DNA of 64,000 bases. Origin: Octopus sinensis. Lineage: Eukaryota. Position numbers and translations under genes: made by a program. Each line of letters begins with the position of its first letter. Positions within the stretch are counted from its first letter, which is position 1. Shown here one piece after another: positions 1-64,000 of this stretch. The notes below the pieces were generated by a model. The model worked only from the letters and a program-made list of their open reading frames with translations, was not told where the DNA came from and ran no database searches. The stretch lies in NCBI RefSeq assembly GCF_006345805.1, contig NC_043004.1, positions 88,970,001 to 89,034,000 on the forward strand, given 5' to 3'.

Positions 1-53
1 CCGCTGTGCCATTGCACCTCCACATATATATATATATATACATATATATATAG

Positions 54-330
54 GTACAGGTGTGGCTGTGTGGTAAGAAGTTTGCTTCCCAACTATATGG
101 TTTCAGGTTCAGTCCCACTGTGTGGCACCTTGGATAACTGTCTTCTACTATAGCCTCAGGTAGACCAAAGCCATGTGAGTGGATTTGGTAGATGGAAAAT
201 GAAAGACGCCAGTCATGTGTGTATGTGTCTACATCAGTCCCCCAAAACTGCTTGACAACTGGTGTTAGTTTCTTTATGTCCTTATAACTTAGCAGTTCAG
301 CAAAAGAGTCCAGACTAGCTTCCTGCAGCT
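54..330 (+). mobile_element. SINE family A copy (degenerate); further copies at ~9657-9998 (+), 19566-20010 (-), 27949-28349 (+), 33168-33390 (+), 48365-48800 (-), 51370-51700 (-)
   Basis: Shared head tgtggctgtgtggtaagaagtttgcttcccaacc and body ccttgggcaagtgtcttctactatagcc. Confidence 0.75.
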
Positions 331-1949
331 TCTGTCAACCAAATTTACCCACAGAGCATTAGCTGGCCCAGGACCATAACACAAGACGCCAAAGTTCAGT
401 GCAGTGTGATTGAACATGAAACTACATGGTTGTCAAGTAAACTTCTTAACCTCTCAGCTGTGCATGTGTCTGTGTGTATGAACATTTACGTTCTGTGTTT
501 CACATGAAGGCACTGAACTAAAAATCATGGATATTAGTTGGTATCCCTTGACACAAAAAAAATAATCATTTCCTTGCTGTGTTTTCGAAGATGAGCAGAA
601 TAAAAAAAAACAAGATAACTTACTTTAAAAAAAAGCAAAGCCTAACAGCAGGAAAGGCACCCACCTTTCCTATCATGGAAAACCCAGGTGTAAAAATGAA
701 CGAATGAAGTACACTCTGCTTCAAACTTTTATAAATTAGATTGTTCTACGAATAAATTTTTGATTTTTAAATGCATTCCAATATAATGATTTCTGTAAGA
801 TCTTTTAAGGTTTTGATTTATAAGAGACGATGATGGAATGTTATTGGTGTTCTGGAGCATACCATTAAGCAGAGGAATACATGTCACATTATATCATTTG
901 TCATGCCCTTATTAAGTCAATACCTCACAGCATGTGAGAAATCAATATATTATAAATCATAATTTGTAAGTGAACAAGCTAAAGTCATATAACGGCAATA
1001 AATCTGTGAAACAGATCAATAACAAAACAGGAAGAGAACAATTTTGTACTTGATTGAACTGGAATACCGTGTTCTTCAAACCAAATTCAAGGGAAGTAAT
1101 TCTTCATATCATCTGTTTCATTAAAACCCAAACAATTGCAATTGTTCTTAATAATCAATCAATCAATCAAATGAAGAGTTTGATACAAAATTTCTTAAAA
1201 AATAACACAACCAAAATAAAATAAATGATGCCAGAAATTTATTTTTTTTATCAAAAAATACACTCCTTTGAAAATTTGGAAAAAAAAAATGAAAATAAAA
1301 AAAAACAATTGTATTTGTGACATAAAACTTGAAATGGGGGGAGAGTGGAGCGGGGGAAAAAAAAAGAAAAAAAATCGATGATTGTTTGATAAATTTGTAA
1401 TGTTATGTCAGAGTTCCACATATTGAACACTTTAATAATTTGAGGTTTCCTTTCAGTATGTCTGGTAATCAGCTGAGATTTATGACTGATCCAGAATTAA
1501 ACCTTTATCACATTAGCATAACAAGAATGGTATTCATAACCCTCCCCTCCCCCCGCCTCACACAAACACACACATACAAATCCACTATCACTAATGAATA
1601 AAACTCTTCCTCTCTCTTTTGCTAATATTTTCAAATGTTTGTAATACAATAACATCATCCTTTTTTAAACTCCCACCCCTCTTTTAATGGTCCTCTTCAA
1701 TATTATATAATAATGATAACTGTGTCTTGCATTGACCCAAAGCCTGAAAATTTCAAAAGAGAAGGAATATAAGTTGATTGAGTCTACCCACAAATGGTTC
1801 TATTTTATTTAATTTTATTGGCTTCAGAGAGACGAAAGGGAAAGTTGACATCCCTTACTCCTACCAGAGGGACTTGAAATCAAACAGCAAAGGGATAAAA
1901 CTATTCTATAGCATCTGTCTGTTGCAATATCATCACTGTTACTAGCCTA

Positions 1950-2176
1950 TAATAATAATAATAAGGATTTACAATTTTGGCACAAGGCCAGAAATTTCAA
2001 GGGAGGGGTTAAGTTGATAACACTGACCTCAATGGTCAACTGGTACTTATTTTATCAACCCTTAAAGGATGAAAGGCAAAGTTAACCTCAGTGGAATTTG
2101 AACTCAGACTGTTAAGATGGACAAAACGCCGATAAGCATTTTTCCAGTGTGTTAATGGTTCTGCCAGCTCATCACC

Positions 2177-2207
<31 letters not shown>

Positions 2208-3894
2208 GATAAAATTCCTGCTAATTAAATTAGCAAGTATTAGCATAATAATAATGTTTTCAAATTTTGGCACAAAGCCAGCAATTTTAAGGAGAAGAGT
2301 TAGTTGATGCTATCAACCCTTGTACTTCACTGGAACTTTATTTCATCAACTCTGTCCAAAATAATAATAATAATGTTTCTAATTTAAGCTCAAGGCCAGT
2401 AGTTCTGAGGTGAGGAGAGGGGATTTAGTCAATGCCCTCAACCCCTGTACTGTATTTGACATAACTCTGGAAGGGCCTAAGTCAAAGTTGAGCTAGGCAA
2501 TACTTGAAATCAGAATGTAAAATCATCATCATCGTTTAACATCCGTTTTCCGCGCTAGCACGGTTTTAATTAAATACCACAAGGCATTTTGTTGGATGCT
2601 CTAATGATTCTGCCAATCCATCACCTTAAATAATAATTTCTTACTTAAGCACCAGAAATTTCAGGGAGATGAGTTAATCGCTGTCAGAGATAACCTCAAT
2701 GAGGTTTGAACTCACAATGTAAACAGCCAGAACATAGTACCAACAAGTTAACTGGCTCATCGCAACACCAGTGCCTGTTCTGACACTATCAGTCTATATA
2801 TCAGTAGCAGGGGAATGAATCACTGATGTCTCTAGTGGTCAAGTGTCCCATCACTGACAAGACCAAACAAGGTCGAAATCACATGATCTGGTGGTCTCAG
2901 TGCTGGGGGTAGCAGGTATTTATCTCTCTGCCAGCAATATAAACAGGAGTGCATTTTTCACCAAAAAGCCAATATGAGAGTTTCTCTCATGGTAACTACT
3001 GAAGAAAAGCTTCTTCTAGAATATCCACATTTAAAGTTCAAAGTTCTGACAAATTTGCCCTTAATAACAATTATTTCTGATTTAGGCACAAGGCTGGCAA
3101 ATTTTAAGGGGAGAGAATCTGTCAATGTCATCTGGTATTTGTGATACTTTATTTTATTCACCCTGGAGGGATGAAAAGCAAAGCTGACTTTGGCAGGATT
3201 TGATCTCAGATCATAAGGAGCCCAAAGAAACGCTGCAAAGCATTTTGTCCAACTCTGTAACAATAATGGTAATAATTTCTAATTTTGGCACAAGGCCAGC
3301 AATTTTGGAAGGAAGGTGTCAGTTGACTATGCCAACCCCAATGCCCAGCATGTACTTTATATATCAAACCCAAAAGCACAAAAGGCAGTGTTGACATCAG
3401 CTGAATTTGAACTTAGAACATAAAGGGCAGGAAGAAATCCTGCTAAGCATTTTGTCTGACAAGGTAATGAGTCTGTCAGTTGGCCACTTTGATAATAACG
3501 ATAATTATATTAATTAATAGGACTTCTAACTTCAGGACACCAGGCTTAAAAAAAAAAGAAAAGTGAGCAAATTCAATTTAATCAGCCCCCAGCCATTTCT
3601 GAGCAGGACTTGGATTTATTAGAGGCAAATTCAACCATGGTGAGATTTGAACTCAGATTGTAAAGAGTTGGATGAGATACTGCAAGGCATTTTGTCTGTT
3701 ATAATAATCCTTTCTACTACAGGCACAAGGCCTGAAATCTGGTGGGGAAGGGATCTAGTTGATTATATTGACCTCAGTACATGACTGGTACTTATTTCAT
3801 CATAAGGCTGAGTTGACCTCAGAATGTAGAAACAGGTGAAATGCTGCTGAGGATTTTGTCCAGTATGCTAACAGTTCTATCTGCTCATTACCTC

Positions 3895-3935
<41 letters not shown>

Positions 3936-4810
3936 TAATAAATGCCCTGATGCAGTAGCAGGCAGTGGCTCTCGTGGCTTCTGATCTTAACTGATTGGAA
4001 GTGCTATCATGTACATTGTGTTGTCTTGGTATAAAAGATGGGCTACAGCAAATATTCTGCTCAATACCACAGATTTGCTTGTCAGTTGTTTGACCGTAAC
4101 CAGTTGAGCATGTCCCTTGGTGGCTGACGATATGCGCATCTCTGATCATGCAGCAGAAGTTGTGGGGGAGCCTCATCATAGCCATGTGTTGAGAGGGATT
4201 CTTTGGGGTTTTAATAATTCACCTCTGGAAACATGGGTGTTTCATTCAACATCCTTAAACAACCCTTATTCAAGGACCTTTTGAGCGGGATGGGTTACTT
4301 GACCAGAAGAAAATTCTAACTGGGCCCCACCTGCAAGGTCATGTGCTGTTTATCTTGATATGAGATCACCATGTTGCGCACACATGGTTGTGATGCATGT
4401 GCCTAGTTGTACCCTTATCAGACGGGTAGTAATGATGGGTATAATGGGCTTCATATATTTTACCCCACTGCTCTCTTAATAATAATAACAACAACAATAA
4501 TAATCCTTTCTACAAAAGGCACAAGGCCTGAAATTTGAGGAGGGGACTAGTCGAAAGGATGAAAAGTGAAGTCGACCTCAGTGGAATTTGAACTCAGAAC
4601 ATAGCGATGGGCAAAATACTGCTATGCATTTTGTCTGGCATGCTAATGATTCTGCCAGCTCATTACCTTAAATAATATTTTCATTATTATTATTAATTAT
4701 TAATTATTATTATTATTATTATTAAGGTGGCAAGCTGGCAGAATCGTTAGCATGCCAGGCAAAATGCTTAGCAACATTTTGCTAGTCGCTTATGTCCTGA
4801 GTTCAAACCA
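1950..4810 (-). mobile_element. Cluster of about 8-10 degenerate SINE B copies chained via (AAT)n tails; similar chains at 31740-33800 and 36860-37255
   Basis: Repeated ggcacaaggcc..aaatt..ggggag..gatgaaaggcaaagttgacctc..gaatttgaactcag units, almost all in the same orientation. Confidence 0.8.
3938..4475 (-). mobile_element. ~540-bp interspersed repeat family C with (ATT)n tail; other copies at 32385-32930 and 36470-36860
   Basis: Three collinear copies starting aaatgccctgatgcagtaccaggcagtggctctc; at least two directly abut (AAT)n. Orientation is inferred from the tail. Confidence 0.8.
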
Positions 4811-6019
4811 TAAACAATAATAACAATTAGCTCTAGCAGGTAGCAGGGAGAGAGAGAGAGACAACTCTGTATTCAATTCTACTTCAACTTGCTTTCCACT
4901 TCATTTTGTGAAACAATGGGGGGGGGGGGGGAAACACTGAAGTAGAAAAAACTACTTTCTCTATAATCTTCAACCATCAAAACAACAGATACAGCCATCT
5001 ATGTTCCTAACGTATTTTAGAGAAAAAGAAAAACATCATTCCACTTGATAATACAAGTTATTAGGAAACAGCTGGCTTCAAAAGTTTCTAGTCCTATTCT
5101 TCCCCTCTTAACATTTTTCACACAGACTCAGAAAACAAAATAGACACAAAATCTGTTTGTATAAAATGATTCTTTTTCTTCCGTTTTATCGCTTTTTTTT
5201 TTTCAATTTTTTTTTTTTGTTGCCTCTATGACAATGATATTTGAAGAAGTGTTTAAAGCTTGAGAAAAAATATTAACTGAATATTACTTGAAAGGATAAA
5301 TTTGTAATTGAATTGACTCAGTTTTCAGAAGTAAATCTTAAATAAATCAAGTCAATGTTTGTTGGTTCTTTTGTCTTCGTTCTTTTTTAGATATTAGACA
5401 TGGAATAAAATAATGAAAATAAAAAATGTTTTAAGGAATTGGAAATACACTAGTGTTTCCTGATTATTACAACATTTAAATAGCCTCTTGTCTTCTCACA
5501 AGAGTATGAACCAGTGAAAAATAAAGAACCTCAATCAAGGTAAAAATAGGCATTATTCTGGTTATTACAATGAAATTAATTTAATCCAATCCAAATGATA
5601 AAGCACCTAATGATTCATGGGAAAACAAGACAAAAAGGAAATAGCATTTCTGTGAAAAAAAAAAAATGGTTAAGTTGTGACTTAGCTGCCATAAAAACCT
5701 ATGATAGATTTATCTAGAGAACTCAATATCATCCTCATCATGAGAGGGAAAATAATATATTAACCATTATAATATAGTTAATGAAAGTAGAAGTCACAAC
5801 CATGAGAACAACACAATTCCTAACCTTTTCACTTGTGTGCAAAGTTTGGAAAAGGATGTTTCTAATTGAACCAGAAGAAAGAACATCAGATCAATTATTT
5901 CATTGTATATATTTAATTACAAGCATTTTAGAAAGTATGATTAAGAAATGTATAAAACAATGTTTAAAAATCCATTTGTTTATTTTTTTCTTTATTATTT
6001 TAATAGTTGAACATTTTTG

Positions 6020-6243
6020 TTAACAACCCATTTCAGATTGCCCCTGGTTCTATGGTACAGGTTTCTGGTTTTTAAGTGGTCTAAATTAAAAACCATCCAC
6101 CCAAAATTTCATGCTGATTTGTGTTCCAAACACCAGCATAATAATTAATAGCAAAGTCAATTTATTAAATTCTTCGTTATTTCCAAAATTAATTAAGACA
6201 AAAGGCTTATATTTCAATAGAAATATGGTAATGAAAGGGTTAA
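6020..6243. mobile_element. Related, older piggyBac-type MITE
   Basis: Ends ggtaatgaaagggTTAA; similar length and internal similarity to 42004-42225; left TIR decayed. Confidence 0.6.
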
Positions 6244-6431
6244 TCTCTTGGAAGAATATTAATTTTTAAAAAAAGTCTAATTCATGTACTTTTTAAATAA
6301 GATAACAATTCTAGTTATTAAAAATATAAGTAAACTATGTAAAACATAGCTATCTCATCAGATCTTTGCCAGATAACTGTCATTTCAAAAGTATTATCAA
6401 ACATGATAAAGTAGATATATATATAATATAT

Positions 6432-6480
<49 letters not shown>

Positions 6481-7344
6481 CACATAAAGGCAGTGAATGA
6501 AAAAGAGGTAGACAAGCAAAATAAAGAGCAGAGATTTTTTTTGGTCTGTTATGAAAAGCAAAATGGAAAAATCAGGAGGGCAAAGTGAATGAGGAAAAGC
6601 AACTTAGCAAGCGTCATTGTAGTCCATTGATGGTCCCCATTTAAGCATTTTATTTAATCTCTCACATCCTTTATTCCTTTATAACTCTGATTTCAATAAG
6701 AACTTTAGTGATATCTACCAACAGTAATTAGATATTCAATGACTAGTTCTCCAACACAGTCGAAGTAATGAAAGAAACATATATAAGACCCTCTCAAAGG
6801 AAATTGTAAGCTTTTCAATTGTAAGCTATTTGTTATTATTATCTTTATATAATAAACACAGTAGTATAGTAAGGGAGGCATTTTTGGATCGGCAATATAA
6901 GCCTGTATAAGCTGTATTGGCCCCAGTGAGAGGGAGTCAACAAACCCAAGGATTGCCCTGGGGTAACACATATTACAGCTATGCCACTATATAATCGTTA
7001 TCATTATTTAAATGTAGCTTGATAAGAACCCAGTTTTACACTTCAAGTTATTATCCCTTCATAAAAAAAAAACATAATATTTATAAATAAATGAGGAGAG
7101 GCAATTTCTTGTTTCTGATTTCTTTTTTCAACAAAATATAAAATAACAAAAAAAGAAAAGAGGGAATTTTGCAGAGTCAGGTCATATGACTTTCGTTCTA
7201 TCCATGATCCTAATAATTAAAGGATCTGCATCCAATGAATTCTTTATTTATTTGAATTTTAAATATGTGGAGTGGGAGGAGCTGAGGGTGTGATCCACTA
7301 CCAGTTTATGCTTCAAGCAATGTCAACATAGGCAAAAGAATCCT

Positions 7345-7554
7345 GATACATATACATTATATACATATATATGCATACATACACATACATATATGTATAT
7401 ATACATACGTACATACACATATACACATACATACATTTATATATATATATACATATTTACATACATATACATATATGCATACATATACATACATATATGC
7501 ATATATATATATATATATATATACATATATATGCATACATATATACATATATGC

Positions 7555-7587
<33 letters not shown>

Positions 7588-7790
7588 TGCATACATATAT
7601 ACATATATATATGCATACATATATACATATATATATGCATACATATATGCATACATATATATATGCATACATATATACATATATATATGCATACATATAT
7701 ACATACATACATACATATATATACATATATATATACATACATATATGCATACATACATACACATACATACATACATATATACATACAAAT
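7345..7790. repeat. Compound (TA)n/(TACA)n/atatgcatac microsatellite
   Basis: Direct inspection; it produces the Y/I/H/M/C ORFs in the track. Confidence 0.95.
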
Positions 7791-8229
7791 GTTTATGTCT
7801 TGAGTTCAGTGCCCATTTTAATAATATAACATCATTGCCTTTAACGAGGCTAATGTTTCATAACGATTGTTTGCTTTAGCTTTGACACAATAGTCTTTCT
7901 CTTGCTTCCACAGTCTATCTCATACTTACCAGGTTTGAATCATCATTAACAATTTGAAAAAAAAAAAAAAAGTGGAGACTCTGACAAATGTCTCTGCAGG
8001 TTGCATTCATGTATATGCATGCATGCATATGTTATATATATATATATGTGTGTGTGTATGTATGTGTGTGTGTGTGTGCGTGTGTGTGTATGTATATATA
8101 TATAAACACATACATATACACACACACACTCACACACACGTGCTGAACTCCATATCGTCCACCTCACACATCAGAGTCACACAGCTTGTCAAACAAACTG
8201 TCTTCCCCCAGAAATGTATAAATAATTGT

Positions 8230-9069
8230 TTATTTATTGCAGTCATTAGAACTTTTAATTACCAGCTGATGGTGGGGGATGGAGGAAAGTAGAATGTTTT
8301 TTGTAGATGTCTTCTTCCTGTTTGCTGTTGTTGTATTTTTCAAGCTTAATTTTTGTGCTTTCTTCTCTTCCTTTCTTTCTCTTTTTTTTTGTCTGTTTCA
8401 TTTTGTATCGTTTTGCGTTGTTTTTTTTTTTCCTTTGAAAATAACACGGATTCAATATTGACGAGGAAGATTATGGCTACATCCTCCAGTTAAGTCAATT
8501 TATAAAATACAGCTTCCAAGAAAAACAGTCGTTTTAAAGAGCTGTAACTGCAGCTGTCCCCAAAAACAGCTGCAAAGATGCCGAATAAATAGGAGCTCAG
8601 GTAAAGGACTAGATACATATCTCTCTCTAACAAAGTCCTTAACAGTTTGTTAATCGTTATTGTAAATATTTAACTTTTGTTCTGAGTTATCAAAATCAAA
8701 AAGAAGTAATAATAATTGCAATTATCATGGTGGTCGTAGTGATGGTGGTAGTGGTGGTGGTGGTCATAGTATTCATGGTAGTAGTGGTGATGACATTGAT
8801 GGTAGTGGTGGTGGTGGTGGTTGTGATGGTAGTAGTGTTGGTGGAGATAGAAGTAAGCTTTCTGTTGATGTCATTGGCTATTCCAGTTTCTCTGGGAGGG
8901 AGTGAAGGTCATGCCTGGCACAGCCCCCACGTTCCTGCTAGGTAACACAGAGAAGACAAAAAAAAGGAGGGAAAACTGGGCCAGCAAGGTAAAGGAGTAG
9001 CCAAGGTTGATATAACGGAACCAACTAGCCACGGCGATGTTAGTCAAAAACGGGGTTGAAAGAAATACG
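8230..9069 (-). other. Probable proximal 3' UTR of the FCHo gene (true end unknown, may be much longer)
   Basis: Follows the stop codon; AATAAA on the minus strand near 8233-8238; no transcript evidence available. Confidence 0.4.
8727..8845. repeat. (GTG/GTA/GAT)n imperfect trinucleotide repeat in the putative 3' UTR
   Basis: Direct inspection. Confidence 0.85.
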
Positions 9070-9113
9070 TTAGGTGTACTTTGCGTCGGGGTCAGGCTCC
9101 ACTGAATATTTAC
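9070..9113 (-). CDS. FCHO2: FCHo terminal coding exon ([14 protein letters not shown])
   Basis: Acceptor tgtttcag|GT AAA TAT restores the conserved GKY; TAA at 9072-9070. Confidence 0.82.
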
Positions 9114-12100
9114 CTGAAACACAAGTAGGATGGAGTTGTTCATTTGCACACATATTGTCACAGGGCATATGTATACGTGTTGTGCTTCACAGGACTTTTT
9201 TTTTTTCTACAATAACAATCATGCGCTAGAGGACAAAGCAGCATAGCAAAGCAAAGAAATTAACGACGTTACTTAATTAATAGTTTGCAGGATTTCGTTT
9301 TTTTTTTTCTTCGGTTTACAAATTACATTATTATGATATGAAAATGTTAAAGCTTAGCAAATTAACAAATATTTAAAAGGATATTTAAAACACTTTACCA
9401 TTATAGCATCATGTAACTCTTAGTAAAATACACACACAAACACACATAGAATGAGGCAATTAGTACAGCTCTTTGGATGCTGACAATTTGGCATGGTTGA
9501 CTGGACATTCTGCCTGTTTTGGCAACAGTACATTTTGGCAGTAGAGATAAACACACACACACACACACACAAATATGTATATACATGCAGAAGTATACAC
9601 ATACAGAGAGAGAGAGAGGGGAGATAGAGAGAAAGAAAAATTGAGACATTACAATTTATGGTCCCACTGTGTGGCACCTTGGGCAAGTGTCTTCTACTAT
9701 AGCCTCAGGCTGACCAAAGCCTTGAGTGGATTTGGTTGACAGAAACTGAAACTCAACATATATATATATATATATATGGGGAGGGGTGGGTCTTTCTGTC
9801 TGTGTTTGTCCTCCACCACTGCTTGACAGCCAGTGTTGGTGTGTTTATGTCCCCATAACTTGACAGTTCAGCAAAAGAGATTAATAGAATAAGTACCAAG
9901 CTTTAAAAAAAAACAAAAATACTGGGGTTGATTCATTTGACTAAAATTTCTTCAAGGCAGTGCCCCAGCATGGCCACAATCTAATGACTGAAACAAGTAA
10001 AAGATTAAAAAAAAAAGATAAATGAGACAAACACTTTCCCTTTCTTCATATACATAAAGAGAAATATACTGAGAGAGAGAGAGAGAACGAGAGAAACATT
10101 AAAACATCTAATGTCAAATAAGTCAGCATGAATCAGTGATGCCAAATAGTCAGCGCCAAAATAGTTGCACCACAATGTCTTATACCAACACACACACACA
10201 CACATTCACAATTTCCTTTGCTGAAAACTAAAGCTTCAAATTGCTGCACTGAGTTTCTCACTTTGCAATCTCAGAGACAAAGTGAAGCTTTAACTTCCAG
10301 GTAAATCAATAAATTAATAATTAAACTCTACTACAAACATTGAAAACTTTGTTTCCTCATTTGATTTACACAATCTAACATATATTATATTATATCATAT
10401 TATATTATGTTATATTATATTAATAGTGCAGAAAAGCAACTAAGACAAGCAAAGCAAAAAAGAAAAAGGTGGTTAATAGAATTCAAGTATTTGTAAAGAG
10501 TTGAAAATGAAGCTGTATAGTGTTAATAATGCACTTGTAATGAATTAATTTACAAACTCCTTTTGCTATCTGTGCTACAAGAAACTAAAGAGAAAGAGTT
10601 GAGTTTTGTTTTCTTCCAAGTGAGTGACAAAAGAGACTCCGGTAGCTAAAATTTCAAACAGTTACTACATTTGAGACTTGAAATATAAAGAAATATTCGG
10701 TTTCTTTTTTTTTGGCTTTTTTTTTTTTTTTTCAGATATACATAATACTGTTAATTTATTTAATGGGTTAAAAATCAAATGCATAATGTTTACTAAAATA
10801 TAGAAAATCTTCAGCATAAAAGAAAAAATTCTAACAAAAATATCTCTTTTTCTAGTTTTCTTTAATGGAAAGGTATATTCATGTGGAATCATATATGTAC
10901 AAGCCTCATGCATAAATCTCATGTACGAGCTTCTTGAGTCTCATGCATGGGCCTTATGTACAACCCTTATGCATAAACCTCATATATGAGTCTCACTTAT
11001 GAGCCTTGAGTATAAGCCTCATGTATGAGCTTCACACATGTATGAGGTTTGTGTTTTTACTTCACAGAGGAAGGTCAGACAAGATACGCAGTTACTAAAT
11101 TTTATTTAAATGGATGACCTTATCTATATCATTGTTGTTGTTATCACTGATGTGGGGTAGACCCTGGTCAGCTAAGGCTGATCAGTTTTAAGGCACGCAG
11201 ATAGTCCACTGAACAGCAAAACATGCCGCCATAGAACCATATTTTCAATTATGTTATATCTTTGCACAATCTGACTTGTAGTCATGTATCATTTGCAGTG
11301 AAGACTGACAATCAACACTATCCAGTTTATGCATGTATGTCTATAGATTCTAGTGCTAACCTGGGCAGAGGTGGGCATGGTGGACTCAGCCAGAATACAA
11401 CATATGCTGTTCCTTGGTAGTTGGTGCAGACATGACTTTGTGATGAAGAAGTTTGCTTTGCAACTGTGTGGTTTTGAGTCAGTCCCAATGTGCAGCACAT
11501 TGGATAATGGTCTTCTACTATAGCCCTGACCAACCAATGCTTTGCAAGTGAATTTCATAGATGAAAACTGTGCAAAAGCCCGTCCTTCCTGTATGTGTGT
11601 GTGAGAGAGAGTGTGTGTGTGTGTGTGTTATACTACTTGACAAGTGGTGGGTTTGTATATGAATTCAGGAACTCAGCAGTTCAACGAAAAAGAGAATAAC
11701 AAGACAAGTACCAGACATGAAATAAGTCATGGGAGGTGGGGATGACTTTATGGACTAAAAACATTTCAAGGTGGTGCCCCAGCATGGCTACAGACTTATG
11801 ACTTATGAACATAATATATATTTCTCTTTTTTGCTCAAACCCTAGGACTCGTCAGGCTCAACTTATTTCCATGGCTTACAAGTGGCCAGGATCACAATAT
11901 TTCCCCTGAACAAGACATTTGTCTGTTGCAGGATTCAAGGCAAGCCAGTTTGGTGGGAGGGGCAAATTGATTATTTTGACTTCAGTACATGACTGATGTT
12001 TGTTTTATCAGCTCTACCCAAAAAGCAAGAAGGGCAAAGTTAACCTCGGCAAGATTTTAACTCAGGATGTAAAGAGCTGGAAGAAATGCCACTAAGCTTC

Positions 12101-15100
12101 TTGTCGAACATGTTGACAATTCTTCCACAGCCACCTCCTTACATAATATACATACATATATATAGGCACAAAGGTGCAGACAGAATGAAGAACAAAGAGG
12201 GTACAGAAAAAAGAGACAGAAAAGAAAAAGCAAGAATGAGACAGATGGGGGGGGGTATAAGTAGTTAGAGTAAGACGTCAGTAAAGAGAGAGAGAGAGAG
12301 AAAGATAAGAATCAAAGAAAGGAGTGTTGATATAGAGAAACAGAAAGAAAAAGAGAAAGGGAATGGTTTCTCTACAAGTTATAGCTATGGAATTCAAAGA
12401 AAGAAATCAAGACATATCTATGAAATCTAAAGATGTATTTAGTAAAATAGGTAATGAAAATAAAATGAATGTTAATAATAATGATGATAAAAAGGAATGT
12501 TAATAGTATTGTGTACAGCTATTTCCACACAGATACATGCTATCAGTTGTCTTCTTTTATGAACCCAATATGGCATCACGTTTTGAGTGAAAATGTTAGA
12601 AAATGATATGCATTGAAAAAAAAAAAACAAAAAACAAAAAAATTTTTAAAAGGAAAGCTGAACAGAAACTAAATTCTTTTAATGACATGGTGTGATATAT
12701 GTTTATTGTTAAATCAGCAGGGGCAGGGGCGGTTGGATTCTTGTGATGAAGTTCATTGTTATTTTTACTTTAAAAAATATTGTTCAGAAATCTATACTAA
12801 AAAAGTCAATATATTTACATGGTTCATGGTATACTCATAGAGACACTAAGTAAAAGTTATCGGTTATTGGTTACAGTTAAGATATTACTAATCAAACAAA
12901 TAGGATGATATCTACAATGACTCAGAAATTTTTACATCTCAACACGCATACACACGCAAGTGAGAGCTATTGGTAAATTGAATAAATTTACATAATTTAT
13001 ATACATACATGCTTAAATTAACTGATTACAACTGTTTCAATTAATCAATATAACTGATTGTAGAAAGGCATAGCTGGTGCATGGTTCCAGCACCACAGAA
13101 TAGATCTCATAGTCATGAAGAGGAAAACTCCATTAAATTATAGCATTTCTGTTGTTAAGGCAATTTATTGTTTGTCCCAGTTTACTGCCTTGTCATACAT
13201 TTAGATTATGAGGTCAACAATAGGATCAATAACCAACCAGCTTATATTAAGGCTGCTGTTGTTCTAACAGTAGGCAAATGTCTAATGCAAATAGGCTGCT
13301 GTGGAAAACTAAATATAAAACTGGATGTAAAAAATAACCATGATCAATATTTAAAAATACATGGAGTCTTAGAACTAGAGAGGAAATGGTAAGCTATGAA
13401 CAATGATGCATTACTCAAATGCTTGAAACTATTCCAGCCAAGGATTTAAGCCGTTCCACAGCATTTCTGATGAAATTAATAGTCAACAATGGTTTACCAT
13501 ATTGACATAGAACTAGAGAATGAAAACGGTATGTCATGACCAGCAAATCTTTGTGCTCCATCATGGCATGAAACACAAAAGAAGCAGAGAATCTAAAATA
13601 GTAATGAGAGAGTAGTAAAATTTTACCATGGCACCACTATGCTACAATTATAAATAAATTGGTAAATAATTGAAAGTGAAGTCTTCACAAAGCAGAAGCT
13701 CATTAAGTAATTACATCACACCAAAACTCAGGTGATTAGGGTGAAATGACAATTTCTTCACCTGTGACATTAGACAATCTTGAAATTATCTTTTTAGTGG
13801 TAGATAATAAATTGCCTGATGCCAGAGGAATTGACCTATTCAGAATTAAGAGTCCAACCCATGAACACCACTAAGTGCTTGTAGAGGATTTGAACTCAAC
13901 ACACATGATTTTGTAGGTTACCACTTTACTCTTTAGGCCATCTGTCTCTCACAAACATAAATATTTTTATTTTTGCTTTTGTAATTTAATTTACTGAAAT
14001 TTTTTTACAGCATGGTTGTGAATGAATCAGACTGAATAATATGGCATAAAGCATGGGAGAATTAACGTGTGTGTGGTGTGTGTGTGTGTGTGTGTGTTCA
14101 AGTGGAAATATACAAAAATAAATTAAGGTAAAATAACCACTAGCAGAGTTTTCCTTTTAGTTTTTGCATGAGAAAAAATGTGCATGTCTGTGTGCATACA
14201 TGCTTAACTTAAAAACTGATTAAAAAAAAAAAACGAAAAAAAATAAAATTCCAAAAATTACCTAAGTATTTGATAAGCATAATTAAAATGCAAAAAAAAA
14301 ATATACAAAAAAAAAGATTTAAAAAAAAAAAAGAAAAATTTTGGAAACCCATTGCAAGAAAACAGTCAACAAATCTTGAAAATAAAGGAATGGTGAAGTT
14401 TCAGGTGGGGAAATAAATAAATGAAGCAGATATACTGACAAGCAAGAATATCACAAAGGTGTAAATGGAATATTAACACGATTACAAAGGTCAGAGGACA
14501 GGTTTCTTTTTTTTTCTGCATCTCATATATTTTTCTAAAAGAATGGTGAAAGAGAATTTGAGGAGTAAATAAAAAAAAAAGCTTGGGTTAGGATTATTGT
14601 CTATGTAGATCTATTAGGAATTAATTCTCCTGTTAAGCTTCTTTAGGATTAATAATTTTCACTCTTGTTATTTTTCTAGTTGCTTGTTTGGATGCTTTTT
14701 TTTCTGTGCATGTTCTCTAAGGAAAAACAAAACAAAAACAAAATAAAAGCATTCAGGTTTCACATTCCTATAGTATACGAACCTGCTCCAAACCGTTTTT
14801 TCACCAATGACAGCCGATAACCTAAACCAACAAGTTCAAATTCAAGACCAGATAGTGTGGCCCCTTCAGCAATGAAATGCAAGGCAGTAGGTGAAGGGGT
14901 GCTAGGTCCGTTACTGGTTTCGAATTTTGCACGGATGTTCCCTTGGGTGCCATTTTCACTCATTTCGGAAATATCATCCAACTTCCATGTAGCCCGCTTT
15001 TCCTCGGCATTCCTGGTGGAACAGAGAAGTGGAATAAACTAAAACTCAAAATGAAGACTGTATTGAAGTACAATATGGCATGTGGAAACTGTTAATGTTG

Positions 15101-18100
15101 TACATGTATATGAGCTTGCAGATCGAATGTTATAGACAGCACACATACACCATCATCATCATTTAATGTCCAGGTTCCATGCTGGCATGGGTTAGATGGA
15201 TCCAAGGGCTGCATCATACCCCAGTGTCTGCTTTGGCAGGGGTTCTATGACTGGATGACCTTCTTAACACCATATATGAATAACTATAGATATATACTTG
15301 TTTGAGAGCAAGTGTGTGTGAACATATGCAAATATTTATACAAATGTATATACATGTACATGTTTGTGAACAAAATTGTATATACAAGCATGGAAGAATA
15401 TTGAATATCTATATCAACATGTTTGCTTGTGCGTGTGTGTGTGTTTTGCTTCAAACAAACAGACAAACTATAAAGCTCTGAAGATATTCTAACTCAATAC
15501 TGTACCAGTTTCCACTAGGGATACTTTGCATGTTGGCCACATCTCCATTGACTGGAACTGTTACTTGGATGTTCTTTAGAGCGACAGGCTTTGACATTGA
15601 ACAAGGGTTATACTTATAATCCAGTCGGAAGTTGGTAACTGTTGAAGTGCACTTCCAGTAGACTACCAAAGGCAGAGGTGTGTTGTCTACACCAGGCATT
15701 GGTTTTACCTGGAAAAAAAAAATACATTTAGAAACAAAATAATAATATCTCTACCAAAAGCAAACAACAGTGGCAGCATTTTTGTCTTTGAATCAATGTT
15801 CTTGTTGTGTTGTGATCTGAGATTTAATAACAATAAACTAGCAAGGGAACAAACCAAGTCAACACAATAGGCACTATGCAGTTGTTTGATCTGCAAGAAA
15901 TAGCTGCTGAATCCATCTCAAATCAAATCACATTTGACCATCTTAAATCATTCAGGATATATTGAATAGTGTGGTCAAAGATGCATGATACTTGAATACA
16001 AGATGGAATGGCTACAACTGGAATGCCTTTCATCAGAGACCTGCTTAAAACAACAACCAGCAATGGAACTTATATGTCAGTGCTATCTGTTGATGTAGTA
16101 GCCAAATATCTTAATTGATTCCTAAAAGTCTTTTATAACAGAATAACATAAGTCAAGCCAACATGAAATTTTGACGAAAGGTTTTGAGTTTGTACCATAG
16201 GACCTGAGGTGGCCACAGGCAGGATAGCATCAAAGACGTGTGGAAAGAGGATGTAAATAAATGTTTTTGGAACTGAATGTCTTTTGAAATCCAGCCACTG
16301 AACATCAGAGTAGTAGAGGAAGCTGTTTCTTATGTAGATAACATGAAATAAAATAAGCTTTCTGGTGTAACACCACTATATGGCCAAAAAGTGCCTTTAG
16401 GGGCATCTACAATATTATAATCATTCAGGTTCGGCCAATGGTTCAAAAGTAATTTACTCAATTCTGTCTATCTTTTTTAGGGAAGGACTCCCGAAAAAGA
16501 CCAATGAGTTCTATCTTCTTCATATGACTTAGCTATAAAAAGCAAAAAGCACAAAATGTCATATCTGAAGATCTACCTGGCTAACAATAAAATTATATAC
16601 TAACTGTGATATCTGACAACAAATTTTATGGGAAGATAGAATTGATAACAAAATCCACTCTAGTATTTTTCCTGTCACTTATTTTCGTTAATTAAATCTA
16701 ACCCAGTACTTTTCCAATATTTTTTTCTTTTTGTAGTCAATTAAATCCATCCCATAATTTACAGATACATCAACTCCAAGAAGATGAAAAGGAAGCTCAA
16801 CATCAGAAGAATATAAAGGAGTGTAACTAAATACATCAAAGTCTGTTTGGCATTCAATTATACTACCAACTTAACTATAACAAAAATAATTGATATGTAC
16901 ATATATAATGTACACCAAGACATGTGAAACAAAATTTAAAAGTACTGCATTTTGTTTCTTTTTAGATGATTCATATAATAAAAATTATATCTTTTGTATT
17001 ACAAATATACATAAGAGAAAAGTGTAAGTGGAAAATCAAGTTTATCTACCTGATATTTCAGTATATCAACATTGAAATACGATGCTGACTTATTGATCTC
17101 TCCTTGAGCACGAAGGTGTTCTGTTAGAGCAGTCATATCAAATATATATATCGAACTATTGGTTGTGCTCTGTTGGGTGTCCCTGAAAAAACCAAGTGAT
17201 ATAAACAAAAAAAAAAGAGAGTTAAAGGTGTTCAGAGGTTCATGATTTAAAGAGTAAAATAAATCCAATTAAAGTGGTTAAGGAAATGAAGAATAAATGC
17301 TAAGAATGGATCCAAGTAACTGAAGAAAGCCCAAGGAGATAGGCATGGCAGCTGAAACTAGGTCAAAGTAGCTGGTGGAACCTTTCCACAAGCAAAGGCT
17401 AATTAGGTGGCGAGCTGGCAGAAACGTTAGCATGCCGGGCAAAATGCTTAGCGGTATTTCGTCTGCCGCTACATTCTGAGTTCAAATTCCATCGAGGTCG
17501 ACTTTGCCTTTCATCCTTTCGAGGTCACTAAATTAAGTACCAGTTACACACTGGGATCGATATAATCAACTTAATCCCTTTGTCTGTCCTTGTTTGTCCC
17601 CTCTATGTTTAGCCCCTTGAGGGCAATAAAGAAACAAGCAAAGGCTAATTCACTCTTTGCTGTTCCACTCAGGTGAAGTGTACAGGCTAAGGGGGTGAAA
17701 TGCTTGTGACCCTCTCTCAGATAGTGGCAAAGTATCACCAATGTTTATTACACCAGTTTTTGACTGAAATGCATTCAGCTGATGAGCAGCACCCAATCAA
17801 GACTGCTATGCATATAACCAATACTAGTACTTCCTAGGTATGCCTCTCCTCATCACTCACATAACCAAAATCCTAAAACCATTTACGAGAAAAGTTTACT
17901 GCTTACAAAACCTTCTCTCATCAATCTAAAGGGATTTATCCCCATCTCATTATCATCATCAAATGTCTATTTCCATGCTGGCATGGGTTGGACAGTTTGA
18001 CAAGAGTTGGTAAAGCCAGGGGTCACACTAGGCTCCATTGTCTGTTCTGACATGGTTTTTATGGCCAGATGCCCTTCCTAACACCAGCCACTTTACAAAG

Positions 18101-19786
18101 TCTGCTACGTGCTTTTAACATGGTACCAGCACCAGTGATCTTTACATGGCACCATCACTAGTATCAGTTCTGTTGTGGTGGACCGATCCCCTTGAAAACA
18201 ACAAGGTGCCAGACATCTCAGTCGTTTTTTATCTCTTCTATGGCATTTAAAAATAAATCATTAAAATAAGCAAAAGAAAATGACAGTATTACATATTTGG
18301 ATTTTTATACATATATTTGTCACGATATGTCAGAGGTAATCCAACCACAAAACTTTAAGTAACATTAGGAGCTAAGTTAAACTATTATTCAATAAATGAC
18401 CTATTGAGTCAAATACATCAAAATTATTGCAGTTGTGATCCCCATGCCAGTGGCACATAAAAAGCACCATCCGAATGTGGCCGATGCCAGCGCCGCCTTG
18501 TCTGGCTTCCGTGTCAGTGGTATGTAAAAATCCCCAACCGATCGTGGTCATTGCCAGCCTGTTCTGGTCCCTGTGCTGGCAGCACATAAAAAGCACCCAT
18601 TACACTCTTGGAGTGGTTGGCATTAGGAAGGGCATCCAGCAGTAGAAACACTGCCAGATCAGACTGGAGCCTGGTGCAGCCTCATGGCTTCCCAGACCCC
18701 AGTCGAACCATTCAACCCATGCCAGCATGGAAAACGAATGTTAAACGAACATTAAACGATGATGATGCAGCTCTAACTATGCATTGAGAGTAACTGCCAT
18801 TCATTTATTCGCTTACACCTCACCATTTTAAAGTCCACTTTTCCATGGGCTAAGCAGAAATTATTGAGGCAGATTTTCTATGGTCACAGGCAATTCCTAC
18901 TGCCAATCCATATCTGTTTCCAAGCAAGGTAATATTTCCCCCATGGTCAGACATGATTTTTTGCAGAATATTGGAAATGGATGACATCCATTTACAACAA
19001 TCTTGCAATATCAAGACAAGGAAGGCAGCAAGCTGGCAGAAACATTAGCACGCCGGGCGAAAGGCTTAGCAGTATTTCGTCTATCTTTATGTTCCGAGTC
19101 CAAATTCTGCCGAGGTTGACTTTGCCTTTCATCCTTTCAAGGTCGATAAATTAAGTACCAGTTGTGTACTGGGGTCGATCTAATTGACTGGCCCCTCCCC
19201 CAAAATTTCTGGCTTTGTGCCTAGAGGAGTAAAGAATATCAAGACAAGGAGACGTTCAGCTTTAATACAAATGCTGATTATTCAAGGCCAAAATACAGAG
19301 AAGTGGTAAGTAAAGTAAGACAAGTACTTACTGAGATATGAGTTGGGAATTGATTCTGATGCTATCTAGACGTGTTGTACCATTCAAACGAAAACTTAAC
19401 ATGGAGGGAGATGGGTTTTCTATCAACACTTTAATGATACCTGCAGGAAACGACATCATCAAATTTCCAGACAAAGTCACCGTACACCTGAAAGTAAAGG
19501 TAAACAAAAATATGTGATTTGGATATGCTAAAGAAATATATTAAGTGTGTATGTCTGTGTGTATGTTCTTTTTATTGTTTTACTTGTTTCAGGCATTAGA
19601 CTGTGGCCATGCTGGGGTGCTGCCTTGAAGAATTTTAATCGAATGAATCAATCCCAGTGTTATTTTTCTGATGCCAGGTACTTATTCTATCAGTTTCTTT
19701 TGCTGAACTACTACGTTACAGCAATATAAACAGAATAACACCAGTTTTCAAGCAGTGCTGGGAGACAAACAAAAATATACACACTT

Positions 19787-19827
<41 letters not shown>

Positions 19828-19828
19828 C

Positions 19829-19859
<31 letters not shown>

Positions 19860-20048
19860 ATATACACACAATGGGCTTCTTTCAGTTTCCACCTACCAAA
19901 TCTACTCACAAGGCTTTGGTTGGCCCAAGGCTAGAAAAGACACTTGCCCAAAATGCTACACAGTAGGATTGAGTCCAGCACCATGGGGTTGCAAAGCAAG
20001 CTTCTTACCACACAGCCACTCCTGCACCTATATATATGTGTGCGTGCG

Positions 20049-20095
<47 letters not shown>

Positions 20096-20103
20096 ATATA
20101 TAT

Positions 20104-20163
<60 letters not shown>

Positions 20164-23100
20164 CATATATATATTATATATATATATATATATATATCTG
20201 TTTGTTAGCCACATTTAGGTAGCAAATATACTTCACGATGTTGTGCAGCTACTGTTTATACCTCACTCAGAGATATATTTTTGCTTATTTCCACTTTTTC
20301 GAGATAAGCGACTTTTCATCACTGAAAAAAGTATATATATATATATCTGCATTGGGAACCACTTCACATTGCCAGCTGGTGGTTGTCATACGCTGGTGAC
20401 GGATCAATACCCAGAAACTCAGGTCTGTGTGTATCACGTCAGGCTGGAGATGGGAAAGATGACTGATAGGGCACAGAAAGTGTATCAATAGCCAGTTGGA
20501 GGAGATGTCTTCCTGGGACTACAAGCTATAGTAGAATCAACCCTTATGGGTTAGCCACATTTAGGTGGCAAATATACTTCACGATTTTTAATAATGTTTT
20601 TGCATTAAAAAGTAAAAAAGTATCTGTACCGATATTGTTTTTATTAAGCTACAAGTAGCACTGGAGAAAATCCACGCACTCATGAAAGCATGGCAAATAG
20701 GCATTAAAATGATGGTGATGGTTAAATGTATATAATTTACATCAGGCTTCTTTCAGTTTCTATCCACCAAATATCCACACCCAAAGCTTTAATTGGATTG
20801 GAGATATAGTAGAAAGCTCTCATCCAAGATGCTGTGCAGTGGGACTGAACCCAAGCCCGTTAACCACACAGCCATGCCTGCACACACCACACAGCTATGT
20901 CAAGTCTCTAATAATATTGGGGAGATAATATAAATTAGTTACTAATAATCAATCAATTCAATATGTCACTATTCAAGTACATCTACCTTAGTAACTGCAA
21001 TGTAATCCATAGTAAAATAGGTTAAGTTGCACTATTTATAGATATTGCATAAGCACTATGATCTGAGGATCAACAGAATTGTACTGTAATGCAAAGAAAA
21101 CAGAGTTGCAAGTATTCAACCATGAACTGCCTGTGTCAGTGAAAGCGAGAGACGGTAAGTCGCTGAAGGTAGTTGAAAACTTCAAATATCTTGGTGCGTG
21201 GACACAAAGTATTGAAAAAGAAATTGTAGCAAGGAAAGCTCTTGCCTGGAGCTCATGCTATAAATTGAGAAAAGTATGGAGTTCAAAGTTAGCAAAGAAA
21301 TTGAAAGTGAGGTTGTTTCTGGCAACAGTGGAGTCTGTTCTTCTATACGGGGCTGAAACATGTAAGCTCACTAAAGCATTGAAGAAGCAGTTGGGCGTTT
21401 GTTATACGAAGGTGCTTAGAATGGCACTCAATGTCTCCTGGAAGAGTCACACAACAAACGCTGATTTATACCAGGGACTACCAAAAGTAACATTGAAAAT
21501 ACAGCATAGAAGGATGAGGTTAGCTGGACACTGCATCAGACACACCAATGAAATTGCTAACAAGCTAGTGCTCTGGTAACCAACGGAAGGAAGAATCAGG
21601 AGGGGAAGGAAGAAGACGACCTGTATTGACAACTTGCTGCAGGATACTAGTATGGAAAGGGTATAGGAGCTGAGGACCACTATAGAAGATCAAGATGAAT
21701 GGGGAAAATGTGTGGAAATAGTCTTGGGGCATCCTGTGGGACGAACTAGGGAGAGAGATAGTTTATCAATTCAGAAAGAAGAAAACATCTGAGTACTTAC
21801 TTGGTAGCATCTGTTCCTTTGAAAAAGGCATTTATATTTTCTGTAAAGGCCACTGCCATGGGAACAGTATCTGCCATACCAAGTGTTAGAGGACTGGAAC
21901 CACGAGATGATCCGAGTGACGCTGTAGTTGTGAACATGGAACCTGTGCTATCAGGAGGTGAGATCAGAGTTGCAGGGCTTGTCCGTCCAGGACGTAAAGG
22001 AATCTGACAGAAAACAAAGAAATATTTTAAAATCGTTAAAAAAAAAATTTTAAGGACAAAATGAACTTTAAAAAATCCTTTCGCAGCATCAAACTTTAAA
22101 TATTGCAACATTTAATAAGAAAACTGAAACAGTCAACAGTCAAATAATTGCATAAACAGTTATTAAATTTTATCAGAATTAGGGATGTTCAGATGATGAT
22201 GATAATGTTGGTAATAATATCGATAAAAGTTTAGCCATCATTAAGACAACCATGACAAGAATAGCAACAACAATGTAATGATGACAATAGGGATATGAGG
22301 TGTGTGTAGGGGATTATGGTAGGGTTCACTCATGATATAAAGTAATTTAAATTGTCTATTGGAAGATGTAAGATAGTTTAAATTGTCTATTGGAAAAACA
22401 ATAAAGAAGATATCAATTGAAGTGACTAAAATTATAATAAGTATAATATAGTTATATATGTTTGTTTTAAAGTTACAAGACAGGACTGAATAGAAAGGGG
22501 ACAACAAAAAGCAATATCAAGTAACTAAAAGAGAAACCAAGTGTCAGTTATACTTAGCAAGGAGAGAAGATGCTCTGTGATACACATATCAGAGACTTGG
22601 GCTGTTTTGGATGGCAAGGCATTGTACAAGAAAAAAATCAAACTGGTGTCGGGGAGAAGTGCGTATAGAATGATAATGGCACATTTGTTTTTACTGACAC
22701 CAAAATGAAAGTATCAAGGAAGTGATATTACATGAGGTTGAATGAGGAGGATGCAGAAAAGAGAGAGACTTAAAAAGGAACCAGCCATTGAAATTGACAG
22801 TGGCACGATAACAAAGGCAATGAAGGATATGAAGGCATGGAAGTGGGCTGAACCATCAGGTATTGTCCCTGAAATGATTAAAATACCTGGTGAAGTAGGT
22901 CATGTGTCACTCATATAATTAGTCAGGTAGTAGAAGGGAAGGGGTCATATCTAATGACCGATATAGTAGCATCATCAAAAACGGCTACAAAGGAGGTGCA
23001 CTAGACAAAGACAATGAACTACAGAGACATCAACTTGAACACTGGCTTGTGAAGGTTATAGGAAGGGTTACAGCATGATTGATGAGAAAGAGAATTAGCT

Positions 23101-26100
23101 TAGATAAGATGTAGTTTGGCTTTGTGCTAGAAAGAGGAACTACTAATACCCTTTTCTTAATGAAACAACAGCAGGAAAAATACTTAAGAGTGAACTTTTA
23201 CATGTGGCATTTGTTGACCTGGAGAAAGCAACTGACAAGGTTTGAAATTCTACAATCTGATGGTCACTAAGAAAACTAAAAGTAGACAAATAGCTTATGA
23301 GGGCTTTTTAAACCGTGTACAGAGGTGAAGCCAGCAAGGTCAGAGTGAGCAATGAGTTTAGTGGTTAATTTAGCCTGTTCAGACTCAACAGGATTCGGTT
23401 CTTAAACCCCAATCATGTTCAATATAGTCCTCAAAGCTGAGACAATTTTGAATTTAAGCCTGCCTGTCCATGGGAATGCCTACAAATTCAGCTATAAGAA
23501 CCAGGTCATCAGTATACAAAATATTTAGAAGTTCAAACATGGAAACAAAATCTAGAATCAGAGACTTCAAAGTAAGGTCAGTAAAGGCTCAAGTTTTTGA
23601 GAAGAAAACAAGACCCTGCTTACCATAAGGGAAATAACCAAACTCAACTTAGAGAAAGAAACATGTAGGAATTCCAGATGGAATTGTGTATCTATACGGA
23701 TATACAAAAGGAGTGGTAGGTGGGATCACAAGACATTTAGCAAAGAGAGTAGACTTCATAAGAAGTAAATGGTAGGAAAAACTCCCTAGAAATAGCTAAT
23801 TGCTTTCATTACCTAAGTGACCTAAGTAGCAGTGGCGGTGGCTGGTCTGAAAGCATAGTAACCAGAGGAAGAATAGATGAGGTTAAGTTCAGAAAGTTAT
23901 TATTACTGTTGGTGGTAGCATAGGGTTTCACTTGCACAATAAAAAGCAGCTTATATGATGCTTGTATTCAGGGTGTGATACTGCATGGTAGCAAGACAAG
24001 GGCACTGAATGTAAAGTATTTATAACAACTGGAAATAATGAAGTAAAAGCGCTCCATGAGATGTGTAATGTTAGTGTATGGAACAAACTGGATTTAAGAA
24101 GAATTAGTCGCTGTGTGCAAGAGAAAAGACTGTGCTGATACAGATGGAGAATGTCAGATGTATAAAGAATTTCCATTGCTTGAAGTGGATGGAAGTTGTA
24201 GAAGAGGGAGACCAAGAAGGCATGGCATGAAATGGTGGACATTGATTTCAAGAAACAATCTCATGAAAGAAATTACAAAGATTGTCAATGAAGTGGTATG
24301 GGAGAAGATCCACCCACTCATGAAAGCAGGACAAACGTCCATAAAAATGATGGTGATGCTGGAATATTAACATCTGAGTCTCTCACCTATCATGTTCTTG
24401 TTAGTGATGACGATGAAAGCCAATCTACGTCAAGATATCAAATGCATGAACAATGAAGTGATGTGCACATTAGCCTCAGTGTGTCGCAAAGCAAAGATGT
24501 ACCCTACTAATTTATGACTTACCTGATTAAAAGCAAACCAACTTGGAGAGGAGGGTACAGACTGAGGACGGTAGCTTTGAGATTTAGGACTGTCAGTAAA
24601 ACTGGTAGTTGAGCAGGGATCGAAACAGTCAATCTGAGGCAGAGATGACCGACTGCGGTTGTATTTTGGAAGAGATGGTGGAGGCTGGATGGGACAGTAA
24701 AAGAAGCTAAGAGGAGAGTCAATCAAGCTAGGAGAGGAACTGAAGTAATCAGAACTACTCACCTGTGGTAAAGGAGTTTTAGTGCGTGAAGGAGGTCTAG
24801 GAGGATGAGGAAAGGTAGTATGTGGGGCAGCAGTAGTCCCCAGACTAACTGGAGATGTGGTTTGACTAGAAGTGCCAACTACTTTGGTATTAGGGGGTAA
24901 GGGTAATGCACATAGATCTTGATTAGGTTGGCTAGTAATGGCTGCATCACTGGCATCTGTAAATACAGCAGACAAGAATAAAAATGACGTTTGAATATGG
25001 AATTTCTCAGCAACAAAACAAAAGTGAAGAAATAATTTAGTCCTGATACACAGTGAAAAATAGGAGAAGATGCTCAAGGCTAGGATGCCTTTAGGTTTAT
25101 ATTGTTAGGGCTGAGTTGAGACTAATCAACAACAAGGTAGTTTCTATGCAATCATTTGACTTGAGAGAAATGGAAATGTAATCTCCCTCAATTCCCTAGA
25201 TTTTTTTTTAAAAAAAAGAACATTCTATAATATATTTATAGATTTGCTATGAAAAAAAAAAAAAAACTTGGTGGTCACAACTGGAAATACTACAGCTACA
25301 TAAATCAGAACAACAAAATTCATCTCATTTGCAAATAGTAAAACAAAGAAATAAACTCTGACATTCCACCTCAAGTAATGAGAAACAATAGAATGATGGG
25401 AAATTTTTAATATAAGCTTCAATTGTTGAGAACAATTCTCTTGAAGGAAGGAAATTGACAGTTGGCAGACATATATACCAGTTCCTTTGCATATATATTT
25501 GTGGCCTTCGTCATTGGACTAGAAACAATTATTATTATTTATTGGATAACATCTTTCCCTATCTCCTCCACATGTTTTTATAAAATCTACCCACTCTGAG
25601 TTTTAACATTTCTTGTATACAATACAATTACTTTACTTTATGCAAAGGAAAGGTGTTAATGAAGCGTTTTTCATACTTTGGCCACTGCTTCAAAGTCAGA
25701 CCAGGACATAAAATCAAGGAAAACTACACTTTTTTTGTGAAACATCAAGGTAGTGTGTACACAGAGATTCTGGCATGGTTGGTGAAATCAAACAGCATAT
25801 CTAAATTCAGCTAGAAAAAAAATGCTTCAGAACACTTGTCTATTTAACAGACACATTTTCCATCCTCAAATTCTGTAGACTTGTGGAATAATATGTTGAT
25901 GGGGATTATGAAAACTTACTAGAACTTGAAAGAGTTGTTGTTGAACCACTGTCTGATGTTTGGAGTGTTACATCTGTCTGTGAAGATGGGGCAAATGGTG
26001 ATTGCATATTGTAATTGTTTCCACCAGTTGGCGTAGAAGCAGCACTTGTGTTAAATAAATCCAGTTTCAAAAGATCATGACTGGGTTTCCCAGGGCTACA

Positions 26101-29100
26101 AATAAAATAAGATTTATTTATTTATGTCTTTAATCTTCAATAAAAAAAAAAAGAAAAAGAACAAGATAGCACATATAGTCATGGCCAAAAGTCTGGAACA
26201 TATTTTGATATACGTGATGCACTAGCTTCTATTTATATAAAAGTAAACAATTTAGTCTAGAACTATATTTTTGATTTTGCCTGTTTTTCCTTCTGGATAT
26301 TGAACCATTGGATTAGTTATTACGTAAATATATCTCTATGTTGTATACATTTTAATGGAATTTTACCTGGGCATAACAATTGTAATTTTAAAACATTTTC
26401 CAAACTTTTGGCCACAACTATATTCTAGCAATTTATAAGACTATGTTTATAGGTTGTCTCTTTGATTTTATTATTAGTACCATAATAACATATTACCTGA
26501 ACTAATTCGATGTGTTCTAATCAATGCTGTCCCTAAAGAAAATGCTTTATCATTTCAATATCATCCTTCATCATCATCATCATCATCATAATCATCATTT
26601 AACATCCGCTTTCCATGCTGGCATGGGTTGGACAATTTGACTGAGGACTGGCGAGTCAAATGGCTGCACCAGGCTCCAATCTGATCTAGCAGAGTTTTTA
26701 TAGCTGGATGTCCTTCCTAACGCCAACCACTCCGATAGTGTAGTGGGTGCTTTTACGTGCCACTGGATCGAGGGCCAGTCAGGCTGTACTGGCAACGGCC
26801 ATGCTCAAATGGTGTTTCACTCAAATTTCTAAAGTATCAGATAATTTTTTATCAGATTCACTAAGACAAAACAATAATTTCTAGCAAGTGTAGATACTAT
26901 ACATCAAAGGTGGTGATGATCAAAACAGCATAACACAAGGCAAAATAGCTTTTTAGGAAATGCTAACAAATAATTGCTAACAAGAGAGGGAGCAAGGAAA
27001 GTCGATCAACCCTGGCAACAGGTATAAAGGGAGGTACAATTCCTTCCCCCCATGAGGTCATATTGGATTACCACCCTAAGCTTCATTATGACATTGATTC
27101 CCAAAGCCCAACTGTAAAAACTAATGATTATTTAAGACACTGGCTCCAAGCACAACTAGACTTGATCTGACTATGAAAGCAAGATGTAGATGACGACTTC
27201 AGTTGGGATTCAAATTAATTTTATAGTCATTACCAAAGATAGGATCAAAGAGGTACAAGTTCCCTAAGTGCTTTTGTCCCTGGGTGCTCAAAACTTTTGC
27301 TCTGACACAGCTGCATATAATCAATATAAAACATTAGTAATTATCAGTAACAGTCCCTTTTTGAACTGGGTTCATACTCAAAAATAAATAAATATTCTGT
27401 AATTTCCATAATTTCTTACATAAAACCCAGACAAAAGCCATGAATAAGTTCTAACATTTGCAGCTGAAGCCCTTCTTAGAATTCTCCACAAAATGTGGTC
27501 AAGGGAGAAATATTTATGATGCAGCAACAGATAGAAGCATCAGCATAGAAGTATTATAGTAATGATATGAACTGAAGGACAGACAATCGCAGGACAAAGC
27601 ATGTAATAAATTATAGATTTTTGTTGATAGATTACATCTGAAGACAATAAAAAAAAAGAAAAGATACTCACTCTAGTGTATCAGATTCAGACTGGGATCG
27701 TTTCATTTTCTTGTCTACTGGTGTTTGACAGCGACGCTTCTGAAGAATGGAAAGAAAGTAAAATTTCAAGATATCTTCATAAAAATCAACTTGCAGGAAA
27801 TAAAGGAAAAATACATCAGAAATTTAGCAGGAAAAAAAAACCCAAGAAAATTGGGGAAGTGAAAGGTCATAGTAATTCTTCTTAGACAGGTATATATCCT
27901 GAAAGTCAAATATCACAGATAAAAAGAGAAAAGTCCAAATAGTCTTTTGTAATGGTTGTGTGTGGTAAGAAGTTTGTTTCCCAACCACATAGTTCTGAGG
28001 TTCAGTCCCAGTGCAAGGCACTTTATGCAAGTGTCTTCTATTGGATCAACCAAAGCACTTTATGCAAGTGTCTTCCTTGGATCAACCAAAGCTTTGGTAG
28101 TGGATTTGGTGGATGGAAACTGAAAGAAGCTTGTTGTGTGTGTATGTGTGTTTTTGTGTTTATTGCCCACCATTGCTTGACAACTGGTGTCCGATGTTTA
28201 TGTCCTTGTAACTTAGCAGTTCAGCAAATAAGGTTAGAATAAGTACCAGACTGAAAGAAATAGCTGCTGGGGTTGATTCATTTGACTAAAGCCCTTCAAG
28301 GCAGAGCTCCAGCATGACCACAGTCTCATGACTGAAACAAGTAAAAGATGTTGAATTTCAAAATATGCATCAAAGAATCAATGGAAAAAATGTCTGTATA
28401 TGTCTTTACCAATCAAAACAAAAGTGAGCCAATGTGCATGACATTTAAGCAAATGATTGACCACATCTTTATATGCAATGGGTTTGTAGGACAGGGATTA
28501 GCTTGATGATGAGAGTTCTAATTGATCTGATCAATGCAACAGACTGCTCAAGAAATTAACATGCAGGTGGTTGAGCACTCCACAGACACATGTACCCTTA
28601 ACATAGTTCTCAGGGAGATTTGACATGACACAGAGTGTGACAAAGTTGACCCTTTGGAATATAGGTATAGCTCGTTTTTGCCAGCTGAGTGGACTGGAGC
28701 AATGTGAAATAAAGGATACAACACATCTCTGGGAATTGAACTCCAGACCTTACAATCAGGAGCTGAATACCCTAATCACTAAGCCATGCACCTTCACAGA
28801 ACAGGGATTATATAAGCAATAAGGTTAAAGACTTACATGTGGCACTGTTGGTGACAGCCTCAATCCTTCAATGGAGGCACGGATGTCTTCTACCGTTCCA
28901 GTTGGCGTGGAACCATTTGGGCTGAGTGGGCGGATTTCAACTTTTATTTTTTTTTTAAGATCAGAGTCACCTTCTACAAAAAGAAAAACATTTGAAAACA
29001 ATTAGAATAAATAAATATCATGAAATATTCTTTTCTGCTCTAGGCAGAAGGCCAGAAATTTTTTGGGAGGGGGTCCAGTCAATTAGATCAACCCCAGTAC

Positions 29101-29573
29101 ACGACTGGTACTTAATTTATTGACCCTGAAAGGATGAAAGGCAAAGTTGACCTTGGCAGAATTTGAACTCAGAAAATAAAGACAGACAAAATACTGCTAA
29201 GCATTTCGCCCAGCATGCTAACGTTTCTGCCAACTTGCTGCCTTAAATATCATGAAATATTATTACATAGAGTGATTTACTCTCTAAACATGTTCTATTT
29301 TCCCCTAACAATCAGTGCAGAGCCATCTAGGTTATTTACTTAGTTTCTTTTCATCACTACTATGACAAACTAGGCAAAGTTGTGAGGTCGTAATAAGTCA
29401 GGTAACAACTGGGCGTTTTTTTCTCATACTCGTCACAATAATCTATGATACCATATTACTACAGCCTATTTATACGTAACACTTTATGGAATGAAATCAA
29501 AGACATAACCAGTTACTTATACAATATTTACACTGTTTCTAACTCAATATTTAAAATTAAGTATGATTTATAT

Positions 29574-29636
<63 letters not shown>

Positions 29637-30590
29637 GCTTTTATTCTTTTATATGTTTCAGCTCAAAGGTTGTGGCAACGCTGGAGCACAGCCCAGTGTA
29701 ATCACATTTTCACCTACATTCTTATGTAGTTGGCTTCTGGCAAAAGAGGGAGTTCAATATTGCTACCTGCTTTTGAATCAAATGCTTCAGAACCAAACGA
29801 AACAAAAAAATTTTTTTTTCGAAAGAAATTTCATACTTCATAATTCTTCTTTATAAATTTACGGTTTTCCACATAATCATGAAATTTTCACAGGAACTTC
29901 TCATTAAATAATCTTATTAGTTAGTGATTAGTGTTGTTTCATCCTAATCATCCTAACTACACAATTATTAACAAGTTAATATAGTTACTGCCCTTTGCAT
30001 TAAATATGTTAACGCTAACTGAACTATAATATATATATATATTATCAGTGAAGATTCAAAATCATTCTCTTGACTCCCTGCATTTTGAAGCTAAGGTCTG
30101 TCATGAGACCAAGGACACATAAGGTAGGAGCTTGACCCGATTTCCATGGCTGAGATTACAACACTCTCCAGTGAACAGGATATAGGTCTGTCACAGGGTT
30201 AACTTCCCAGCTATTGCTGGATCTCATTTACAGCTGAGTGAATTGAAGTAATGTGAACACAATGCACAGCCCAGTCTGGGAACCAGAGCTGCGATCATGA
30301 GTGCAACAACCTAATCACTAAACCATAAGCTTTCACTTTTGAAGCTTAAGAGAACAACAATTTAGAGCTTCTTTCATCAATTTTCATATGAAAAACAATT
30401 ACAAATTTCAAATTATACCCAACTAGGCGCAGGAGTGGCTGTGTGGTAAGTAGCTTGCTAACCAACCACATGGTTCCGGGTTCAGTCCCACTGCGTGGCA
30501 CCTTGGGCAAGTGTCTTCTACTATAGCCTCGGGCCGACCAAAGCCTTGTGAGTGGATTTGGTAGACGGAAACTGAAAGAAGCCTGTCATA

Positions 30591-30647
<57 letters not shown>

Positions 30648-33600
30648 GTTTGTCCCCCCTAGCATTGCTTGACAACTGATGCTGGTGTGTTTATGTCCCC
30701 GTTAATTAGCAGTTCGGCAAAGAGACCGATAGAATAAGTACTGGGCTTACAAAAGAATAAGTCCCAGGGTCGAGTTGCTCGATTAAAGGCGGTGCTCCAG
30801 CATGGCCGCAGTCAAATGACTGAAACAAGTAAAAGAGTAACTATATCAGTATAATTTTTTTGCTATAACGATAGAGATAAAGCTAAAGAGCAACAGGGCT
30901 GTGAGGTTAACGTGCTGATTGCTGGCCAAGTGTATAAATCTTAGTAAAGAGATTAAGCATGGGACATAACTCTGTGTAAACCAAATACCATTGTTACATT
31001 ATATTCACCAGAGTTGAGTGATTAACATGCTGCAAAGGCAATTGTTTTGACAAAAACTGTTCTGCCCATATTAGTATTTTAGCTTCTTTTCTTCTTTCTT
31101 TTTTGTTGCTATTGTTTGCTTTTTAATGAATGTAAAACAACAAAAAGAAAAGGAAAAAATTGTGTTTAGATATTGGATTATCCAAACAAACCTTCATATT
31201 TGTCATATATAAAGTAGCATACAATAAATAATTCTGTATAATGTATTTGAACTAAATATAATCAATCTAATTATCTTAGATATTATAATATTATTTCTTT
31301 CACACAGCTACCGTCAGTAGCTATATGAAAAAAATAAAGGGGAGCAAGGCTCAAATAGAGGTAAGTTTGAACTAATGACAGCTGGTCAAATTGATGAAAT
31401 ATTGCAGCAATTAACAATTAATAATTAAAAATACATTACCTGAATCACTATCACTTTCACTAGAGCACCAGCTTGTTTTGTCTCCGTTCAATACAAAAAG
31501 TTAAGGATAAATACAAATCTATAGATTTAACAAGATATATATTTCATGTCAGTCATTAGAAGAAAAATATAATTATGAAAGAAAAATCTTAATTACTAAT
31601 AGTATTTTCAAAACTCTAACAGAAAGGAGAGGGAGTTGTTACACAATAACAACACATGGCATGATACAAATAAATACTTTAAGTGGAATGCCAGCAAATT
31701 TTATATATGTGAAAGATAGTGAAATAGGCTACCAATAATAATAATCCTTTCTACTATAGGCATGAGGCCTGAAATTTGTAGGAAGGGGACTGATCAATTA
31801 CATTGACCCCAGTGTTTCACTGGTACTGATTTTATTGACTCCAAAAGGATGAGAGGCAAAGACAACACCAGCAGAATTTGAACTCAGAACATAATGAGTC
31901 ACAATAAATACAACAAAGCATTTTTTCTGATGCTCTAACAATTCTGCCGGCCCTCTGTCTTAATAATAATAATCCTTTCTACTATAGGCACAAGGCCTGA
32001 CATTGGGGGGAGGGGGATAGTTAATTACATTGACTCCAGTACTCAACTGGTACTTATTTTATTGACACCCAAAAGGATGAAAAGGCAAAGTTGACCTCAG
32101 CAGAATTTGAACTCAGAATGTAGCAGCAGACGAAATGTTGCTAAGCATTTCGCCCAGCCTGCTAATGAATAATAATAATGATAATAATAATAATAATAAT
32201 AATAATAATGGTTTCAAATTTTGGCACAAGTGCTTTTGTAATATATGTTTCATTTGCAATAATTACGAACAGAACGTATATAAGTCATAGTTCTCCAATC
32301 CATGCCAGCAAGGAAAACTGATGTATGATGATGACAATGATAACTACAATGAAGCTGATGATGAAAGTAAAATATCTTAAATCAAGATGCAATACCAGGC
32401 GCTGGCTCTCATGGCTACTGACCTTAACTGATTGGAAGCATTAGAATGTAAATGTTTTGTCTTGGTGTAAAAGATGGGCTACAGCAAATCTTCTGCTCAA
32501 TACTACAGATTTGCTTGTCAGTTGTTTGACTTTAATCAATTGAGCACGTCCCTTAGTGGCTGATGATATGTGCATCTCTGATCATGAGCAGAAGTAGTGG
32601 GGGAGCATGATAGTCATGCACTGAGAGGAATTCTTTGGGGTTTGAATAATTCACCTTTGGATACATGGCTGTTTCATTAAACATCCTTAAACAACCCTTA
32701 ATCAGGGACCTTTTGAGCAGGATGGGCTACTTGACCTGAAAATTCTAACTGGATCCCACCTGCAAGGACATGCGCTGTTTACCTTGATATGAGACCACCC
32801 TGTAGTGCACATATGGCTGTGATGATGAGCATGGTGTACCCTTATGGGATGGGTAGTCATGATGGGTATATTGGGCTTTGTATATTTGTGCCCCAGTGTC
32901 ACTTTGATAGCATGCACTGCTCTCTCACTCAATAATAATGATAATGATAATTATTTCAAACTTTTGCCACAAGGGCAGCTTGAGAGAGGTGGGGATGAGT
33001 TGATTACATCAATCCCAGTATTCAATTGGTACTTATTTTATTGACCCTGAAAGGATGTAAGGCAAAATCAACTTCATCAGAATTTGAACTCAGAACTTAG
33101 CAACAGGCTACGCATTTCATGCAACAAACTAGTGATTCTGCCAGCTTAATAATGATAATAATAATAACAGGTGTGGTTGTGTGGTAAGACACTTGCTTCC
33201 CAACCACATGGTTCCAGGTTCAATCCCACAGCATGACACTTGGACAAGTGTCTACTACAGCCTCAAGCCAACCAAAGCCTTGTGAATGGATTTGATAGAC
33301 AGAAACTGAATGAAGTCTGTTATATAAATGTATATAAATATCTGTGAGTGCGTGTCTTTGTGCCTGTGTTTGTACCCCACCACCACTTGACAATCTGAAA
33401 ATACATCCAAAAACCTTAGAAATACCCTACAATCTAAATGTATTGCAAAAGTCAGCATTACTTGGAACTGCATGCATATTGCGTAAAGTACTGTCTGTCT
33501 GAGGTCCTTGTTGCAACTTGACAAACAGTACAAACTCCAGGTAGACACAATATCTTCAGTCGACAACTTCACAATATTGTATATTGTGCAACGTCTATAA

Positions 33601-35634
33601 TAATAAGAAAAATAATAATAATAATCCTTTCTACTATAGGCACAAGGCCTGAAATTCTGGGGGAGGGAACTAGTTGATTAGAGTGACCCCAGTGCTTGAC
33701 TGGCATTAATTTATCAACCCCAACAGGATGAAAAGCAAAGCCGACATTGGCAGAATTTGAACCCAAAATGTAAAGACCAGGCAGGCTCATAATTCTGCCA
33801 ACAATGATAAGGATACAGTCTAAAAGAGTATCGGGCTGTTTACTGTAACCTTCTTCATCAACATCAGGTATTACCTAATAAAAAAAAATTACAAAATGTA
33901 ATTAACATTAACTATTAAATGATCAAAAAATTATATTCATAACAATAACAAAGAGTGGACTTCAAACTGTCCTTACTAACAATACAGAAAGATAAGTTTG
34001 ATGTAAGTTTATCTTCACTTTGAATTTAATTTGTTGTTATATACTTAATATACTATATTTAATTTGTTGTAAAAATACAAACCCAAACAATTGAACAAGA
34101 ATTTATTAAAAAAATCATTTAAAAAGGTACTTACACCATTGCTACTTGTAGTTTCTCTGTAGGGAAAAAAAAAAACAAAAACAAGAAAGATCAATAAAAA
34201 TGACATGAAGTTCATATAAACAGGAATTGAATGATTAAATAATGATACAGCATAATAAATTAAATGTTGTTGGTAATATTGTTGTCGTCATTGTGGAAAT
34301 AGCAATAGCATGAAACCATAAGGTCACTGTGAACTAAGTCAGTGATTGTGATTCCCAGCTGGAGGAATTTCATTACCTAAAGCACTAACATATTTCTTTA
34401 TCATTTAGTCAGGAGAGATGGCATCAGCCAAACCAAGAATATGTTTTTCAAACTCAGTTCTGTATCAACTGATCAATGTTCTAATTTCTCTACCACATCC
34501 TCTTTTACAATATATAGGCGTAGGAGAGGCTGTGTGGTAAGTAGCTTGCTTATGAACCACAGGGTTCTGGGCTCAGTTCCACTGCATGACACCTTGGGCA
34601 AGTGTCTTCTACTATAGCCTCAGGCCGATCAAAGCTTTGTGAGTGGATTTGATAGACGGAAACTGAAAGAAGCCCATCGTATATATGTATATATATATAT
34701 ATATATGCATGTGCGTGTGTATACATTTGTGTCTCTGTGTTTGTCCCCCCAAACATCGCTTGACAACCGATGCTGGTGTGTTTACATCCCTGTAAATTAG
34801 CAGTTCGGCAAAAGAGACCAATGGAATAAGTACTAGGCTTACAAATAATAAGTCCTGGGGTCGATTTGCTCGACTAAAGACATGCTCCAGCATGGCTACA
34901 GTCAAATGACTGAAACAAGTAAAAGAGAGTAAAGAGATATGTGTGTGGGAACATGTATGCATATCATCATCATCATCGTTTAACGTCTGTCTTCCATGCA
35001 AGCATGGGTAGCACACTTGACAGGAGCTGGCCAGGTAGAAGACTATCCCAGGCTACTGTGTCTGCTTTGGCAAGGTTTTTATGGCTGGATGCCCTTCCTA
35101 ACACCAACTACTCTAAAGAATGGACTCGGTGCTTTTTATGTGGCAGAAGCACAGACAAGGTTAATTTTGGCATGATTTTTACAGCTGGATGCCCTTCCAA
35201 ATGCCAACCATTTTACAGTGTGGACAGGGTGCTTTTTACTGTTAATGTTTGCTGTTATGTTCAGCTATAGTGAAAACAATTTTGCATTAATCTGAGAGGG
35301 TTATCCTGTACTTTTGTAGAGTACAAATTTATTCTTAAACAAGAATATTGTTGACAGTGACTTCGAAATTTCAGCCAGTTAAGTAATATGATAATGGCTT
35401 AATTGGTCAAAACTTCCATGTCAGTTAGCAACATTCTTGTTTAAGAATAAATTTAAGTACGTATGCGCAGGAGTGGCTGTGTGGTAAGTAGCTTGCTAAC
35501 CAACCACATGGTTCCGGGTTCAGTCCCACTGCGTGGCATCTTGGGCAAGTGTCTTCTGCTATAGCCTCGGGCCGACCAATGCTTTGTGAGTGGATTTGGT
35601 AGACGGAAACTGAAAGAAGCCTGTCGTATATATG

Positions 35635-35665
<31 letters not shown>

Positions 35666-36437
35666 TTGTGTGCCTGTGTTTGTCCCCCTAGCATTGCTTG
35701 ACAACCGATGCTGGTGTGTTTAAGTCCCCGTCACCTAGCGGTTCAGCAAAAGAGACTGATAGAATAAGTACTGGGCTTACAAAAGAATAAGTCCCGGGGT
35801 CGATTTGCTCGACTAAAGGCGGTGCTCCAGCATGGCCGCAGTCAAATGACTGAAACAAGTAAAAGAGTAAAAGAGAGTATGTATGTGTGTGTGTGTGTGT
35901 GTATGTGTGTGTGTGTAATGTAACAACAGCAGTAAAACAAACTTCAAGCATAAAAAAATATTAACAGAGGACTGTGCAAGCTGAACTAAAGAGTAACTTC
36001 TTGTTTAATTTTAATAATTCCTCTTAAGTAAATTAACTGCTTAATCTTTCATTGGAAATAAAAAGACAGGAGAGAAAAACAAAATAAATAAAAAATAAAT
36101 AAAGACATAAAGTTACTTTCTAAAATTTAATTTCAATTCCAAAACCATTAGCAATATTTTTAGCAAAATCAATATTGTAGCTTTTGTATTTGCTTTACAA
36201 GATTCTTGATATGAAACTGTCTATTGAAACAGACTTTTTGTATCTCAGAAGGGTCATTATGCCAGTAATTATGGGCATAATCACCTCCCAAGACACAACA
36301 ATGTTATTGTAATCTCATGAAATAAAGCAATCAAGGCATGATATTGAATGCTGATATGAAAGAGATGACATTACACCATAGAAACTCAACTCGCAGACAT
36401 AGCAAGAGACATTTATCAGACATTGTTAAAGATGATG

Positions 36438-36476
<39 letters not shown>

Positions 36477-38924
36477 GCCTTGATGCAGTACCAGGCAGTG
36501 GCTCTCGTGGCTTCTGATCTTAACTGATTGGAAGTGTTATCATGTACATTGTTTTGTCTTGGTATAAAAGATGGGCTACAGCAAATATTCTGCTCAATAC
36601 CACAGATTTGCTTGTCCGTTGCTCGACTTTAACCAATTGAGAACGTCCCTTGGTGGCTGACGATATGTGCATTTCTGATCACAAGCAGAAGTAGTGGGGG
36701 AGCATCATAGCCATGTGTTGAGAGGAATTCTTTGGGGTTTGAATAATTCACCTCTGGAAACATGGGCGTTTCGTTCAACATCCTTAAACAACCCTTATTC
36801 AGGGTTACTCGACCAGAAGAAAATTCTATCTGGACCCCACCTGCAAGGTCATGTACTTTCTACTATAGGCAGAAGGCCTGAAATTTGGGGAAGAGGACAA
36901 GCCAATTACATTGACCCCTGTGTGTTACTGGTACTTATTTCATTGACCCTGAAAGGATGAAAGACAAAGTTGACCTCGGCAGAATTTGAACTCGGAACAT
37001 GAAGATGGACGAAATGCTGGTAAGCATTTTGCCCAGCATGTTAACAATTCTGCCAGCTTGCCACCTTAATAAGAAGAACAATGGTGTCAATTTTTGGACA
37101 AGGCCAGCAATTTTGAAGGGAAGCAGTTAGTCAATATCATCAACCCCAGCACTTGCAACTACAAAGGGAGAAGAGGCAAAGCTGATCCCCGGTGCAATTT
37201 GAACTCAGAATATATATCACAAGGTATTTACTCTGACACACTAATGATTCTGCCATGTAAATAATTTACTTTGGAAAGAAAAAAAGAGATATGGGTACTT
37301 ACTGACTTTCTTCTTTATCACGTTTTTTCTTTTTCTTCAAATCCTTCTTTTTGTCTCTCTTAGATTTTAGGAACCCTGCCAAAACAAGTATATTCCTAAT
37401 AAAATCAAAAGAACCGTGATTTTTTTTTTCTTTTTAAAAAAAAAAAATAAAGTATACAGCTAAAAAGTTAAAATCTGGACTACTTCATATAAGGTTAATT
37501 TAAACATATAACTAATTATAGATAGGAACTAATGATGCTACACAGGAGAGAAAGGATTAGAGAAACAAGTCGAAACAGTTAGAAAGATGAAGCAACAGGT
37601 TTAGTTCAGTATACTTAGGATATTGAAATTGTCCATCACTAAAGCTATAAGAAGCTAAGATTATTGAAAACTAATTGAAAATTAATGGAAAATCCAATGT
37701 TTAATGAGTTTCCTAACCAAACATAAAAGAGCAAAAAAAAAAAAATTTTTTATTTTTCTTTTAATAATCTGAAATTATAATATAAGCTAGTTTATCCCTC
37801 ATTAAAACAGCTCACTATTATATGTGATGATTCAGCTAACATTGCCAATGGTTGTTAAGAAACACACTTTGCTGCCAATATTTTCTGTCTTTAAACACTA
37901 CTGTGCAAACAATTTGAAATATGTTTACATGCAATTATTCGTCAATATGTGTGAATAGCATTTCATAAACACTAGTGCTGACACAGTGAAGCATAGGTTA
38001 ACAACTAAATGAAAGAACTATCTGCAATTAAACGGGGGGTAGGGGATGAAAAAGTGTGCATCACCTTGCAAAGACAGAAAAAAAATAAAACACTGTGTTG
38101 ACAAAATTGCAATTGTGCTTACTTGGAAGCATAAACATCGCTACAATAATTTCTATGTGGGGGGAAGAGAGAAGTAGGGTTATTCAACCTGAGAATCGAT
38201 GTGAAGATTTGAAAAAAAATCATCTTGCTATTTATATCACAAAAGAAACATTTACTGCTATTAATGTACTAATGATTTTTTTTTGTTTCTTTTTTTTTTT
38301 GTCATATTTTATGTGCATCTAGAGTTAGTAAGGTTATACGGAATCACAGTCAGGTAATGAAAACATTTCCAGAAGGAATCATCAGTAAAAGTTACCAACA
38401 AAACAATAATATGCCACTAAATGAAAAAGGTTGAGCAATCAATGGTTTAATTTCTAAATAATGGAATTTCAAAAGCATATATGAGTACCAACGTCTGCAA
38501 TAAACTTTTTTCTTTTTTTTTTTTTATAAATTTAAGTGAATTACCATTCAAGATTTTGTTTTCAAGCTCCTATCGAACAGAAAAATCAATAAGGCCACAT
38601 AATGTTAAGGTTCCAAAAGGCAGTTTATAAACCGTCTAGGTCTGAATAATTTATGGAAGAATAATTTCCATCAATAATAACTATACAATAATAATTGCCA
38701 TCAATATTAGAATACAAAGAACTATTCCAATAATATGCAGCAGCAAGAGAAGGTATATGAATCAACTCAAAAGAAATCGAAACAAGAGTTATTACTTCAC
38801 TTTGGAATAATGGAAGGGCTTTGGTAGGCCATTAACTTAATCACACTTTTGAGGAAAATACTGCAGAATCTGGTCAATAGATACTATGAAAATATATTGC
38901 ATTTTGAATTATTAATACAGGTTA

Positions 38925-38958
<34 letters not shown>

Positions 38959-39315
38959 AAAATATACAATTTTCTTTGTACTGTAACTGAATTATTCCAA
39001 AGTATTTTATTATAAAACAATAATTTCAAAATGCATTATTACATACCAGCTTCACCTCTTTGAGAAGATAATCATTATTATGCTCATGGGTATATTAAGT
39101 TGATTATGTGCAATGGTTATCATTTACACCTGTACATTACAATGACTATGTTCTATTAAGATGTGGAAGCAAGTACGTAATAATGCATTCTACAATAAAT
39201 TAGAAGTAAATAGATTGTAATAATGTACTTTGGGGATAATTTAATTAATTGCAACACAAGAGGGATTGTACATTTTCTTTTTATTACTTTTTCTGTGTTT
39301 TGAGTATTTTCAGCT

Positions 39316-39363
<48 letters not shown>

Positions 39364-39735
39364 ATCATCGTTTAACGTCCACCTCTATGCTGGCATGGGT
39401 ACACACATACACACACACATGCAGTGCACTACTTAGTGTTGTTCGTTTCTTTTTAGTATAATTTGAAAAGCAAGGTAAACCTTCTCAGTAAACATTACAA
39501 TTCAACCTCGCTTTAAAATGTAAACAACATGGTTACTTCACAAGTTAATCTTTCCATGATCGATCTGTCTGACTAATTTCAGGTTTTGCTGAGCAAAACC
39601 TGAAATTAGTCATTTTTGTTTTGTTTTTTTTTTCTTTACTTTCCGTTCACAGAGAGATAAGATTGTGGTATAACTACTTTGTTTACTTTTCACAAAGAGG
39701 CTAAACAGTAGATTTGCTCTTCACTTCAAACATAC

Positions 39736-39788
<53 letters not shown>

Positions 39789-40007
39789 GTGTCCATAAGT
39801 CATGGTGGGATTTCAAAACTATTTTATTGATGTAACTTACAACTACATGTTTCATATACATGTTGAATAAGAGACCAACTAATAAGGTTTATGTACAGTT
39901 TAGTGCAGTTTCATGTGGCTTCCATTTGTTGCCCTACACGCATCTAAAGAATACGCCAGTTGAATGAGTGAAGAAGACTTTATGGATACACTGTGTATAA
40001 CTATTAT

Positions 40008-40073
<66 letters not shown>

Positions 40074-40292
40074 GTGTCCATAAGTCATGGTGGGATTTCA
40101 AAACTATTTTATTGATGTAACTTACAACTACATGTTTCATATACATGTTGAATAAGAGACCAACTAATAAGGTTTATGTACAGTTTAGTGCAGTTTCATG
40201 TGGCTTCCATTTGTTGCCCTACACGCATCTAAAGAATACGCCAGTTGAATGAGTGAAGAAGACTTTATGGATACACTGTGTATAACTATTAT

Positions 40293-40350
<58 letters not shown>

Positions 40351-42469
40351 TTTTTGCTATTTTCGACAGCCTTTTTTTTAACTAAAGGATTAATCACTCA
40401 ATTTCTTGCCCTTTTCTCCATGAGATAAGGATAGCTATTTCAAAAGTCTAACAATCAATTATTACACCCATCTCACTAATCCTTTAGTAAATAAAAAATT
40501 GGCCATAGATAATAGGAAAGTACCCACATCATATATATATATATATATAGCTTTCAAAACATTTTTCTTTATTTAAGATCTAAAAAACCAACTAGAAACT
40601 AATTAAAGACTGACAGGAAACTAGACTAACAGATTAGATGAGTGCTGGTTGTAAGAAATGGTGAAAGCAATATGGGCACAGCAGAAAAATCCACTGGATG
40701 TTATCAACAAGTGCAAAATACACATACCAGAGAATGTAAAAATGTCAAGAACACTTTTGGGTGAACTTGGGCTAGATGAGTCACTGTCTGTTTCAAAGAA
40801 AATCAAGAAATACAAGGAAAGAAGAAAAAAAGATAAACAAAAATCACAGAAAAATGAGCTGTAGAAATCTATTGAGAATTATAATGGTGAGGAATAGAGG
40901 AAAGGAAGAACAAAGGAAGAAGATGATATGTATGGCTGAAGTTAAATTTGGTGTGATAAAAGCAAGAGTTAAGCTAATGATGAGGTCTATTGAGGTTTTT
41001 CAATTTAAAAAATTTGAATTTTTAAAATTTTATTTATTGATTTTTTTTTATATAGTTATATAATAATGAAACAATGATAGGGGAAAAAAATCAATGAAGG
41101 TTGACAGTTTCGATAGCAATATATTCAAAGTGTTAGATGAAAGACCAGAGATAAAGAAGATGAGTCGAATCTGACCTCACAGCAGAACCAGAAGGCCAGT
41201 GGGGGTGGTGGGGAAGAACATGAGAAGGGGAGCTGGTTCTAGAATAATGAGGTATGAAAGGAGTCAGATATCAGAGAAAATAATGTAGGACAGAGAAAGA
41301 CATAGAACAGAATAATAAGGCAAGTGATACATGCAAGAGATGAGAGAGAGAGAGACAGAGAGATGGTAATACATGAAATGTACTCAAGCAGAATAAAGGT
41401 GATATATATCCATGCAACAGTGAGAAAACAGCAGATTACCAATATATATATATATATATATGTGTGTATATATATATATATATATGAGAGAAAGAGAAAC
41501 AGTGAGAAAGAGATGGAAGGAAGGAAGAATGGAAGAGCTCCTCAAATTAACAAGTTTGGTGACACACAGCTCATGGATTGGCTTCTGAACTAATCATACT
41601 AAATGTGTATTGAATCAGTTACATCAATGATTGGAAAACTGGAAAAATAATATTAAGAACCATACAATCTCATAAATCTACTTCAGAAGATTTCCTTCGT
41701 TCTATTCTTGAAAATGCAAATACAACATGAATGTATATACCTAACTATTATATTTTTTTTTTTCTTATTTCAAAGTTATATATTTCACAATCAAATGACA
41801 GATATTTGGACATTTAAAATGGAACTTTTTTTTTTTTTTTTGAGACATTTCTAAAACAACCCAAGCTACAACATGGTGGGAGGTGGTTGATTTTGTGGTT
41901 TAAAATTAAATGTAAAACTCTCCCCCAACCCATACATCTGCTAAATGCAATCCAACACCATAAGCTATCACGAACAGATTCAATCATTTGTTCATTCATT
42001 TAACCCTTTCATTACCAACCCGACTGAAACCGGCTCTGGCTCTGTTGTACAAATGTCTTATTTTCTTAAGGTTTTAATTAAAATCTTCCACCAAACCTTA
42101 GTCACAATTTGTGTTCCTAACAATAGTTGAATGATAACTAAGTTATTTTACTAAATTCTTTGTTTATATTTAAAGTAATTGAAAGAAACACAGAGCATCT
42201 CAAAATAAATACAATAACGAAAGGGTTAACATCTATTTTTTACCATTCTAGCTTGGTCTTCAACAGACATTTATTCGAGGGAACAATTTATGACCAGGTG
42301 CCCTTCCTGTCACCAACCTTTGCCTGTTTTTCAAGTAAGCAAGTTTTTATTACTCCACTGGTCTTCTAAAGCATTGATTGGCCAGTCAACAAGGAATGTA
42401 AACATCTATCTTACCAGTTCACTCAGACAGTGACAAGCAAAGCCATGGGTTGTATGTGCAAACACACAA

Positions 42470-42527
<58 letters not shown>

Positions 42528-43202
42528 CAACAGGCTCCCATACAATTTCCATCAACCAACATCACTCACAAGGCATTGATCAACCCAGGGCTACAGAAGA
42601 TAGCCAAACAGTGGGACTGAACTTAAAACCACATGGCTGTAAAACTTGCATTCTTAAATTGGATTGTTGAATTAAGAAAACGTAAATAGAAAGTTCTGTG
42701 TCATTAATTACCATAAATTACTTCTGTAAATAAAATAACTCAAGTGTCCATGGACATCTACATATACTTGGTTCATCAACTAAAAACTGGTTAGCCATTT
42801 GGAAAAATGATAAAAATGGAAGCCCGGATGTTAACTGTTCATAATAAACATTTTATAATATAATTTATAACACACAGTAATTCCTTGCCCTATCACGGTT
42901 CACCAATCACAGTTTATTATTCAAGCTTACGTTGATTCCGCCATGGTGTTGTTTTGCATTTATAAAAAAAATCTAAACAAATTATAAAAATAATTTTTTT
43001 AAAATATACAGTACAGTACTGTTTCTACTTCACAGATTTTCACCTATCAGTAGTCAAGGAATTGCTGTACTCTTTTATTTATGTTTCAGTCATTAAACAG
43101 TGGCCATACTAGAGCACTGCCTTGAAGGTTCTAGTAGAGCAGTTCAGCCCCAGTACTTATTTAAAGTCCGGTACTTTTATCAATCTCTTGAAATTATTAA
43201 TA

Positions 43203-43237
<35 letters not shown>

Positions 43238-46200
43238 CACCATTTTACCAAATTTTTAATGAAAATTAAAGGGTGTGGGAATATAATATAGCAACTAATA
43301 ATTTAATTAATGAGGTCTAATTAAGTATTTAATCTAAGCACTAGTAAAAAACAATAAGTCAAAACCTACAAATAATAATTTGCCATTATTATAATGCTTA
43401 CAGTAAGTTCTATAAAGAACACTTGACACATGAGGTAGTAAGTTTGTAGCCGTGGGACATAAGTTATGTATTCTACAAGATGCTACTAATTACCCAACAC
43501 ATCTCAGTTGATTAATGAAGAAATAATTATTTTGACATCCGCTACTGTCCCAAAAACATTTAGGCAATTCCTGTGAACAATGTACAGAGATAAAAATCAA
43601 GCTAATGAGAGAGCCCTTTGCATAGTTGCTTGACATGCTAGAAATAGCTATGAAATTTCCATCAAATCACAACCCTATTGTTAGGACACATTGGATAATG
43701 TACTTCCTAGATCTCTCATGTCTGAACAAAACAAACTGAGATGGCCATAGCTGGAAAACCTTTTTATTATAATTCTGCTGGTTTGGGGCAGATTAGGCGG
43801 GGGGGGGGGTCATGCTAAAATAACAACAACAAAGATAAAAATCAATCATTTTATTGCTCCTGATGAAGGAGCAGGAAGTCCTGTTACCAGATGCCCTCCC
43901 AAATAGTATTAACCTTTGTTTAACATTTTTCAGATTATTTAAAACGTAAATTAGAACTTTCAACAAAACAGTTAGTTGGGAATAATTACAAAAAAATTTA
44001 ACTGTAGGTAAGACGACTACAAATGTTCTTTTCGTTCATTTTCTGCTTTTCTTTTTCTTTTTTTGGTCAAAATATCAACTCATTAGTACCAACAAAAATA
44101 CACACTGGTTGGTGTTAACAAAAAACCACAAACTGGTTAGTTATATTTAAAAAAAAAACAATAATAAAGAATGCACATTATTTATTAGGTATCAAACAAG
44201 TAGATTACATGAGAATATGAAGCCATACCATCACCACTGCCACACAATCTGCTGATATTAGGAACTGGTCACCAAAAGTAAAAAAAAAATAGTTAAGCAT
44301 GCATATGCTATGATATTAATTGCAGCAGTTTTACATTAAAGAAGCCAAAAAAAAAAAAAAAAAAATTAAAGAAAGAAAGAAAAAGCCAAACAGAAAAAAA
44401 GAAAAGCTTAAGTCCTCCAAGAAAAGCCAGAAAGAGAATATTGTATTGTAAAGGTAATGATGGTATTACATGTTCGAGACACTCTCAGCTTGACACTGCG
44501 GCTCAACGGTCCTGGCTGGGCTTCAGCTAACACAGGACTGGGACTCCCACTGGAGTCTGCAAAGCAATGGTACTGACATCTCACAAAACTAGCCAATTAA
44601 TAATATTATAGTTTCAGTATCTACATACTGACATTGTACTGCTGCTACTGCTGCACTAAGAGACATGGAAACAGAAAATCATAATTAATGGAAGGTTCTA
44701 TAGATCTCAGCAGAAGTAAACCAATTTGAGTGCATACGGCTTTTTTATGTGTCTGTATACCTATTTTGTAAGCTGTATGTTTGTGCACATATTTTCTAAG
44801 TGAGCTTGTGACAAATCCTATAAAACTGTGATATAATTCATATAATGATTAAAATATAATTCTGTTAAATTTATGATGAAACACAACCAAGGTGTTAAAA
44901 GAAACATTTGTCAATTTGTTGAGATTTTGTGGGATGCATTTTGTTCCGCTGATTAAAATGTTTCAGCATTAAATATTTACAAAATAAATTCTTAACAAAT
45001 TTGTTTATAAAATAATTTATGAATAATATCAAAGATGATTTTTGAAATATATATTTTTCTCAAATATATATTTGAAATATCTGTAAAAAATATAGAGGCA
45101 GAGAGATCGATACTTTCCAATTCTATTCTAAACCAAGGTCTTTGTAATAACAAGAATAGAAACATAAAAAAAAATTAACAAAACTGTAAAATATGGATCG
45201 ATTGAAATGGGTTGGAGAGGAATGGTCAAGACTAATGAAGCAGTAACAGCAGTAGTCTGTAATACTGAAACAAGAAATTTTAGTAGAAACTTTCAAACAA
45301 TTTAGAATGACTAGCTTAAAAATATTGAGACGTTACAGTAGGCAGTTACCAAAGATCAAACATTACTTCACTTCAAAGGGACTGAGAAAAATTAAGTAAA
45401 AAAAATAAATAAAATGAGACATTCAGAAGAAACAAAAGAATCTTTTGTCTATCAATTACTTTAGTTTTTTTTTTAATTTTATTTTTTAGTTAGCATCCTT
45501 AGAGGAAACAAACAAATTAATTTACATTCATTGCATAATCACTGCACAGCTAACCACAGTATTCTGATATGAGAAAAAAAAAGGATTGGCTATTATGAAT
45601 AAAGAACCTGGTTGCACTTGGTTGCAAGATCATGAGAAAAAAATTGTAATGCTGAATTTTCATGGTCAAAGTGATCAAACAAGAGTCAAAAAGAATTCTG
45701 AAGAATGTTGTCCTCTTACTATGGTATGGAAGCAATTGAAGGGAGCAGAAAGTTTGGGTAAAAGACAGATACTAAGGATATTCCCCCAGAGTAATAAAAG
45801 ATATAAAACAGGCATCATTCCATCAAGAGAAAAATAAAAAAAAAAAAAGGACAAAAGTGTGGTAAAGAATAAAAAAAAAAAGAATTATATGAAACAAGCA
45901 AGAGCTTTAGTGTGGTGGATAAGAAGCAGGGTCAAATGATATCAGCTGTGTGAATTATAGGAAAAACATTTGAATGAAATAGGATATATTAAGATCCTAA
46001 TCACAGCTATGAGAATTATCAGGTGATAAGAGCTGTTATAACAATTACAGAATCACAGCTATGAAATTATCAAGAGATAAGAGCTGTTGAAATGTTGATC
46101 ATAGTTACTTAAATTGTTACAAAATGATAATTCACAGAATTTTCGATTCCTTAAAGAAGTTTTTTTTCCTCTAATGTGCTATAATGAATTTTTAATCATT

Positions 46201-49200
46201 TAATTTTAAAAAGAAAATCTACATAAATATATATGATAGCCACTCTACTAAACAAATAATCACTTTCCTGAAATAAAATCTCACAAGCACATATCATCAT
46301 AGTATTAAAATAATTACAATGAAATATCAATGAGAGACATTTCCCTTCCCATTTCTCTTCTCTTCAAAAACATATGACACTCAGAGAAATCAGTCATCAT
46401 TACACTTCAAACAAACGGAGATAACTTTACTGTCATTTGTATCAATGTAAAGCTGAAATCAGGATATATCAAAATTGTAAATTAAAGAAAGAAGAGTTAA
46501 TTATTTAGGAGAACAGTTAGTTATAGAAGTAAAAAAAAAAATATTGTTTTTTTTTTTGTATTTTTTTTAAATAGCAAGAGAGAAAGAGAGAAAAGGGTAA
46601 TAATTACCCCCAAAAAAATGTAGATATATATATGCAATGTTTGACATGTTAAGTGTTTAGAAGTTAGTAACAAATGTAAGCAAACGGATTGCTTACCAAG
46701 ACTACAACACTGAGGTAAAGTCAATCAGGAATCAACGAAAGACTTCCCACCAAGTGACAGTAGCAAGTAGAGACAGCAGTGGCGGTAACAGCAACAGCAT
46801 GCACCCAGAAAGCCCATAGTAGTTAGCAATCAAGTAGAGGAACAAGAACAGCCAAATTGACCAAAACAAATCAGTGTGCATGTAGCTAATTAACCTCATA
46901 CACACCACACCAGGTGAATTAGCAAATAATCTTTTTTCATGATTAGCAACCACATCTTTTTTTTTTGTTTGTATTTACTTTTTGTTTGTTTTTCTTTTTC
47001 TTTTCATCTTCAAAATGACTGAGACAATTTAAAAGACTTAATGGATGTACAGCACTAACTTAAACTAAGAAAGACTATCAGTTAGTCAGAGTCATCATAC
47101 AGAGGTCCAGGGAAATATAACTTCCAAACCCAAAATATGAGACCAGACCAGACTGCCAATCAATATTGGAAACTAATTACAATTATAAACAGAATTTAAA
47201 ATCACAAACAACTAATAAATATTGATAAATTTAAATCTCATTTCTCTTTACCTTCCTTTTTCTTTTCTAATGAACCATCTTTTTTATCGACTATCTCAGG
47301 AGACATGGGTCTTGTAACAGGTAAACACGAAAGGTCTGGCTCAACAAATTCTTTTGGACCTACAAATCAACAATACTTTAGCATCAACGAACAAAATAAG
47401 TTGGGAAAAAAGCAATTTCAATACAAAGAAATACTTCAAAACTTAGAAGACAGCTTTCTTCAGAATGTCATGCAGAATAAATAATGGGTTAAATCTGTTA
47501 CACAAAGATCACCAAAGCTACTTTATTGCTGACAACCATCTCATAATGATTTCTAACATAGATGCAGGTATGGCTGCTTCTACACCACATGGTTCCAGGT
47601 TCAGTCCACTGCATGGTACTTTGGGCAAGTATCTTCTACGATAGCCTCAGGCCAACCAAAGCATTCTGAGTGGATTTGGTAGACGGAAACTGATAAAGGC
47701 CCTTTGTATACATCATCTTTAACATCATTTTCCATAGTGGTATGGGTTTGATGGTTTGACAGGAACAGGCAAGCCAGAGAGCTGCACCAGGCTCCAATTG
47801 TCTGTTTTGGCAAGGTTTCTATGGCTGGATGCCCTTCCTAATGTCAACCACTTTACAAAGTGTATTGGGTGCTTTTTATGTATGTATGTTGTGAGTGTAT
47901 ATTTGTCGTTTCCCAGTCTTGACATTGCATGATTGTAGCAAATGAATATCCTTCATTTCCAATATCCCATGTAAATGTGTCTGCCTATGAGGATAAACTT
48001 GATAAACTCTATCCAACCCATGCGAACATGGAAAAATGCTACAACAATGATGATAATGTAAAAAAAAGTGCAAAATTTTCCAGTAGAGTTGATTTGATCA
48101 TCCCCAGAATTTGACACAGATTTTTTTTATCCACTTTTTTTCCCAGAAGAATGAAAAACAGTGGAATTTGAACTCAAAATTTTATGGAATATAACTAAAT
48201 ACCACAAAACATTTTGTTTGATGTCCAACTGATTCTACCAATCTACTACTCAGTTACAGTCTCAAAAAAAAAAAAATCTTCTGAACAAATCTTAAGTTTT
48301 GTTGTTTACTGAAAATAAATCTCAATTGTTTGCTATCAAAACTAAAGTTCTGACTTATAAACCTTTGAATTACCAGTACGGTGCACCAAACAAGCTTTCA
48401 CATAGTTTCCATCAACCCAACTCTACTCACAAGGCTTGTGTTGAGTGAAAGCTATAGTATCTTTTATTTGCCTCAGTCACTGGACTGCAGCCATGCTGGG
48501 GCACCGCCTTGAACGGTTTAGTTAAATATATCGACATAAGTCTACTACTTATTCTATCAGGCTCTCTTTGCCAAACTTCTAAGTTATTGAGATGTAAACA
48601 AACCAACAAAAGTTGTCAAGTAGTGAAAGAAGAACAAACACAAAGGCACACACACATATACATATATATGACAGGTTTCCCCACAGTTTCTATCTACCAA
48701 ATTCACTCATCAGGCATTGGTCAACCAGGGCTATAGAAGGTGCCATGTAGTGGGAATGAACCCAGAACTTCATGACTGAAAAGCAAAGCGAACTTTCTTA
48801 ACTATTCCACCATGTGCTCATGACACACCTACACAGACACAAATTGCTTTCAGTGTTTTTGAAAAGCATTACAAACAAAAGTAACAGTATTATCAATAAC
48901 ACTCAGATTTTGATCATGATGTCAATACAATTATATTGCTGCTGAAATGAATCATACCCAGGGAACACAATTAAATACTGAAAAAAAAAGAAAGAAAAAA
49001 AAGAAAAGAAAGGACAGTATAGAATAGCAATGACATAAATCAATAGAGTTGTGAGAAAAAAAATTCTTGTACTACCAGTTTGTTAACCATTCTAACCAAT
49101 AAGACAAATATGGCAGGTTCCCGCCATCACAAGGGGCTTTGAGCAAGACTAGCTTTAATATTGATAGTGTGTACACTAACAAAAAAGATTGTCCACATTA

Positions 49201-52200
49201 AATCTATATCTTCTGAAGAGACGTTATAATAATGAGCTTTTTGTATGCAGTGCTCAGGTCACTACAACTCATTGCAAGAGGGTAAAAGAGGGGACAGAAA
49301 GCACCAATAAGTCGAGTAAAGAAGACAGCAATGATATAATTCTTTACTACCCACAAGGAGCTAAACACAGAGGGGAAACAAGGACAGACAAACGGATTAT
49401 GTCGATTATATCGACCCCAGTGTGTAACTGGTACTTAATTTATCGACCCCGAAAGGATGAAAGGCAAAAGTCAACCTTGGCAGAATTTGAACTCAGAACG
49501 TAACGGCAGACGAAATACGGCTACGCATTTCGCCCGGCGTGCTAACGTTTCTGCCAGCTCGCCGGCCTAAAGACAGCAATGATAACCAGCAGACTTATAT
49601 GTCAGCGTGGAATATAAGAAGACAGAAAAATAAACAGTAAAAAAAAAAAAGCAGCGAGGAAGAAAAGGCGCAAAGGTACAGCAGGGACAGAGTTGCTGAA
49701 ACTACAGAATTTAGGAAATAGCATTTCTCAATACAAATCTAATTGTGTGTCATTGGGTGTTATCAATCCATAGTGAAGGTACGTGATTTAGTGGTTAGAG
49801 CATTCAGCTCATGGTCAGGGTTGTGAGTTAAATTCCCAGCGGCGTGTTGTGTCCTTGGGCAAGACAATTTATTTCACGTTGCTCCTGTCCACTCAACTGA
49901 CAAAAAGGTCCCATTCTGTGTCATGCTGAATCTCCCTAAGAACTACATGAAGGGTATGTGTGTCTGCGGAGTGCTCAGCCACTTGCACGTTAATTTTACA
50001 AGCAGGCTTGGATCAACTGGGACACTTGGATCAACTGGGACACTTGTCGTCGTAACCGACGGGGTGCCAGTTATCATATAACATGAATGTGTACTATTTC
50101 CACACTGCAGAGGGTTGGGTTTCTAGCTAAAGGATAACTTACTTCCATTGTCACTTCTGACAGTTTCATAGGGCCTGAAAAGACAATGGTGCTGCCCCGC
50201 CTTCTTCTCTGAAGTAAGTCATTAAAACAAAAACACATCACATACGTATACACATTAGATGCATATGCTCATAAGTGCACACATATGCACACTCAGATGG
50301 AACATTTTAACATGAGACAATATAGAAAAGCACTTAAGACAATCACATAACAGTGTCATGTGATTGTAAGAGACACAATCTCATACACACACAAGCATCA
50401 GACATGCATACATATGCAAACACATTTGACAAAGACACGTGCACAACCACCCCAGACAAAGACAGACATACACAAATACATTAAACACACACATACAAGC
50501 ATATTAAACAAACACATGCTAGCACATTAGACACACACGTTCACATACACACACAAGTGCATTAAAACAACCAAATGGAAGCACCTGAAACAGTCATACA
50601 TACATACACAATCTAAACATACAGACAGACAATGGTAATCACATTAGACAAACACACATGCATTAGACAGATACATATAGGAACATGAGAGGGAAATACA
50701 CAGAAAGGTTAGACAGATAAACACACACACAAGATTATTAAACACATACAAGCAGGAACACAAACACACACATAGGAAGGGAAGAACATGAGCCAAACGC
50801 ACAGACACAATACAGAGATGACAATGGAGATACTACTCACCCGGACGTATTTTGCCTGAAGCTTTAGCCTGCACAAAGGTATGAATCAATTTTTGTACAG
50901 TCATCTCATCACAGTTATTTCTAAATTCATTATGTACCTGGCAAGAAGAAATATTGGTTTAAATTTTGGCATGAGGTCAGCAATTTCGGAGAGGAGGGAG
51001 GGAGTCACACGGGCCCTTAGAAGATCTGGGTTGGTGTCTGGCATGCTGGAAGATCACCGGGAGTGAGGCACCCCTTAACTTTTGCTAAAGCATGTCTCTT
51101 AGTACCCACTATCAAAACCAGGTTATGTCTGCTATGGTAATCAGTGGTGACTTGGTCAGTGAATACTCTGCAATGGTCAACAATTGATGGCAAAATGAGT
51201 TGCTATGGATCACAATATCCCTGAGTGTGTATGCATGTGACCAGAGACCAAATGTGAACTTGTATTCCCACTGAAATGCCAAATACGATTCATTGGTCGA
51301 AGCCAGCTCAACCCACCTTAGACAGGGAGAAATATTATTCATCGAACATATTATATTTACTGCATTATTCTTTCACTTTTACTTGTTTCAGTCATTAGAC
51401 TGTGGCCATGCTGAGGCACAAGCCTTGAAGGTTTAGTCAAACAAATCGAACCCAGTAATTATTTCTTTTTAAGTCCAACACTTATGTGTATTCTATCAGT
51501 CTCTTTCACCAAATCACTAAGTTACAGGGAAATAAACAAACCAACACTAGTTGTCAAGTTGGGAGAAAAGTAGAAACAAAGGCATAAACACACACGACAG
51601 GCTTCCACACAGTTTCCATCTACCAAATTCACTCACAAGGCATTTGTCAGTCAGGGTTGTAGTAAAAGATATTGAGCCATGGTGCTGTACAGTGCCTCTT
51701 ATTCAAGATAAGAGCTACCATTTGCAGCTGTTCCACTTAGTGTTTCCTCATACCATAATCTGTGGTCACTCATTGCACAAGATACTTCATCTAGCTACCA
51801 GCCTCTACAGTCATACATGAACGCATCTTTTCAAACTATTCTCATTCTTATATATTGCAGTGAAGCCATGTGTCTCCCCTAGAGCGAAACACTTGTGCTT
51901 TTCCCCAATATCATAATTTAGCCCCCACCCTCAACACCTGGCATAAAGCCACCTCTCCCTCTCAAATATTCCTCCTGTGCCCACTTATTCAATTAAGGTT
52001 TCTTGTGTTCTTTACCCTGTCTTGCAAATTACTTGGTGACCTCAGTGGTGCCAATGGCACAAAGATAAGCACTCGGTACACACTGTAAACTGATTGGTAT
52101 TAGGAAGAGTATCCAGCCATAGAAACCATGCCAAAGCTAATGCCAGAGCTTGACAATGCCCTGCAGCTGGCCAGATCCTGTCAAACAGACATTAAATGAT

Positions 52201-55083
52201 CACGATGATGACTTCCAGTTTTTTTTAATCTTCTCTCATGGCAGCCAGTATAAGTTTCTTTCATTTGATTCAAATTAGCAACACAACAATCATCATCATT
52301 TTAGAGACTATTTTTGCATGTTTGCATGGGTTGAACAGAGTTTATTGAGGCAGATTTTACTACAGCAGGATGCCTTTCCTGTCACTAACCCTCACATGTT
52401 TCTGAGCAAGGTGATATTTCTCTGTGACCAGACGATGTTTTTGCAGAACATTAGAAATGAATGAGACTGCTTGTATGACAGGGACACTCATTTACGACCA
52501 TCATGCAATGTCAAGACAAGGACATACAAACTTGCACTCACACCCTCACACACACTCATATTTTTCTTTACTAGTTTCAGCTTGAGAGCTGCAGCCATGC
52601 TGGGGCACTGGCGTTAGTGTTGCTACACTTTAACTAAACCTCCTCTGATATGTGGCACTTGGTGAATGAAGGAGTTTGATGTTGCTGCCCTCATCTGGGT
52701 TTCTTACCACAAGGTAGGTTCATCCAGAACTCTTGACAAGAGGAAATCCAGTTTTGTTTTGAAGACACCTACATCCACCCTATGTAGGTCTCACACACAT
52801 ATACATATAGATATATACATATACGACAGGCTTCTTTCAGTTTCTTTCTACCAAATCCACACACTGAGAATATGCTCAAGGTTCCACACAGTAGCACTGA
52901 ATCCAAAACCAAGTGGTTGGGAACCAAATTTCTCAGCCAAATAGTCACACCTGAACCTATCCTACATAACAATTACATAAACAACTATTAACAACTGACA
53001 AGCTCACCTGTCCAAGTAAGATGTGTTCATTAACCCATGCTTTAGAGTATGTATCTATGAAATCTTTCATCTGACGTGCATGCTCTTCTTCCAACTTTTG
53101 AAATTGCTGAAAATAGAAACACAAAAAAAAAAATGTTATATGAGAAAAAAGACAACATTATAATGTAACAAATTATATATTTTGTGAGAAGTAAAAAGAA
53201 ACATTTAATTTTATGAGCCTTGTAATTACCAAAATTGTATCACTTACAATTAAAATGTATAAAAATACAAATCAAATATTATAACAAGATATCTGAAAAT
53301 TATATAATTAACAAGATATTATTCTTCTTGTGAAGATGCAAAAAGTGACTCGCATTCCTTGTCCCACCAATTCTTCCCGGCAATAAATGCCCCTAGCTCT
53401 TCTATACTGCCCTTAGCCTGAACAGCTATCCCAGGCACTGGCACCCTTCATATCCATCAAGATGAAGAGGCTCAATCACTGGCTACAGATCTCCTATTTG
53501 GATATGAGTTGATGACAACAATTTTCAGTGATGTATAAGTGACCAAAATTACAACATTCTCCTTGAACAGGATGCCTGTTTTCACAGAATTCAATGTCAG
53601 CAATTTCAGGTGAGGGGGCAAGTCACTCACACTGACCCCCAGTACTTGACAACACTTTATTTTATCAACCCCAAAGGGATAAAAGTCAAAGTTGACCTTG
53701 GCAGAATTTGACCTCAGAATGTAAAAAGCCAGAAAAAATGCCACTAAACATTTTGTAAGACATGCTAACAATTCTGCCAGCTAACTGCCTTATTAGATAT
53801 GTACCTTGTGTTAAATTTAAACCTACAATTAAATTTCTTTAACTGACTTATTATAATGATTCTAGAAAAGGCATAAATATAGTTTTTGATGTTTACCTCT
53901 TCTTCTTAAAATCACAAATTTCATGCTTATTTAAAAAAAAAAAAACACTACTAAGTCAGTGACAAAAATTAGAACGTAAAATGTCAGCAAAATAGAAGTT
54001 TGGCAGAGCCATAACAATGACTAGCTCAGTAGAAAATAAATTCTAAGGTGGCGAGCTGGCAGAAACGTTAGCACGCCAGGCAAAATGCTTAGTGGCATTT
54101 CATCTGCTGCTATGTTCTGAGTTCAAATTTCTGGGGTCAACTTTGCCTTTCATCCTTTTGGGGTCAATTAAATAAGTACCAGTTATGCACTGGGGTAGAT
54201 GTAATTGACTTAATCCGTTTGTCTGTCTTTGTTTGTCCCCTCTGTGTGTAGCCTCTTGTGGGCAGTAAAGAAATAAGAAAATAAATTCACAGTAACAACA
54301 AAGACTGGCTTATTAGATCAGTAACAAAAATAAGACTTTCAGAAAAGTCAAGATCCAGCTGAGCAGCAAAATGAACCAATCCACCAAAAAATAAAAATGG
54401 TACAACAAATATCAAAATCTGACTTAGCAGTAAACAAAGACTAAATCAACAAACAAAACAAGATTTATTCCAAAGAAAACAAAGACTACTGCAAAAGAAA
54501 CAAGGACTGGCTCAGTAGAAACAACCACCTACCGCAGCAGAAACATTGGCACAGGAACTACTTGAGCAAAAACAAGGACTAGTTCAGTAGAAACAAGGAA
54601 TGACTTAGTAGAAAATGAAAATTGGCTCAACAGCAACAGAGACAATTTTCATAAGCAATTACAACAGGCTCAACAGCAAGCACTGGCTCAGTAGCAACAT
54701 AGAGTGGCTCAGCAGCATCAATCAGCAGAGCATAGATGAGAGTTTCAATGGCAAAGATTTAGGCAGTTGACATAAAATTTAGAACTGCAACACAGTATAT
54801 AGGCATAGGAGCGGCTGTGTGGTAAGTAGCTTGCTTACCAACCACATGGTTCCGGGTTCAGTCTCACTATGTGTCACCTTGGGCAAGTGTCTTCTACTAT
54901 AGCCTCGGGCCGACCAAACCTTTGTGAGTGGATTTGGTAGACGGAAACTGAAAGAAGCCCGTCGTATATATGTATGTGAGCCTGGAGCAGCTATCTGGTT
55001 CGCCAGCCCTCAGTCAAAATCGTCCAACCCATGCTAGCATAGAAAGCGGACGTTATGTGATGATGATGATGATGATGATGATG

Positions 55084-55119
<36 letters not shown>

Positions 55120-58100
55120 ATGTATATGTGTGTGTATATGCTTGTGTGTCTGTGCTTGTCCCCCCAAAATCGCTTGACAACCGATGCTGGTGTGTTTACG
55201 TCCCCGTAACATAGCGGTTTGGCAAAAGAGACCGATAGAATAAGTACTAGGCTTACAAAGAATAAGTCCTGGGGTCGATTTGCTCGACTAAAGGCGGTGC
55301 TCCAGCATGGCCACAGTCAAGTGACTGAAACAAGTAAAAGAGTAAAGAGCATACAACTTGGATAGTTATGTAATGGGTGATTAGGACAGCAAAACATAAG
55401 AGGAATTAGGAGGGTAACAAGTTTGGTGAGGAAAACAGCAGCAAAAAAAACAAGCCAGATTATAATACTCTGGTGTATTAAACTATTTTCTTGTTGCTAA
55501 AGACCACACAGAGTTTAGAGACACTCAAATTACAATATATATTTGCATATCACTTTGACAATATTTTCAAACAGGTTCACAAGAAATATTCTATACAAGC
55601 ATATTCAAATAACCAAAACAAATTTTTTTATTTTTTGAAAAGTGTGTGTGTGTGTTTCAGTAATTTTAGATATCCACGAGAGATTGGCACAGATTATGGA
55701 GTTTAGTATTTATAGTAACTGAATGCTTTAGTTATGTACTGTTTATGTATGGAAAGGGAGACAAAACAGTTCCTTTAATGTGTAACAATTGTACAAATAT
55801 GTGTGTGTGTATGTGTGTGTTGCATTCGGTCTCTGTCCAGGGAAGCCATGCAAGTCTGGTGTGAAATGTCTAAGTTGTGCGTGGATCGATGACTATGCGA
55901 TTTGTATGGAAAGCTTTAAAAAAAGTAATGATAATAATAATAATAATAATAATAACAATAATAATAATAACAATAATAATAATAATAACAATAATAATGA
56001 TAATAAATAAATAAATAAATAAATAATGAGAAATGGTATTTTCTGTATGTCAGTGTGGATTGCTATGAATTCCAGTGAGTGAGTTAAATGGAATTAACAT
56101 ACAGAAAGAACAGTGTCAGAAACATGGGTAATTGGAGATGCTTACACACTTGTCAAATGAATGTGAGGAGATCCGTAGGAGGTGTGCTATGTGAACTTGG
56201 AAGTGAAATAGGCAGCAAATGTTTTTATTACAAGTGCTACTTATATTACCATTTTGGTTAAAGAGAGGCAGGTCACACACACACACACCCTCCCTCTCTC
56301 TCACTCACACACACACACACACGAACACAGAATTATTGGTTCACTTTGTTGTTGCCCCAGGTGTCTTGTCTTTTTTATTTGTTTATACAGCAGCCTGACT
56401 GAATGCCCAATGCAAGAAACTCAAGAGTGCCTAAGAAGTAAATCACCAACTTTGAATAAACGATAAATTCTACAGCATGTACCGAGTACAGATTTCTCTC
56501 ATTTCCAAACATATCCAACAATATACATACATACATACTCTTTACTCTCTTTTACTTGTTTCAGTCATTTGACTGCGGCCATGCTGGAGCACCGCCTTTA
56601 ATCGAGCAACTCAACCCCGGAACTTATTCTTTGTAAGCCCAGTAATTATTCTATCGGTCTCTTTTGCTGAACCGCTAGATGACGGGGACATAAACACACC
56701 AGCATCGGTTGTCAAGCAATGCTAGGGGTACAAACACAGACACACAAACATATATATATATACATATACACGACAGGCTTCTTTCAGTTTCTGTCTACCA
56801 AATCCACTCACAAGGCTTTGGTCGGCCCGAGGCTATAGTAGAAGACACTTGCCCAAGGTGCCACTCAGTGGGACTGAACCCGCAACTCTCTCACTCTATA
56901 TGAGGTGATGTCAAATGGTTCCCAAACTAGTTACGTTTAATAAAAAATAACTTATTTAACTAAGTTTCAGCATCATCTCCTTCAAAATAGTCACCTTGTG
57001 CAACAATACATCAGTCCCCACGTTCTTGTCACTTATGGAATCTAGCCCGAAAGTCAACTTCTGCGACCCGCTGTGGATCTTGACAACAATGTTAAAATGG
57101 TAACCTTGAGCTACGTTTTCATCTTGCGCAAGAGATAGAAGTCTGCAGGTGCTAAATCTGGCGAATACAGAGGGTGTGGAAGTGATACCATGTTGTTTTT
57201 GGTGGGAAACTCATGAATGAGGAGAGCTCAGTTACAGGGTGCATTGTCATTGTGAAGAATCCAATTCTTCACGCTCTACAGATTTCACCAAATGTCCTCT
57301 TACAATTTCGCTTTCACCAAATATCCTCTTACAAATGCTTCAAAATGTCACAGTAGAATTTTTGATGGCCTGGCACTGGAGAATGAATTGTGGGGCAACT
57401 AGTCCAGGAACTTTTTGATGCCACTTCATATATACACAGACACACACAAACACATATATACACATATACACACACATGTGTAAGTATGCATAAACAAAGA
57501 AGAGCACTCAACACAACATGGAGTTAAATAATACAGTTCTATATTTGAGAGATGAGGAATTATGTATATTATTTACATTTGATGGATATTTGTCTTCATC
57601 TTGTTTGCTATTAACACAATGTTTTGGCTAATATACTCTCCAGCCTTCATCAAGTGTCTTGGGGAAATTTCGAACCTGGGTTCTCATTCCTAAGGTATTT
57701 TTTGATATTATTATTATCATTATTATTCAGGTCACTGCCTGGAATTGACTTGGAATCTTGGGGTTAGTAGCCCGCGCTCTTAACCACTATGCTATAATTG
57801 CCCACAGATATATGGTGTAGTGGTTAAGAGCAAAGGCCACTAACATCAAGATTCCGAGTTCAATTCCAGGCAGTGACCTGAATAATAATATTAATAATAA
57901 TAATAACAACAACAATGAAAAATACCCTAGGAATGAGAACCCAGGTTTGAAGTGAGAACCCAAGACACCTGATGAAGCTGGAGAGTATATCAGCCGAAAC
58001 ATCGTGTTAACAACAAATAAGATGAGGACAAATTAAATGTTTGTATTATCAGTATTAATAGTTTGTGACTTAGATCTGCATCATTCAAAATTTTACAGAC

Positions 58101-60636
58101 CTAAAACATGTCTAATCCTTCAGATGCTGTAGTTTTAAGAGGCAAGGTAGACATGTGCTCTAAAGAAGACTAATTATCATTGGATTATGCAAATAGGTCA
58201 TTCTTATTAAGTCAGTACTGGATCATGTAATTTGAAATAAAAAAACTGCTACGTGTTGTAGCAGCTACTGAATATTTTTGAAAGACAACTGGTCAGGTGA
58301 GAACTTTGGTGCAGTAGATCAGAGTCATCTCTCATGCTTTCATTAGAAATTCCAACATTAAGTTCAGCAAAGTTATAAGACTTAACTAATAGCTGATAAC
58401 AGCAATAACAATCTTCACTAATGACAATAATATAAAAGTTCAGTTTTCTTGTTAAGGGACACAGTGGGTTCTTGTAGTATGTGCAGTTTCTCAGAAAGAT
58501 GAAATCGGTGATTGTGCACTCTGGGGGTTTTTGTCAAGTATACATCAAGTCTTGCAAGACAGGACAGTTCTTGATCCTGAAGTCACAAGATAAAATAGGA
58601 CAGATTGGTTGGTTTCCTTCGTCTCTGAACCTAAAGGAGTATATATGCTGAGTGCATTTTCCCTTGAAATTGTTGGTTTCAAATCCTGTGTGGTTTCTTG
58701 GGATATTATCAAGTGGTGTAAGGTTCACAAACCAATGCTTTAGAAAGGTAAAAATCTCCTCAATGGACATGTAGATAGATTTCAGCAGTTGTGGGTGGGT
58801 GGGTGTCTGAGATGAAGGGTACAAAGATATGTGCTTCTTTTTCTGTTATAACATGCAAAATCGGATGTGATGTTATCTAGACAAGAGTAATTAACCTTAA
58901 TATTATACACATTAAAAAGCTTGAGGTATTTATGTCTACTTAGGAAATGGCATTTAATAGAGTTGAAAAGTAGATTGCATGTAAACTTTTTTACCAATCA
59001 AATATCAGAATGATTTCAGAAAATGATATCTAAATATTTATCATGCTTCTTTATCAGCTGCCATTTTCATAGCAAAGTACTGTGATAGCAACATTTTACT
59101 TACATCACAAGATTGAGACATTTTCTTCTCAAATTCATCTCGTACTGTTGCATATTTGTCAACAAGATTTTGGTATTCATCATCTGACAGAAATTAAGAA
59201 CAAACAGAGACGAAATTAATAGGTATAAAGGAAACTGTAAACACAATAATTAAAAGATAAAAATTCACAAAGTGTCATAAATACTAGCTTTAAGCTTACT
59301 TATCAATAACAAAGTAATGAGAATTAACTTGTCGCATATATTAGCAATCAACATACTTATTTGTCTCAGGAACCATAGGTTTAATACTTAGTACAAGATT
59401 AACACTTCATAAGAAAAAAATTAAGATATTTTTATATTTACTTTCATAAATATAAACTAATAAATTAAGAATTTTTTTTCTTTAAATTAACCAAAAATAC
59501 ACTCACATTTAAAGAAATATTAATTAAATTCTATACGTAACTTCATCATCAATTTGCATTTACTTTTCTATGCCTGCATAAGACAGAACTTTATGCTGAT
59601 ACCGACCCAGTTGCTAACCATTTTTAGTTGCCTCATACGACAAATAGGTACATAGTTTAACAATTACAAGCCAGGATACCTATAGTGTGTCTGTGCATGC
59701 TTCTACATTCATTATAAGTATCCTGGTTTGTAACAGATAAACTATATACTTGTGTGTCATATGAGACAACTAAGATATATATATATATATATATACTAGC
59801 AGCTAAGCCAGTTTCACCCGGTCTGTTTGGATGACGTGGCTGTGATCATTTTCGGTTAGGCATAATCTATAACAGCGTTTGTCAACCTTATCATTTCGGG
59901 TCTACTGTTTCGATTGGAGCTTCCAGCTATATGAAAATTTCCTGATCCCACCCCGTCAGAAAACAGCTTCTAAGCAACTGGTTGTTTTGATGGCAGAAGA
60001 AAGGGAAATTCCATTAGAAAAAGTTTTAAGCGATTTTCTCGATAAGTATGGGGGTTAGGAAAAAAATACAAATTGCATTCCAATCTATGCACCCGTCTCC
60101 GTATGTGTGCCATTTTTCACATGAATACAAACAGTTGTTTGGCTGTGAACCTCAAGACAAGAGAGAATACAACAATCGCCCATGTCCAATTTATATTATA
60201 TATATATATGCATGCATGCATATAAACATATATCTCATCATAATATATATATTATGGAGGTGCACTGGCCCAGTGGTTAGGGCACCAGACTCGCAGTCAT
60301 AGGATCGTGGTTTCAATTCCCAGACCGGGCGTTGTGAGTGTTTATTGAGCAAAAACACTTAAAGCTCCACGAGGCTCCAGCGGGGAGGGGGGGGGGCAAA
60401 CTCTGCTGTACTCTTTCACCACAACTTTCTCTCACTCTTTCTTCCTGTTTCTGTTGTGCCTGTAATTCAAAAAGATATAGCTTGTCACACTCTGTGTTAC
60501 GCTGAATATCCCCGAGAACTACGTTAAGGGTACACGTGTCTGTGGAGTGCTCAGCCACATGCATGTTAATTTCACGAGCAGGCTGTTCCGTTGATTGGAT
60601 CAACTGGAACCCTCATCGTCATAAGTGACGGAGTGC

Positions 60637-60673
<37 letters not shown>

Positions 60674-63600
60674 ACTCGTATAGTTAATCAGGTGATACAC
60701 AAAGGGGTCATACCCAATGACTGGTGTAGCAGTATAATAGTCAACTGCTACAAAGGTAAAGGTGATGCCCTAGATACAAATAACTACAGAGGTATCAAGC
60801 TGTTGGACAGGTATGAAGGTTACGGAGAGGGTCATAGCCCAACTAATTAGAGAGAGAGTTAGTTTAGATGAGATGCAGTTTGGGTTTGTGCCAGGGAAAA
60901 GTACTACTGATGCTATATTCCTGGTAAGGCAGCTGCAGGAGAAATACCTAGCCAAAGATAAGCCCCTGTACCTGGCTTTTGTTGACATGGAGAAAGCCTT
61001 CGACAGGGTCCCCCGATCCCTTATCTGGTGGGCAATGAGGAAACTAGGGATAGATGAATGGTTAGTGAGAGCTGTGCGGGCCATGTACAGGGACGCCGCT
61101 AGTAGGGTGAGGGTTGGAAATGTGTACAGTGAAGAATTCCGGGTAGAGGTAGGAATCCACCAAGGCTCAGTACTCAGCCCCCTCCTATTTATCATAGTCC
61201 TCCAGGCAATAACGGAGGAATTCAAGACAGGATGCCCTTGGAGCTCCTCTATGCTGATGACCTTGCTCTAATTGCTGAGTCGCTATCAGAACTGGAGGAG
61301 AAGTTTCAGGTGTGGAAACAAGGATTAGAATCGAAGGGCCTCAGAGTCAATCTAGCTAAAACCAAAGTCGTAATCAGTAGGAAGGTAGACAAATCACAAA
61401 CACCTTCAGGTAGATGGCCCTGCTCGATCTGTAGAAAAGGTGTAGGTAGAAACTCTATAAGATGCACCAAGTGTAAGCTATGGACACATAAGAGATGCAG
61501 CAATGTCAAAGGAAGGCTAACTAGGAAGATGGTTTTTGTATGTGGCAGATGCTCAGGAACAATAAACACTGAAAATGCTCTGAGACCAACTTCCGTCACT
61601 TTCCAGGGAGAAAAACTAGAAATAGTTGATAGTTTCCGTTACCTAGGTGACCAAGTCAGCAGCGGGGGCGGGTGTGCTGAAAGTGTAACTGCTAGAGTAA
61701 GAATAGCTTGGGCAAAGTTCAGAGAGCTCTTACCTCTACTGGTGACAAAAGGCCTCTCGCACAGAGTGAAAGGCAGACTGTATGATGCGTGTGTACGAAC
61801 AGCCATGCTACATGGCAGTGAAACATGGGCTGTGACTGCTGAGGATATGCGTAAGCTCGCTAGAAATGAAGCCAGTATGCTCCGATGGATGTGTAATGCC
61901 GGTACTCACACTCGGCAGAGTGTAAGTACCTTGAGAGAAAAGCTGGACCTAAGAAGCATCAGTTGTGGTGTGCAAGAGAGACGTTTGCGCTGGTATGGTC
62001 ATGTGGCGAGAATGGATGAAGATAGTTGTGTGAAAAAGTGCCACACCCTAGCGGTTGAGGGAACCTGTGGAAGAGGCAGACCCAGGAAAACCTGGGACGA
62101 GGTGGTGAAGCACGACCTTCGAACTTTAGGTCTCACTGAGGAAATGACTAGAGACCGAGACCTCTGGAAGTGTGCTGTGCGCGAGAAGACCCGGCAGGAC
62201 AAGTGAGTCCATAACCCGTGGCCTTCTACATGGGATGGAGCCAGCCTACGTATGCATACCTTCCCTTCTTGGGACACAAAACTCTACTTGTGAAGACGTG
62301 ATGAGGCAAGTGAGGATCAGAATCGAAATCGATCAATGGAAATTGCGGATGTGCTACCAGTGCCGGTGGCATGTCAAAACTCTGCTTGTGAAGACCCGTT
62401 GAGGCAAGTGACGATCAGAATCGAAATCGATCAATGGAAATCGATCAATGGAAATTGCAGATGTATTACCAGTGCCGGTGGCATGTAAGAGAACTTTCCG
62501 TTTCGCGACCGTTGCCAGCACCGCCCCGTTTCGTGTCCATTGCCAGCCTCGCCTGGCCCTCGTGCCGGTGGCACATAAAAAGCACCATCCGTTCGTGGCC
62601 GTTTGCCAGCTCTGTCTGGCACCAGTGCGGGTGGCACGTAAAAAGCACCCACTACACTCACGGAGTGGTTGGCGTTAGGAAGGGCATCCAGCCGTAGAAA
62701 CACTGCCAGATTTGACTGGGCCTGATGAAGCCTTCTGGCTTCACAGACCCCAGTAGAACCGTCCAACCCATGCTAGCATGGAAAACGGACGCTAAACGAT
62801 GATGATGATGATGATGATGATATATATAATCATTCTTAAAACAGTTTTATATTCATATTCTCTAATGCCATCATATCATTAGTGAAATTACAACAAGTAT
62901 ATTTTAATAGTTTCCCATACATGCTAAGAATAAAATATACATTTTGAATTAGAGAAAAAAATTAACAAACAAGAAATGTAGAAAATTCGTTCAAAACAAA
63001 TCTAAATTTAGGAAAAAAAAAGAATATATTATATTACTATGATAAAAACTGTTTCTAACTACATAATACAGGCTTAAAAAGATATAATAAGACTGAGCAG
63101 CAGCAGATTACTGATAATATAATTAATAAATTGTAAACTTAAAGTTTTCACAAGAGAGTATTAAGTTTCAGTTTCGGTTCATTTCACCATCTTTCACTTC
63201 TTCCTCTTCATACAAGTACAGCAGCTAAAGCAATATTATTCATTTGCTTTATATATATATATTACATGTATGTGTGTCTGTATTTATGTATGTACATACA
63301 TACGTATGTATGTATGTGTATGTGCATGTATATATGTATACTGAGACAGGCTTCAACTAGAATTGGTTCAGGCCATGACTAACTTAACAGCTTAGCCACA
63401 GCCTTTAGGCTGAAATATATAAAAGAATGTGTGTGTGTGTGTGTGTGTGTGTGTGGATATGTTATGTATGTAACTGTGTATCTGTTTTAAGACAGATATA
63501 TTAAAATATTTCATGGGCAAACTAACATGTAATTTATTAACCTACATAATATCTAAGCCCCTGAATAGGTTTTGGGCTTAATCTGTGGTCATAAAACATC

Positions 63601-63786
63601 ATTCTATCACTTCTATATTTGTTCGTGAATATTGTTTAGATGTCTACATGTGAAGTCTACATGCATGTGTGTGTTTGTTTATAAGACATATACAAATATA
63701 AAAAACCCGTGATCATAACTTTTTAAAATTAGAATAATATAAATAAATGACTATAACTAACTTGCTTTCCGGAACTTGCTTTCAGC
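9070..63786 (-). CDS. FCHO2: FCHo1/2-like muniscin (F-BAR C-terminal part + AP2-activating linker + mu-homology domain); 5'-partial, 22 coding exons, 818 aa in window
   Basis: Hand-spliced exons all have GT-AG boundaries with matching phases and total 2457 nt (multiple of 3, ending TAA). The peptides match what I recall of FCHo2/SGIP1: [12 protein letters not shown]|[98 protein letters not shown]1 versus FCHO2 cannot be resolved; it is probably a single invertebrate ortholog. Confidence 0.93.
10898..11050. repeat. Degenerate ~12-nt minisatellite (agcctcatgtat)
   Basis: About ten imperfect units. Confidence 0.6.
14783..15012 (-). CDS. FCHO2: FCHo mu-HD exon ([13 protein letters not shown]...[12 protein letters not shown]|G)
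   Basis: Acceptor ttccaccag|G, donor G|gttcgt (weak). Confidence 0.93.
15506..15708 (-). CDS. FCHO2: FCHo mu-HD exon ([20 protein letters not shown]...SIPSGN|W)
   Basis: Acceptor tttccag|GTA, donor TG|gtacag. Confidence 0.93.
17050..17182 (-). CDS. FCHO2: FCHo mu-HD exon (DTQQSTT...[10 protein letters not shown])
   Basis: Acceptor tttttcag|G, donor CAG|gtagat. Confidence 0.92.
17405..17633 (+). mobile_element. tRNA-derived SINE family B, tail type 2, 17-bp TSD
   Basis: Head ggtggcgagctggcagaaacgttagc, B-box gagttcaaattcc; TSD acaagcaaaggctaatt at 17388-17404 and 17634-17650. Confidence 0.9.
18430..18770 (+). mobile_element. RTE 3'-tail fragment (shares the 3' UTR of 62500-62820)
   Basis: gtggcacataaaaagcacc, ggaagggcatccagc, aacccatgccagcatggaaaacg..taaacgatgatgat. 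Similar tails on the minus strand at ~2525, 15150-15270, 17945-18150, 26575-26815, 34965-35235, 39360-39400 and 47710-47880, and on the plus strand at 54980-55085. Confidence 0.8.
19023..19234 (+). mobile_element. SINE family B, tail type 1, 16-bp TSD
   Basis: TSD aatatcaagacaagga at 19007-19022 and 19235-19250. Confidence 0.9.
19332..19487 (-). CDS. FCHO2: FCHo mu-HD exon ([34 protein letters not shown]...SQLIS|Q)
   Basis: Acceptor actttcag|G, donor CA|gtaagt; too short to appear in the ORF track. Confidence 0.92.
19787..20197. repeat. (TA)n/(TG)n microsatellite blocks; others at 6415-6480, 42475-42525, 38930-38955, 60643-60670, 63955-63990
   Basis: Direct inspection. Confidence 0.9.
21040..21740 (+). 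mobile_element. LINE fragment (RT C-terminal region), a different RTE-like family
   Basis: ORF 21079-21579: [37 protein letters not shown], then [12 protein letters not shown]. Confidence 0.85.
21801..22003 (-). CDS. FCHO2: FCHo exon, start of mu-homology domain ([10 protein letters not shown]...[37 protein letters not shown]|K)
   Basis: Acceptor ctgtcag|ATT, donor AA|gtaagt; strong family motif. Confidence 0.93.
22720..24360 (+). mobile_element. Old, degenerate RTE LINE of the same or a related family
   Basis: Collinear nucleotide similarity to 60671-62206 (gtcactcatataattagtcagg.., gcatttgttgacctggagaaagc, tgtagaagagggagaccaag); many stops. Confidence 0.8.
24523..24684 (-). CDS. FCHO2: FCHo linker exon ([17 protein letters not shown]...SPSWFAFNQ)
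   Basis: Acceptor cccatccag|CCT, donor CAG|gtaagt; phase 0-0, 162 nt. Confidence 0.78.
24763..24956 (-). CDS. FCHO2: FCHo Pro-rich linker exon ([14 protein letters not shown]...[14 protein letters not shown])
   Basis: Acceptor tttacag|AT, donor CAG|gtgagt; PPRPPSR motif. Confidence 0.82.
25920..26095 (-). CDS. FCHO2: FCHo linker exon ([17 protein letters not shown]...TTLSSS|N)
   Basis: Acceptor atttgtag|C, donor A|gtaagt; open frame of 176 nt. Confidence 0.85.
26176..26420. mobile_element. Tc1-type MITE (245 bp)
   Basis: TIRs tagtcatggccaaaagtctggaa and (reverse complement) tagttgtggccaaaagtttggaa; TA on both sides. Confidence 0.78.
27672..27739 (-). CDS. FCHO2: FCHo exon ([22 protein letters not shown]|D)
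   Basis: Acceptor ttcttcag|AAG, donor GA|gtgagt; bridges phase 0 to 2. Confidence 0.8.
28837..28973 (-). CDS. FCHO2: FCHo exon ([45 protein letters not shown])
   Basis: Acceptor tttgtag|AA, donor CAT|gtaagt; IxIxP and ..ASIxxLxLSP linker motifs. Confidence 0.9.
29030..29243 (-). mobile_element. SINE family B, tail type 1, 18-bp TSD
   Basis: TSD taaatatcatgaaatatt at 29012-29029 and 29244-29261. Confidence 0.88.
30425..30840 (+). mobile_element. tRNA-derived SINE family A (internal microsatellite, tail gactgaaacaagtaaaagag)
   Basis: A-box TGGCTGTGTGG, B-box GGTTCAGTCCC; near-identical copies elsewhere in the window. Confidence 0.88.
31440..31481 (-). CDS. FCHO2: FCHo 42-nt exon ([13 protein letters not shown]|E), acidic Ser cluster
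   Basis: Acceptor aacggag|AC preceded by TCCTTAAC, donor G|gtaatg; corresponds to the FYSSSDSDSE block. Confidence 0.85.
31500..31507 (-). promoter_or_regulatory. U12-type branch point TCCTTAAC
   Basis: Exact consensus, followed by 18 nt ending in the acceptor AG. Confidence 0.85.
33809..33816 (-). promoter_or_regulatory. U12-type 5' splice site GTATCCTT
   Basis: Exact match to the RTATCCTT minor-intron donor consensus at the only frame-compatible donor. Confidence 0.85.
33817..33874 (-). CDS. FCHO2: FCHo exon ([19 protein letters not shown]|Y), AP2-activating motif
   Basis: Acceptor tttattag|GTA; conserved DVDEEGY; followed by a U12-type donor T|gtatcctt. Confidence 0.88.
34135..34156 (-). 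CDS. FCHO2: FCHo 22-nt microexon (ETTSSNG)
   Basis: Acceptor ttttccctacag|A, donor GGT|gtaagt; required to bridge phase 2 to phase 0. Confidence 0.8.
34516..34935 (+). mobile_element. SINE family A copy
   Basis: Collinear with 30425-30840. Confidence 0.85.
35464..35878 (+). mobile_element. SINE family A copy (young)
   Basis: Nearly identical to 30425-30840. Confidence 0.88.
37303..37375 (-). CDS. FCHO2: FCHo Lys-rich exon ([23 protein letters not shown]|Q)
   Basis: Acceptor ttttggcag|GG, donor CA|gtaagt. Confidence 0.85.
39786..40345. repeat. Near-perfect 285-bp tandem duplication bounded by (TA)n/(CA)n
   Basis: The unique segment at 39786-~40005 recurs at 40071-~40290 with no visible differences. 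Confidence 0.9.
40728..40787 (-). CDS. FCHO2: FCHo exon ([19 protein letters not shown]|G), possibly a cassette exon
   Basis: Long pyrimidine tract then gaaacag|AC, donor G|gtatgt; phase 1-1, 60 nt. Confidence 0.65.
42004..42225. mobile_element. piggyBac-type MITE (222 bp)
   Basis: TTAA at 42000-42003 and 42226-42229; TIR CCCTTTCATTA / TAACGAAAGGG. Confidence 0.8.
44470..44556 (-). CDS. FCHO2: FCHo exon ([29 protein letters not shown])
   Basis: Acceptor ctttgcag|AC, donor T|gtaata; phase 1-1, 87 nt; a GC-richer island in AT-rich surroundings. Confidence 0.7.
47252..47359 (-). CDS. FCHO2: FCHo exon ([35 protein letters not shown])
   Basis: Acceptor tttgtag|GT, donor G|gtaaag; phase 1-1, 108 nt; the position fits the xxEFxE motif after the F-BAR. 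Confidence 0.85.
49337..49569 (-). mobile_element. SINE family B, tail type 2, 15-bp TSD
   Basis: TSD aagacagcaatgata at 49322-49336 and 49570-49584. Confidence 0.88.
50220..50820. repeat. CA-rich low-complexity tract (acattagacacacac-like units)
   Basis: Direct inspection. Confidence 0.7.
50841..50937 (-). CDS. FCHO2: FCHo exon ([32 protein letters not shown]|G), end of F-BAR
   Basis: Acceptor cttgccag|GTA, donor G|gtgagt. Confidence 0.9.
53008..53106 (-). CDS. FCHO2: FCHo exon ([33 protein letters not shown]), F-BAR
   Basis: Acceptor attttcag|CAA, donor CAG|gtgagc; 99 nt. Confidence 0.9.
54010..54730. repeat. Degenerate ~21-nt minisatellite (aaggactggctcagtagaaac) interrupted by a SINE B
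   Basis: Variants of the unit at ~54016, 54300, 54500, 54575, 54620 and 54680. Confidence 0.65.
54044..54275 (+). mobile_element. SINE family B, tail type 2, 13-bp TSD
   Basis: TSD agaaaataaattc at 54031-54043 and 54276-54288. Confidence 0.88.
54809..55349 (+). mobile_element. SINE family A copy with a nested RTE tail
   Basis: Family A head and tail; an RTE 3' end with (GAT)n sits in the central microsatellite at ~54980-55085. Confidence 0.85.
55927..56026. repeat. (AAT/AAC)n then (AAAT)n microsatellite
   Basis: Direct inspection. Confidence 0.9.
56538..56881 (-). mobile_element. SINE family A copy, head truncated
   Basis: Reverse complement of the family A body; ends next to the mariner relic. 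Confidence 0.82.
56901..57428 (-). mobile_element. Internally deleted mariner element
   Basis: TA flanks (56899-56900, 57429-57430); imperfect TIRs tgaggtgatgtcaaatggttcc versus (reverse complement) tgaagtggcatcaaaaagttcc. The minus strand encodes [10 protein letters not shown] and [16 protein letters not shown] (mariner YSPDL motif). Confidence 0.85.
57540..58035. mobile_element. Palindromic (head-to-head) element: tRNA-like head + (AAT)n + hammerhead-ribozyme motif in each arm
   Basis: Left arm ~57583-57796 is the reverse complement of right arm ~57810-58035 around a ~12-nt spacer. Confidence 0.8.
57964..58008 (+). ncRNA. Minimal type I hammerhead ribozyme motif
   Basis: GACAC-CTGATGA-A-GCTG(gagagtatat)CAGC-C-GAAAC-ATC-GTGTT: stem I GACAC/GTGTT, intact core, stem II GCTG/CAGC. 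Stem III carries a mismatch. A decayed antisense copy lies at ~57613-57658. Confidence 0.65.
59104..59183 (-). CDS. FCHO2: FCHo exon ([26 protein letters not shown]), F-BAR
   Basis: Acceptor ctgtcag|AT, donor GAT|gtaagt. Confidence 0.9.
59796..60205 (+). mobile_element. Possible non-autonomous Helitron-like element
   Basis: Starts (AT)n-ACTAGCAG..cccggtc and ends in (AT)n, like Lep1-type Helitrons as I recall them; no coding support. Confidence 0.4.
60256..60641 (+). mobile_element. tRNA-derived SINE family D; related copies at 49783-50070 (+) and ~28490-28790 (-)
   Basis: A-box tggcccagtgg, B-box ggtttcaattccc; shared 3' part ctgtggagtgctcagccac..gatcaactgg..cgtcgtaacgacggagtgcca. Confidence 0.75.
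60671..62820 (+). mobile_element. 5'-truncated RTE-clade LINE (RT with embedded PHD finger, 3' UTR, (GAT)n tail)
   Basis: Motifs [77 protein letters not shown]. Two frameshifts (~60810, ~61240); stop at 62206; flanked by (TA)n. Confidence 0.93.
63762..63786 (-). CDS. FCHO2: FCHo exon, 25 nt (AESKFRKA|N), F-BAR
   Basis: Acceptor ttttag|GCT, donor A|gttagt; phase 0 to 1 joins the next exon. Confidence 0.85.
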
Positions 63787-63959
63787 CTAAAATTTAATAG
63801 AGAAAAAGAAAAGTTGTTATTGAAAATGTAAGGTATAAAATTTTTAAACAGGAAAAGAATACTTCATATTTCATTATCACATAACATTTATTATCAATGG
63901 TTTCACAGATCTGATTAGTATACAGATGCTTCTCTATCGCAGGTGTGTGTGTTTGTATA

Positions 63960-63990
<31 letters not shown>

Positions 63991-64000
63991 CAACAACAAA

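What the first reader, a model, noticed from the sequence alone, without database searches (positions are those of the whole stretch)
31482..33816. U12-type (minor spliceosome) GT-AG intron splitting the AP2-activating linker of FCHo
Seen: the intron after ..[16 protein letters not shown] begins GTATCCTT and has TCCTTAAC followed by 18 nt ending in an atypical GAG acceptor. Both signals are exact U12 consensus. The other 20 introns have ordinary U2-type donors. Established: DVDEEGY and the acidic Ser cluster are adjacent AP2-binding/activating blocks of FCHo linkers, and U12 introns are often rate-limiting. Inference: minor-spliceosome activity could gate production of AP2-activating FCHo here; retention would truncate the protein to F-BAR plus the first motif.
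Basis: partly seen in the sequence, partly recalled or inferred. Interest (0 to 1): 0.72.

Follow-up and report, generated by a model that had tools for sequence, protein, structure and literature searches.

The report
Conserved U12 minor intron in octopus FCHO2

Summary
The window carries exons for residues 211-968 of Octopus sinensis FCHO2 on the minus strand. Of its 19 complete introns, one is U12-type. It has donor GTATCCTT at 33816 in phase 1 and branch site TCCTTAAC at 31507-31500. The other 18 introns are ordinary GT...YAG introns.

The acceptor call is probably wrong. All six O. sinensis RefSeq isoforms, most O. bimaculoides isoforms, the Argonauta model and two assembled cephalopod mRNAs read ...[12 protein letters not shown].

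The same phase-1 U12 intron occurs in Takifugu FCHO2 (AT-AC), Capitella (GT-AG) and Elysia (GT-AG). FCHO1, FCHO2 and SGIP1 are listed minor-intron genes in human and mouse.

The proposal that minor splicing gates FCHO output was not tested and applies equally to any minor-intron gene. This is a real but ordinary feature of low novelty. The small twist is the rare GT-AT terminus with an alternative AG.

The parts
33817..33874 (-). Exon f, encoding [19 protein letters not shown] plus the first base of a split codon (phase 1). It corresponds to the N1 block of the FCHO linker.
   Evidence: Exact match to O. sinensis XP_036361447.1. DVDEEGY is identical to the start of the human FCHO2 N1 peptide.
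33809..33816 (-). U12-type 5' splice site GTATCCTT
   Evidence: 8/8 match to the U12 5'ss consensus, unique among the 19 introns. Orthologous donors are GTATCCTTT in Capitella and Elysia and ATATCCTTT in Takifugu.
31491..33816 (-). U12-type intron as used in the RefSeq models: 2,326 nt, GT-AT termini, phase 1
   Evidence: Apart from an equivalent 1-nt-shifted TG-TA reading, this is the only junction in the window that yields ...[12 protein letters not shown]. All 6 O. sinensis isoforms read that way.
31500..31507 (-). U12 branch-point sequence TCCTTAAC, with branch A at 31501 or 31502
   Evidence: 8/8 match. The branch A is 10-11 nt from the AT 3' end and 19-20 nt from the GAG.
31491..31492 (-). 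Main (inferred) 3' splice site, terminal dinucleotide AT
   Evidence: It occupies the same codon position as the canonical CAG of the Elysia orthologue.
31482..31483 (-). Using it replaces LNGD with Y, a net loss of 3 aa.
   Evidence: The corresponding junction peptide appears in O. bimaculoides isoform X2 and the O. vulgaris ab initio model. No O. sinensis isoform uses it.
31440..31490 (-). Exon g, encoding (L)[16 protein letters not shown], the start of the acidic/Ser N2 block. It is followed by a U2-type donor GTAATG.
   Evidence: orthologue alignment.
31734..33776 (.). At least four copies of a ~200-nt interspersed (SINE-like) repeat that fill much of the intron: about 31734-31897, 31962-32126, 33003-33103 and 33614-33776
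   Evidence: the repeat finder families D2-D4. No Rfam match.

Best explanation
This is the octopus copy of an ancient, conserved U12-type (minor-spliceosome) intron of the FCHO/SGIP (muniscin) gene family. It interrupts the disordered AP2-binding linker in phase 1, between the N1 block (DVDEEGY...) and the N2 block (acidic Ser cluster). By inference from how U12 introns are known to work, U11 snRNP would recognise GTATCCTT at 33816 and U12 snRNP would pair with TCCTTAAC at 31507-31500. The 3' cut would then be set mainly by distance from the branch A. In Octopus sinensis the ancestral AG at that distance has become AT. The main junction is therefore 33817^31490 (intron 33816..31491, GT-AT), which encodes ...[12 protein letters not shown]. 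The next AG, 9 nt downstream at 31482, can serve as a minor alternative 3' site and gives a protein with Y in place of LNGD. Shown here: the signals, their uniqueness within the gene, conservation of position and phase, and the protein models. Inferred: use of the minor spliceosome and the relative use of the two 3' sites in this species.
For: Signals: 8/8 5'ss and 8/8 BPS, found only in this intron of 19; the other 18 are GT...YAG with pyrimidine tracts. Identity of the window: O. sinensis XP_036361447.1 residues 211-968 map exactly onto it. Junction: all six O. sinensis isoforms read [11 protein letters not shown], which only a GT-AT junction at 31491 can produce. O. bimaculoides X1, Argonauta and two de novo assembled mRNAs (L005, L006; uninterrupted 924-aa ORF) read the same or VNGD. 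Other molluscs conserve (N/H)NGDK(T/N)SW. Orthologous U12 introns at the same codon position and phase: Takifugu FCHO2 ATATCCTTT...CTCCTTAAC...AC; Capitella GTATCCTTT...TTCCTTGAC+11 nt AG; Elysia GTATCCTTT...TTTCCTTGAC+9 nt AG, where the exon resumes at (N)NGDK and the branch distance is 10 nt, as at the octopus AT site. Catalogue: FCHO1, FCHO2 and SGIP1 are listed with ATATCCTT donors in human and mouse (PMC6717393 supplement). GT-AT is a documented, splicing-competent U12 subtype (PMC1557818). O. sinensis was used as a minor-intron-containing species in an intronIC survey (PMC10639083).
Against: I examined no RNA-seq junction reads for O. sinensis itself. The GT-AT call rests on RefSeq protein models and on conservation. 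Annotation pipelines sometimes place non-canonical junctions by protein homology (a caveat raised in PMC7367187). The genomic 3' ends in O. bimaculoides, Argonauta and the species behind the Logan transcripts could not be fetched, so they may have a canonical AG there. One O. bimaculoides RefSeq isoform and the O. vulgaris model do use the GAG site. Dependence on the minor spliceosome is inferred from sequence only.
Confidence: 0.82

Rival explanations
1. One reading: a GT-AG U12 intron spanning 33816..31482, with the atypical GAG as the principal acceptor, producing ...TLLD-Y-KTSW.
For: GAG is the first AG downstream of the branch site. This junction is in frame. The O. vulgaris model P0121 and O. 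bimaculoides isoform X2 read this way.
Against: None of the six O. sinensis isoforms reads this way. The 9 nt that would then be intronic encode the conserved NGD in frame. The branch-to-3'ss distance would be 19-20 nt, against 10-12 nt in the Elysia and Capitella orthologues. Elysia's acceptor aligns with the upstream site. The O. vulgaris model appears to come from ab initio prediction, which would be expected to favour canonical sites (my inference; that annotation also splits the gene in two).
Confidence: 0.12
2. The intron is removed by the major (U2-type) spliceosome, and the U12-like motifs are coincidental.
For: The termini GT...AG (to the GAG) are formally compatible with U2 splicing. 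Each 8-mer on its own occurs at chance frequency in the window.
Against: The donor ACT|GTATCC matches only 3 of 6 positions of GTRAGT. The GAG lacks the pyrimidine-tract and YAG context that all 18 other acceptors have. The chance of both exact 8-mers at the two ends of one intron is about 5e-9 (derived). The same motifs sit at the same position in three other phyla.
Confidence: 0.03
3. One reading: minor-spliceosome activity is a regulated, rate-limiting gate on production of AP2-activating FCHO. Retention would yield an F-BAR+N1 truncation or an mRNA destroyed by nonsense-mediated decay.
For: The intron has kept its position between N1 and N2 in all three vertebrate paralogues and in lophotrochozoans. 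Retention would add 82 codons and then a stop. Minor introns have been proposed as regulatory switches (PMC3728624, seen in the listing).
Against: No expression or retention data for octopus were examined. In the mouse supplementary table, file 7 has a single small entry for the Fcho1 intron (0.034), which I take to be a retention level although I did not read the column headings. Lingula fused these exons and the louse gene has no introns, so the intron is dispensable in some lineages. Larue et al. 2023 argue that neutral processes explain much of minor-intron evolution.
Confidence: 0.15

Closest known systems
The U12-type introns of human and mouse FCHO2, FCHO1 and SGIP1 (MIDB; Olthof et al. 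2019, PMC6717393)
   Same: Same gene family. The human FCHO2 donor ATG|ATATCCTTT fits ...AAT G|AT (N329/D330) of the peptide [26 protein letters not shown], which puts it at the same linker position between N1 and N2 in phase 1 (this placement is my inference). The Takifugu FCHO2 locus shows that position directly.
   Different: The vertebrate copies are AT-AC. The octopus copy starts with GT and ends in AT, with an alternative AG.
The orthologous GT-AG U12 introns of Elysia chlorotica and Capitella teleta FCHO2
   Same: GTATCCTTT donor, TTCCTTGAC branch site, phase 1 and the same codon position. Elysia also has the same 10-nt branch-to-3'ss distance.
   Different: They end in a canonical CAG. 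In octopus that position reads TAT, and the next AG is 9 nt further on.
Non-canonical GT-AT U12-type introns (for example human/mouse DEADC1 and SLC24A6; Sheth et al. 2006, PMC1557818)
   Same: A U12 5'ss and BPS combined with a terminal AT. This is a rare subtype (4 human, 3 mouse) reported as splicing-competent.
   Different: Different genes. The octopus case also has a nearby AG that is annotated as an alternative 3' site in a sister species.

Membership tests
U12-type (minor-spliceosome) intron | 5' splice site matching [A/G]TATCCTT at intron positions +1 to +8 | tested here: met
   GTATCCTT at 33816-33809, 8/8. The best score among the other 18 introns is 5/8.
U12-type (minor-spliceosome) intron | Branch-point sequence TCCTTRAC close to the 3' end (about 10-20 nt) | tested here: met
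   TCCTTAAC at 31507-31500, 8/8. The branch A is 10-11 nt from 31491 and 19-20 nt from 31482.
U12-type (minor-spliceosome) intron | No conventional polypyrimidine tract plus YAG acceptor | tested here: inconclusive
   Only 9 nt (TTTTTGTAT) separate the BPS from the 3' end, and neither candidate end is YAG. However, the simple pyrimidine fraction (0.76) is not distinctive, because the BPS itself is pyrimidine-rich.
U12-type (minor-spliceosome) intron | Terminal dinucleotides GT-AG or AT-AC, or a documented rare subtype | tested here: met
   GT-AT for the RefSeq junction and GT-AG for the alternative. GT-AT is a documented subtype.
U12-type (minor-spliceosome) intron | Position and phase shared with U12 introns in orthologues | tested here: met
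   Takifugu (AT-AC), Capitella (GT-AG) and Elysia (GT-AG) all have it in phase 1 at the same codon position. The human/mouse catalogue lists the family.
U12-type (minor-spliceosome) intron | Splicing depends on the U11/U12/U4atac/U6atac snRNPs | not testable with these tools
   This needs knock-down or a minigene assay. From the literature only: O. sinensis is treated as a minor-intron-containing species.
FCHO / muniscin endocytic adaptor | Architecture of F-BAR domain, disordered linker and mu-homology domain | tested here: met
   Exact match to O. sinensis 'F-BAR domain only protein 2'. The cluster proteins carry precomputed Pfam domains PF00611, PF22699 and PF10291. The window itself holds only the last part of the F-BAR domain, the linker and the muHD.
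FCHO linker AP2-binding blocks N1 and N2 (Zaccai et al. 2022) | The N1 DVDEEGY... motif followed by the acidic/Ser N2 block | tested here: met
   Octopus [16 protein letters not shown]|[20 protein letters not shown] against human [26 protein letters not shown]. AP2 binding itself was not tested.

The most novel reading that the evidence does not exclude
In octopods the ancestral AG of this ancient U12 intron was lost. That leaves a GT-AT intron whose distance-measured 3' cleavage competes with an AG 9 nt downstream. The two products differ by LNGD versus Y in the spacer between the N1 and N2 AP2-binding blocks. If the ratio of the two were regulated, for example by tissue or by minor-spliceosome activity, it could adjust N1-N2 spacing and so AP2 activation. 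More broadly, keeping a U12 intron at the N1/N2 boundary in FCHO1, FCHO2, SGIP1 and lophotrochozoan FCHO could reflect a conserved splicing checkpoint on this endocytic initiator.
Probability: 0.08. Interest if true: 0.5.

Novelty: new member of a known kind. Interest (0 to 1): 0.2.

Why it matters
It matters mainly for annotation quality. The intron is a clear example of how minor introns break gene models. The O. vulgaris annotation splits this gene in two and uses the wrong-looking GAG acceptor. An older O. bimaculoides model reads straight into the intron. The Lottia model skips the small exon that follows it. Biologically, the work adds one lineage-specific detail to a minor intron already known to be conserved across bilaterians: a rare GT-AT terminus with a nearby alternative AG. 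It does not open a new question about endocytosis or splicing unless use of the two 3' sites, or retention of the intron, proves to be regulated.

Tried and rejected
- First homology search: a 506-aa concatenated query missed the full-length octopus proteins, because at 911-968 aa they exceeded the length limit. A 699-aa model with the search restricted to the linker found them.
- Locus look-ups for isoforms that are not the longest product failed. The O. bimaculoides and Potamilus genes were too long to fetch, so I could not read the genomic 3' splice site in a second octopod.
- The O. vulgaris locus L003 ends about 700 bp short of the acceptor.
- A full-text search for FCHO together with 'minor intron' found nothing. 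The evidence was in supplementary tables. A second catalogue paper had no supplements held.
- The other GTATCCTT (28719-28712) and TCCTTAAC (17284-17277) on the gene strand lie deep inside U2-type introns, not at exon edges. I treated them as chance matches.
- An in-frame alternative 3' site at 31488|31487 (terminal GA, 13 nt from the branch A) was considered. It would give ...D-YGD-KTSW, which no retrieved protein shows.
- The Rfam scan of the intron found nothing.
Full report
**What is in the window.** The minus strand carries the 3' three-quarters of an FCHO2 (F-BAR domain only protein 2) gene. tblastn with mollusc orthologues located exons from 59.2 kb down to 9.1 kb. Residues 211-968 of Octopus sinensis XP_036361447.1 then mapped onto the window without a mismatch, in 20 exons. 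An O. vulgaris locus is only 95-98% identical at the DNA level. The window is therefore O. sinensis, or coding-identical to it. The first ~210 residues (most of the F-BAR domain) lie outside the window.

**Checking the observation.** The exon encoding [19 protein letters not shown] ends at 33817 with a split codon (phase 1). The intron starts GTATCCTTAT at 33816. TCCTTAAC lies at 31507-31500 and is followed by 18 nt ending in GAG at 31482.
- Neither 8-mer is enriched in the window: 2 found vs 2.2 expected, and 3 found vs 2.6 expected.
- Placement is what counts. From those frequencies, both motifs falling at the two ends of one given intron has a chance of roughly 5e-9.
- In a table of all 19 complete introns, this is the only one with an 8/8 U12 5' splice site and an 8/8 branch site. 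The other 18 are GT...YAG with pyrimidine tracts, and most have GTAAGT- or GTGAGT-like donors.

**The acceptor is probably not the GAG.** A linker-focused protein search then retrieved cephalopod proteins.
- All six O. sinensis RefSeq isoforms, all but one of the eight retrieved O. bimaculoides RefSeq isoforms (X2 is the exception), an Argonauta hians model and two proteins from Logan RNA-seq assemblies read ...[12 protein letters not shown], or VNGD.
- The Logan contigs L005 and L006 carry the whole 924-aa ORF uninterrupted, so they are spliced mRNA.
- I enumerated every donor/acceptor pair around the two exons. Only intron 33816..31491 (GT-AT), or its equivalent 1-nt shift (TG-TA), yields the RefSeq peptide.
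- The Y form occurs in an O. vulgaris model, from an annotation that also splits the gene into two, and in O. bimaculoides isoform X2. X2 differs from X1 only at this junction.
- The AT end lies 10-11 nt from the branch A. The GAG lies 19-20 nt from it.

**Orthologues.** The same intron is present in three other lineages, always in phase 1 at the same codon position:

| Species | Donor | Branch site and 3' end | Type |
|---|---|---|---|
| Takifugu flavidus FCHO2 | ...GACATCG\|ATATCCTTTTT | CTCCTTAAC...CCAC\|ATGCC | AT-AC |
| Capitella teleta | ...CCTA\|GTATCCTTTCC | TTCCTTGAC + 11 nt ending AG | GT-AG |
| Elysia chlorotica | ...GACA\|GTATCCTTTATT | TTTCCTTGAC-ATTTGCCAG\|ACAATGGTGACAAA | GT-AG |

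- In Takifugu this is the only U12-like donor at an exon edge in the gene.
- In Elysia the exon resumes at (N)NGDK, which is the position of the octopus AT site, and the branch distance is again 10 nt. The upstream site is therefore the ancestral 3' splice site. In octopus its AG now reads AT.
- The intron is absent from Lingula, where the flanking exons are fused, and from the louse gene, which has no introns.

**What is already known.**
- The supplementary tables of Olthof et al. 2019 (PMC6717393, the basis of MIDB) list FCHO1, FCHO2 and SGIP1 as minor-intron genes in both human and mouse. The donors are ACA|ATATCCTT, ATG|ATATCCTTT and GCT|ATATCCTTT.
- Zaccai et al. 2022 (PMC9054013) define the human FCHO2 linker blocks N1 (314-328), N2 (334-357), N3 and C, and give the peptide [26 protein letters not shown].
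- The catalogued human donor fits ...AAT G|AT (N329/D330), which lies between N1 and N2. That placement is my inference; Takifugu shows the position directly.
- Umasankar et al. 2014 (PMC4215538) showed that this conserved acidic, phosphorylatable linker region binds AP-2.
- GT-AT is a documented, rare and splicing-competent U12 subtype, with 4 human and 3 mouse examples (Sheth et al. 2006, PMC1557818).
- Larue et al. 2023 (PMC10639083) used O. sinensis as a representative species in an intronIC survey and note that molluscs are relatively rich in minor introns.

**Mechanism.**
- Shown here: the sequence signals, their uniqueness within the gene, conservation of position and phase across phyla, and the protein models across the junction.
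- Inferred from established knowledge of U12 splicing: U11 recognises the 5' splice site, U12 pairs with the branch site, and the 3' cut is set mainly by distance from the branch A. That would explain why an AT at 10 nt can be used and why an AG at 19 nt can compete.
- Retaining the intron would read 82 codons into intron sequence, partly a SINE-like repeat, before a stop. A premature stop that far upstream would be expected to trigger nonsense-mediated decay, or otherwise to leave an F-BAR+N1 truncation.
- The proposal that minor-spliceosome activity gates FCHO output is a generic hypothesis for minor-intron genes. Nothing here tests it, and loss of the intron in Lingula and the louse shows it is dispensable in some lineages.

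**Limits.**
- I examined no O. sinensis junction reads.
- The genomic 3' ends in other cephalopods could not be fetched.
- RefSeq can place a non-canonical junction by homology (a caveat in PMC7367187).
- The GT-AT assignment therefore rests on RefSeq models, on conservation of the in-frame NGD codons, and on the alignment with the Elysia acceptor.

**Verdict.** This is a real U12 intron. The donor, branch site, phase and position in the protein were called correctly. The acceptor was probably mis-called by 9 nt. The feature is an orthologue of a catalogued, ancient minor intron, so novelty and interest are low.

Noticed in passing
window 31734-33776 (also seen in other introns of the gene): The U12 intron is packed with at least four copies of a ~200-nt interspersed, SINE-like repeat. 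The repeat has an (AAT)n-like stretch at one end, as read on the + strand. One copy starts about 40 nt from the 5' splice site, so the open frame that runs past the donor is largely repeat-derived. No Rfam match.
   Followed up: partly
window 44470-44556 and 40728-40787 (minus strand): Two cassette exons in the linker, [29 protein letters not shown] and [20 protein letters not shown], are included or skipped in different RefSeq isoforms. They lie upstream of the Lys-rich stretch and the N1 block.
   Followed up: partly
window 24520-24762 (minus strand): The reading frame stays open for about 80 codons ([18 protein letters not shown]...) past the GTGAGT donor of the Pro/Ser-rich exon, up to a second GTAAGT. 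This could be an alternative donor or a retained segment. No retrieved protein contains it.
   Followed up: no
O. vulgaris P0121/P0002 (locus L003); O. bimaculoides P0148; Lottia P0132: Gene models go wrong around this intron. O. vulgaris splits the gene into 511-aa and 300-aa products and uses the GAG site. An older O. bimaculoides model reads into the intron (CILIIAGRIM...). The Lottia model skips the small exon after the intron.
   Followed up: partly
L001 (Takifugu flavidus) 18984-19012: In the fish AT-AC orthologue, the branch site CTCCTTAAC is followed by T, a run of about 19 C residues and then the terminal AC. This puts the 3' end about 23 nt from the branch A, which is unusually far. 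The cause could be an assembly artefact in the homopolymer, or use of a different branch point.
   Followed up: no
L007 (Lingula anatina) 12906-13050; L008 (Pediculus humanus) 301-2940: In Lingula the exons on either side of the U12 intron, and the next exon, are fused into one. The louse FCHO gene is a single uninterrupted 2,640-nt ORF. Both represent independent loss of the minor intron.
   Followed up: partly
window about 60000-62800: This stretch is G+C-richer than its surroundings (0.45 vs about 0.35). It has several long overlapping ORFs on the minus strand and lies inside the intron upstream of the first exon in the window. It looks like a transposable-element insertion but was not examined.
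   Followed up: no
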